A stretch of DNA of 63,983 nucleotides, the filler included, from Parasitella parasitica NRRL 2501 (Eukaryota > Fungi > Mucoromycota), in assembly GCA_025201805.1 (NCBI GenBank). It is 11 parts of 11 records of this genome, joined end to end, with 100 filler letters (N's around TTAATTAATTAA, not from the genome) between each part and the next. Parts side by side here need not be neighbours in the genome. Positions count along the whole stretch, not along the records: positions 43,711 to 45,878 come from MU619576.1; positions 45,979 to 51,254 come from MU619458.1; 9 more parts are not named here. One strand, given 5' to 3'. Shown in pieces: positions 1-63,983 of the stretch; the stretch's first letter is position 1; the number at the start of each line of letters is the position of its first letter. A program made the position numbers and the translations under genes. The notes beneath the pieces were generated by a model that did no database searches, was not told the DNA's origin, and was given only the letters and a program-made list of their open reading frames with translations.

Positions 1-296
1 CAAATGCTATATTGCATTCGATCTTTTGATCATTGTTGCAAGCATTGGGAAACAAAAAAGTTGGGATCAGGAACTATGTCCGAAAAGAAAAAAGGAAGCA
101 AAAGATATCTCAGACCAACAATGACATCTAGGATGGTCAGGGTGGTGGATGGGAGACGCATGGCTAATAAGGAAGATCAATGACAACATGGATGCCCTCG
201 CATCGTGCATAGAAATGATTGTAGCAGTGGAGGGACAAACAGAGGAAGCAAATCACAACCGGTTCACCACAGAGCAGGAAAAAAATTGGACGCCTG

Positions 297-3200
297 TTAG
301 GCTGGGGAAGCCCACACTTGTCCAGGAGCAGGATCTGTCGTGTAATCCCCGTCAGGATTACAGAGCTGGTCAAAATGCCAAAGAAGAGTGCAGAGATCAG
401 ACCACCAAGGTGGACAGTTGGAGGAGGAAGGAGAGGTCGGCAACAGATTCAATGCATGGTCGATAATTGTACCATGAAAAGAATCTGGGGGGAGTGGCAG
501 AGAAGAGATCAAATCAGATGGCAGTGTGGAGCATTCATGTAGGTGACGGCGGGATGTTCGATCACGATTACATGCACAGGGTCTTGGTTTACCAGGCAGC
601 CAACCCATTCTATAACGAACAAGACGACTACGACAGGGTCTACTAGCAGGGACGAACATGACGGGATCGATACCAATTTTTGGGCGACAAGCACGAATCA
701 GTACCTTGTCAGTCTTGGACAGAAATTCATCTTGCCATTGCTGGCGTCGGTCAAAAAACCACTTTTTCAAGTGACGTTTGTTGACAGAGGGAACTTCGAC
801 TAGAGCACGAGCAGCTAATTTTTGTTTTTTCAATTTGGACAAAGAAGAACTTGGTAGCGAAGTGGACAACAAAGAGATCAGACCGTCTTCCGGTAGAAAC
901 AGTGAGCGCAAACAATACTGGGCAACTAAAATTGCAGCGCGTTGTTTCATCAAAGGAAGATTTGTCACGTGTCGAAATACCATGGTTGAAGCAGCACGAT
1001 GACCACCAAAAATCATCCGAAGACACGTATCCTGGACCTTTTCCAAAGCCTTGAAATCAGCCTCACGAAGACAAGCAACACCCAAGCCATATTCGAGTTT
1101 TGGACGAACAAAACAGGCGTACAGCTTGGTAGAGAAGAGCAGCGGGAATCCAGAGCGATTGCAACCAATTGAGTTAAGTTGTGCCATAGTTGCCATAGTT
1201 CCACGTTGACATTTCTTGACAATAGCAGGTGTGCAAATTCCTTTGCGATCGAAAGGTACACCGAGATATACGAATTCATCCACGACAGGAATTTCTTCAC
1301 CATATAAAGTCAAATCAACAAAGGTTGAAGAGGTACGAGAAGGTGGATTGATAATAGCACATTTGGACGGGGCCCAACGATATCCAAGCGAGAGAGAGTG
1401 TGTTTCAGCAAGAGATAGCATGTGTTTCACTTCACGAGCAGAACCTAGGATAGCAACATCATCAGCATATAATAAAGAGTTAATTGCAATACTGTGTGGA
1501 ACGAGGTTATGATGGCTTGACCAAAGAGGCGTAGGAGCAGAGGAAGGAGAGGTAGAGACTATGGTAGTGGTTGAAGCAGATGCAGCTTGTCGTAATAGAG
1601 CAGGCAATGAATTGATGAAGATGCTGAATAGATGAGGGCTTAAACTGGATCCCTGAAGCAATCCTGTGTGAAGGGAGAGTTCTTTCGATACGCAGTTTTG
1701 GTTCAATACAGAAATGGACACATCATCAAACAAATTTGAGAGCAGAGAAACGACAGGCATGGGAGCATTAGCAGATAGAAGTGATTGCCAAATAACACGG
1801 CGATCTACAACATCATACGCACTCTTGATATCCAAAAAGCAGACAGTCGGCCAATGATAATGTTGGTGTTGATACTCTTTCATGAGATCTTGTAAACTGA
1901 GAGCACCATCTAAAGCACTTCGTGCAGTACGGAATCCATTTTGAGCAACATCAATGGTAGGCGAGATGTCCAGAACAAGAGGGGCAAGGCACAATTCAAA
2001 GAGTTTCCTCAGGGTACTAGTCAGTGAAATAGGCCGGAAGCTAGATGCTTCAGTGACAGGTCCTTTCTTGTGAATACTACACACATTACCATGTCGCCAA
2101 TCAGATGGTGTGTAAGACCACTGATATGTTAAGGCAAACATGTATGACAAGATTTGGGCAAGCGGCTTTCGAATAGGGACAAGCATTTCCCCGCGTAACG
2201 AATCTCTTCCAGGTGCTTTTCTTTTTGGTAGCAACTTAATCTTTTCGATAATATTATCAATACTGATAATCTCATCAAAAGCCTCATTATGGACAGTAGC
2301 CGATGGAATTTGGTTAGGATTAGTAGCATCATCAGCATCTATAGACAATACATGTGATAGAGAAGGAACAAATGGAGCAGCATCAGGATTCAAAGTACTC
2401 ACTATACCACTAGGTAAAAGAGTACCACCAACAAAAGAGTCCTGGTCAGACGTGTTGAACAGTATAGCATCAGCAGTCTCAGCAAGAAGAGAAGCTGTAG
2501 CTTGTAACGTATCGCTACCGGATACAATTACACCAAAAGGGACGGGTAAACCATCCGCGAAAGGACATGGAGGTCGAGTTTGAGGTAGGTTAGCACCAGA
2601 GTAAATTGTAGCAAGATGATCACGCATAGCAGTAGCACCAGCTTGAGCACCATCCACATGTAGATACCCTGATTGTCTTTGGCGCCTAGATTTGATCAAT
2701 TTGACTTTAGACATAGCTTTTGAGAAATCTTGTTGAAATAAAGATGCACAAAATGCGTGCCAGGAAACCTGTTTAGCTCTACGAAGCGCTTGTTTGAACT
2801 GTTGATGGGCTTGGTTGTGTTGATTCCACCAGAATGCTTTATCCAATGAGTCTGGACAACGACGATAGTTACGGTACATAGATTCGCGATGATCCGCTAA
2901 TCTTTGTAAGTCAGGAGTCCAAAACTTTTTCCAATACGAGGGGCGTTGAGACTGACGAGTGACAGAATCATCAAGCGCCTTATAAATACATTGGTTAAGC
3001 TCAGTATTTAACTCATCAATTGGAGGGCGAAAAGTAGGAGGGGATTGTACAAAAGAAATCAGCCGGTTTAGCAACGGTTTAGAGAGAGACTCAAAACGCT
3101 GAGCATACAGATTTCGTACGTCAGATTCTTGTAAACGTGAAAGCTTCCAGAGACGACGAGGAGATGATGATTGTGGTTCAACAATAGCGGGTGGTTCCGT

Positions 3201-4106
3201 AGAAAGATAATCAAAGGTTAGCGACATCAGTTTGTGATCAGATCCCAAAGACAAATCAGAGTAAATACTAATTGAAGGTGAAGAAGAGGAAGATGAGGTA
3301 TCCAGAGAGGCAGAAGAAAGAGATGCTACATTGGTAATGTAGTAATCGACAATGCTACTTACATCTCGCCCACGACGACGATCCTCTAGGGTAGGTGTGG
3401 CGTGGGCTAATTGACAATTCAAAACGTTTAATTCATTATCAGCACAGTACTCTTGAAGAAGATTGCCACGAGCATTAGTATCATAGTCACCAACGAAACT
3501 ACCCATACGTGCATTGAGGTCGCCACATATAATTGTATCATGATCCAATGGTATTGCGTTGAGGATAGACGAGACTTCAGCGGTATAGAGACCATCTTGT
3601 TCGGGAGGTATGTACAGACAGATGAGCCGAAGCTCGCGACCAAGTTGAATGCCTAGGGCATAATGCTGGAGAGCAGCTGGGAGAGGGGTCTGGAAGGCGG
3701 TAAGAGGGCAGGTGGGGTTGATGAGACAAGACACACCACGAGAGCCACGACCACCACCAGCAACAGGGACACCGGGCAGATGGAATTGCTGCCAATTGGT
3801 GGGAAGATGGATCGGCGTACGATGTAACCAAGTTTCGGTTATGAAAAGGACGGAAAAGGATTGGCAATAACGGAGAACATCATCAATTGTTGTGTCTCTG
3901 AGACCGCGAGCGTTCCAGAGACCAATTGTGAGTGGGGTGGGAAAGGCGCTATTAATGACGGTGGCCGAGAGGCCAGGAGGAGATGTTGGCGAGTAAGAGA
4001 AATTAATATAATTATCGGTATTGTTGGTAAGGAGAGTAGTAGTAGTGGGGACAGGTAGTTCAGGAAGCGAGGAAGAGTTATAATGATTGAGTCTACACTC
4101 AATCAT
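297..4106 (-). CDS. LINE ORF2: apurinic-like endonuclease, reverse transcriptase, C-terminal Cys/His region
   Basis: 1269 aa uninterrupted. APE motifs WNARGL, FITETW, ICGDLNAR, SDH. RT motifs KAPGRD, FRPISL, QNGFR, FLDIKSAYD, GLLQGSSLSP, LYADD, YLGV. C-terminal CACN...HLHEC. Confidence 0.96.
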   Translation of the reverse strand: MIECRLNHYNSSSLPELPVPTTTTLLTNNTDNYINFSYSPTSPPGLSATVINSAFPTPLTIGLWNARGLRDTTIDDVLRYCQSFSVLFITETWLHRTPIHLPTNWQQFHLPGVPVAGGGRGSRGVSCLINPTCPLTAFQTPLPAALQHYALGIQLGRELRLICLYIPPEQDGLYTAEVSSILNAIPLDHDTIICGDLNARMGSFVGDYDTNARGNLLQEYCADNELNVLNCQLAHATPTLEDRRRGRDVSSIVDYYITNVASLSSASLDTSSSSSSPSISIYSDLSLGSDHKLMSLTFDYLSTEPPAIVEPQSSSPRRLWKLSRLQESDVRNLYAQRFESLSKPLLNRLISFVQSPPTFRPPIDELNTELNQCIYKALDDSVTRQSQRPSYWKKFWTPDLQRLADHRESMYRNYRRCPDSLDKAFWWNQHNQAHQQFKQALRRAKQVSWHAFCASLFQQDFSKAMSKVKLIKSRRQRQSGYLHVDGAQAGATAMRDHLATIYSGANLPQTRPPCPFADGLPVPFGVIVSGSDTLQATASLLAETADAILFNTSDQDSFVGGTLLPSGIVSTLNPDAAPFVPSLSHVLSIDADDATNPNQIPSATVHNEAFDEIISIDNIIEKIKLLPKRKAPGRDSLRGEMLVPIRKPLAQILSYMFALTYQWSYTPSDWRHGNVCSIHKKGPVTEASSFRPISLTSTLRKLFELCLAPLVLDISPTIDVAQNGFRTARSALDGALSLQDLMKEYQHQHYHWPTVCFLDIKSAYDVVDRRVIWQSLLSANAPMPVVSLLSNLFDDVSISVLNQNCVSKELSLHTGLLQGSSLSPHLFSIFINSLPALLRQAASASTTTIVSTSPSSAPTPLWSSHHNLVPHSIAINSLLYADDVAILGSAREVKHMLSLAETHSLSLGYRWAPSKCAIINPPSRTSSTFVDLTLYGEEIPVVDEFVYLGVPFDRKGICTPAIVKKCQRGTMATMAQLNSIGCNRSGFPLLFSTKLYACFVRPKLEYGLGVACLREADFKALEKVQDTCLRMIFGGHRAASTMVFRHVTNLPLMKQRAAILVAQYCLRSLFLPEDGLISLLSTSLPSSSLSKLKKQKLAARALVEVPSVNKRHLKKWFFDRRQQWQDEFLSKTDKVLIRACRPKIGIDPVMFVPASRPCRSRLVRYRMGWLPGKPRPCACNRDRTSRRHLHECSTLPSDLISSLPLPPDSFHGTIIDHALNLLPTSPSSSNCPPWWSDLCTLLWHFDQLCNPDGDYTTDPAPGQVWASPA

Positions 4107-5023
4107 TATAACATTTCCACCTCGGATTCGTACATATCTGCATCGGCATCCCGAGGCCTACGGTAGCCAAAGAGGCCATCCTTAGGGGATAGAGCGTCGA
4201 TTTCTTCAGAGGTAGTCCATCCTTGGGACAAGAAGTATGAGGCGACGGAAGCAAAGAGGCGAGAGCGACGTTTGGCAAGATATTGGAGCGACTGGCAGCA
4301 GCGATTCAATTGCAATTCAAATGCAATTTCCTCACGTTTGGTGGTGGGTAAATCTTGGTACTTGGGGTCGGCAAGATGCTTGGGGTCGGCTGGATCAAAA
4401 TCAGCATTAACGGCAACTTTGTGCTTTTGTAAAATGTCAAGAAATTCGGCCTCGAATTGAGCATGGATAAGGACTCCAATTATATTCCTGGCAGGAAACG
4501 AAATATCTACGATGCGAGAGGCTTCGGCACCGATGAGGTGCAAGTTATTTCTGACTTCGGTACGAGTAAATCGGCGGGAGCGGTGAATGTACACAGTAGT
4601 ATAGCCCTGAGGGCCGGCTACTGCCAGATTAAAACCACGGGTGATGGCCTGACGGTGTTTTTCGGTAACCTTCGAAGGGTCGCGGATTTTTCGAGCGTTG
4701 GAGGGCTTCTTAACAACTTCAGTCCAGGTTGAGGTTGCCTTCCCAGCATTTTTGGGTGTGGGCTTGGTCTTGGGGGTCTGATTGGTTACTGGGCTACTTT
4801 TGACAGTTGAAGAAGGGAGAGCAGTAAGATCGGCGATCTGTTGACGGAGACTGGCATTTTCCTGGGTCAAGGAAAAATTTTTGTTCTTCAGATCCAAAAC
4901 AGTATTTTTAAGAGCATTCAACTCTTCCAAGGCGGTACGATGGGCAGAAATATCCTTCTGCATGTTAAAAACTAATGTCTGCAAGTCGTATTGCGACATA
5001 AGAGTGGAAGACTCAGGCTCCAT
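4106..5023 (-). CDS. LINE ORF1 (coiled coil plus conserved C-terminal domain)
   Basis: 305 aa with an N-terminal coiled coil. GPQGY-x-VYI, RIVDISFP and DFDPADPKHLADPKY motifs are shared with the ORFs at 18910-19800 and 44445-45524. Its stop overlaps the ORF2 ATG (TAATG). Confidence 0.88.
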   Translation of the reverse strand: MEPESSTLMSQYDLQTLVFNMQKDISAHRTALEELNALKNTVLDLKNKNFSLTQENASLRQQIADLTALPSSTVKSSPVTNQTPKTKPTPKNAGKATSTWTEVVKKPSNARKIRDPSKVTEKHRQAITRGFNLAVAGPQGYTTVYIHRSRRFTRTEVRNNLHLIGAEASRIVDISFPARNIIGVLIHAQFEAEFLDILQKHKVAVNADFDPADPKHLADPKYQDLPTTKREEIAFELQLNRCCQSLQYLAKRRSRLFASVASYFLSQGWTTSEEIDALSPKDGLFGYRRPRDADADMYESEVEML

Positions 5024-5239
5024 GTTCGGTTGACTAACTGCTGATTTTGCGAGTGAAAAAATATTTGTTGTTTGTTTGGGGGTTTCAACAACACAGGTAA
5101 ATATTTGATCAATCGTACTGAAATGAATACCGAGTATACTTCAAGTTATTAACACTTAATGTATAATCGATTTATGGTTTTTGTTTTGCTGTTTTACTGC
5201 TGTGGATTTCCTAGTCTAATATTAATATCACGTGTACCT

Positions 5240-5339
5240 NNNNNNNNNNNNNNNNNNNNNNNNNNNNNNNNNNNNNNNNNNNNTTAATTAATTAANNNNN
5301 NNNNNNNNNNNNNNNNNNNNNNNNNNNNNNNNNNNNNNN
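5240..5339. other. Artificial contig linker N-TTAATTAATTAA-N
   Basis: Six-frame-stop spacer. Recurs at about 18365-18465, 19801-19900, 43611-43710, 45879-45978, 51255-51354, 54484-54583, 57515-57614, 59414-59513 and 62408-62507. Confidence 0.98.
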
Positions 5340-5420
5340 GCTGCTGTCTTGAGTGCAGCATAGTTCTTGCGCTGCTGTCTTGAGTGCAGCAAAATTCTTG
5401 GATCGCTGTCTTGAGTGCAG
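5340..5420. repeat. Short tandem repeat, ~31 bp period, core GCTGTCTTGAGTGCAG x3
   Basis: Three cores visible at the contig start. Confidence 0.75.
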
Positions 5421-6686
5421 TGGAAGCTATTATCCAAGGTAAAGAGGTGGTTAGTGATTTTGTTGAATACATGCAAATATGTGTACACCTTATTCATATC
5501 AATACCAGGGGATTTCACTGCGGGCGTTGGTAGAACTATGTCTAGAGAGCAGTGATTATCTAAGGTCGAGAAGTAGTCATCGTCATATTTGGTATGTAAA
5601 ATTGTGAATTTGTGTATAAAATCTTGTCAATCTATTCGTTTAAAAAGAAGTATTAGTTTTAAGTATCTTGTCATACAAATATACATATACGCTATGTGTG
5701 GGTAAACAAGGTAATTGGATCGTAGCAATCAAGTGTTGCAAGTAAAAATTTTAATGTGAAGAAGCAATGAAAATTAGTATCAGGACGCGTAGACGTGTTG
5801 GTATATAAACGTGACGATTTTCCATTTCCAATTTCATCCATGGCCTGTTATTTAATGTAAAGAACTAGTTTTTTTATCAAATCACGAAACATTACGAATT
5901 GACAAAACACTATGTAATGACAAAATGCTATGTATTAAAAAACAGAAAAATGTCCCTGTAACTATGATTGTTTCTTGCCTTGCTGGTTAAAGCAGCTCTC
6001 TCGGTATTTGCAACCACTATGGCCGAGATAGTATGCACATTGCTACCAAGTGAGCATATCACTAAAGCCTTAGATATTTTGCACATTGAATATAGTTAAA
6101 AATACATTTACATGCACAATGCGCATAATATACAAACAGCACATGTGCTTACTGTTAAGCTCATATGTGGTTTTCACATAACATGCCTATATGGTTATAA
6201 TATTATGCTTACTCGTGCTTAATATTTGAAAAGCCTGTGTGTGTGCCAATATGCATGTTTGTGCACAATATCAAAAAAAAATTATAGTATTGATATTGTA
6301 TGTATCTCTCATGAAAGTTTCTCACGTATTTATTATTGGTTTCAAATTGTAGAAGGGCTTATTTTAGTAAATAAATTTTATTTACTAGCATATTGTCGAC
6401 AGAAGAATACGGTTTATAGAATCAATGAGCCCAACATTTGGCACTGTCATTTCCAAAGTCTACTGCTATACGCAGTGTTTGCCGGAGTAACGGCTCGTTT
6501 CCCTTACTTAATCTTCCACTTAAGTAAAGATACATTGGCAGATCGTATCTTAGAATAATAGCAAATTTACCTAGTACTCTAAAATTTAGAGTGCCTTAAA
6601 GAGTTTACATGTTATTTGCTCTATTCCCTAGTCCTGTAGCAACTACACATAACAATTTTTATTTTCAACGCACGGTTCTATAACAG

Positions 6687-7006
6687 TGATATATACGAAT
6701 AATTGCTATACAAAAATATATATAGTTATAATTTGACAGATAGTATGTTTGCCGACTGTAAAAACAAAGAGCTACTATTCAATAATATAAAGTTCGTATA
6801 AAAGGACTAGTTCTCTGTAATATAAATAAATATACACTAGAGACGAGTGTATGCAAAATAATGTAAAGTTAAGTTTACGAGAGAAAAAGATTATTTATTA
6901 TCAATGTTGACATATGCAAAGCATATGCAACTTCCAGTAAGATCGATCAATTACTACATGAAAATGTGTAACCAAAAATGTACACTACAGCTACTTGCAC
7001 ATATCA
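6687..7006. mobile_element. Solo LTR (TGAT...ATCA)
   Basis: TG..CA ends flanked by ACAG on both sides. Diverged inverted copy of 7426-7750. Confidence 0.8.
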
Positions 7007-7425
7007 ACAGGATCAGCAAAACCTAGATAGCTAACTTCTTATTTTCTCAATTCTGGTTCATTTAATTGAATAAACAAAATGCCAGAAATTAAATTTTCAA
7101 ACATCTAGCAAGAATAGAAACCTTTGGTAGCCATATCTTTCGCCAACAACAAAATGCTCTTACTTGATATATCAAAGTCGTACAATCAAAGGGATAAACG
7201 AATGCACAAATTTTGTTCTATGGTATTCAAGCAAGATAATCGAATCAATCCAATTTTGTTGAGCTTGGCTTTCAAACCACTTTTGCGACAAATCCTGCAA
7301 AATTTGTCTATTTGATACCTGGCTTTTCCTCTTTTAGCAACTTCCTCATCTTGCCACATAACTTTTAGTTCATATCAATGTCACAAAGAATACCCCAAAA
7401 CTGCTAAAACTGGATGTTACTTAAC

Positions 7426-8500
7426 TGATATGTGTAAGTAGCTGTAGTGTACAGTTTTGGTTACACAAAATCTTCATATAGTAATAGATCGATCTTGCCG
7501 TAGGTTGCATACGTTTTGCAAATGTCAACATGGATAATAAATAACGTTTTTTCTCTCGTAAACTTAACTTTACATTATTTTGCATACACTCCTCTCTAGT
7601 GTATATTTATTTACATTACAGAGAACTACTCCTTTTATACGAATTGATTAATTTATTGAATAGTATCTCTTGGTTTTTACAATCGGCAAACATGCTATCT
7701 GTCCATTTATAATCAATACATTCTTGTATAGCAACTATTCGTACATATCACAGCTCTCTCTCTCTCTTTCTTTGTTTGTGCTTTCATTCACTCTTATTTT
7801 TTTTCTTCTAGTCGATTTTTCTTTTTGCATTTTGCGGATTATACTGTTGTCAATAACACACCTTTTATATAGATCTTTCATTACATGGTTCTCAAGATCC
7901 TGCCGCACTCTATGCAGGTCTCCTATAGTTGATCTTATCTCTTTCTTCTCCAACATCCCAGTCTCTTGGCTTGGTTTCTGGTCACTACCAGTCTCCCACT
8001 CTTGCCGCAATATTTGGTAGCGCTCGATACATTGTAGAAATTCCTCAAGATTCACTTCTATGGCGCTTTGTCACTAATTTCCTATCCTCTCTCTCTTGTG
8101 CCTCAGCTCTCATTTTAAAGACACTTTGGATTATACCCTTTTCGTGTCCTACAAAATTAATAGTTTGGCAAACAAATCAACCACGCCACCTAGCTACATT
8201 TTTCTAACATCCTTCGATCTTCATCTGCTTATTATTACTATCCTCTTTTGGACTGATTTCTATCACTCAACACCACTCATAATTATGGCCATTCTAGAAT
8301 TCGTTTTGGATATCTCACTAGTCTCTGATCTTTTTTGTTAATCCTTTAAATTTGGGCTCTGTTTTTTCGCTCGTGGAATCAAAACTTGTCAAGTATAAAC
8401 AAAAGTCTTTCATTGCAGCTGGTATTCCTCATTGACCACTTGCTTTCTTTAAAATACATTTACTATAATAATCTGCGTCCCACTTCTATATTCGTCCAGT
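7426..8500 (-). mobile_element. Degenerate LTR retrotransposon 3' end (LTR 7426-7750 with adjacent polypurine tract)
   Basis: LTR homologous to 6687-7006 with no TSD. A (GA)n purine tract precedes it on the minus strand (7751-7770). Decayed coding-like sequence lies beyond; the right boundary is approximate. Confidence 0.6.
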
Positions 8501-8816
8501 TAACTTAAATTAATATAGACTACATTGTATGTGTACAGTTAATAATATGCACCATACAAATTTATACTCTATAGGATATAGGCTAGAGATGTCACCACTA
8601 GGATGGGAAACGCTATAGACCTATACTTATACTTATATCTCGACATGAGCATTGGATATTTACTAGGCCTAGTAAGTGCTACGGGCTTATATAAGATCTA
8701 TGCTTTAGACGCGTATTCGCAGTTCTCAGATACGTACCACAAGACATATACTTATATCCATGATGCTAGTAGAGACCTTGCTAGATTATAAATTTTTCAG
8801 ATTTCTAAAACAGTAC

Positions 8817-9274
8817 TGTTGTGCCAGTGTCAAAGGGCGCAGCGTAATGTTACGTAAATATGATTTGTATAAAGTAATAAAGACTTTTCTGAATAAAACC
8901 AGATACAAAACTGAAGACTTTTATTGACATAAGATATGATCTCTATTTATACTAAAATATATCCCAATCAATGTTTATCCACATAACATCTGATGTTTGA
9001 CAAGAAGTGTCAAACCTTATTAAATCACAGCATTTCCAGGACAGACCTATCTTTCTATTTTACATTAAAGAGAAGACTGGGTAGGATGTCTTCCCGACAT
9101 CCCGCGATCTGATCTAGATGTGTTCTTTGAATAAGCCTGGAACCTTGCAAGAGGTCCAATTACAACTTGTAGCTTATTCCTTATTTGTAAAAGAATTACC
9201 AACAATTAATATCATGATCCGTGCATTATGACCAAGTTAGATATGACATATGTAGCCTTTATATGGATACAACA
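8817..9274. mobile_element. Solo LTR (TGTTGTGCCAG...GGATACAACA), TSD AGTAC
   Basis: 5-bp TSD at 8812-8816 and 9275-9279. Near-identical copy at 58066-58522. Confidence 0.93.
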
Positions 9275-9626
9275 AGTACGATTTTTGTGTAATGCCTGTA
9301 CAACGACAAGTTCTTTATAGAAATTACGTGAATTGGAAAGAAATGTCTATTCTGTTATTAACAATATGGACCCCAATACAATTGAGGATGATTTAATTCT
9401 TTTATTGCATGCTAGAAGTATGCGTGAATCTCCCAAAAGACAAAGAGTAAAGTATGAGCGTTTGATTTTGGAGGGATTGACCAATCAAAAGTGCAAGGCA
9501 ATGTTTTGCTTCACCCTTGGAGAAATCAAGCGCATCTGCGAAATGCTTTAAAGCTGGATTCCATAGTCAGATTAAATGGTGTCCAAGCAAAAAATCATTT
9601 TGCGATGGTAATGTTTTTGTACACTC

Positions 9627-10036
9627 TGATCTGCCATAATTATAGACAAGAGATCATGACAATGTACTTCAATTGAAGATTGAAGATTGTCCAATGATGT
9701 AATGTGATACGCTTGTGTAAATTGGAGAATAAAGTCTCTGTTTCAAATCAAGAAGGTTATTCCTGTAAGTAACACAGATCTGAGCACCAGGATAAAGGTT
9801 AAGGCTCTGTCAGATCAAAGACGTGTAGCCCTTGCTGTATAACCTCATATCGTACCCTGTTAAGTAGATTGTCACTGTGAATTAGTCTTGTCAATTAGTA
9901 GTCTAAATAAGTCACCATAAATTTATGTAGTTGTAAAAAGTATAAATAGCAGATGCAATTTCGATCTTAAATAAAGTATCTTTAGTTTTCGTATCTCGTT
10001 AACCTTTGGTTTTTTTATTATCTTTTTGATCCAACA
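9627..10036 (-). mobile_element. Solo LTR, TSD CACTC
   Basis: TG..CA ends with TSD at 9622-9626 and 10037-10041. The first ~210 bp match 49262-49469 next to a gypsy integrase. Confidence 0.92.
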
Positions 10037-10395
10037 CACTCGCGCCTTCCCTCGAAGACTTGTAGACATCAGCAAATATTTTGGTGTCTCTGAATGCAAC
10101 GTATCTAGAATATTGAATGGCATATCCAAAATAATTATTGAAAAGATCAAGTACGGTTTGGAGTTTGATGAAAGGCAATTCTCAAAAGAAAACTGTGAGC
10201 GATTTTCAAAAGCAATTTTCGATAGAGGGGCATACTATTCACATATCGTTGGATTTATCGACGTTACAATGCGGCAGATATGTCGACCTACTGGTAACTT
10301 AGTGCAGGAAAATATGTACAACGGCTGGAAACACATCCATTGCAACAAGTTCCAGCCAACCTCTACACCTGATGGTATTACTACTAGCTTATGTG

Positions 10396-10874
10396 CGTTG
10401 TATCCACAGAATACCATGGTTACCACTATTTCAACTCAGTTTTCATGGAAAACGTTCCTGATCGGATCTAAGGTTAAATGGCATCGATTATTCTATCTAG
10501 TAAATAAAATTATTCAATAGAATGTCTTGTATAAAAAACCATCTATTTGGGTTGTTCTACTTATTTTAAATTGCGAAGCTCAACTTACCGATGAATGATT
10601 CACATTCATAACGATTAGCTGATTAAATATAGAAATAGGTCTTGCTCTGACTACTACTGTGTTATAATCTTGTTTGACAATTAAATGTCAAGCATGGCCT
10701 GATTGTATTTTATAGATTGATTTAGATAGATTTATTTTGATATAAATAGACAGCTTCTTGTCAATCAATAAATTAATAGTTTTGTATCTGGTAAACTAAG
10801 TCTTTATTACATTCTTATATTTTTATGTCACATACAATCACCTGCTGTGCTCATTTTCAAGACCTGGCACAACA
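10396..10874. mobile_element. Solo LTR, TSD ATGTG
   Basis: TSD at 10391-10395 and 10875-10879. Termini are the reverse complement of the 8817-9274 termini with one mismatch; the interior differs. Confidence 0.9.
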
Positions 10875-11404
10875 ATGTGGACCATACGTTGGACGACGCA
10901 ACGATCGAGGAATATTGAACGAAAGCCAAATGAGTGAAAGATTATCGGCCCACTTCAACAGCATTTCTCCTAACAAAAAGTATGCTATTTATGGCGATGA
11001 AGGATATACTTACAGGGGGTCGTAACATACAGTTGTTCCGTACAGATTGCCATCTGCTAACGAACTTGGACAAGAAACAAACAATTCTTTATCCAAAGTA
11101 CGTGTGGCAATCGAAATGGAATTTGGCAAAGTATATCAGTATTTCAATGGATGCAAATGAAAGTATGATAATAAACTAAAGCAAACAACACCTGGAAGAA
11201 AATACGTCCTTGCTACGTTTTTCAAAAATATTCTTACTTGCATAAATGGATCGACCGTTTCTGCAATGTTCAAGCTAACACCTCTAACTGTCGAATTATA
11301 TCTTGAACAACTAATGAGACCCAGAAATAACAATGATATTACAGAATAAACGATCCAATTTGAAGAAACAAATGGTGAAATGATGCAGTTCTATTTTCTG
11401 GCTA

Positions 11405-12125
11405 TTACTTTCGAGAGAGAAAATCGGTAAATAGTCGAAACAAGCGTTGATTATCCTGATGCAGTTGTTCATTAGCACGAATCAATTCTTCCATATCACA
11501 ATGAAATTGTTGATTGTCCCGATGTAAGTTAAGAAAAATGTCTACGAGTTCTTCTTGGTTTCTTGTTTGTTGAGCAAATGATTGCTGCAGCAACCCAGCA
11601 AAGTCATCACCGCTTCTTTCAATGACTGGACTAGATGAAGTGAGGACGGGAGCCTCTATTGTCTTGCTACTACCAGTTATGTCATTTCCTTTGCCTTTAT
11701 CCTTTTTCTTCTCGGTGTGTTGAATTTTTCCTTCCAAAGCCATCTTCTGCAACATCTTTGCATCATTCTCTCTAGCTTTCAACTCTAGAGCTTTTTTGCT
11801 TCTGTGCGCGGCAATAGCAGCTTTATCATCGCTTCTCTACATGAAAATGTGAGAATTACTGTATTGTATTAGTTGATAACATCGCATTTACCACTTCCCA
11901 AGCTTTGCGAGCTGCTTCTTCATCTCAGGAGTATAGTAACCACTATCTGGCTTGCCTATTCTGAGCCTTTTCCGTAAACATTGGCTCAAAGGTACTCATA
12001 TCAATTTTTCAAACCTTTCTTGAACAGCTTGTCTCTTTAGACTATTTTGGTCACTACCTATACTGTTCACATCTTCAATGACCTTCTCCCATTGCTGTAT
12101 TTTAGACTTTACCTAAGGTACCGTG
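11405..12125 (-). pseudogene. Harbinger accessory Myb/SANT-like DNA-binding protein, convergent with the transposase
   Basis: KSKIQQWEKVIEDVN...QAVQERFEKL followed by a coiled-coil C terminus. The two-gene arrangement is typical of Harbinger elements. Confidence 0.6.
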
Positions 12126-12404
12126 ATCAATCTTCCATACAAAAAAATTATTAATATGAATCTATAAGCGTATATTATCTCTAGTATAGTCTTATTTAGT
12201 TTGTATTAACTGTACATGTCGGAGCGTATATCACTTGGTATTTTAATTTAGCATATATATCGGTATATGTAGCATGTCTATAGCATGAAATAAGAATATA
12301 ATATATAACATTGCACATATTGTCCAAGCCTGTTGTACAAAACGTATTTGTAACTAAAGACCTTGCTAGGTTATAAATATTTGAAATTTTTACAATATTT
12401 TTAT

Positions 12405-12504
12405 TAAAATAATGCCATTTTTGTAAAATAATGCCATTTTTGTAAAATAATGCCATTTTTGTAAAATAATGCCATTTTTGTAAAATAATGCCATTTTTGT
12501 AAAA
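12405..12504. repeat. Minisatellite TAAAATAATGCCATTTTTG, 19 bp x5
   Basis: Five perfect abutting units with no spacers. Confidence 0.95.
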
Positions 12505-13289
12505 AATGTAACAGTGCTTTTTAAAGAAAAGAGAGCATTACAACAAAATGTTATGAAATGTTGTAATGTATAAAAATTTGGGTTAGGTCAAAATTTGGTA
12601 AAAAAGCGTCATATTTTTCTTTTCTCTACTAAAAGCTCAAATCAATAATATGTGCCCTAAAATGAACAAAACAAAAGCAAGTTTCGTTAAATATGACCCT
12701 CAACATTGAAGTGAACAAGACTAGATTCCCATCATAAAATATTGTCATCTTCCCAACAATAGAAGCTATGACTACAAAGATAAACAAATATAGCAGGGAT
12801 AGAAATTGACATATTATGTCAAAATGGCATGTTGTGCCACAAACTAAGGCCTGAAAAGGAACAATTCATCAAACAATGAAAGCTTCCTAATCGGATGAAT
12901 AAGAATTATGTTTCAAATGCCGTTTTTGATCCATCGTTAGATCAACAACGTTAATAAACAACCCAATAATATTCACACTCACGTAAGATTAGAATAGCTA
13001 CGATAGAATTATCCTATTGACCTGATGAATGACCATCTCTAGTCAACCCAAGTAGTATGATAGTATACTACTAAGCCAGAACGGCTGATTAGAATTGATA
13101 AAACAACATATAAAGAATAATGGAACGGTTAAGAAATAACGAAACAATTGTCTGCTAGTAAGACGACACCCAAATAATATAAATAGAGATGTAAAATAAC
13201 AGCTTATTGCACATTCAATCTACTTTCAAAAATAAAGAAGGATTTTAATCGCATCTTGCTTTTTTTAAACTTTTTCACTGCGTTTCGCT

Positions 13290-13489
13290 GCAAACATAAT
13301 GAAAGTGATGACAGAAGAAAACGTCAAAGATCAGGAACTAGCAGCCATGTGTTGACAGCAACAGAAAAGGCAAATAAAACTCCTCGCCGTATAAATTTAA
13401 AGAGAGGTGTATGGACAAGTTCAAGAACATTAAAGCTTCTTCAGTCCTATGTGACGTTTCGACCACATGGTGTAGCCCACGGTGAACAA
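13290..13489 (+). pseudogene. Fragment of a Myb/SANT-like transposon accessory protein, cut by an LTR insertion
   Basis: VWTSSRTLKLLQSYVTFRPHGVAHG ends at the LTR cluster. Confidence 0.4.
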
Positions 13490-13769
13490 ATATCTCTGCA
13501 CACAACACTTTTGTGTTGTTTTGATAAGTGTATATAAAGTATAAAGTAAGAGATGAAAGATAGATGATATTTACAATAAATAAAAGTGTTACACACAAAG
13601 TCTGTGTGTACCTGACATGTGGCGTGAGCAGAGATGGGATTATTATAAGATATAAGTATAAGATATTTTAAGAGATAAAAAAGTACCGTTGATTCTTTTG
13701 TACTTTTTGATAGATATTTATATTAATTGACTAAAAGGTTACACAAAAGGTAAGTGTGAATCTGACACA
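13490..13769 (-). mobile_element. Two abutting short (~130-150 bp) LTR copies related to 14557-14713
   Basis: Reverse complements of 13618-13769 and 13510-13617 align to TGTCAG...CATCTCTGCACACGACA. Confidence 0.7.
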
Positions 13770-13773
13770 TGTA

Positions 13774-14554
13774 TGTCGTGAAAATTGTAAATTCAATAAG
13801 GCAATTATATGTATCAGTCAAAAGATGAGGTTTATTCAATTTGACGTATGTGCAATAAAATTGGGATCAATTTTATGTGAAAATAAAAAAATAAAAAAAT
13901 AAAGCCAGAGAAATACAATTATAGTCGTTCCACCTTTATTTTCAATTAAAAGAAAACTGAAGAAAAGATACATGCTCTTTAAGAGAGCTTGTATTTATAC
14001 TACTTGTAAAATTGCCTCACTACAGTGAGAATGCTTATTTTACAGCTTATTTGAAGAATGACTTTTGTTGACATTCTCTCACTTGTATTGTAGTTGAGAT
14101 TTCGATATGTTGGTATTGAAATTGATACTATGGTTTTGGGCAGGACTGTAATATTTGAGGATCCTGATTATTTCTAATGCGACTGAGCTTTCCTTATTGT
14201 GTAATAAACAAGCCATTTCTGGCATCTAGAATTATTGCAATTGTTTTAACAATTGCATTGTTTATACATGTTTAGAATTTGTTTATTTGTGATTATGAGT
14301 AGCGTTGTTCAACATTAGCATGTGCCAGGGTTGTAGGAGATTGTACTTTGATCAGGAGGAGTGCAAGCCTCTACCAACACTTGTTAATGTTTACTTGTGC
14401 TTTTCATGTATTTCTTTCTTGGATGGATCAGCCATGATCCATCTGGATTTTATTTTAATGTAATTGTGGTGCCATATAATAGGTGCCATTTCATTACAGT
14501 ATGATCTACTATTTATATTGTTTTGAAGTTGAGTGTCAAAGCAAATGTACGACA
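13774..14554. mobile_element. Probable solo LTR (TGTCGT...ACGACA)
   Basis: 6-bp inverted termini. Flanks TGTA/TGTG give only an imperfect TSD. Confidence 0.5.
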
Positions 14555-14556
14555 TG

Positions 14557-17110
14557 TGTGTCAGGTACACACAGACTTTGTGTTTAACACTTTTAGTTAT
14601 TATAAATATCAATTGAATACAAAAGAATAAAGATCTATCTTTTCATCTCTTACTCATATTTTATATACACTTAAATAAAGCAGCACAAAACTAACACATC
14701 TCTGCACACGACATTTGGTAGCATCTGAACCAATTGATCGTTTTTTATTTTATTCAAGTGATTGGTGAATGTCAAATATAACTGAAGAAGACCTCAAGAA
14801 GTTAAAAAACCAATTTGAAATTGAAGAAAGGGTCATCAAACAACTTAAATATCAAGACGATATAGACTATTATAACAGAAAATTAAGAAGGACAAAAAGT
14901 GGTCAATTTACTAAGGAAGAAAGATTGACATCAACAATAAAAAGAGAAGAACATTGGCACACGTTAGCAAGTGAATTGGCACGTAAATTTTTTGGACCAG
15001 GATCACTCAACAACAACAACAAAATGAACAAAGGTGAATCTTCATCTGCTGGTGAAGCAGGCAACAACAGTGATATCTTAAAAATCGCTGAAATTTTGAA
15101 AGAGGTGATACTTTCGAAGAAACATACAGATGATGCTTTTGATTTCGTTGAAAAACCTCGCAAATATGATGGTTCCAGAGATCCTCACACAATTGAAGCA
15201 TGGAATCTATCCATTGATGATTACTCGGATCTCAAGAGTCTCGATCCCATCAAGTCAGCTAAATTGGGTGTAACATTACTTACGGGTGCCGCAAAAGTAT
15301 GGTATCAAAACCTGCGATTGTTGAATTCTGCTCCAGATAACTGGTTACAACTAAAAACGGAGTTGCGTGCTTATTTTAAGCCTGATAACTCGGTTTCCGT
15401 AGCACGAGACAGGATGCGTAGTTTAAAGCAATTGTCAACTATTACACAATACGTACAAGACTTCATGACCATCAAGTTGAGTATTCCACGCATGACAGAT
15501 GAGGAAGCTGTCGATAAATTTATTGCTGGTTTGAAGGACTCGGCAGCTAGAGTCAGTATCAAGGATCATGTTGACATGGAGAATCCGATCCTGAGCGAGG
15601 TGATTCGGGCTGCGCATAATTATGAAGGCAATCGTTTAGATGGTATATCTTCGGTTCGAAAGGCATTTTCACTTGGAATGGATTACCAAGTGGATGATCC
15701 CATGGATTTGTCAGTCGCGGAGTCCAAGGAGCTGCTCAACTACATGCGCTCTTGGCATTCGTCTGGTCGTGGTGGTTTTCGGGGTCGTGCTCGTGCTCGT
15801 GGCGATACTCATGGTGGTCGGGAGGGCCATCTCCATCGTGGTGCTAGAGGTGGGTTTTCTAGTGGTTCTGGTAATCGTACGGCCATACAATGTTACAACT
15901 GTAAAGGTTTTGGTCACTTTCAAAGGGAATGCCCATCTCCGAAGCGTTCCCATTTGAACAATATTGAGCATAATGAGGGTATGGAGAGCTATCCCGATTT
16001 TGACATTGCTGATAATAAAGTCCTTGATTCTTCTTCCTACTTGTATTGTGTTCTGCCTTCCTCCAAGTCATATGTTGAACCTCTGAGGATTGATTGTAAT
16101 TCAATCCAAAAAGATCTCGATTTTGTATTGCATGCTGGTCAAATCGACACGAAATTGCCACTATATGACGCTTTGGTAAATGGCTCTGCTTGTTCAGTTT
16201 TAATTGATTCGGGTGCGTCGGCTAATTATATTAGTCCCACGTTTCTCTCCAAGGTCTCCAGATTGCGCTCGGTCAAAGGTCAAGCGGTTGAAACTGCTAA
16301 TGGTCAGCAATCTGCTATCTCATCTATTGCTACTTTTACTCTTCAAATGGGTGATTACCAAGAGGAAATGGAAGCTTATGTGTTTGACACCAAGNNNNNN
16401 NNNNNNNNNNNNNNNNNNNNNNNNNNNNNNNNNNNNNNNNNNNNNNNNNNNNNNNNNNNNNNNNNNNNNNNNNNNNNNNNNNNNNNNNNNNNNNNNNNNN
16501 NNNNTTCTCGACTTGCATAATGTAGATCAGATGGACATATTAACTCCTCAAGAAAAAGAAAATGAAGATTGGTGTGAGGAATTTGCGGCTGCTTATCCTG
16601 GAGTTTTTAAAGGCACTCTGGATACATTATTACCTCCTATTCGTAAAACAGATGGTGAGATGATTGAGTTGGAACCTGGATCTAAACCTATTTCTCGTGC
16701 GCCCTACAGAATGTCTCCTCTGAAATTGAAGGAATTGAGGCGACAGTTAGACGAGTTGGTTGCAAAAGATTTTCTGGAGCCATGTGTATCTGAGTGGGGT
16801 AGCCCAGTGTTATTTGTGAAAAAGCCCAATGGATCTCTTCGTATGGTGTGTGATTATAGAGCGCTCAATGCCAAAACCATAGCTCAACGTGTACCACTTC
16901 CGCGCATTAACGAATGTCTAGAACAACTGCATGGTGTTTCGTATATGAGCTCAATCGATCTTACTAATAGTTTTTGGCAGCAAAGGCTAACACCTTCTGA
17001 CTCTCTCAAAAGTGCTATAAACACAAGATATGGACAATTTTCTTGGTCTGTCATGGCAATGGGATTGAAGAACTCGGGAGCAAGATGGATGTATTTAATG
17101 AATCACCACG
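14557..17110 (+). mobile_element. Ty3/gypsy retrotransposon, 3'-truncated (5' LTR 14557-14713, PBS TGGTAGC)
   Basis: LTR ends ...ACA followed by TT and TGGTAGCA, which resembles an initiator-Met PBS. gag-pol follows. Confidence 0.88.
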
Positions 17111-17133
17111 GCGGTAAAAGGTTCAGTCTCTGA
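14769..17133 (+). CDS. gypsy gag-protease-RT, with an assembly gap, truncated before YxDD
   Basis: Capsid-like region, CYNCKGFGHFQREC knuckle, LIDSGAS protease, then PYRMSP and SPVLFVKKPNGSLRMVCDYRALN. N gap at 16395-16504. Confidence 0.88.
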
Positions 17134-18909
17134 AGAGAGCTTCTTATTTTCTGCAGAAAATAGATTCAGACGGTGAAGATATCTTCATTCTTTCTGAAAA
17201 TTCTTAGAAATCGATTTAAAATAATGTTACTGTCATCCTTCCGTGTTCAGAAATTAATATTTTTCTGCATTTTCCTTCACTTTTACTGAAGCTTTTAACA
17301 ATAGGTTTAAGAAATTTGATGTTTCTGTATCAGAAATGCACATTTGCTGTATTTTATGGAAATTAGTCTAATTGTTACGAAAAACTATAAAATTAGTCGA
17401 AAATGCTTCAAAATTGTGGCAGGAGGGCATATGAACTGAGCATTACCTTAGAAATATAAATTGCATTAATTAAAAAAAGTTCTACAAAGTGGAGCGAGTA
17501 TACAGACAATTGGTATCACATATTTATTCGAAGAATCAGACATTGTATTTAGTGTTGCTTGACATTTCATGCCGTAAGCAAGCAGAAACAATCAATTTGT
17601 GGCAGTATAACTCGCATTTATATAGAGAACTAGAAAAACTGCAGGTGTTTGTTGTATGCTAATTCTCATGGGATGTGTTATTTAAGCGTCGGCTATACAC
17701 TAAAAAATATCAAGCTTTTTGTTACATGCATTCTTTATAAAGTGTACTACATGGTGATGCTGCAATATTTGACTATTCAAGAGACATCTATTTATGCAGT
17801 TCATAATTCTTGCCATTTGATTAAATTATATTATTCACCTATAAAAAAATATTAAAAGGACAATGTGTGTTGCCACTCTTTTTTTTAGTCCAGATGGCAA
17901 ACCTACAGCACTTAGTGAATGAATTGACGTATTCGTGTACAATATCCATGAATTTGCTCATAATACAAAATACACGTCGTCTTAACGGAGCTTGTTTACT
18001 TGGGCACGCAGAAAAAGATTAATCATACGTAAAGTAAAACGCAAACACACTTCTGAATTGAGGGTCAATTTAGCAAGAACGTGTATTGCACACTAACAAA
18101 GATAAATATAATTTGTAATATAAAATTGGACTCAATAAATTTGTTTGGGTCAAACACAATTAAAGGTAAGGTAATAATCTGAATCAAATGAATTTTTGCA
18201 CTCTACGTCATATTCGATTTGGATGCGAAAATAAAAAACAGCATAAACAAAGGTGTAGACCAATTAGCAAGAAAAAACATGAGCATATGTGCATATTGTA
18301 TATTGTATCAGATAAATAAGACTTGTGAAACAATGGTTAGAGTTTGCGCTTTTTTCTTTTTTTCNNNNNNNNNNNNNNNNNNNNNNNNNNNNNNNNNNNN
18401 NNNNNNNNTTAATTAATTAANNNNNNNNNNNNNNNNNNNNNNNNNNNNNNNNNNNNNNNNNNNNTTCATGCACATCAATATTCTCATAAGAACATCGGCG
18501 AGGCCATAGTGTGATATGTTTCATTGTTGAGATTGATCCAAGAATATGAGCTGATGTAACATATCAAATAGTTTGTTCGCACCTTGACATTTGAGAGCAA
18601 GTCCGCATATCTTGTTGATGTCATGGCAGCCGAGACATTGCGATATCCAGTGACCGTTGAGATATTATACTGATTCGTATCTGATACAATCATATAATAT
18701 ATTTGCAGTAAATCAGCAAACGTAGTACTTGTAGGAATTGATATAGTGCAGATGTAGCAGTGCGTATACATCAAACGCAATCAACTCGAACTTATACCAA
18801 TATACTTGCTTTTTATTAGTGTATCTTGTGTTATAGTTTCAGCCTTGTCGAACAACTGCTTCATATTTTTTTTAAATTTTAAATTTATAAAAAATATATT
18901 CTACCAACC

Positions 18910-19800
18910 ATGACTGATAATCTACAAATTATGGACATGAATCAACTACATTTGCTACTGCAACAACTTCAACAACAACTTACTTCACTTACTGAACGAG
19001 TTAATCAACATGATGGGATACTGTCGCGTCTGGATATGTTGGAAAAAGAGAATACTGAACTGAAAAAACTTTTACAACAGAAGGATTTCAAGCCTTAGAT
19101 CACGTGACATCAAAGGAGCTCAAAGCGAAGGGGGGGAAGTTGGTTCTTCAAAACGTCTCACCAAAACTGCTGCTGCTAATAATGGTTCTACTTCTGCCAC
19201 TCCTGCTACCTTAAACCAGATTGCCACTGCTGCCGCCAAGCTTCCCGATCCTACTAGACAAGCTAAGAAACGTCTAGCTGCTGGCCGTACGTTCAGAACT
19301 ACTGCTGCAAAGGGCCCTCAAGGTCACGAATACGTCTACATTGGTCGATCCCGCAAAATTCAACGATCTGAAATTCGATCTACGTTTAGAAGTGTTGGTG
19401 TGGATCTTGGTCGCATTCTGGATATCTGTTTCCCTGCCTCTGAGGTCATTGGTGTTCTTATGCATGTGCAATATGTTACTGATTTCAAGGATCTTTTACA
19501 AAAGCAATGTGGTGCACAAATCATCGAAGGTTTTGATCCTCTTGATCCTGGTAATATTGCTGATCCCAAGTATAATGATCTGTCTCTTGCTGAGCGTTCT
19601 GACCTCATCAATGAGTTTACTGCTACCCGGTGTCTCCAAACTCTGACATTTCTGCGTCCCCTGAACGTCAATGGTGTTGGTCAATACTTTGTTGAGCAAG
19701 GCTGGATCTGTGCTGAGGATCTTTCGGAATCTGTTGCTGCTGCTATTTCTCGCTTTGCACAAAAGGAGCCTAAGAAAGCTAACTTCTTGTTTCGTCGTAG
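18910..19800 (+). pseudogene. LINE ORF1 homolog (frameshifted, runs into the contig end)
   Basis: Coiled coil followed by GPQGHEYVYIGRSRK, RILDICFP and FDPLDPGNIADPKY, homologous to 4106-5023. Confidence 0.82.
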
Positions 19801-20863
19801 NNNNNNNNNNNNNNNNNNNNNNNNNNNNNNNNNNNNNNNNNNNNTTAATTAATTAANNNNNNNNNNNNNNNNNNNNNNNNNNNNNNNNNNNNNNNNNNNN
19901 TAAATGGACGGACGCATTATAGGTTTTTTTAGCTTGGACGAAATTAAAATCGGGTCAACCATAGCTGTGAATATTATTTGATTGAACTGTTCGCGAAGAG
20001 AGGCCAAGTTAATTTGGAATTAAGAGGAGTGCGTTTACGTACCATTTACTTCGATTTGGATATTCAGTTACAATTTTAGGTACTAATTATGCGAAATATG
20101 TACTTTTGGTCATGATTTACTCAAAATGTTTGGGTAAAAGTCTATTTTCAAGCTATGTTATCATATGCGCATTTGAATAACATACAAATTAGCTTGGGGT
20201 CATAATGAAGGTTAATTTAACATTGTAGAGACATCAATATAAATAAAAACCCAACTCCTGCATCCGTTATTCAAATCTAGTAATCTTAGGTATCTATCAG
20301 GTTTTAGGTGATAGCGACATATAGTATGTTTATAAAGAGTGTATTATTACAATAGAATTTTCGATTAGGAAAAGGTAATTTCCAATTGACATGCTAACAC
20401 ATGTATCAGAGTTTATTAACCACCTTTATCCGCTGAAGTTAGTTGAATATGACTGTATAATAACCATAATATTAACTAATAGTTTGCAATGAATCGTCTT
20501 TCAATGGTATTTATACACTCGGTCCGTTGCTGTTTTTTTCTCTTAACCATCCACATGTATTAATCACCTTAAAAAAAACAAAGCATATCACTTCAGACAC
20601 TATTCAATATTTACGTGTCCGGGGGTTTTATGAAAGAACGATAAAACTTGTAAATGGTATTCACCTCTCTTTTCCTCTTAAATCTTTATATGACTACGAG
20701 CTGGTCACCCCGCCCACTCTGGTGATTTTTGCACCTTCGCTACGCTACGGTAAAAATCGACCTTCGTTTACGCAGGGTCCATCTCGTATATTACTATTCA
20801 ACATGATTTGCCCTCCTTTTTTTTCTTAACCCTAACGCAAGAACTCTTAAGTTCCAAAGTCTC

Positions 20864-23107
20864 TTGGCTGGCGTAGATCTTCTGATCCCCCAGTATTTAC
20901 ACGACAAAGACAACTTTTCGCTGAATGAAACAAGGAGATATATAGCTAGGCATCATTGCCAGGAAATGAACTCTCAATTTATTGAGACGTTCTCTCCTCC
21001 AAAGAAAACTCAATATAATTCTTGGACTGTATTCCTTAAGCAAGAGTACAAGAAGTATGCCGATGAAAAAAGGTCAAACAATGAAAAAGTTGACAACATT
21101 GGGAAGATGCAAAAACTCTTCAAACTGCTATACAAGGATATGAAGGCAGAAAAATCTCCTGAATATCAGCAGTTGGAACAGGAAGCCAATGATCTAAATA
21201 AGAATATGCCTGGGGATTTGTCTGTCCGTAAAACGTTTTACGACAGAGACATGAAGAAACTGAAAAAAAGCCTGTCATACATGCACAACAACTATCAAAC
21301 ACATTTCATTTTAGCTTATGTCAATAATACGACAAGGGACTTGATGTTCCCAAGTGCTGTCATACACAGTGGAGGTATGATGATAATTAATGAAATCTAC
21401 ATCTTTAAACAAATGGCTGGTTTTAATCTCTTCGATAGGTGCTGCTACGATAGCCAAAGATGAAATTGACGCGCATGAGATGTCGATGCTAGGTTGTCTT
21501 ACGAGAAATGTTTTCTCGTATATCGCAGGACAAGGTATGTTATATGTTGACTATATGATGCATAATTAATAACAACTTTATTCAGAATAGCATATCCAAG
21601 AGTTTTGGATCCTGTTTTTGTCCAGGGTGATGAAAATGACGATGCTGAAGATGTTGATGATGGTAATGTGAATAACCCGCATATCCAAACATCTGCCAGT
21701 CATTCTCAATGGTACAAATTTATCTCCAATTTTCTTTGGCAAAAATGTAAACCAGTGTAGGACAGATTAGGCCGACGTACCTTTAACACCTGAAGCGAGA
21801 ATTCCTTCAGGATAGTTATGCCATTCTCTGCAATGGTCCGAATAGCCAAATGATTTCCACTTGCCGTCCAACTTTGGTGGTTGATCCTATTCTATGGCTA
21901 CCAATGACACGTATGGAGCGTAGTCAGGTACTTCGATGGCGTCTTGGTTGGCTTCCAGGTGGCAAACCACGTCCTTGCCCTTTCCACCCGACAACTAATC
22001 TCACTCGTGCTCACGTTACTGACTGTCTGCAGATACATCGCCGACTTCAGTTGCCTGAATCTATCAAAGACCCTCTTTCTTTCCTGCTTGACTTATTGCC
22101 ACTGAAACAGCCCACAAATGCTCAATACAGCGCTTCCTGGGCAGTCCGTTGACCTGCAATCTGCTTGATCCTATTCGAATTAGATCCTCCTCATATCGGT
22201 ACTAGTTTGGTAGAATGGTTGTATAGGTAAAGGCTGCTAGTGTTTCTGGATTTTTTCCTTTTATTTCTCCTCTTTTATACTCTTTCATTTCAACTTATAT
22301 TTGTTTCATTTATAATTTTTTACCTCTTCCATACTTTTTTCGTTTTCCCTCTTGATTCTTCAGAGGGTTTTTTCTTTCGTTCCACTTGGCGAACTGGTCC
22401 GGGCAATGCAGTTATCCCAACTATTGTGCTCATTATGACCATTTTTATTTTCCTTTTTATTTAATAAAATTTCTCATTTAACCGTAATGTGAATAACGAA
22501 GCTATTGTTAATGTCAATAATGACGGTAAAAGAGACGGCAATATGGCTAGTGATGCTGACGGAGATACGAAGACGAGATGATCTCGAACCACTTGAACAA
22601 GCGGATCCAAGTCAGGAGGGTGACAACTTATCCCTCCTCGCTTTTTAAGAGGAATAACTGCTATTAGTAGCAATGATATGTCCTCTCCTGGTGGTGATAT
22701 TGAGGGAACAAGGCCTTTTGACGTTCCTCCCATCAACATTAACACGCAAGGAATTCAATTGACTAAGAAGGTGAATAAAAAGTCTGGAAAAATTCAAATT
22801 CGGGATCAACTTCGATAGAGCCTCTTGAAGACTTACAGTAAGTATATGTGGTAAGCGAACTTCTCGACTTATTTCTAATCAATTCATAGGCAAATGTTTC
22901 CACGTTTCTTACAAAAATTTTCCTTGGAAAAACTTTGCAGGAACAGATTCAATTGATGTTGTAAAAAATTGGCCATGGAAGGAATTTCCCAGCTCCATTG
23001 CTAGTTTTAAAGAAAGCCGCATTCCGAAAGCCATCAAGATGTTGGAAGCTAAAGAACTAAATTTTCAAAGACAAATAACAGCACAAACTCAGAAAAAGGA
23101 GAAATAA
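20864..23107 (+). pseudogene. Multi-exon gene of unknown function (possible HMG-box-like helices), disrupted by a LINE insertion
   Basis: ORF 20864-21463, GT..AG introns, and an acidic segment that continues across the LINE TSD. Boundaries are approximate. Confidence 0.45.
21677..22483 (+). mobile_element. 5'-truncated LINE (ORF2 C terminus + 3' UTR) with 14-bp TSD GTAATGTGAATAAC
   Basis: TSD at 21663-21676 and 22484-22497. CRPTLVVDPILWLPM...RWRLGWLPGGKPRPC is homologous to the ORF2 C terminus at 297-700. Confidence 0.92.
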
Positions 23108-24310
23108 AACTTCCATTGACATATTAAATGACTCAATGCATTTCCATACTGTCACATATGTATATGTTATGTGCATACATCATGTGTATACCTTTCATCA
23201 TCATGTTTTTTTTGTTAATATTTTAACTATGTCTTCAGTATAACTGAATCCTTAAGCCTACTAGCCTACTGATACTGCATTCGAAGAGACATATCTGAGA
23301 GAGACTTTGCATCTCATAGCCATTTTTAATATTAAATTTATTCCAAAAACCTATTTTTTGTGAAAAACTTATCTAGACCTGGTTAATTATCATACTTTTG
23401 AGCAACCATGTATTAACTTCACAACTATTATAGACAAAACAAATCTTTAAAACAGGCTTCAAACACTTTTTTGATAGTAAAATGTACCATCCAAGACAGA
23501 TTTTTGGTGCGTCGAAAATCATCCACTCGTTTACGCAGCAGTAATAGATTCCGTCACATCTGTTTGGCTCGTATCCACGAACAAATAAATGGTGTATTCT
23601 TGTGTTGGGCTCGTATCAAGTGCATACGATACGAAATTAGCATGTTAACCTCTAAAACATGCTTTTGCCTGAACTATGATCAATCTTATAGATAGGTTAA
23701 ACCACAATGTGAGGAAAATACAGGCACTAATACACCAAATGCCATCTTCATCTACATGGGGCAGCAGAGTTATTCCAATTCTGTCGCCATTGGATTTTGG
23801 CGAGGTGAAAACAGACGATATCAACGACTACCACCTTGCCTGATCTGCAAAGACCTTTACAATTTGGCATCATTAATGTACTTCAAGTCATTGCTGGGGG
23901 AAAAAAAAGACTTATGGTTTATGCACAATCAGCAGTAGTAGGTAAGCTGTCTGAATGCTTTAAAAAGTCATCATGGCGAATTCGTATTATAACATGTGAA
24001 ATAATTTAATAAGCCATAGAGTTGTACGCTTTTTATTATGTGGTAAGAGCAGCAAATGGATTAACGCTGATGATAGTAATGGATTTCGCAAGATTGACAA
24101 TGACTTTGCCAATATTGTCAATCCCATAAGAACAGAGGAGGCAGAACGCCTTCTTGGCTATGAATAATTTAATGATGCTATGTATGTTGAACGTGAAATC
24201 TAAAAATGAGAAATAATAACATGGGGGTGTGATAAAAACATTTCCGTCTATGAAAAATAGATATGAAATACAAAGTTTTATCAACAAAACAACAACGATC
24301 ATTAATTTTC

Positions 24311-24887
24311 AGGCATGGCCATCGCTATCTACGCATAGGTTGCTTTCCACTGGGCGATGTGAAGTTTTATCAAAAGTTATCCGGAAAAAACAGTTTTATT
24401 CTTCAATATTTATCATGAATATCAGACATTTGCTCATAACTTTTGCTGAAATGACTGTTAGAACCGCGATCTAACTTGGAAAACTTAGCATTGACCTGGC
24501 ACTATCTGGAGAACACATTTGTATCCAAGTTTTTATTGAAATGTAAAAATTTATCTGCTGAAACCATACGAAAATAGCATATAAGCGCTGATAGGCTGCG
24601 ATAAAGAGCAAATCAAAGCCTTTCTTATGCGCCTTAAGTACAGGCATGATCATCGCTATCTGAGCATAACTGCGTTCCCACTGAGCGTTGTATCCATCCA
24701 AAGCTATCAGCAAAAACAGTTTTACTTTTCAATATTTATCATAAATATCACATATTTGCTCATAACTTCTGCTAAAATGATCGTAGAACCGAGATCTAAC
24801 TTGGAAAACTTAGCATCGACTTGGCGCTACTTGGTGACAACATTTGCATCCATGTTTTCATTGATATTTAAAAAGTTATCTGCAGAA
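24311..24887. repeat. Diverged direct repeat, ~250 bp x2 (24311-24562 and 24641-24887)
   Basis: Shared blocks such as CATCGCTATCT, TTCAATATTTATCAT and GATCTAACTTGGAAAACTTAGCAT at ~330 bp offset. Confidence 0.8.
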
Positions 24888-25047
24888 GCAGAATGATATT
24901 TTGAAAAAAAAAAGAAAAAAAAAATCTATGTAAAATTTACATTACTTCATTTTTCATGATGCGTAATAAAAGCAAATAGACAATAGTTTATTTTAATAAT
25001 GTAAGACAAATGAGAGAAAATAGGGTATGTACAATGTGATTTTACAA

Positions 25048-27086
25048 TTATATTTGAGTCATTTGTTGAGGAGCATCATCTTCATTTGATGATAATTCGA
25101 ATCCATCATCTTCTGCAATGATCTTATCAGCCAACTGAGATTTTTCAGATGTAATATATACTGGCGTCTTTTCGTTATTAGCGACTTTACTATCAATGAT
25201 GACTTGTTTGATACAAGAAGCAGGTGCATCATACATTGGTTCTAGTAGCAAATTTTCCTGCATACCACAAGAAAAATGGTTAAAACGAAAAGCAAAGATA
25301 TTTACAGATATATTAGCTTACCATGATTCTTCTTAATCCTCTGGCACCGGTTTTCTTCTCCAATGCATGTGCTGCAACGGCTCGTAACGCATTTTGACTA
25401 AATCTTAGATCAACGTTATTCAATTTGAAAAGTCCTTCGTACTGCTTTAATAATGAGTTTTTAGGTTCTTTCAGCACGCGGACAAGATCATCTACACGCA
25501 GGTTGTTGACAGAAGCAACTACTGGCACACGACCAACAAATTCAGGTATTAAACCAAATTTAACAAGATCAGTAGGCTCTACCTGGTGCAGAGAGTCTTT
25601 GCTTTCTTTTTCAATATCAGTGTCTGATTTCAATTGAGCAGCAAAACCAATTGACTTGTATGAAAGATTAGCTTATTAAACTTGCAACAATACTAACTCC
25701 ATTGACTTACTCCTTTAGACATGCGGTCACCAATAATTTTGTCTAATCCTATAAATGCACCACTGAGGATAAATAATATATTGCTGGTATCCACAGAATA
25801 TGTCTCTCCTTTACTTTGAGACATAGATCCGCCACCGTTTGGACCTCTTTTATGGTTGCCTGCACCGGATTTGTCCGTAACATTGACGACGGTGCCTTCC
25901 AACATTCTCAACAAGGATTGCTGAACACCTTCACCGGAAACATCTCTTGAAGCCGTATGACTGTCTGATCTTCGAGAAATCTTGTCAATCTCGTCAATAA
26001 AGACTATACCGGTTTCAGCTTTTTTAATATCGAAATCACAAGATTGAAGTAGTCTTTGAATAACCAGTTCGACGTCCTCTCCAACATATCCGGCCTGCGT
26101 GAAAGGTGTAGCATCAGACATTGAGAATGGTACTTGTAATACTTGGGCTAACGTTCTAGCTAATAAAGTTTTGCCTGATCCGGTTGGTCCAATCAACAAG
26201 ACATTACTTTTATCGTGAACAGTACTCTCCTCTTCTTCCAAACTCTCGTCCACAAATTCATTCGAAGAAGATTTCAAGTCATCATTCCCAAACGTAACCT
26301 TGTCATTACTGGCTTCTGTGGGTGGATTTAGCCAAGCTCTCCGTTGTGCACCTATCATGTTTTGAATTAGTCATGCACTAAATTACAAGGAGCAAAAGAG
26401 TACTTACCAAATGACATATTTCTTTCAGTGGACGGGAATTCTGTAGAGTGTGGTTGAATGGGTATTTGACTCGAGTAGTAGCCATCATGATGTGGGGTTG
26501 TAGGCTGATGATGATGCTCAGCATGATGTCTTTCATCGACAGCGATAACTCCGTCAAGATTTCCAGCCTGCTGTTGCTGCTGTTGGTGCAATTGCTGCTG
26601 GTGCTCTTGTTGAAGCTGCTGCTGTTGGTGTAATTTCTGCTGATGCAAGTATTGTCTCTTCATATTGGCTCTGACACGGTTGTAATGGTTGAAAATGGCA
26701 ACAGCAAGAACCTTTTTTGCTCGTTCTTGACCAATAACATATTCATTGAGATGTTGTACAATCTAATCATGTGTATCCAATACATAAATACACAAATACA
26801 CACAAACATATACAAAGTTTTCAACACTTACAGAGCGTGGATCAGCAATTTGGCCAAGGTCCAGATGGGCAAATGGATCTTCTGATCTTTTGGATGAAGA
26901 TGACGATGAGTGTGAAGAAGGCGGGTTAGGCATATTTGGGAAATCGCCTCTTCCCATGAGACCTCCTCCAGTGTATTCAGCACTGTGATAAAATCGAGTT
27001 GACTTCGACAAAATGCTCAACAAAGCCGCAGGTTTTGTATAGCAAGATGCCTTCAGAATAGGTGTATAAATAGATAGAATCCTCAT
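25048..27086 (-). CDS. clpX: Mitochondrial ClpX AAA+ ATPase (multi-exon)
   Basis: [93 protein letters not shown] introns and a presequence-like N terminus. Confidence 0.96.
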
Positions 27087-27273
27087 AACTACTAGAGAGA
27101 AAAACAAAGCAAGAAGGGAAGAAAAAAGAATGTGTTGAAAAAATGATGATGATTTTTTATTCATAATCTCTAGAACCAATCATCTTATATGTGTCTCCTC
27201 AAATCTTCAGATTTGAATTACCGTAATTTATAGAAAAAAACGTATTTGCATAAAGGTTTTATATGTACAATGT

Positions 27274-28255
27274 TTAAAAGGTAACATGATTACCACTGCT
27301 TCCACCGATGCTTCCACCACGAGAGCTACTAAATCCACCGCGGCCGCCACGAGGGGCACCATTGAATCCTCCACGGCCACCACGATCTCCACCAAAACCG
27401 CCACGGCCACCATAGCCACCACGGCCACCACGATCCCCACCGAATCCGCCACGGCTACCGCCACGACCACCGCCACGGCCTCCACGATCCCCACCGAATC
27501 CGCCACGGCCACCTCCGCGGCCACCACGATCTCCACCGAATCCACCACGGCCACCACGGAAGCTTTGTTTCTTTTCTATCTTTCCTTGGAGACCAGTGGG
27601 TTTGGAAACTGTAAACAACTCTGTTAGGGAAATGCTTGGTTTATGCAGTCTATTCATCGCAAGTGTATCTACCTTTGCCAGCGACCTTGGGTTTAGGCAA
27701 AAATCTATCCATTGGCAAAAGTTTATCAAGCCCAATGTATACCTTGTCGTCTTTTTTAAATGAGGCGGAATTTTGGCCATCCTGCATCTTGACTGTAAAG
27801 AAAACTTCGTTCAATGGACCGAGAATTTCATCAATCTTGCCGATGAGTGTCTTGTCTTGAAGATAGATGGGCGCATTAAAGAATGGGATCTTGGGGTTGT
27901 TTAATTTACAGACCATTTCACCTTCACATGCACTCTGAAAGTTGCCAACGACTGATACCACAATAAATGTGATTTTAGCAAAATGTACTAGCTCAAAGCA
28001 ATAAAAGAAAAAAGAAAAAAAAAATATTACCAACAACTTCAGCAGGAGGACCTTGATTAAAAGAATTGCTGAAACCACCACGTCCTCCACCTCGGCCTAC
28101 AGAATTATTTAGAGCCTGGTTAGTGAGGTTTGCAACATGGACAATATTGGGCTATTTTGACATTTAGACAAAATAAGTTGGGCTCAGTATACAATACCTC
28201 CACGTCCACCGCCGCGTCCACCGCCTCTTTGTTCACCGTAGCCACCTTTTCCCAT
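27274..28255 (-). CDS. GAR1: H/ACA snoRNP subunit Gar1 (multi-exon)
   Basis: Core CEGEMVCK...[23 protein letters not shown]...[11 protein letters not shown] flanked by RGG repeats. Confidence 0.95.
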
Positions 28256-28540
28256 GTTGATGTATTAAAAGAGTTTACCTGTTTGTTGAGGGGAAGAAAA
28301 AAAGGTTTTAACAAATGTCAAAATTTTCATGAACCAAATCAAAACGGTCACCGCTGATAGCTTTGAACAACCGAGATGCAACAATGTAGAGTATTCAACA
28401 GAGGTTGTCGTCATCAAGGACATGTAAATGTGGAATAAAGGACAATGTGTTCTCCTTTCTTTTTCTTTTTTCTTTTTTTGCTTTTCTTCTCTTTTACTCT
28501 TATTTCGTTTGCAACTAAACTTTAAGGAATAGAAAGAAAT

Positions 28541-28725
28541 ATGGGGTTTGGTGAATGGTCTGATGATGAAAATGCTAGCCGCAATCATGGTCGTGATAAG
28601 TTTCGACATGAACGAAGCTTAGAGCGTGAAAGATACGGTGAAGAATATGAACGTTACGATCGCAAGAAGCGCGGTCGACGTAGCCCTACTCCTCCTGAAG
28701 GTATAACAACCATCTTTCCTTCTCT

Positions 28726-28758
<33 letters not shown>

Positions 28759-31153
28759 TCCATCATTTATAAATCCATCCTCTTTTTTTTTTATCCTTAC
28801 TCTATTATTTTATTCTTAAAAATGATATAATCGTAGACCGTCGACACAAACGAAGACCATCATACTCTCCTCCGCCAATGAGAAATTATCGAAACAATAG
28901 AGACATCAGAAGCGATCCTGAAACGGATCATTACATCCCTAACTATGAACGTGATGGCTACGTGCCTGGTCCTCGCTATGGAAGCAAACCTGACTTGACT
29001 GGGCCTCTTGCTTTTGGTAATAGCAATCCTGCTGGCAGTCCTGGTATAGTTGGCAGTAATGGTGGTGGATATCCAATGATGGGTAAGCTGAATAACACCA
29101 ACAATGCTGTAATTCTTGTATTGATTTCGACAATTTAGACATAATGAATCCTGCAATGGTGAATCAAAGTTGGACTGGCAATGTCGATAGGTATGTTTTT
29201 GGGGAGAGTAGAAAAATCAGTGTTGATTAACCTGCATTACGTTAGGTTTACGCCGGTCGATCCTGCACAATTGGATTATCTTGTACCCTTTAAGCATTTT
29301 TTTGAATATACTAGAAGAACAGCCACCAGACGCATCGACGATGAAGATATGCAGAAAAGATTCGCTCAATACAAGGAGAAATTTGCAGTTCGTTTATTAG
29401 CACAATTCTTTACTGCCAACAAAGACAAGGAATGGTTCCAAGATAAATATCACCCTACTGTTTCGATTCCTCGACAGGACGACATTAAAGCTCGTAGACG
29501 TCGTTATTTGAAGGATTTTTTGGAAGAATTGGAACGTGGTGATTTTGATGCAGTCAATTATGATAAGGATGGACCAACAACTGCACAGAATGACGAGGAC
29601 GAGCTCACTGAAGCTATCAGCTCTGACTCAAATGAAGACGATGCTAATATAGAGTACGACACAAAGCTAGTTATCAAGACTGTGCCACCTACAATTGCCA
29701 GAGAAAAGATCATGGAGGTGAGAGAGGCTCAGTAGCGATCATTAATCTGTGTATTAATTGTGGATATTAGATGTGTAGAAAAATCGAAGGGTTTGATTAT
29801 CTTTCCCTGTCGGAACCAGGGCCAAACAAGAAATTTCATCGTATTGGTTGGATCAACTTTAAGGAAGGCACTGACATGAAGAAAGTATTTGCACAAATGG
29901 ACAATCAAAAAGTCGATGATTTTGTATTTCATTTGGCTATGAATCGTAAAAACACGCTTCAAACTCGTGCTCCTAGAATTGCTCCTGACATCACCAACAC
30001 CACTGAACGGCTGCAAAAAGATCTGGAGCAAGCCAAAGAACTTGCTTTAGCTCTAGAATCCATATTGGGAGAAGATACACAGGAAGGCTTGAGGGCTGTT
30101 GAAGCTCGGGCACAAAAAGTAATCAACGAACACAAACCAGAGGAATCCAAGGAAGGGGAGAGCGAAGATGGTAAAGCAGAAGAAAGTGTAGATAGATGGA
30201 ACTTGAAGAAGTCGCTGGATATTACCATTGCATATTTGAGGCGTGTTCATATGTATTGCTATTATTGTGCTTTAGAGTGCGACTCAGCAGAAGAGTTAGC
30301 CAGAAAATGCTGTAACCCCCACTGCCGTACGATTGCAAGCGCACCAGCAGACGAAACTGCAGATCCCAAGCAAGTGGCTAAAACGGAAAGAGGAGGTATG
30401 TACATGATTGGAAATCAATACAACCGTAAAACTCAATCCTTTGACATAGTCGCACAATGGGTCAAAAACTTGGACCAGAAAATATCACTCAAGATTCATA
30501 CACCAGATGACCGTGAATTAAAACGTTTGGGTGGCCGTGTATTACAGACGTAATTAAGATACAGTTTACTCGTATTGAATGCAGCTAACATATCCAACTC
30601 TAGTGAAATTGACGATTATGTTAAAGCGCATGTTTTGAAGGAACATGACTCCAAGTACAAATGCCAAGTTGGCGAGTGCTCGAAAGCATTCAAGGGATTT
30701 GACTATGTAGAAAAGCATATTTTATCTAAACATCCAGAAGAAGCAGAACGTATCAAGTCGGAAGTCGAGTATTACAACAACTACGTTTGTGACCCAAATC
30801 ATATTATTCCTAGTACAGTTAATCACAACACACAAATGATGCCCATGAATATGCCATTCGCAAGTGGACAGCAACCTTTCATCATGTCACATCATCAAAA
30901 TATGCGCATGAGCGGCTTGCCTGCAGCTGTTCCTGGCACACCTTGGGATCAAATACCTCGTATTGGCTTTGGTGGTGAGAATCCTGCTGGTTGGGCTAGT
31001 GCTGTCAATGCCGCAAGAAGATCAAGAACCATCTCTGGCAATGCTGCTATGATGGATTTGGAAGAATCGCTTCCAAGAGACCCTCGTCAAGTCAAATCAT
31101 ATGTTGATCTCGACGCTCCTGCTGAGGGTGATTCGAACATTTCATTTTATTAA
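28541..31153 (+). CDS. ARS2: ARS2/SERRATE RNA effector homolog (multi-exon)
   Basis: GRDKFRHERS N terminus, FF...KDKEWFQDKYHP, RRM-like LSLSEP...FHRIGWI, YLRRVHMYCYYC, C2H2 finger CQVGECSKAFKGFDYVEKHILSKH, and C-terminal DPRQVKSYVDLDAP. Confidence 0.92.
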
Positions 31154-31457
31154 AGAAAAAAAATACACACACACACACACACACACATATCTTTTTGAAT
31201 AAATCAACCTTTGTACAAACAATATTGTTCTTTTTCGTGTATGAAACATGCTTGAAGATGATACTTCCATTCTATGCTAGATTGGAGATTCGGTTATATG
31301 TACATGGGTATTTTATTAAAATAGAAAAAGAAAGGAGTGTGTGTAGTTTACTGTTTGTACCAACTTTTACATGAATACTTCCATTCAAAACTAGAAGTGT
31401 CTCAATAATCAGTATCGCCGCGACCTAGACTTTGTCCCCGAGATGCCCCTTGCGTAT

Positions 31458-32787
31458 TTACGTGCTTACAGATAAGCTCGTAGATGTGCTTGCGCTTTTG
31501 GTACGTTCGCGCGTTGCAGATGAAGCTGAGGATGTAGCTTTGGGTGTAGCTAGTGCTGTTGTAGACGACGCTGGCGCAGTTTTGTTTTTAGGTGCAATGG
31601 TGCCCTTGTCTGACGAGTCAAAAAGAGGGTATTTGAAGGACTCCTCCCAGTAGGGCTGTGTAATACCGTTGCAGGATAATGCAGGAACAACATTGAAGGT
31701 TTGTCTTAACTTGGGTAACCAAGAAATGGACATTTTTATGGTATTAGGATTAAGCTCATGTTCTAGCACAATGTGGCCAGACTTGTCTTTTCCGGTCTTG
31801 TAATTCTTGATCCAGGTTTTGAAGTAGCCATTCACATTTTCGACTGACAATGAACCTTCATTCTTGTAGCGTATGTTCCAATCCTCAGTATCTTCATCCC
31901 AAAGAACAGTTTTCATACCCATCTGATGTGCAATTGCGCGCACACGATCATCAACGTCTCCCTGAGGTGGACGGAAGCATCTTGAAGTGACGCCAGTGGC
32001 AGCCTTGATAGCTTTGAGTGTCCAGTAAAGTTCCGCTACAATTTCGACGTTTGTTAAAGTCGTTAATACTCTATGCGACCATGTATGCACGCAGAGTTGA
32101 TGGCCATTTTTCAGCCCAAGACGCGCTGCATCCGGAAACTTTGCTACGTTAGAGCCAATGTACTATGTTTGTACGCATATAGATGATTAGCCTACAAAGA
32201 TATACGGTATATACACAAACTACACTTACAAATAATGTTGCATGGAGGTTATTTTCAGCCAAATAGTTTAGTAGGTAAGGTTCTGCATACTTGTTTGCAG
32301 TTTTATCGCTGCCTAGATTATATGGGCCGTCATCATAAGTCAAGCCCCAATCTCCTTTCTTGGGGCACTTATAAATATCTGGAGGAAGGTAACTAGCTTT
32401 AGGCTTTACACATTGCGTTGAGCTCCACCAACAGTAAGGGTCAGAATCTCCATCGGAATTCGACACCCAGCTACCGTCTGGATTTTGCTTTCTTACAGGA
32501 GCCTTTGGAATTTTAGTAAGATCGAGTTGCTTGTATACTGCTTGCACTTCTGGGCTTGATGTATCAGGAGCTCCCCATGGCTCCGGAAATCCCTTCAAGG
32601 CAGCAGTGGATAATTTTTTCGCGGTGTCATATGGGCCTGACTGGTACGATTTCACCACGCCAGTAGGCTCTGGCATTGAGGGAAAGGATGGAGAGAATTG
32701 AGGCGCAAGGCCTGAAGATTCTTTGATTGTTGCACTATAAACTTGAGCAACAGCTGCAAAGAGAACAGCTGTTTTTGTAATAATCAT
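31458..32787 (-). CDS. Secreted chitin deacetylase (CE4 / NodB domain)
   Basis: Signal peptide, WGLTYDDGP, HTWSH, FRPPQGDVDDRVRAIA, GHIVLEHE, Ser/Thr-rich tail. One intron near 32150-32230; the 3' end is uncertain. Confidence 0.92.
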
Positions 32788-32801
32788 ACTAGAGAAATAA
32801 C

Positions 32802-32833
<32 letters not shown>
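32802..32833. repeat. (AAT)n microsatellite in the chitin deacetylase 5' region
   Basis: About 10 units seen directly. Confidence 0.9.
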
Positions 32834-32835
<2 letters not shown>

Positions 32836-34768
32836 GAAAAGACGTATCAGTGCTGGCCTAAGGGAAAGAAAGAGTAATTTTATAAATGGGAAGCAAAGTA
32901 ATCAAAGATATCAAGACAGGAGACTGAAAGAGGGGATAAATCGGTAGAAATCAGGTCAATGGCATCCACGTTAATTGCAGTAATCCAGGTGATGTCTGCT
33001 GAATAGACATTATACAGATAACGTATCATTGTTAGCCCCGGTCTTTTATCAATAAACCAATTTGCTAGTTCCTATATAAGACAAAGAGGGTCTGAATCGA
33101 GAGAGAGAGAGAAACCCCCCCCCCACTTGGTTGATATCCTGCCTTTTCCTGAACGAACATTTGGGCAAAAATTTTCCGTAGTATTTTGATGTATTGTCAT
33201 AATTCCGGAAAGAGCCCCAAAAAGACATGATCACAAATATAAATTATAGTATAACAGAGAAATATTGTAATCAAGAGGGGGTAATCTAATTGTGTCTATT
33301 TCGTAAATCTGATAGATATGATAACGCCATATTAATTTAAATTAATTTGATAAAAAGAGCACTGCGCTTTGAAAACCATTATTGCCAGCACTTGGATTAT
33401 TAAGACAATGGTGACTAAACAAAAACGTTTGCTTTGTTGGCTATAATTTTGAGTTTTGGTATAATTAAAAGACTTTAAGGAGACAAAGAATACATGTTTT
33501 ACGTTGAGCAAATTTTCGAACAATTCCTATTATCAGTTGGCACTAAAAAACAATGGATCATTATCTTTATTTACCTATTATTACTATTTTTTCTTGCATT
33601 CCATTGAAAATGGGTCATTGAGTAAGTGTTTCAAACAAAATAAGCTTTTTTGAAGGGGTGGTGGTGGGGGGGGGGGCTTTCCAGTAGACGATTGCTTTAT
33701 GGAGAATCTAAAACTTTGGTAAAAGCTCTGACCGGAAATTAAAATGCAAAAGGTCGATCCCTGTTGAGCTTGTTCTGGATTGTCCATTTGACACCTTGTT
33801 GCTTATTAAACAGTTTTTTCTTTTTTAAATCATTAATTAATCAATTTCACATATTACTTGAATAAGCTATAAAATTTATTTCTGCACTTAATGGTATTTT
33901 TTATTTATCTCTCCATCTATTAGATATCGCGCTAATAGCAAAAAATCAAATATCAGTAATTTGCCAAGAAGTCGAAAACTTTGATAAAGAGAAAACAATT
34001 AAGTGTAACCAAAAAGAAGATATTGGTCCACACTTTTTTTGTTATTAGTAAATAGCTTAGTAAAAAGTCTTGATTTCAAGGTCATATGTCGAATTTTGTC
34101 CAAATCGCCATTTTTTGCCTACCATCACAAGGGGAAATTCTTGAAAAATGAAAGATTTGCAAGTGTCGAAAAAAAAACATTAGGATGATACTAGGGAATA
34201 AGGGGAATCGATTGATATGCTTTAGAGTTGCAGCAGTTAACATTTGCGATCACGACGCGCTCATTCAAGTCGAGATTTAGCGCAACAAGGCCATTTCGTC
34301 GTACGTTTCCATGAATAGAACCTTGTTTTGACAGATTTTTTCGAATGAAAAGAAAATTCCAGGAGTAAATGGCATCTAATAGACGCCAAATCTTTGTAAT
34401 AAACAAAATATAATGTGCTTTATCGAAGCATACAAGACAATTTTTTAACCGTTCTTAAGGTTTCAGATCCTCAAAGGATTACGTCGATTCATTTAAGGCT
34501 ATTTGCTCCATAGTAATAAGAGCCTACTTGATGTGTTTAGCGATGAGCTTTTTAAGATCTAATGTAATATCGAATACCTGTATACAAAGTTGCTAGAGAT
34601 CAACAACCTTAACATATCCATCGCAACATGGTATAGACATGCGGAGTTAGTTTCCAGACTTGAATCAAATCTTTCATGTAAATCTGGTAGTTCAAGTAGT
34701 ACGCAGCTTTTTTTTTTTTTTTTTTTATTACTATTTCTCTTTTTTCTCTCATCGCGGAATTGACACCA

Positions 34769-36052
34769 ATGGATTCTGACGACGCAGAAGAAGTCAATAT
34801 CAAGACAGAGAACAGATACAGCAAAGATGCAAAAGTAGGCGAGGGTACCTACGCTGTTGTCTACAGTGGTTAGTATTTTTTTTTTTTCTTTTTTTTCAGC
34901 TTCTCTTCCTTCTCCTTCTTACGATTACTCGAGGCACCTCAATACAAACTGGAAGAAAGGTAGCTATTAAAAAAATCAAAATGGGTCAATTCAAAGATGG
35001 ACTGGATCTCACAGCTATAAGAGAAGTGAAATACCTTCAAGAATTGCACCATCCAAACGTAATCGAGGTAACTTTTTATGGGATTTGATCAAAGAAGAGG
35101 AACAGTATATTCACCCATCTTTCATAGTTGATCGATGTCTTTTCGCATAAAACCAATTTGAATCTAGTGCTGGAATATCTAGATTCAGACTTGGAGCAAG
35201 TGATCAAGGATAAGAGCATCTTGTTTATGCCAGCAGACATTAAATCGTGGATGCTAATGATGTTGAGAGGATTGGATCACTGTCACCGACATTTCATATT
35301 ACACAGGGTAAAGCAATCAGAACGTTATTAGGGACAAGATGGATACTTATACATTGTACAAAGGATATGAAGCCAAACAACTTGCTGCTAACAAACGAAG
35401 GCGTCCTTAAGATTGCGGATTTTGGCTTAGCACGGGATTGGGGAGATCCGGGAAAGCAAATGACATCTCAAGTAGTTACAAGGTATAAAGAAAGAATACA
35501 AGACTGGGGTTGTCATTATTTCGGCTAACCCAGCGGCTTTATAGGTGGTATCGTTCTCCTGAGCTACTATTTGGAGCAAAAGAATATTCTTTTGCAGTTG
35601 ACATTTGGGCTGTGGGATGTATATTTGCCGAACTCATGCTGAGAACACCCTATGTAGCAGGCGATACCGACATTGATCAGTTGACAAAGATTTTCCACGC
35701 ATTGGGCACGCCCAGCGAAACAGACTGGCCTGGAATGAGTTTACTACCAGACTATATCCAGTTCAAATCATTCCCCAAGGTCCCTCTTCGACAATACTTT
35801 ACAGCAGCAGGCACAGATGCGCTTAGTTTATTAGAGCAGATGTTGGTTTTTGATCCCAATCGTCGATGGACGGCAGAGGAATGTCTAGGCCATTCGTATT
35901 TTAGAAACACGCCCTTGGCTACTAATCCTTCGGAATTGCCTCAAACCAAAAAGCCAGACGCTGCTGATGTTTCTGCTTTGAAGCGTAAAGCTGGACATAG
36001 CGACAATTTTCAGGACAAAAAGGTACCCAGAAAGCTGAACTTTGCTGTGTAA
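34769..36052 (+). CDS. CDK7: CDK7/Kin28 TFIIH-CAK kinase (multi-exon)
   Basis: [66 protein letters not shown]. Confidence 0.93.
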
Positions 36053-36371
36053 CTGGCAGAGAGCAGTAGCCGTCGAGTCACGTAAAAAGCAACCAAAATA
36101 CTCGTTGTCAAAAAAATAAATAAATCTTTTCTTCTTTTTTTTTTTTTTTTTNNNNNNNNNNNNNNNNNNNNNNNNNNNNNNNNNNNNNNNNNNNNNNNNN
36201 NNNNNNNNNNNNNNNNNNNNNNNNNNNNNNNNNNNNNNNNNNNNNNNNNNNNNNNNNNNNNNNNNNNNNNNNNNNNNNNNNNNNNNNNNNNNNNNNNNNN
36301 NNNNNNNNNNNNNNNNNNNNNNNNNNNNNNNNNNNNNNNNNNNNNNNNNNNNNNNNNNNNNNNNNNNNNNN

Positions 36372-36424
<53 letters not shown>

Positions 36425-36467
36425 TGATGATTTATTATAATATTAAAGATAAAACTTCTTGCTTAAG

Positions 36468-36886
36468 GATAAACCACTTGATGCCTTTTCAGCTACACAA
36501 ATCCAAAAGGCCACACATAACCGTAAAGCCTCGCTTGATGTTTTCTAATTCATGTACAATGATATTTATTCATTTTTTTTTTCTTGTATAGCTTTTGCAC
36601 CCCCTTCATTCAACTCTAAAAAAAAGACTATCAGCTGTAAAAAGTGTACCCCTACTCAAACAACGCACCTCACTTGTATGATTTGCAGCAAGAATTTGCC
36701 CTTGGATAAATTTGCCAAGGTAAGGATGAATAATTCAACCTGTTTTTTTTTTTTTTTTTTTTTTTTTTCATCTAGTCTCAACGCCGAAACGCAGAGAAAG
36801 CTCGCTGCATCAAGTGCATCAAGAAACGTGAGGATGAAGATGTCTGGGCTTCTGATACAGAAACTGATAGCGATGATGACTACTAA
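36468..36886 (+). CDS. Stc1-domain zinc-finger protein (partial; first exon presumably in the N gap)
   Basis: Spliced translation DKPLDAFSATQ...ISCKKCTPTQTTHLTCMICSKNLPLDKFAKSQRRNAEKARCIKC followed by an acidic tail. Two GT-AG introns. Confidence 0.75.
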
Positions 36887-37079
36887 AACCATACGATATC
36901 ATAACGCTTTCTTTTATTGTATCATTATTATTGTCGTTATTACTACAATTGCTCACAAGAGGATGGATAAACAAAACAAAACAAAACAAACAAAATAAAA
37001 CAAAAAAGAAAAGTTTATTCAAATAATCATTAAATGTTACATGTGTATGGTTTGTTTTATACAGTACAGTCTTCATATA

Positions 37080-38236
37080 TCATTTTCCACCTAGCCAACT
37101 AGATGAAAAGTTGACGCTTGTATTGTCCCGATCAGATGGTATAGGCCGGATAGCTGCTGGTCCGATGCCCTCATAATCAATGTGCATTCGATGTAAACTA
37201 CGTTTGTTACGAATCGGTATCGGAGGGGTGGACCGAATGCTGTTAATGGTGACGGATGCGGATGTAACGGGCATTTTTTGACGTCCTTTGAGTGTATTAC
37301 TGTTGTAGCTGTTGCGAGGATATTTGGCATGTATATTGTTATCTTTGGGAGGGGCCACGTCTATTGCCGCGGTTACTGCCAAAGGTTTTCGAAATGTAGG
37401 CATAGTTGTGGCAGTAGTCGCAGCTACGTGTTCCCCGTCTTGATCTGTCAACAAGTGGTCATATGCAGTGTCTGCTGGTGGGCTTAATATTAATGTCGAT
37501 GAATTCGTAGTTGTTTTAGTGAGTGTAGACCCTCTATCATAGTAATGTTGATCGGAAGTAGAGGTTGTCGAAGCTGTAGTAATGGATGGAGGAGTGTTCT
37601 TGTCTCGGTTTGTATCTGGTTGCTTACTGTTGCTGTTGCCGTTGCTATTGCTGCTGTTTGAAAACATGTTTGCAAACCAAGCCAAAGGCCTTGGATTGCT
37701 GTCGATAGTAGTTGCAGATATATTTGACTTGGAAGACGCAAATTTCAACATGGATTCACGCTTGAGCCGTCTCTTTTTAAGGATTTCGTTTTCAACTCGC
37801 AGCCTACTTTCTTCGACTTTTTTGACATACTCTACCTGTAGCACATTCATTGTATTTCTGAGAATACCCAATTCCTTGAGCGCGTCCTTGAACAAGTCTA
37901 CAAGAGGAAAAAAGGCCGCCGTGTCTACTCCTGCTGTTTTAGCCCATAGAAATCGAGTGTCTAGTATATCCACATCCATTAAAATATTGTCAATAATAGA
38001 GTTGCTCATATTGCTCAGTTCTGTGATTTCGAATGCACGCTTCAATCGTCTATTCAACGCTCTGATGTCAGATCCCCTTAATCTGTCCAAAATTTGTGTT
38101 ACATGTTCTTGTAACAATGTAAAGGGTGATTTCGTGACACTGAGGTCTGCTGTTGTCACAGTCCCACCGTCGATGGTAATAACCGAAGATGTGGAAGGGG
38201 TAGGCACCAATTCTCGCTGGTTAGGCTGCTGGTTCG

Positions 38237-38277
<41 letters not shown>

Positions 38278-40132
38278 GTAGGCGGCGACACGTTGTACAT
38301 TTCATCCAGTGTATTGTGCTACGCTTGGTTAGCAACCCATTTATGTTCGCAGACGAGCGTTAACAATGAAACATACCTCTCTGTCATCCAAAAGCATGTC
38401 GTTACTATCGCCACTACTGAAGGTACCTTTACTACTTGAACTATCCATTTCATTTGTGATTTGGATCCTTTCGCCTTTGCTGTTTTTGACATAGTAATGA
38501 TAGTGATGGTGAACAACGGCATTTTTGCTGCTTGGCGAGCCAACAGGTGATGATACTAATGAGGAGGTGGGCATTGAAGATGACACAGAGGGTAAAGGCG
38601 GCGGCATGGCAGTCTTCGATCTGATGGGCAGGCCGTCCCTCTTTTGGGTCCAGATCGAGTCCTCCTTGACAGACGCTGCCCTTTTCGGTTTCTTGGGTCT
38701 TTTTCTGATATCATCCTGCAGCCTTTGTCCTATTTCTGTGGTTTCGTTAGTAGTGTCTTCTAATCTTTGGGTTAATGCAATGACTTCGTCTCTTGATTCT
38801 GACAGCTGCTCATTGCAGTCGATAAGGTCTGACTTTAGCTTTGTGTTTGCTGAGGATAGTTCTTTAATCAAACTAATAAAATCACGGTTGTGGTTTAGCG
38901 ATGACACAACCTGCAAAAGAAGGATCATGTGAATACAGAGCAAATGGTGCGCTGTGTGTGCGAGTGGATGGGTGTGGATGGGTGGGTGGGTGTGTCTAAA
39001 ACTTGCCTTGGTTATACCAGAATCATTATTGCGCTGCTGGAGTATATTTTCAGTGATGGTGGTTTCTTGCACTTGGCGAGAGAGCTGTTCATGATTGCTG
39101 CACAGGGATTCTATGCAGCAGCTTATCAGTCCATCGCATCATCTGAGCCATGCGCAAGCTGTTGTACATACCGTATCTCATTTTCAGTTTCTTGATTTTG
39201 GATTCCAAGACAAGCTCGTTCTTCCGACAGATGGCCAACTCTTGATTTGTGTCTTTGAGCTATTATCTGACATGATTAAAACTGTATACATGTGTATTTT
39301 GGCAGCCAATAAACTCACTTTGGACGTTAATATCGCTTCATTTGACTCTGCCTGTCTCGCCATGAATTTGTACAGCCTCAGCTTCTCTAATTCTGACTCT
39401 TTGGCCCTGAGGTCCATTGAAAGCTGGTTGCATTTATCATTCGTCATTTCCAAGTCTGCTACAGTCTCGTCCAGGATCTATACACGGAAATATCAATATC
39501 TACGGTGCAATGCAGCTGTGGGATCTATATAACCTTTTGTCGTTTTTGGTATTCCCATAGCCACTTGTTCTTTTGTTTTGATATCGCATCCTTTTCATTT
39601 TCGACATCATCCAAGGATTGCTCCAAGCCAGCGATTCTTTCGTGGCACTCATTGATCTATAAACAATAAGATACACAACGCTGTTTGTTACACATGTGAA
39701 AATAGTAGGGCACACACACACACACACATCCATGCAAAAAAAAACCCCCCCCCCCACAAAGGAATGCTCACCTGTTTCTCCAATTGTGCTCTTTGGTGAT
39801 TTGATTCAGTTACATGTGTTTCGTGTCTATGGAGCAAGCCTTGACCAAGTTCTACACTATGTAAGCCAAAAAAATATTACTTTAAAACACCCCACACCCC
39901 CCTCCCTCCCTCTCCCTCTCCCTCCGCACATTTTCTTACCTGCAGCCAGCCTTGTGTCAGATTCAAGTTTTCTCATTGTGCGGTTATAGTACTCGAGATT
40001 CTCGCAATTTTGCCTTGAACAGCATCTACATGCTTCAAATAAGCTGCTCGAAACGGAAGAAGGTGTACCCAATACGATTTGTTGGTTACTGATCCAATCC
40101 TCCTCTAGCGTTGACATTGATCGAAATTCCAT
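37080..40132 (-). CDS. Multi-exon coiled-coil protein of unknown function with a polyQ tract
   Basis: Consecutive minus-strand exons with GT-AG boundaries (CRCCSRQNC..KLESDTRLAAE; LNRRLKRAFEITELSNMSNSIIDNIL). Confidence 0.75.
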
Positions 40133-40549
40133 GTTACGGTTGCTGTTACCGATGGGAATGATAAAAGTCAGGAAAAAAAAATAAATGAAAAAAAAAAAAG
40201 AAGAAAAAGGAAATTTAATGTTTATTATTGTGCAAGTATTTATATGTAAAAAGGGTCCACCACATCGCAAAATGAGGGCACACACACAAACACACAAACA
40301 CACACACATACACACACACATAAAACAGCACTTTAGCAGACAAACACACAAATACAGCACAGGCACGAACAATAAAATTAACGGGGAGTTTTGTTTCAAT
40401 AACAAAGTTTCAGCGTAAATTCAAAAAGATGAAAAAAAAACCCCCCCAGAAAGAGAAAGAGAAATGTTAATTTATTGCATGATTTAAATAAAAAGGAAGC
40501 GCGTGGGGGAGGGGAGGAGGATGGGCCACACATGCTGTTACAGCAAAAT

Positions 40550-42725
40550 TTACACTGTTGAAATGTCTCTTCCCCATATCGCACAGCGAGTCCAATCTAA
40601 ACTGAGGTTCATTCTGGTACGCATGCTTACTTGCTCGCTCCAGTAAATACTACGCCACAGATATAAAGCCCACAACCCACCGATCATTTGGTACCCCCAC
40701 TTGAAATCTCCTACTGCCGTGTTTCCCAAATACGCCAATGTACCAAGATGGTTGTATCGGAATGGTCCAACCGTCTGTCTGGTGCTGGCGTCGTCTGGTT
40801 TGCCGTGGAGATGGTTCAGATATTTGGCTAGGTACTGACCTTGCTGGCTTGCAACTTGTGCGGTCTAGAGCATGAGCTGCTATTAGTATCCCATAGTGGT
40901 GGACAAACCAAATAAAATAAAATAAATAATAAAAAAAAAAACTCTCACTTACAGCGGGCAGATTGGTCAATTTGTTGTCAACGTCCTTTAGCATTGCCTT
41001 CATTTCATTGATATCCAAGGATCCACTGCGATCCGAGTCGTATTTCCTAAACTTGTGCTCTAAATTCACTAAATGCTCTTCGGTGAGCGGAAATCGTTCC
41101 TTCATTGCGTTGCAAATGGCCAAAAACTCATGCAGTTGCAAGGATCCGTCTCTGTCCGAGTCGGCCTCTACAAAGAACTCCATGATATGCTCCAGCAAGT
41201 TGGGATTTTCAATCGTGGCACAGTCGCCTAATGCATAAATCGAGTCATCTTCTGAGCCCCTCAAATGGAGATAGTTGTCGGTTGTTAGCACTCGTTTGTG
41301 AGCTTGTGCCGGTAATTTCTCAGTCAAATGCTGAGCAAATGGTGTCATGGCTAATTGGATTGTTACTGCTGTATGCACCATGTTCACGACGCATATCAAA
41401 AGACTTACCAATGCCAGTTGACCATAAGCATAATCCATAGGGCAGTTTTTGCGTAACTGCCTCGGCGTTGGGGTCGCCAGTTTTTAGCTTGTATACCACC
41501 TCCTTATCTTCAATACGAGCCACACGCGCGTTTGTAATGACATTGACATGCTCACGATCAAACCGCTTCTCTGCATATTCGCTGATTTTGCTATCAAATG
41601 TGTTCAAAATATGGTCTCGGGACTGAATAATGTGGATCGAAATATCTTCACGCACCAACCTGGGAAACTAGACATACTTAGTTAGATTTCACCCAATAAC
41701 AAAAAAAAAAAAAAAAAAAAAAAAAAGAGACAGCATGCTTTTTACCCATTTCACCAGATCCTCGTTGATCCAGTCGGACATTTCTGCAGCGAATTCGACG
41801 CCTGTAGGTCCACCGCCGCAGATGACAAAAGACAGTAGTCGTTTGCGTTCCTCGGGCGATGTTGTAGGCAAACAGGCCTTTTCTACATTTTCGGTCACCA
41901 AATGGCGGATACGCATGGCATCTTGAATCGTCTTTAGCCTCACAGTGTTTTCAATGCCTTCAACGCCATGTGTCATGCTGGTGGCTCCCACTGCTACTAC
42001 CAGCTTGTCGTAAGGCACATAAAAGTTTTCGTCTCCATTGCAGCCTTGTACTTCGACCATTTTGTTGTCAATGTCAATATCTATTGCGCGGCCTTCAACG
42101 AAATGGGCCTTAATTCTGGCGGTGATTTTACGCACGGGTTCAATCAGGGATCTAGTAGGAAAACGCATAAATTTGTGCTACCACAGTATTGGGGGGAGGG
42201 GGAGGGGAGGGCTATGTAAATATATAGCATATATTACCTTAATTCCAATGTACCAACGGTTGCACTTGGCAATAACGGCGTAAACAAAAAGTAGTTGTTA
42301 TCACTGACCAGAGTAACATTGTATTTATCCTTGTCCAAGTTTTTGATAATGGAGATAGCGCCCCACCCAGACCCTAAAATGACCAGCCTTTCCTTTTTGT
42401 TTTCATGCTGGGTGTTGTCATCAATGTAGTACTGCGAGACTGGCAGCCCCTTTGCCCCGCCTCGTTCTGGATGAAGAGCCAAGTAGGGCACATGCTCTGC
42501 TTCTCCAAATGCGTCTACAATCCTGTCCTGGTCTTGAGACAGGTAGTAAACAAACCCGCCAATCGTCCCTGCGGCACCACCTGCTAGAAACAGTCGCTTT
42601 AGTTTGGGTCCAATCCATGCGTGCGGCTCTCTGGGGGCTGAGGAAGAGCCGAAAAAGGATCTCTGCACCAGGTTGGTTTTGGGGTTTTTGAGTAGATTCC
42701 TTGCTAGTACCAAACGCGAAAACAT
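40550..42725 (-). CDS. External alternative (type II) NADH:ubiquinone oxidoreductase with EF-hands
   Basis: [48 protein letters not shown] and EF-hand loops [12 protein letters not shown] and [12 protein letters not shown]. Mitochondrial presequence plus a transmembrane segment. Confidence 0.95.
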
Positions 42726-42848
42726 TTGCGAATATAATGTCTATACAGAAAGAAAAGAGGCACATAAGCCAGCTACCGTTTTTATCTCGTTATATAGTGT
42801 TTCATCATTACATCATCCTCCAATTAAAAACTGCCTGTACGACTCCAG

Positions 42849-43610
42849 TGTAGTAAGCGTATAAGTGTACCAAGACGATTTCTTAATACAGAACAAAGGC
42901 CGTGCTGAATCATCTTTACCATTTCCAATATCAAGTCCATTGCTAGCCATACCCATTATCCATAACCGAATGCCTTAATATATATATATCACCGAATCTC
43001 TAAAGTATAAATACTCATAACAATTTTATCAAATAAAGGATTATCTTATGATTCACAAAAAAAAGCATTAGTTACACAATCTCGGATATTACATTGGTGG
43101 AGAAGCTAAAATGGCAAACAACGAAGGTGCAAATTTAAACAAGACCGATGGTAGTCAAGGCAGTAAGGGTAGTTTCAAGTCTATCCCCAAGGAAGGAGAG
43201 GTGAGTGGTGATACTCAGGCTCCTCCTGACTTATCGGATGTTCGAGGTTTCAAGATCCCTTTGTCTGCGATGGAGCAAGGCTCGCAGCATGATGGCGAAT
43301 CTGTTCGGGAAATGTTTCTCAATGCTAAGGCTGAATACGAAGGTCTGGTCCGGTACTTCACGGGTCAACGTCAAGCCTTGATTGACAATATGAATGACAA
43401 GTTATCACAGGCGCAAATGATAACGAACACGCTGGAACATATTCATCCTCACGGGCGAATGCAGTTACAAGGCTTAATTCAGGAACGACACCAACTGGCT
43501 GAGGCAGATCGGGCTATGTTGGAACACTACGACGGTTTGGTAGACTATACGAGGTCTGACATCTTGAATACTATGACGAGTATTCTACATGCTGGTCCGG
43601 GAGGGAACAT
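42849..43610 (+). mobile_element. LTR retrotransposon 5' end: LTR 42849-43093, PBS TGGTGGAGA, gag-like ORF from 43111
   Basis: TGTAGTA...TATTACA termini and a PBS at 43095-43103 complementary to a tRNA-Ala 3' end. The ORF stays open to the contig end. Confidence 0.72.
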
Positions 43611-43710
43611 NNNNNNNNNNNNNNNNNNNNNNNNNNNNNNNNNNNNNNNNNNNNTTAATTAATTAANNNNNNNNNNNNNNNNNNNNNNNNNNNNNNNNNN
43701 NNNNNNNNNN

Positions 43711-43855
43711 AGTTATTAACACTTAATGTATAATCGATTTATGGTTTTTGTTTTGCTGTTTACTGCTGTGGATTTCCTAGTCTAATATTAATATCACGTG
43801 TACCTGAATTCTGAGGTCAAAACGTAATAAAAAATTGGAAGAGTGAAAGAAAGGT
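43711..43855 (-). mobile_element. 5' end of the autonomous LINE family (continues 5144-5239)
   Basis: 43711-43805 is identical to 5144-5239 apart from a 1-nt indel. Confidence 0.88.
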
Positions 43856-43870
43856 GGGGATGTAGCTCAG
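43856..43870 (+). other. 15-nt tRNA-Ala-like 5' fragment GGGGATGTAGCTCAG (putative TSD; second copy 45824-45838)
   Basis: Direct repeat flanking the ORF1-only element. Matches the common eukaryotic tRNA-Ala 5' acceptor strand and A-box start. The remainder of the tRNA is absent. Confidence 0.75.
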
Positions 43871-45823
43871 GCGAAAATTTATGTTTATTGAATACAATGA
43901 TATACAAAGTAAAAAAAAAAAAAAGGCTATAATGCATGCGATCTTTTGATCATTGTTGCTAGCCAAGAGTTGCGACATACAAAAAAGAGGTAAAAAAAAC
44001 AGTTGCAGATCAAGTTTGATTTCGATGTAGGAACATGAAACATGTCCTAAAACAGAAAAGGGTCTATACTTGAAAAGCAGCTGTCAAAAAAATGTAATGT
44101 ATAGGCAAGAAAAGAGGGAAAAACAGATGAGAAGGAAGGGAGTTCAAGAAGATGTGGTGTATGAACTGTGCAATTGAGGAAACCTCGACAGACATACAGC
44201 AGCACAAACAAAATGAAATCACACAACCAGTGATGAACACAAAAAAAGCGGGAAAAAAAGGAGAAACAGGACATTTGCAAAAAAGCAAAAAAGGAAAACG
44301 GCAGCACAGACCAAAAGAAAAGGAAACAAAAAAAAGAAGAGGGAAGAAAAAGGAGACAAATACAAACCACAAAAGGGCAATAGTACAAGAGACAGCATAG
44401 AGAGACGAGGAGCAGCAGCAAAGAAAAAAGATAGATTATAGATATCAAACACCAGCAAACTCTGGCATTGGCGTATCTACAGCAGCAGACGAAAGAGGAG
44501 AGAGAACAGGCGATTCGGCATAGGCCAAAAGCTTGGCGGAACTAGCATCATGATGCAAGAGGAAACCAAGATAACGCAAGCGTTGTTTCTTGGCAAGACG
44601 CTCTTGATCAGAGGATGGTGAGGCAGAAGGAGGAGAGGCAGCAGGACGCAGAGACAATTCTTCAGCTAAAATAGCATCGAATTGTCGCTGGGTAATTTGC
44701 TCGTAGTGCAAAAACGAGCGAGCAACAGAAAGACGAACAGAACGACGAACAAACGAAAGCGCACGGAGACAACGACGGTTTTCTATCTCAATGGCCTTTT
44801 GAAGGCGGAGAGAGGGAGACAGAGAAGCAAATTTGGGATCCCTCAAGTTGATAGGATCGCAAGGATCAAAATCAACAAGAGGAGAGCAACCACGACCGTA
44901 TTTGTGCATGGCACTGGTGAAAGTGAGCACATACTCATTGTGGATGAGGAAGGAGACAATATTTGGAACTGGATATTGAATATCCAGGACACGAGAGTTG
45001 TTTAATCCAAGAGCCTGGATTAAACGGCGGAGAACAGCAAGAGGACGACGAACAGAGATTTTCATATACACAAACCGATATCCCTGAGGAATACCGGTTG
45101 TGTTGGGCCCAAACAAACGACCGACGGTAGCAGCGGCCTTGGTGATGGATGGAGGTGGAGGGGCAGCAGGTTTCTTCTTTTGTCTTTTGCCGCCAGAGAC
45201 GACAGAAGCAAAAGTAGGAGCAGTAGTGACAGTAGCAGCAGCAGGAGCAATAGCAGCTACGACAGCAGCAGGAGGAGAAACAGTTGGAGGGGGAGTGGTA
45301 GCACCCGAAACAAGCGCAAGCTTTGCTTCAAGAGCAAGACGAGCAGATTCAGATTCTGCTAGAGCAGCTCTTAGCTGAGAAATCTCGGCATGAGCTGCCT
45401 CTAGACGACTGAGACGATTTCTAACCTCTATAATAAAGGAAGAAATGTTCAAATCGCCCTCAGATGAGGCAGAGGGAAGAGTTGTCAAGCCAAAGTCAAA
45501 TGATGAGGAGGAGGGTGAGTCCATCCTAACAAAATTATTTGGCTGGGAGCGGGCGGCGGTGCTGGTGGTGTTGGGGTTCTTTTTAGACTTTAATTGCTGA
45601 GATAAATCTACAGCAAAAAAAGGTGGTGAAAGTGATGAAACTGGCCGTTTCTGACCAGAAAAAGACGAAACTGACGAGGAGTCGGTAATTTTGTTTGTTT
45701 CCTTAATGGATGCTATGATAGATCAAGTAAAGACAATGGATGTATACAGTGATGGCAATTTTTTGGATATATCTGAGATGGAATGTATACAAAAAATTGG
45801 TTAGCGGAAAGAAAGGTGGGGAT
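43871..45823 (-). mobile_element. Non-autonomous ORF1-only LINE derivative
   Basis: Bounded by the 15-nt repeats, with a single ORF1-like gene and no ORF2. Its 3' motif is shared with positions 6-39 and its 5' motif with 43829-43855. Confidence 0.8.
44445..45524 (-). CDS. LINE ORF1 homolog, intact (359 aa)
   Basis: Coiled coil, PQGYRFVYM, RVLDIQYP and DFDPCDPINLRDPKF motifs. Confidence 0.85.
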   Translation of the reverse strand: MDSPSSSSFDFGLTTLPSASSEGDLNISSFIIEVRNRLSRLEAAHAEISQLRAALAESESARLALEAKLALVSGATTPPPTVSPPAAVVAAIAPAAATVTTAPTFASVVSGGKRQKKKPAAPPPPSITKAAATVGRLFGPNTTGIPQGYRFVYMKISVRRPLAVLRRLIQALGLNNSRVLDIQYPVPNIVSFLIHNEYVLTFTSAMHKYGRGCSPLVDFDPCDPINLRDPKFASLSPSLRLQKAIEIENRRCLRALSFVRRSVRLSVARSFLHYEQITQRQFDAILAEELSLRPAASPPSASPSSDQERLAKKQRLRYLGFLLHHDASSAKLLAYAESPVLSPLSSAAVDTPMPEFAGV

Positions 45824-46187
45824 GGGGATGTAGCTCAGTTTAAGATTGAATTTTTATTAATAGTATCTAATGCATTAANNNNNNNNNNNNNNNNNNNNNN
45901 NNNNNNNNNNNNNNNNNNNNNNTTAATTAATTAANNNNNNNNNNNNNNNNNNNNNNNNNNNNNNNNNNNNNNNNNNNNTGTGTAAAATCTAATCACTGGT
46001 GCTTATTTTGGACACCTAGTTGCTAAAGCATCACCAGTAGTTAGGATTTTATCACACAAGTTGGCCATGGTGTCAATCTTCAATTGAAGTACATTGCCAT
46101 GATCTCCTATCTATAATTATGGCAGATCAGTTTGACCTAAACTCCTTGCTTTGTTTGTCTGATCCTCTCAATAAATTGGCAATCAAC

Positions 46188-46758
46188 TCAGGTATCTCGG
46201 GCAACATATTTACACTTGCCACAGCACAAAGAGAAATCAGGGTTTGCAATCGTGCCTCCATTCTTTTCTGATGCCCACATGCGTGCTTGACAATGGCGAC
46301 AAATGCTGTTGTTCATTCCACCAAGGTCATGGCGCTCGGTGAAAGAGGGTGTACCTCTTCCGGCCATGTTATGAGTATTGTTGTGCGTTAAGTTGGCGCA
46401 CAATCTACTGTTAGATCGCAAATGACCTTCTTGTCCACAGCTTGAACAAACAGGGCTGCTAATTGTTGCATCATTAGCGCTGATTGTTTCTGTTTGCTGA
46501 TCTATTTCCATAGTTTTAGGTTGAGGCCCTAGTCTATACGAAAAGTTTGATTATGATTGTAGAATGAAAACAAATTTGAGACATACGATTAGCAATGTTG
46601 TAAGCGCCATCACGATGAGAAAATTGACGATGGTCTATACCACCACAGCTTGCGCAAGTGCTACTGTTAGAACGGGTATTATTGAGGCGAAGCCTGCTTG
46701 TAGAACGTGAATGGCCTTCTTGACCACAGCTTAAACAAATTCTAATAGTAGCAGGCAT
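46188..46758 (-). pseudogene. Helitron Rep-helicase N-terminal fragment
   Basis: Repeated CxxCGQEGH knuckles followed by DLGGMN..CRHCQARMWASE...FSLCCGK, typical of the Helitron N terminus. Broken reading frame. Confidence 0.7.
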
Positions 46759-47560
46759 TTTGTTTTCGTAGTAATAAAAAGTGCCATTGTTTTATTAATT
46801 GAATAACCTGAGCTGGAATGCGAATGTTTTTTACGAAGGTTGTAAAAAAGTTAGCAGACTCCATTTTTTTAATTATATAGATTTTTATTATAAAATTACG
46901 ATTAATTTGGCTAAGTCAACCCCTAAATCCTAAAAACAAAAAAACAGGGTTTCCCCATGTTTTGTTGTTAGCGGGGCTTGAAATTCGACCAAAAATAGAA
47001 ATTGGTAGATTTTCAATGAATACCCCACCCTAAATAGCCGGAAAATGCCTTACCACACTTCACAGCTTATGATAAAATGGCCCATCTCAAGAACTGCTAG
47101 GGTAAGCACAGTCAATGAGTAGAAACAGCCTACATGCTCCTGTATGACCCGGATAAAAACCTAATGTCAAGTTTCAGTGATAGGCCATCCACTTGACATC
47201 AAAAGAGAACCGAAACTACAAACGTAAAACAAAAGGTTTTTCAATTAGTAAAAAAGCTCTTACAAAAACATAGTAAAAAATGATAATACCTGAATGAACT
47301 ACTGCACTAGAAAGAAGCCATTCTGGATATTGCTTTCGTGTGATAGATACTATAAAAACGCGTATGAAAGTGTTAGTCATGGTCTTTTAGAAAACGTGGG
47401 TAATGTTTACTGTTTTTAAGAAAAAAAATCGACTTTACCCAGAATCAAAGAGGTGCAACGTAGAATACCAGCAATAATGAACACAAATTGCATGCGTTTG
47501 GATTGTAGATGATCAGGTATAAGAGTATATAATAGTAACATAATAGCGTAATAGAAGTAG

Positions 47561-47616
<56 letters not shown>

Positions 47617-48849
47617 GTAGCCAATTTTTTAATACGCCAGTGACCGTATTTTTGCGTAAACAGTAAATGCATGCAATACAGTAAACATAATTAAGTGAGA
47701 AAAGTAAATGAAAAACTATAATCTGGTGGACCAAGGCTAAATGGCAAGATAGACTAGATGTTGTGGAATATGATACTTTTTATCTTTTAAAAATTGGTTG
47801 CTTGGATGAAAAGTTATTTCAATTTAAAGTCTTCACGAAAAGAGGAGAAAATGAGAAACACAGTTATTTCAAGTCTCATAGTTCTTCTCTAGACTTCTAA
47901 TTATGACAGCCAAGTTTGAATGCATTGTAGCATTCGAATGGTGTATTGTAATTGACATGTGGGTTGTTTCTCTTTTCTCTACACTGCTCGTCGATACAAA
48001 CAAGCGAGATTAAGAAATCTGCGACATACAGCAGCAGTATCATTTTAAAAATATTACGGTATGTTGTGCTTTCTATTGGTATTGTATTCAAATATACAGA
48101 ATCTGATCTATCTTTCAGTACTGATTTCTCAAAAGAGAGATGATTCCATGCTGATTTATCACGGTGAAGTTACCAGCTATACCTCAAGAGCCTTTGATTG
48201 AGCACGCAGCTGAATTTAAAAAACCAAGCGCATTTTTCTGTTCTGAATGATTCAGGTTTCCAAAAAACCCATTTCGAAACACTTTGATTGCATATTTGAT
48301 GCCAAATCCAACACAAAGTCTCCAAGCATAATACAACAACACATTGATACAAGAGTTGGTGTTCTATCTAACTATGATGCTGCAAAGATTAAAGTGAATT
48401 TTATTGAAAAATTAATAATGATTAAACAGAAAAACCGAAACTTTGATCTTTAGGCCAAAATGTCCGATTTCTCATACTTTAATGCATGGACGCAGATTGT
48501 GGATGACATATTTCGAAAGCTATACTAATAGGTAATTTGCAGTATTTTCTAGGTTGTTCACAGTGTCTTCTTTACACTCTAACTGAATATATTTGTTCAG
48601 TTCATTGATCGAGTGGAGCAAATACAACGAAAAATATATCTCTAGTAATAACAGGTGCTATGTTGAGTATACTGCATATCAAACACTCTCTGGTATTAAT
48701 AACACAGATCGAGTTGTTCCTGAATTTAAATTTAATAACAAATAAAATGATCGCTGCAATTATTTATACTTTTATTTAAGGGAACATCTTGCCGTATAAT
48801 TTGGAATGTGCTCTCTTTAAATAATATGGAAGATCATCTCAGTTTTCCC

Positions 48850-49030
48850 AACATAAAGGGCGGCAGCAGCAAAATGTTGTATATAATAAATGTGTTGTTA
48901 CTTTAACTTGACAAAGACTTTCTGAGAATAAAACCAGATACAAAATCAGACATAAAAGATATAACCTCTATTCATACAACACTAGAACTATATCTTGATC
49001 AACATTTATCAACATAGCCTGCAATAGGCC
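48850..49030. mobile_element. Degenerate LTR related to 8817-9274
   Basis: Shared AAAGACTTTCTGA..ATAAAACCAGATACAAAA block and neighbouring similarity. Ends not resolved. Confidence 0.55.
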
Positions 49031-49261
49031 CAAATACTTTATTAAATAAGCTAAATCTTATTTTGACAGTATCTCAGTAGCAAAAAGATAGATGTCGTGA
49101 ATCCAAAGACATAATGAGATACAGTTGGTGTTTTACTAATATTAGGATATTGTCTGAACTTGAACCCCAAATCCGTACCTAAAAATGACCCTGAAGGTTG
49201 ACCCTCAAAGTTGAAAACTGAAAATCGAATATGAGGTTTGGGGTCCAAGTATAGCAAAATC

Positions 49262-51254
49262 TGGTCTGCCATAATTATAAACAGGAGATCATGGCAATGT
49301 ACTTCAACTGAAGATTGATGATTGTCCAATGATGTGATGTGATGCGCTTGTGTAAATTGGAGAATAAAGTCTCTGTTTTAAATCAAGAAGGTTACTCCTG
49401 TAAGTAACACAGATCTGAGCACCAGGATAACGGTTAAGGCACTGTCAGATCAAAGACGTGTAGCCCTTGTTTATGTAAACCAAATAGAATGGACTATATC
49501 CAGTTGTGGCATGCTTTCGAATTCTACACGAGAACAATGATGAATCCACATAGTCATCCCACGAATGCACCAAGCCTTTTACATATTTAGTCAACATATG
49601 TTTAAATATTTGATTTAACCGTTCACACTTCGAATTAGTTCTTGGATGAAAAACCGATGTAAACATATGTTTTGACCGAATCTTACGCATGTATTGCATG
49701 AGAATTTTTGATAAAAAATTTGCACCACGATCAGAGACAAGCTCCACAGGACAACCAAATTTCATCACAATTTCTTCATACAGAATTTTCACTATTTCAT
49801 CAGCAGTAGCAGATTTGAGAGCACGAGCAATAGGCCAATTTGTCGCATAATCAACAGCCATGATAATCCAACGATTTCCATTACTAGTAGTAGGCAATTC
49901 GCCAATAAAGTCTATGTGTCAACCAGCAAAGGGAGCAGGAACCTCTAAAGGCTTCATTGGAGCATGATGAACCTTCTTTTCATTACGAGAATGCAATTGA
50001 CATTCAGGACAAGTTTTTAACCAATAATTTATGTCTTTACGCATTGAAGGCCACCACACACGTTGCTTCATTAAATGGTATACAGTAAATTGACCAGAAT
50101 GACCAAATCCACGATGGAAATCTTCAATAAGATCCGCACGACGAGCAAAAGTAATAAATTTTAACCTGGAAGCCTCTTTACTACTATCAGCGGTAGGGTT
50201 TAAACGCCAAACAGCATTATCAATTACTTCAAAATTGGACTCCTCCTTCTCTAATTGAACACGCCATTTCTCAGGCCAGTCTGCTTTCTTCTTCTTGAAA
50301 AAAATAGGCCAATCTTGACACGGATCAGTTAATAACGAAGTATCAGAAGGCTGTAAAACCTTGTTCAATATAGCAGTTGACAGTTCATACGAAAAATTCA
50401 GGTTCCATCGACAAAGGATCAGGCAAGCAATCAGGACCTTCACGACGACTCAACAAATCAGGCGCAATATTATCAACACCCTTTTTGTAAACCAAAGTAG
50501 GTTGATACATTTCAAGGTCTTGCATCCAACGAACCAAACGAGGAGAAACTTTGTTAGACGATTTGTAATATTGCAAAGGACGATGATCAGTGTAGACTTC
50601 ATATATAGAACCTTCAACAAAACAACGCCAGGTTTTACAAGCAAATAAGATAGCCAACAATTCACGTTCTTGAGTAGGGTAATTTCTTTCAGCAGCTGAC
50701 AGCTTCTTTGAAATAAAGGCTACAGGCTTCCAATCATCACCAGAATTAGGATCTTGTTGTAATAAAACAGCACCAACAGCATAGTCACTAGCATCAAATT
50801 CAATACGAAAGGAGCGAGACATATCAGGCATCAATAACACAGGAGAAGAAACAATCAATGATTTAATAGTATCAAATGCCTTTTGACAAGCCTCTGACCA
50901 GTCAATCTTGCGATTCTTAGGACCAACGCCCTTCGTCAAATCAGTAATACAAGCAGCAACGTTAGCAAAGTTGGCCATATAACTAGAATAGTATTGACAG
51001 AGACCCATAAATTCACGAACATCTTGAACAGTTTAAGGTACAGGCCAAGAGACAATAGCATTGACTTTTTGCTGAGAAGGTTTGATACCTTGACCAGCAA
51101 TAATATCATGACCCAAAAATGTAATTTCTTTACGATTAAATTTACATTTTGAGCGAGAGACCACCAAACCAGCTTCTTTCAACTTCTTGAAAACCATATG
51201 TAAATGCTTCTTGTGTAATTCAATATCATTCCCTTTTGTATAGATTAGACAGTC
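49262..51254 (-). mobile_element. Ty3/gypsy pol remnant (RT, RNase H, integrase) fused to a partial 3' LTR
   Basis: FDASDYAVGAVL, NYPTQERELLAI, VYTDHRPL, HHCC zinc finger, AVDYATNW, VSDRG, CERLN, with frameshifts. 49262-49469 is part of the 9627-10036 LTR. Confidence 0.9.
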
Positions 51255-52437
51255 NNNNNNNNNNNNNNNNNNNNNNNNNNNNNNNNNNNNNNNNNNNNTT
51301 AATTAATTAANNNNNNNNNNNNNNNNNNNNNNNNNNNNNNNNNNNNNNNNNNNNTAATAAACTTGCACCAGATAGAACCAATTACTAGCCATGTGCTGCT
51401 AGTACAAGTAATCGTAAACTAGTTATTACCAGAAGGAGACAGGAAGGATAGTGGTCTTGAGAAAGAGTATAATCGCCTTGTGGTATAAAGGATTTCTAAT
51501 GAGTGTAACCATGGTATAATACTTTTGCATAATTGTGAGAATACCCAAGTTGGATCTCAGGCACAACATCAACTCAACAACCCACCTCGCTTAGCCTTTA
51601 CATCCTAAACAGCGATGCCAGTCTGTACGGGGCAGCTGCTGTGATTTACCAAGAGGATGATAAAGGGCGTCATAAATATGTGGGTTTTATATCAAGCACG
51701 TTGAGCCCGGCGCAGAGACGATGGTCCACTACGAAGCGAGAATTGTATGCAATTGTGTTGGCACTCAAGAAATTTCATACGTATATTTATGGGCGATCAT
51801 TCCGTGTGCTGACTGATCATAGAGCTTTAGTGTATTTGCATTCGCAGAAAGTGGTGAATCCCATGATGGCAGGATGGATAGAAACCATCTTGGATTTCAC
51901 CTTTGAAGTGGTACATTTGCCAGGAGCAATGAACATCTTCCCTGATTTGTTAAGTCGATTATATCCTCCGATGGAAGACGAGAGCAAGCAGCTAATGTTG
52001 GAAGAAAGCGAGGAACAAAGTTTAGGTAGAGCGGCTCGAAACTTTGAGAAACGAGGGGAGAGGAATGTGATTAAGAAGAAGCGTTATAGCAAAGATCAAG
52101 TGGTAAATATCTTTGCTACTCAAGTAATTGAGAATGCTAAAGAGGATTTGGATTACATGACACCTCCGGATGAAGATCGAGATAAAATTTTGCAGGAAAT
52201 CCATATGTTTGGACATTATGGTGCACAAGCAATTGTCAGAGAATTGCATTCGCAAGGTTTACATTGGGCTAATGTGTATGAAGATGCAAAGCGTTTAGTG
52301 AGTAGCTGTCTGGAATGCCAGAAGCACAACATTGCCAAGAGGGGATGGCATCCACTAAAGAATGTAGTTTCGTTACAACCCATGTCGCATGTGTCGGTCG
52401 ATTTGGCAGGACCTATGACATTGACGTTTGAAGGGTA

Positions 52438-54077
52438 CAGTAGGTGGATTAATGGTCGGGATGTTTTGCAAAATTCACTAAAACAAGATGTAGATTATGA
52501 ACAAGTTATCCCATCAACATGAAACCAACGTCATTAAAGAGAGCAAATGAAATTTAATAAAATGAAAAAAGTTTTATTTTAGTTGGTCAACTGAGGTTGA
52601 AATAATATGGGGTTAAAATTCATGTGTGCATCCGGACCATTTTTCAGGGTGCTTATAAAATCACTTTAGTAGTTAGTATGACCACCTTTAGCTTTGATTA
52701 CTGCCTCAATTCGTGCAGACATGCTATCAATATACCGTTGACAATCTTCTTTGGTAAACGTAGCCCATTGTTCTTCTACTCTCTCCCACAATTCATGTAC
52801 TCCTCTAGCCTTGGTGGGATATGAGCTCAATTTTAATTTTAGATGGTGCCAGACGTGTTCAATAGGGTTTAGGTCCGGGCTCTGGGGTGGCCAGCTATAA
52901 GTCCAATCAACATTAAAGTTATTATCCACAAACCACTGTTTAGTAACCTTTGCAGTGTGTTTAGGGTCTTTGTCTTGCTGAAAATAGATTTTTTCTGGGT
53001 CATAACCATACCAATCTAAAGTATCCATCATGGCTGTTTCCAGTATATGTATATAGTCTTCCTTTTTCATAGTGCCATCGAAAATTTGACAAGCGTATCC
53101 AGGACCATCGTATGTTATACAACCCCACATCATGAGGCTACCACCACCGTGCTTGACTGTAAGGTCTAAGTGGTGAAATTGCAGTTTGTCATCTGGTCTT
53201 TTCCAGCAGTACTTGATACCATCAGAGCCCCAAATGTTGATTTTGGTTTCATCAGAGAAAATCATCCTTCTCCAGTCATCTTTTGTCCAGCTGCGATGAG
53301 CTTTGGCCCATTCAAGTCTTTGTTTTCTATGATTAGGCTTCAGCATAGGCTTTTTCTTCTTTTTGGCTGCCTGAAATCCCAATGATTTGAGTAATTTAAG
53401 ACATGCTGAATATCCAATTTTGAATCCAAGATCATTCAAGTATGTTTCTACTTCTTTTCCAGTCTTAAATTCAACAAGTACTACCTTTTTACGAATGGCA
53501 TTTCGAGATGTTTCTTTCAAAGCAGGACGTCGACCAGGCACAGATCACTGCAAATTGGGAAACCACTTACGTTTATAGTCAGAAATAGTTGATTTTTTGA
53601 CTCCAGGAACGCGTTTCATAATTTGTGAATAAGAATAACCAGATTGCAATAAATTCTTGACACTATTTTGAGTGTCCATAGGCAAAGAGCGTACCATTTT
53701 ATATACTATCAATGAAATGCGAGTTTGATATAAAAAAGAAAGAAAGAAAAGACCAAAAATCAACTAAAACAGTTTTTATATCTTCTGTACTGATGACTAA
53801 TCAGTTGTGACTGTTTTGGTAAAGAAATCCATGAGATTCCATGAGCTTCTATTTACGTTTGAGTACCCTGAAAAATGGTCCGGATGCACACATGAATTTT
53901 AGTTCCAAATTATTTCGATCTCAGTTGACCAATTAAAATAAAACTTTTTTCATTTTATTAAATTTCACTTGCTCTCTTTAATGACGTTGGTTTCATGTTG
54001 ATGGGATAACTTGTTCATAATCTACATCTGGTTTTAGCGAATTTTGCAAAACATCCGGACCATTAATCCACCTACTG
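52438..54077 (-). mobile_element. Complete Tc1/mariner-superfamily DNA transposon, ~215-bp TIRs, TA TSD
   Basis: TA-CAGTAGGTGGATTAATGGTC...GACCATTAATCCACCTACTG-TA. Removal restores the integrase frame (EGYVYVMVVTD). Confidence 0.97.
52666..53697 (-). pseudogene. Tc1-like DD37E transposase with one in-frame TGA (53545-53547)
   Basis: HTH N terminus, FSDETK, FQQDKDPKH, WPPQSPDLNPIEH. 37 residues counted between the second D and E. Confidence 0.9.
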
Positions 54078-54583
54078 TATGTGTATGTGATGGTTGTTAC
54101 AGATTTGTGTACCAAGTACGTGATTGTGCGACCATTGAAAACAAAGGAATCTACGAGCATCGCAAGAGAGTTGATTAAAGTGTTTGGAGATTATTCTTTC
54201 CCTATTATCATTCAAAGCGACCATGGTGGGGAATTTGAAAATCAGCTATTGCAGGCAATCAGCGAGAACTTGGGTGTGCAGCGCAACTACTCGACACCAT
54301 ATGCAGCCAGAGGTAATGGTAGTGCAAAAGCCAGCGTAAAAATTGTGATGAATACGTTGAGAAAGATGTGCAAATCGAATGCGCGAGAGTGGAGTGATTA
54401 CCTGCCGATTGTGCAGTTGTGTTGTAATCGTTATATCAAGAGTAAATCCATGACATCGCCGTTTTCGCTGATGTTTGCGCGACNNNNNNNNNNNNNNNNN
54501 NNNNNNNNNNNNNNNNNNNNNNNNNNNTTAATTAATTAANNNNNNNNNNNNNNNNNNNNNNNNNNNNNNNNNNNNNNNNNNNN

Positions 54584-55600
54584 GCTAGGATACAGTCTCC
54601 GGATGGCATCATTTGTAATATCGTAATTGAAGTCGCCTAGTATAAATGCAGAGATGTCTAAGGTTGTAACTTGTTCAGTCATGGTGGTATTAGCTTCTTG
54701 AAAGACGAAGAGATTGTTCCCGCTATTACGGAGAGAACGAGTGAAATGAGGAATGATATGGGGTTGATTTTGTTTGGCCAGACTGCGACAAATCAGCGTG
54801 GCAATGTTGATAGTATGGTGTCTATCAACCATTAACAAAATATGGGTGGCGTCAATAGCTGCTGGTTTGTCTCCTCCTAAACTACTAGCATCCAGTTCCA
54901 CTTCCTTTCTCATACGGTGGACAATTATAATGTCATCAAGTTCCTGGGCATCCCCTTCAGCTCAGCACAATCAGCACGGCAATTTCCCTCCTCCTGACAG
55001 TACTTACAGTAGACGGGCATGGTGTTCCAATACAACAGAAACTGCCAATTTTCTTTGCCAGATTGTGTGGTGCCCCAATTAAGTTGATGTTGCAAGGGTT
55101 GGGCGTCCTCAACATTGCGATCCAAGACTACGTATCCTTTGCCCATAAAGATGCCGCGATTAAAGTTGAGGCCCACATCCAGACCTGAAGTGATCAATTG
55201 TTTGTATGTCGACGTATCCCCATCACAGCAGGTTTCAATAAACGTCCTTGCAAAGTATGTCTTGGGCTGAGGTTGGACACCATAGAAGACATATGTGTTG
55301 TCTCGGTTGAACGAGGCAAGAAAAACGTCTTTAGTTTGGCAAAATTTGAGATGTTGATGATCTCAATAAAAGTGCTTCGTGGAGCTGATCCTATCATATA
55401 AGCACAAAGTATTTGGGAGAAAATCTGGTCCGTACGCGTAGCATCTTTGGAAGCGACAGCGCCCTGTGGCATAGGGCGCTCACAATCTTCCTCCTCGTCA
55501 GAATTATCATCGTTGACCGTAACAGGATCAATACGGCCCAAGTTTTCTTCAATGTCAATTCTGACTGTGCATTATCCCCATTCACCTATTGCTATGAAAT
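54584..55600 (-). pseudogene. Degenerate L1/Tx1-type LINE of a second family (CCHC-knuckle ORF1, endonuclease start)
   Basis: MPVYCKYCQEEGNCRADC, INIATL.CR, FQE, FILGDFNY. Multiple frameshifts and deletions. Confidence 0.65.
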
Positions 55601-57059
55601 TGAGCTACACCGATGAAATGAACGCATTCCAGACCAATTGATCATTTTTTATTTTTTTAATCTCTCTCTCTGCTTCGTTGAATACTGCCAATTAGCGACC
55701 ATCTACTCAATGTTTGATTCTATTTATTGGAAGGCCTATTGTTGTGATTTATTATTACTACAACTGGTGCAGAAGTTTGTGTTTTCAGCTGTGATGGTAT
55801 AATCGTATTTTTGGAGGGTGCACTTGTCACGTTCATGGATTTGGAGACTTCAACCTACATGACAATCATTAAATGTTAGTCTGAGTTATGCACATGATAT
55901 TCGTAGATAGAGACTGCTCTATCCAGCAACTGCTACGGTAGATTTGAGTTTTATACGTGCACCTTCGAAGGAAATGGCAAAAACTAGCAAAAGTAACTCA
56001 TCCATTATTGAAAGAGTGTACCAGTAAAAAAATAAAGAAATGAACAGCAACTCCCATTGTATTTGTTCCTATTTTCAATGTATTTTACTCATTGTCATTG
56101 AGGTTTTCCTATTTTTTGCTGAAATAAAGCACCTTCTAATGCTGCTTCTTGAGAAAATTCCTTACGAATAAACTTGTTCAATGTGGGCACTACTGCAGCA
56201 AAGGCTATTCTAATCAGCAAAAAAATTTGAGATTTTCGTAACTTAGAGGTTTTTCTTGTGCATCAAAGTTTCTTGGATATCAAATAGATCCCGCACTTTT
56301 AATTGTCATTTTTGCATGAATTAAAGCAGTAACAAACAGAGATTTGAACCTTTCGCCAGTTGCAAAAGTAGAAGCTTTGTTAAAACGATTAATCCAGTCG
56401 CCATCATCTTGTACGAAGCCCAGTGCAAGCTAAAATTTTCATTCATGCTAAAGCGGTCAAGATTTTCTTACTAGGATGTCAGGAAGCTCTACCTCAATTT
56501 TCCATAGAGTTACGGTGTCTTCAAAATTAGGCCATCTTGAAGATGTTCTTACCCAGAACATCCAAGTGCTCAAATGCGACCTTTTTTAGTTTGCATTTTT
56601 CGAGTATGCGTTTTTTTTTTGTACAAATATAGTTTAAACCGGACCAAAGTGTGCAATTTACACGGTAGCTATAGTGCCCATTTTAATTTGCTTACCTGTG
56701 TTAGCACGGCCTAATTTTTATACAGTGAACTATCATTCTCATTTACACTCTTATTGTACCTGTTAGCCTAGCTGGGTTTCAGGCATTACATCAAGCATCA
56801 CTATATACAAAACATCATGTTCGCGTGAGATTGATCTCTGTTTTCTTTTTTCTCTACGCTAAATTTTTTTTACACATATGTAATGCTACTACCTATATAA
56901 AGTTCGACTAGTTTCTTATTTTGAGGTGTCTTGATAGCACTTGCAATTTATATCAAAAGAGATTTGGAATTGGGACGTTCACAAATATCACAATTAGAAT
57001 AACACCAACAGTTTTATTATCGTAAAAAAATAGGAAAAGCAGCTTTATTCCTCGTTCTA

Positions 57060-57514
57060 CACTAAAGATTTACGATATTGCCAGCATTTACAAACATATC
57101 TTGTTCAGAAACATGATAGTTTCCTATCACACTAAATTTCAGCTCGTCATCCAGAGATTAAACAAGTCCAATTTGCAGCAAAATATCATCAATTTTGGTA
57201 ACAGCATATTTGGATTCGATCACTCGTTCGTTCCCTATGGCTAACTGTTGCAATCGACTTTGGTTCATGTAGACCACTGGAATGGATTTGTCGTGGCTTG
57301 CAACTGTATGCCTTTTCATCACTTCGACAAACGCCAAAAAGTATCTCTCGCCTTGAAAGGTATGCTCGAAGAAAAAAAGTATTGTACCAACAAACCAGTA
57401 AGGAATGGATCGGCCATTTATGCTGTGTCTATGGTAGCTTCTGAACATGACCTGATGATTTCCTCTTCTAAACTCTTTAATTTTTTTTTCTGTAGCGTTC
57501 ACAAGGGATTTCGA
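57060..57514 (-). pseudogene. Probable CACTA/EnSpm transposase C-terminal fragment
   Basis: WFVGTILFFFEH...FLAFVEVM...IPVV...YAV..IDDI...IGLV pattern, recognised from memory only. Confidence 0.5.
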
Positions 57515-58065
57515 NNNNNNNNNNNNNNNNNNNNNNNNNNNNNNNNNNNNNNNNNNNNTTAATTAATTAANNNNNNNNNNNNNNNNNNNNNNNNNNNNNN
57601 NNNNNNNNNNNNNNAACGTCACCGATGCCATGGTCATTATGTACTATCTTAATGGACGGTTGGTGTATCTAATTATGGACATTGCTATCAGGGTTATTAC
57701 TTACTATATAATATATGTAGATATTATTAGACATGCAGTAATTGACAGTAATGCGGCGATGTTTATATGAACTATAAACTTATATGTAAACAACGATCGA
57801 TAGTAATATATCAGGTTTTCAGTGATAAGGATGATTTATAGATAATATATTTGCTAGTATATGAGAAATGTTTATGGTAATAAACTATAGTAGCTATTAC
57901 AGATGATTTCACTCCACCACAGTATAATTTCACTCCCCCCCCCGGCGCCCATCCGCAGCAAACACTGCGCAAATCGCCACAACTCAACATTTCTTACAAT
58001 ATTCAACTTTAAACATCCAACAATAACATTTAACAAACCACACAAACAATCAATGAACTGAACTG

Positions 58066-58522
58066 TGTTGTGCCAGTGTCAAAGGGCGCAGCGTAATGTT
58101 ATGTAAATAAGATTTGTATAATGTAATAAAGACTTTCTGAATAAAACCAGATACAAAACTGAAGACTTTTATTGACATAAGATATGATCTCTATTTATAC
58201 TAAAATATATCTCAATCAATGTTTATCCACATAACATCTGATGTTTGACAAGAAGTGTCAAACCTTATTAAATCACAGCATTTCCAGGACAGACCTATCT
58301 TTCTATTTTACATTAAAGAGAAGATTGGGTAGGATGTCTTCCCGACATCCCGCGATCTGATCTAGATGTATTCTTTGAATAAGCCTGGAACCTTGCAAGA
58401 GGTCCAATTACAACTTGTAGCTTATTCCTTATTTGTAAAAGAATTACCAACAATTAATATCATGATCCGTGCATTATGACTAAGTTAGATATGACATATG
58501 TAGCCTTTATATGGATACAACA
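58066..58522. mobile_element. Solo LTR, TSD AACTG
   Basis: TSD at 58061-58065 and 58523-58527. Near-identical to 8817-9274. Confidence 0.93.
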
Positions 58523-59336
58523 AACTGGCCATAACTCGCAATATAGTGCTCGTACGTCACGCGACAGATCTTCTGCACGCGCTAACACCGTAGTTTCTAC
58601 TTTGTCGAATAAACTGGAAGAATCCGATGCAATTCGTCGCGAATCTCTTGGTGGTTGGTACGCGGATTTGAAGGACGTCTTACGGGACGATTTCTTAAAT
58701 GGAACTATCACGGTCCCAAAGGACGTTCCAAGTTTGTCTGCTTTTAGACGACCCGTAAAACAACAGACGATTGACAATCAATATGAACTTGATTTGAATG
58801 TCGATAATAAAGAAGCCGCTTTACAATCGGCCACTTTGTCTCCCGGGTTGTCGTTCGTTATCGTAGGTCCTACTGGTATAGGAAAGACTACACGAGTTCC
58901 CTCCCTATTGTGTGGTATTCAACCCTCTTTCCGTATACTTGTCGTGGAACCAACTCTTCTACAAGCAGTCCAAGCTTACCACTTTTCCGAGAAATCTGGA
59001 AGAGCGGCAGGCATACTTGTAGACAGAGATTCGGTTGTTCGACCTGGGGAACCCACTTTTTGCAGTTCAAGGACTTTATTGGCAAGATTGGTTTCAGACC
59101 CTTCTTTCCTAGTGAGTATTCAGCTTGTAATACTTGACGAATCTCATATTGAGTCGGCAGAAAACGTGGATTTGCCTCAGATTATCAAATGTCGTTATTC
59201 CCATTTGATTCTCCTGTACGCTACAGCCACACCTAGTTTATCTCACTCAACCGCTGAGGTGGGAAATAGATCACAAGGTTCATTCGCGAAATCAGTTATA
59301 TATGATTCACTATGGCCTCCTGGATGTTCTCGGTAA
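58523..59336 (+). pseudogene. Truncated RNA-virus-like SF2 (DExH) helicase; putative endogenous viral element
   Basis: Intronless. Motifs I GPTGIGKT, Ia ILVVEPT, II ILDESH and III ATATP at compact viral-type spacing. Motifs IV-VI are missing. Confidence 0.7.
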
Positions 59337-59513
59337 ACATAAATGTGCTCAAATGGGAACATTATTAGGGTCATGGGAGTATTTATGTGCTTGTGAGAAC
59401 TTAAATAATTTTGNNNNNNNNNNNNNNNNNNNNNNNNNNNNNNNNNNNNNNNNNNNNTTAATTAATTAANNNNNNNNNNNNNNNNNNNNNNNNNNNNNNN
59501 NNNNNNNNNNNNN

Positions 59514-62173
59514 TGATGCTACCATCAACGATCTTTTGCGACTAACTCTCAATAGCAGAATTTTTGTTGGTTTTGATTGTGAGTGGTATTTCATCCGTAG
59601 TCCGTATATTGTTGGCCCTGTGTCTTTGATCCAAGTTGCTCATGGAAAATGCGTATGGTTATTGAGACTTAGTCAAATACCAAGGAACAAGTTTCCTAAA
59701 TCTCTCAAGCTATTCTTGGAGTCTAACAAGGTTGTAAAAATGGGAAGAAACGTTTCATCTGATCTAAAGAAGATTGAAAAAGACTACCACTTTGTTGAAG
59801 GTAGTCTTCAAGGATCACTTGATTTAGCTTCTTATTGCAAAAGTAAAGGGGTTATTCGCAGGGCTACTGTGAGCCTTGAAAACTTGTGCCAGAAGGTCCT
59901 CAAAAGAAGCTTACTTAAGGATAATAGCACGCCAAGACTAAGCGACTGGGGGATGGACAAGCTTAGTGAAAGCCAGATATTGTATGCTGCGAAAGACGCA
60001 TTTGTCTCTGTGGAGATCTTTAAAGCGTTAGAATATCTTGAAGTTGTTGGTGCTCCTATCTACAGTCCTTCTGGATACATTGGCAAGTATGTCTCTATAC
60101 ATAATAAATACGCATCTGGGCGTGCAATGGCATATAGATTTATTGAAGAAGAACGCATGGCAAGGCCGAAGATGTGGAGTAAAATCCTTATAAATGTTAC
60201 AGAAGTATGTGTTCCTGGTGCTTTCATATTCGGCGAGGACAAATCACTCGAGTCATTTGGTAAAGTCCCTTTTAAGGTTATTGTGGATCTGGCACAACAC
60301 ACGCTGGTAACGGCTAGAGACCCTGATCAAGATGAACCCGATGAAGCAGATTTTATACCAAATGATGCTAATGCAATGCTGAATTCTCTCCCAACAAGAG
60401 TTCTCAAAGATGTTTTCCATTTAATGGATATGATTCCCATTAACCTCAACCATGGAATGTCCAAAGAATTCTCCAGGAAATTTAGAGACGCTTTGTTTGT
60501 GAACAATATCGACGATGAAGAGATGATTCGAAATTATCTTAACGGGCTGCCAGATGGAGATCCCAACAAGACCACATTCGATCAATTAATAAAGAAGAGG
60601 CCTGGTTGGGCTCTGAAAAGGATTAGACGATATGTGCCTAAACCTGAGGAGTTAGTCCCAACAGTAGAAGCGCTGTTTAGATCATATGAAGATGCCAAAT
60701 GTGCTGTTTCTGGCCTACCATTATTTGACAAGAGGTGCAAGAAGGTCGCAAAAAGTGTACTTGAGACGATCAGAAAAGGCCATGTATCTGATCCACCTGG
60801 TGTTTCTTGGTATTATCATATGTATACAGACAGGCTTGGATTCCCTGTCTATAGATGTACCAGAGGTACCAATTCGATTGAAGGTGGCGTTCACCAGAAC
60901 ATTGTTCGAAAGTTTGCGTCGTTTAATGCCAGTCCAGCATTAACAGATTGTGCTCTTGCCGATTACCGACTTAGGCACAACATTCAGGTATGCATTGATA
61001 AGCTGCGGTCTCAAATCTATTATTTTCTAATACATTTTGTAGGTTGGATCAAAAAACAGGTACGGTGTCACTTACAAAGGCCACTTTTCTCCATGGATAA
61101 AACAAGCCATAAACTTTATGAGGTGCAAGCTTGGCCAGCCAGTATTAAAGTCATACTCAGATCCTTCTGGCAATGCTTTTTATTTTTCCGCGATAGAGGA
61201 GTCCTTTGGTATTAGCAAGCTATCACCATCATTGCTAAATATCTACAACATGAAGAAGCATGAGAAGGAATACCAGAATTCTCAAAAATATTTTACAACA
61301 AAAGAAAAGTTGGATCTTTGTGGCAATACATCAATATTCATTACGCCAAAGATTCGTTCAGTATTTGGGAACATGCAGTACAACTATGTTTCGTATATGC
61401 AAGGTACAAAGCATGCGATTACGCCGGTACATACTGATGAAGAGGTAAAACTTTACCATAAGCTTAGGCTTACAGACTCGTTGGCTTCTGGCATCAATCA
61501 ATCAAACTACTGGCAGAAGTTTGCTGCTGCATGGTCAAAAGAATTGAACGATAATATCCACTGTAAAAACATTTTCTATAAGACTGCAGAAAGCTTAAAA
61601 CAGCACTTTGACAAGACAAAAGATAAGAGCAAGTACTACAACTCTCTCCAAGTCAACGAAGAAAAGGTCAACACTGTTGATGAGATCTTAAACAACAACA
61701 GTAGAAAGCGAAAGCATACCAACGACATTTTGCCAGCAAACGACTACTTGCAATTTCCAGGTACCAACAGTCCTTTTTTTCCTTCTGGGGAGCCCTCAAA
61801 CAGCAATAAAAAGCCAAAGCTTTCTCTGCCTCGAATAGAACCATCAACTTATGTCATTCCTCCTTCAAAAATACTAACAAGAAATATGCCACAAAATCAT
61901 CAATCTATGTACCCTTTTTATCCTATGCCACCCTCCTTTAACTCTATGCCTCAATCTGTCTTACCTTCCTCTTACCCTACGCCTCAATCAATGCAAAAAT
62001 CTACCTATACGTCACAACCTCAACATATGCCATCATTAACAGCTCAAACTATGCAACCAAGCCCATCTGGCTCAGCTGACAGCTATATTAAAGCAAGAAG
62101 AACCTGTCAAAATTGTAGAAAACAAGATTGTCCTGGTGCTTCTTCTAGGAAATTTTGCGTCAACAACAAATAA
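59514..62173 (+). CDS. Dada-like DDE transposase with embedded DEDDy 3'-5' exonuclease (5'-partial, intron 60988-61042)
   Basis: Exonuclease motifs GFDCEW, SSDLKK, YAAKDA, then DVFH (DxxH), GTNSIEGG and a C-terminal CQNC...C...C finger. Splicing joins the two ORFs in frame. Confidence 0.8.
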
Positions 62174-62507
62174 TATATGAATAAACTTAATAATAATTAT
62201 GTTGTATTGAACAGTTGTTTCACTTCCTTGAACATACATGAAATGAAAAGCTCAAGTTTGGCTGCTGGTAGATCAAAGAAGATCAGAGCAGACCAATACA
62301 AGCTTTTAAAATCCAGATATTTTTGATCACTTCAGAATGGTTGCAAAGCTATTAAACTGCAATAAAATCTAGTAACCGCTTATTTCGATGCAAATTGAAG
62401 CTTAATTNNNNNNNNNNNNNNNNNNNNNNNNNNNNNNNNNNNNNNNNNNNNTTAATTAATTAANNNNNNNNNNNNNNNNNNNNNNNNNNNNNNNNNNNNN
62501 NNNNNNN

Positions 62508-63862
62508 TAGTTGGCTAACTCCTCAGGCAAAGCTTTCATGAAGTATCGCACTACGCAATCCTCATCTTGGATGTCTGCCTGCAGACGCAAGGTTTGGAAT
62601 TTATCAATGAACTTTGAAAAGTCTTCTGTAGGACGATACAGTAACTTTTCAAGCTGCTCTCTAGCTTCGTCCTTTGTGTCGATGATGGATTTGCCATATT
62701 TGTTGATCAGAGCTGTTCGGAACTGAGACCAAGTTAAACGACCTTGAGTGGCCATTATGTTGGCGTACCAGCGTGCCATGCCAGTCGACAATTTTGCAGG
62801 TACAATTCGCTCCCAGTTTTCATTGATAGAGAGTCGATGAGCCTTAAGGACAAGTTCAAAGTGATCCAAACAGTCGTTGGGCGTGGCGAAAATGGGTCTA
62901 CGCTTGTTGAAATGATGCCCTCTCCATTGAAAATATGGTGTCTCATTTGGGACGAGGGTGTTTTCATCGCTGAAGATTAGGTCGTAAGTCTTCTTAGCCG
63001 TTTCCAACTGTCGAGTTAAAATGCTAAGGTTCGTTACTTGGGATGACCCTTGAATGCAACCAATGCTAGTAATGGTAGCCTTGAAGACTGCCAATTTCAG
63101 TCTTTCGATTTCTGCATTAAGTTGCAAGCGTTCGTCACTAGTAATTGATGATACAAATTCTATATTTGTTTTTAAATTAGCATGATTTACATTACTAATA
63201 TTCTCTTTGTAGTTACCATAGGGCACATTAGAGTTATTGTTTTGCTTTTGATTATTCGCATTTGACGTACTATCTAGAGCTTCGTCGCGAATAATTGCAA
63301 AATCATTAGGTGCACTCTGTCGAGCTTCACCATTGAAGATAGGTTGAGATGTACTCTCTCGAGTTCCATCTGATTGGGCTTGTCCGGAACCACCGATAGC
63401 CATAGCCTCTAGTTGATCTTGCATGCCATTCGAGGTACCATCGATGTCCATTGGGACGATCTTGGAATTCGATTCGAGTCCCTCGTTAGAGGTAGTGCCA
63501 GTAGAAGAACCAGAAGTTACAGTAGCAGATTCTTTTTGGAGTTTGTTTGAGTTGTTAGGAGCCATAGCAGTGAGTAATAAACGAGATTTATAATGATTAA
63601 AAAAAAATGATTTATCAGAAAAGTTCAAGTAGAAATTAATCAGGTAAAGATCCGTTTATTACATTCAAAAATAGAGGGTTTATATACTTTCTATGAACTG
63701 AGGGAAGCGATGTGAGGATAAAGGTTTTAGTGATGAGATCAGGGAGATAGGATAGATTGTATCTATCCCAAATGTCATGTCATATTATTTTATGATCTGA
63801 TGTTTTACTCTTGAGTATGAGTTTATATTATATTGACATCCGGTTTTAGAATTGATACATCA
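62508..63862 (-). mobile_element. LTR retrotransposon 5' end: LTR 63608-63862 and gag ORF (ATG ~63565)
   Basis: Inverted termini TGATGTATCA / TGATAAATCA. Gag-like LTWSQFRTALINKYG...FIDKFQTL...YFMKALP. Confidence 0.78.
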
Positions 63863-63983
63863 ATGGCAATGGTAACAGCAACTACAACCATAACAGTAAC
63901 TACAACTCGATTATGGATGCTATTGATGTATATTTCAAATATTTCAATACAATAAAAAGAGACTTGTAATAATTCACAGCTTT

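Follow-up and report, generated by a model that had tools for sequence, protein, structure and literature searches.

Junctions and elements in the Parasitella window

The locus studied here lies in the window, the 63,983-nt stretch of Parasitella parasitica DNA that was analyzed, on the piece taken from record MU619576.1 (Table 1). This piece comes from the interior of an array, with both of its edges inside that array. At its center is a complete minus-strand unit whose one long ORF is a homologue of LINE ORF1 only, with no ORF2, and which is bordered by portions of two further minus-strand elements. At each border, a plus-strand 15-mer (0 matches in 100 dinucleotide shuffles) sits between the 3′ end of one minus-strand element and the 5′ end of the next, with AATAAA placed 14 and 15 nt ahead of the element ends. 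The original prediction had described both junctions in this way and had presumed that another element lies to the right of the second; this was borne out, as the segment there carries the ...TTAAAC end found on autonomous LINEs. ARAGORN found no intact tRNA in the MU619576.1 part; with the head of the array beyond the piece, an intact tRNA-Ala was not seen in the P. parasitica genome.

Table 1. Features of the array section, in coordinates of the window (piece 43,711 to 45,878).
Feature	Position	Strand	Basis or remarks
Array-distal element, first 145 nt (5′ UTR)	43711..43855	-	5′ end at 43855, ACCTTTCTTTC...; piece edge cuts element
Reverse complement of ACCTTTCTTTC	43845-43855 and 45807-45817		At both junctions
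15-mer	43856-43870 and 45824-45838	+	
Stub 1, tRNA-Ala positions 1-14, tRNA sense	43856..43869	+	One 14-bp TSD copy; exact repeat
Central ORF1-only non-autonomous unit, complete, 1,948 nt	43870..45817	-	Stub-to-stub spacing, 3′ end type; ends ...TTTTCGCC, without poly(A)
5′ UTR of central unit	45817-45525	-	
ORF, 359 aa, LINE ORF1 homologue	45524-44445	-	BLASTP, dN/dS, AF2 model
3′ UTR of central unit	44444-43870	-	
Conserved 3′ UTR block of ORF1-only lineage, possible stem-loop	44142..44236	-	Kept in ten loci
AATAAA of central unit	43889-43884	-	
Extra GGGGAT at second junction	45818..45823	+	Repeats stub bases 1-6
Stub 2, tRNA-Ala positions 1-14	45824..45837	+	Second TSD copy
tRNA-proximal element, last 41 nt	45838..45878	-	3′ end ...TTAAAC; piece edge cuts element
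AATAAA of tRNA-proximal element	45858-45853	-	

The similarity between the two junctions exceeds the 15-mer. On the left, it continues into approximately 50–65 nt of related 5′ UTR beginning with ACCTTTCTTTC, while on the right the two 3′ ends are only weakly similar. The partial array-distal element aligns with the start of the central unit's 5′ UTR and with the ORF1-only units of eight comparison loci (L001, L003, L004, L011, and L013–L016). Within the window alone, a repeat that runs from the 15-mer into a common 5′ UTR is readable as a longer terminal repeat. On that reading the 15-mer could be the element's own 5′ terminus, once captured from a tRNA, and the arrays would be simple LINE tandems that do not target tRNA genes.

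The length of the stub was settled by comparison with loci in which the intact tRNA has A15. Specifically, only 14 nt are tRNA-derived, and the G that closes the 15-mer pairs with the terminal C of the element, such that the 15-nt stub and target site duplication (TSD) first put forward shorten to 14 nt, the 15th base being the element's own last base. Stub 1 is identical to positions 1–14 of the tRNA-Ala(AGC) that stands intact at the head of the L004 array. The extra hexamer at the second junction has counterparts in short stub-end repeats at other 5′ junctions, in L013 (AGGC), L014 (CC), and L016 (C).

Arrays at tRNA genes in several Mucorales genera

We compared 17 related loci, drawn from Mucor, Parasitella, Pilaira, Benjaminiella, and Rhizopus. 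All 33 element 3′ ends (28 + 5 junctions) adjoined an antisense copy of tRNA positions 1–14, with none on the opposite strand, and every one of these ends stopped at a C, 13–19 nt past AATAAA, with no A run and, unlike L1, no poly(A) tail. At the other extremity, an intact antisense tRNA gene abutted the element 5′ end at 8/8 array heads, including those for Lys (L011, L013, L015, and L007), Glu (L012), Thr (L014), and Ala (L004, with a Mucor-like tRNA), while terminal stubs bordered ordinary genomic flank. A solitary insertion in M. circinelloides reduces this arrangement to its simplest form: an intact tRNA-Tyr, then the unit, an identical 14-mer, and genomic flank. Beyond Ala, Tyr, Lys, Thr, and Glu, at least three further tRNAs served as targets, and all junctions, always antisense, fell between tRNA positions 14 and 15 and at +1, across at least eight tRNA species and six genera. 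Thus, Ala is indeed used, as proposed from the window, but the elements are not Ala-specific.

In the Lys and Glu tRNAs and the Ala tRNA of L004, position 15 is A, yet C still precedes the stub. This fixes the TSD at 14 bp, and a duplication of this length surrounds both solitary and arrayed copies. In L007, one copy departs from the pattern, its duplication being extended (14+9 bp) and accompanied by filler, so cleavage of the second strand can be inexact. Successive stubs lie 1,968 bp apart in the window and 1,924–1,980 bp apart in nine other loci, and Rhizopus stolonifer shows the same architecture. Contigs from sequencing runs on P. parasitica itself link these element ends to further stubs that resemble tRNAs. 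The L003 array contains ten identical Ala stubs, after which come either full copies or copies with 5′ truncations of various extents; truncated copies after stubs also occur in L007. No tRNA abutted the element in the DNA examined from the distant relatives L009 and L010 (33–36% ORF1 identity) or from the Phycomyces ORF2 locus L017; the trait is shown only for Mucoraceae-level genera and Rhizopus.

These loci leave next to no room for a stub that is merely the element's own terminus. The 14-mer varies in step with the neighboring intact tRNA (Tyr, Lys, Glu, Thr, Ala, and others) against constant element ends, it precedes 5′-truncated copies that start at differing internal positions, and it is followed, at terminal stubs, by unrelated genomic flank.

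An assembly artefact, in which collapsed or mis-joined repeats produced the window array, is scarcely more credible. No Logan contig covers a whole junction with both neighbors, and depth is high and uneven; Logan unitigs break at repeats and stubs, meaning that array continuity is not confirmable from them. Against an artefact, the sequence is present in six DNA runs from six studies, the unit length agrees with other loci, and the same architecture recurs in the independently assembled genomes of at least six other species, including chromosome-scale contigs.

The possibility that a single ancestral insertion was amplified by unequal crossing-over, segmental duplication, or gene conversion among tRNA genes, with no repeated retrotransposition, is very unlikely overall, though duplication has left its mark. 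The L003 array holds a higher-order repeat of approximately 14.2 kb (stubs at 2229/16561, 2564/16790, and 4534/18755), which means that its units are not all independent insertions, and near-identical ORF1-only copies exist. Nevertheless, autonomous LINEs of two subfamilies stand in arrays together with ORF1-only units and truncated copies, and the junction geometry recurs at eight or more tRNA species in six genera. In one genome, near-identical ORF1-only copies (dS 0.02–0.04) sit in an Ala array and in a Glu array, sites without homology for recombination.

The ORF1-only unit and its autonomous partners

The tRNA-inserting elements are, as judged from sequence, APE-type non-LTR retrotransposons (LINEs). 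In the autonomous partners (L003 and L012), ORF2 matches the Pfam families Exo_endo_phos, Exo_endo_phos_2, and RVT_1, and TSDs and 5′ truncation complete the LINE hallmarks. The closest solved relative of ORF2 in the PDB is human L1 ORF2p (E=7e-17), with R2 also matching (E=6e-13); for the APE domain, the only solved match by sequence is the TRAS1 endonuclease, and it is weak (E=0.013). Neither ORF1 nor ORF2 has zinc-finger or zf-RVT Pfam matches.

The 359-aa ORF of the central unit has 61 Mucorales homologues and is related by BLASTP both to the ORF1 upstream of the L003 APE-RT ORF2 (31% identity, E=3e-28) and to the L012 ORF1 (E=3e-12). With dN/dS of 0.2–0.35, ORF1 of the ORF1-only unit is under purifying selection. 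Its predicted layout is a coiled coil, a basic linker, an RRM-like domain, and a helical C-terminal domain, following an AF2 model with a helix at residues 25–73, a beta-alpha-beta-beta-alpha domain at 148–219, and a helical C terminus. In VIA-align, the 148–219 domain matches many RRMs (Z 6–8), the coiled-coil matches are generic too, and L1 ORF1p is absent among the structural matches listed. Foldseek against the PDB returned nothing significant for ORF1, a Pfam search gave no match, and a metagenome scan with the ORF1 alignment recovered 4 loci only.

The 1,948-nt unit is a non-autonomous partner of the autonomous ORF1+ORF2 LINEs with which it has arrays and stubs in common, and it is presumably mobilized by their ORF2. 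Two sequence features bear on this partnership. First, the ...TTAAAC end occurs on autonomous LINEs and on some ORF1-only units in L001–L004, L007, L011, and L013; units of M. circinelloides, Parasitella, and Pilaira have this type in common with the autonomous LINEs. The distinct ...TTTTCGCC type of the central unit recurs in L003, L008, L012, and L015 and is the end found on the units of M. velutinosus and Benjaminiella. Second, a 3′ UTR block lying 256–322 nt from the 3′ end is conserved among the ORF1-only units, and read depth in the read layout is higher over it. Its consensus fold is weak (−7.7 kcal/mol), with double changes in 9/18 pairs, and we did not find the block in the autonomous LINE; trans-mobilization is therefore not yet explained by it.

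A precedent for such a lineage is mammalian HAL1 (half-L1), which kept only ORF1, uses its partner's ORF2, and has a conserved ORF. The Mucorales ORF1-only lineage likewise combines a conserved ORF with the integration signature of an autonomous partner. It differs from HAL1 in its host and presumably in its clade, and it has its own conserved 5′ UTR start, its own conserved 3′ UTR block, and partly its own 3′ end type.

Integration into tRNA genes and relation to known systems

Taken on the evidence of the junctions, these elements very probably constitute a site-specific APE-type non-LTR family of Mucorales that inserts antisense into tRNA genes, rebuilds its target, and stacks into arrays. 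The tRNA sense strand joins the element 3′ end right after A14, and the other junction lies at tRNA +1. As a consequence, positions 1–14 are duplicated, leaving an intact tRNA at the 5′ end and a 14-nt stub at the 3′ end. The ORF2 endonuclease would nick the tRNA sense strand between positions 14 and 15, the nick would prime reverse transcription of an RNA with a terminal C and without poly(A), and a second nick 14 bp away would finish integration. Each fresh insertion into the rebuilt tRNA would move older copies outwards, yielding the order tRNA, element, stub, element, stub, flank. The central ideas of the original prediction, namely antisense insertion inside the A-box region, a TSD that rebuilds an intact tRNA on the 5′ side, and stacking by repeated insertion, were all recovered in independent genomes, where arrays start with an intact tRNA and end with a stub and flank. 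Priming by a read-through stub that anneals to the nicked tRNA strand was considered as well; it cannot be a requirement, given the near-identical copies at Ala and Glu sites.

Since the cut position and stagger are constant across unrelated tRNA 5′ sequences, recognition probably reads universal tRNA-gene features, such as T8, G10, A14, and G18/G19 of the A box, or factors bound there. In the broadest form of this idea, one machinery would cut after A14 in essentially any tRNA gene via a universal feature, with the exact 14-bp duplication restoring the gene, a pan-tRNA safe-harbor strategy across the Mucorales on which the ORF1-only unit rides. Candidates for this feature are the A box together with its Pol III factors and the fold that the D arm takes up in the displaced non-template strand. 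We advance this form tentatively, at slightly below even confidence. Alternatively, each LINE subfamily may read a narrow set of tRNA sequences, with the pan-tRNA range being the sum of several specialized enzymes and a promiscuous non-autonomous rider, which we regard as possible though on the doubtful side. In keeping with specialization, the ATCTC-type autonomous LINE occurs only at tRNAs with a GCTCA-type D arm (Ala and Lys) and the GGAGA-type only at tRNA-Glu, but few autonomous copies were sampled. Both subfamilies, at 29% ORF2 identity, moreover share exactly one cut position and the 14-bp stagger, and the ORF1-only lineage is present at every target type.

Site-specific LINEs are the main natural models of RNA-templated, targeted DNA insertion. 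Landing at one nucleotide in a multicopy gene class, at many tRNA species, and with rebuilding of the gene would be a new solution to harmless integration, and it makes testable how an APE-type endonuclease reaches nucleotide precision on divergent sequences. In Mucorales assemblies, the family also accounts for a class of repeat arrays and for contigs one unit long (~2 kb and ~4.8 kb), as well as for M. velutinosus gene models bearing unrelated product names. It is further relevant to genome stability and to the expression of tRNA genes in these fungi, some of which cause mucormycosis. In the literature searched, with subscription journals and Repbase Reports outside its scope, no description of a tRNA-inserting LINE family of Mucorales was found.

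Among sequence-specific APE-type LINEs, R1Bm, TRAS1, and Tx1L use a precise site in a multicopy target, with a precise 3′ junction without long poly(A) and a short TSD of fixed length (14 bp in R1). The Mucorales family resembles them in all of these respects. They insert, however, into rDNA, telomeric repeats, or other transposons, and none of them is known to restore its target gene, whereas the Mucorales family targets tRNA genes and rebuilds them.

Within Mucor, Grem-LINE1 is an L1-like element that is pericentromeric only; its ORF1 bears zinc fingers, it has a zf-RVT domain, and the paper describing it never mentions tRNA (10.1101/706580). The elements described here differ in having no such Pfam matches and in lying beside tRNA genes amid ordinary genes.

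Non-LTR elements specific to tRNA genes are already known; those use other endonucleases and one tRNA each. In the NeSL group, from Trichomonas or planarians, NeSL-1_TV inserts into tRNA-Pro, LIN15_SM into tRNA-Arg, and LIN25_SM into tRNA-Glu, one tRNA species each, by means of a restriction-like endonuclease (PMC4640811). The Mucorales family shares with these a fixed site inside tRNA genes and a multicopy gene as a safe target, but it is APE-type, uses at least eight tRNA species at one structural position, has a fungal host, and rebuilds the gene through its TSD. Dada elements, too, land within tRNA genes, most often at the A box and around the anticodon, but these DNA transposons use a DDE transposase, any one family has a single tRNA or snRNA target, and all known examples are animal (PMC3706591, PMC8869645). 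Dictyostelium TRE5 and TRE3 and yeast Ty1 and Ty3, in turn, target tRNA genes whatever the isoacceptor, probably via Pol III factors, and integrate in windows upstream (~50 bp) or downstream, never inside the gene, with no fixed nucleotide or TSD (PMC5006619, PMC5911963). Like the TRE elements, the Mucorales family is an APE-type LINE with many tRNA targets; unlike TRE and Ty, it has its insertion point within the gene, at 14|15. The family stands between R1- and R2-type elements, with their strict sequence specificity, and TRE and Ty, whose targeting is imprecise and guided by factors.

Fourteen-nucleotide stubs and the tRNA genes at array heads

The two window copies of GGGGATGTAGCTCAG (43856-43870 and 45824-45838; 0 matches in 100 shuffles) are confirmed where the original prediction had placed them. 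On the minus strand, a segment whose AATAAA lies 14-15 nt from its end comes before each copy, and a related 5' UTR beginning ACCTTTCTTTC comes after it, in keeping with the proposed position between an element 5' end and an AATAAA-bearing segment. ARAGORN found no intact tRNA in the piece studied, and the head of the window array, its tRNA-proximal end, falls outside that piece.

Seventeen related loci from other genomes (L001-L017) were fetched, each set with the element sense on the plus strand. At a solitary unit of M. circinelloides (L001), an intact antisense tRNA-Tyr ends exactly at the 5' UTR start, and the same 14-mer recurs directly past the unit's 3' end, followed by unrelated DNA. 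An intact tRNA stood at all eight array heads within reach, antisense every time, and no stubs occurred on the opposite strand in the loci examined; the predicted antisense integration thus holds. With stubs between the elements and the orders seen in L011 and L012 (see table), the proposal that the duplication restores an intact tRNA, so that repeated insertion stacks elements, extends to other Mucorales. Rhizopus stolonifer (L016) adds five junctions at ~4.85 kb spacing; their 14-mer belongs to a further tRNA and sits between a like type of 3' end and a ACCTTTCTTTCGCT 5' start. No tRNA was seen adjoining the element in the distant relatives L009 and L010 or the Phycomyces locus L017.

Could the stub be the element's own terminus? 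The ten Ala stubs of L003 exclude this, because each follows an element 3' end and is succeeded either by a complete 5' UTR or by a copy whose internal truncation point varies.

The duplication, predicted at 15 nt, is 14 bp. Position 15 is A in tRNA-Lys, tRNA-Glu and the tRNA-Ala of L004, yet C precedes every stub, so this C must be the element's last base. The final base of the element is C at 28 of 28 junctions and lies 13-19 nt past AATAAA, without poly(A). Judged by homology, bases 43870 and 45838 would likewise be element bases rather than tRNA. Short repeats of the stub end are present at some 5' junctions, the window's GGGGAT among them.

Features of the window and of related loci (unprefixed positions are those of the window)
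Feature	Position	Strand	Description
Stub 1	43856-43869		14 nt, corrected from 15
Stub 2	45824-45837		14 nt, corrected from 15
Extra GGGGAT	45818-45823		short repeat of stub end, 5' junction
ORF, 359 aa	45524-44445	minus	single long ORF in 1,948 nt between both stubs
Conserved 3' UTR block	44142-44236	minus	also L001:9517-9611 and eight further loci
5' UTR start motif	43845-43855, 45807-45817		first ~12 nt of 5' UTR
L004 array			headed by intact tRNA-Ala(AGC); its first 14 nt = window stub
L007 array			head tRNA-Lys
L011, tRNA-Lys			tRNA / autonomous LINE / stub / ORF1-only unit / stub / flank
L012, M. velutinosus, tRNA-Glu			tRNA / LINE / stub / ORF1-only unit / stub / LINE / stub / flank
L013 array			head tRNA-Lys
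L014 array			head tRNA-Thr
L015 array			head tRNA-Lys
Higher-order duplication	L003:2229-18755		~14.2 kb, inside tRNA-Ala array
Atypical tRNA-Lys insertion	L007:169-240, 2149-2175		duplication 14+9 bp
Array with mismatched stubs	L013:5753, 9709, 11633		C for T
Match to tRNA-Ala 3' end plus CCA	L009:85-100		AGCTTCTCCACCA

Two loci showed further peculiarities. Both L013 stubs are 1 base off relative to the intact head tRNA-Lys, which suggests that a mutation arose later or that the stubs were copied from a different copy of the gene; this locus also has an extra AGGC at its head junction and an N gap inside the array. The L009 match, read on the other strand, would be the primer-binding site of an LTR retrotransposon using tRNA-Ala.

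The ORF1-only unit and its autonomous partners

The ORF of the window unit has no Pfam match and is 31% identical (E=3e-28) to the 326-aa ORF1 of an M. velutinosus LINE. It has 61 homologues, every named one from Mucorales (Mucor, Parasitella, Pilaira, Benjaminiella, Rhizopus), and many of these lie on contigs of ~1.9-2.0 kb, the size of the window unit. Across Logan, ENA and JGI, homologue contigs are often unit-length (ORF1-only units ~1.9-2.0 kb, autonomous LINEs ~4.5-5.4 kb), as expected if short-read assemblies break at repeated stubs. The AlphaFold model (mean pLDDT 73) begins with a long helix and a disordered basic linker, followed by a beta-alpha-beta-beta-alpha domain (148-219) and, C-terminally, a helical domain; its central domain matched many RRM-type domains (Z 6-8), and Foldseek on the model gave no significant match. 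Given the ORF1 homology and a dN/dS of 0.2-0.35 between lineages, the central unit belongs to a true LINE family as a non-autonomous member with ORF1 only, its ORF maintained by selection. In public records, the M. velutinosus ORF1-only proteins P0012, P0013, P0024 and P0032 bear the names 'white collar 2 type of transcription factor', 'Thymidylate synthase', 'Flavin_Reduct domain-containing protein' and 'Heat shock transcription factor', which look like annotation errors for this transposon protein.

Two noncoding stretches are conserved. In the ORF1-only lineage, a block of the 3' UTR at a distance of 256-322 nt from the 3' end may form a stem-loop, with weak covariation; it was looked for in the autonomous LINE and not found. 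The 5' UTR start motif (ACCTTTCTTTCC or ATCTCTTTCC) is kept from Mucor to Rhizopus, where the ORFs are just 50-60% identical, and, lying directly upstream of the rebuilt tRNA after insertion, may be used by the LINE promoter, by the tRNA gene or by both.

The M. velutinosus arrays holding ORF1-only homologues also include elements that encode this 326-aa ORF1 and a 1,114-aa ORF2, the latter with APE and RT domains and human L1 ORF2p as its best solved relative. The ORF2 of the Glu-array LINE is only 29% identical to that of the LINE in the Ala and Lys arrays; since their cut position, orientation and stagger are nonetheless identical, the 14|15 tRNA insertion trait is old in the clade.

Target range and mode of insertion

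The predicted tRNA-Ala target stands, as the head of L004 attests, but not as the sole one: eight distinct 14-mers occur among the loci (Ala, Tyr, Lys, Thr, Glu, plus three unassigned ones), and that of Glu is unrelated in sequence except for T8, G10, C13 and A14. One genome has ORF1-only copies in both an Ala array and a Glu array that differ by dS of 0.02-0.04; a single young sublineage has hence spread to tRNAs whose 5' sequences are unrelated. It may be that one enzyme takes all tRNAs, or that several specialised enzymes serve a shared rider, autonomous subfamilies having been seen at few sites. The read layout, whose unitigs break at repeats, shows the same element ends joined to further tRNA-like stubs in contigs of four runs (window 43865, 43869, 45818, 45833); one reads GCCTGTTTG then GCTCA, and another has CGCGGTTGGTT inserted between 45818 and 43869. 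The window genome, therefore, also has the family at tRNAs besides Ala.

Junction positions, orientation, the 14-bp duplication, the restored gene, 5' truncations and the lack of poly(A) are all observed, and the mechanism first proposed is supported once amended to 14 bp and many tRNAs. The ORF2 endonuclease would nick the sense (non-template) strand after A14, target-primed reverse transcription would start from an RNA template copied from its terminal C onwards, and a second nick would fall at the -1|+1 boundary. Each new copy would land between the body of the tRNA and the preceding stub, leaving older copies farther from the tRNA. YCA|R by itself is not long enough to define a site, so extra specificity must come from elsewhere; we speculate that the A-box consensus, Pol III factors or displaced-strand structure contributes.

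Two arrays depart from simple stacking. The stubs of L003 pair at 2229/16561, 2564/16790 and 4534/18755, with near-identical ORF1-only copies, and this higher-order repeat indicates that unequal exchange also adds to array growth. In L007, the additional 9 bp of duplication reach into the tRNA upstream flank and a 5'-truncated unit comes after ~40 nt of filler, showing that the second cut can slip.

Comparison with known tRNA-associated elements

Full-text searches, with Repbase Reports and subscription journals outside their scope, turned up no account of this tRNA-inserting Mucorales LINE family, and an earlier description is possible. Near tRNA genes, the Rhizopus genome paper describes LTR elements only (PMC2699053). 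Grem-LINE1 of Mucor is distinct: its ORF1 has zinc fingers and it is pericentromeric (10.1101/706580). For Dada DNA transposons, the insertion site is the A box or anticodon region of a single tRNA species (PMC8869645). TRE and Ty elements use tRNA genes in general and integrate beside them (PMC5006619, PMC5911963), whereas the Mucorales elements integrate inside. Finally, the tRNA-gene-specific non-LTR elements NeSL-1_TV, LIN15_SM and LIN25_SM (PMC4640811) each combine a restriction-like endonuclease with one tRNA target, whereas the Mucorales family combines an APE-type endonuclease with many.
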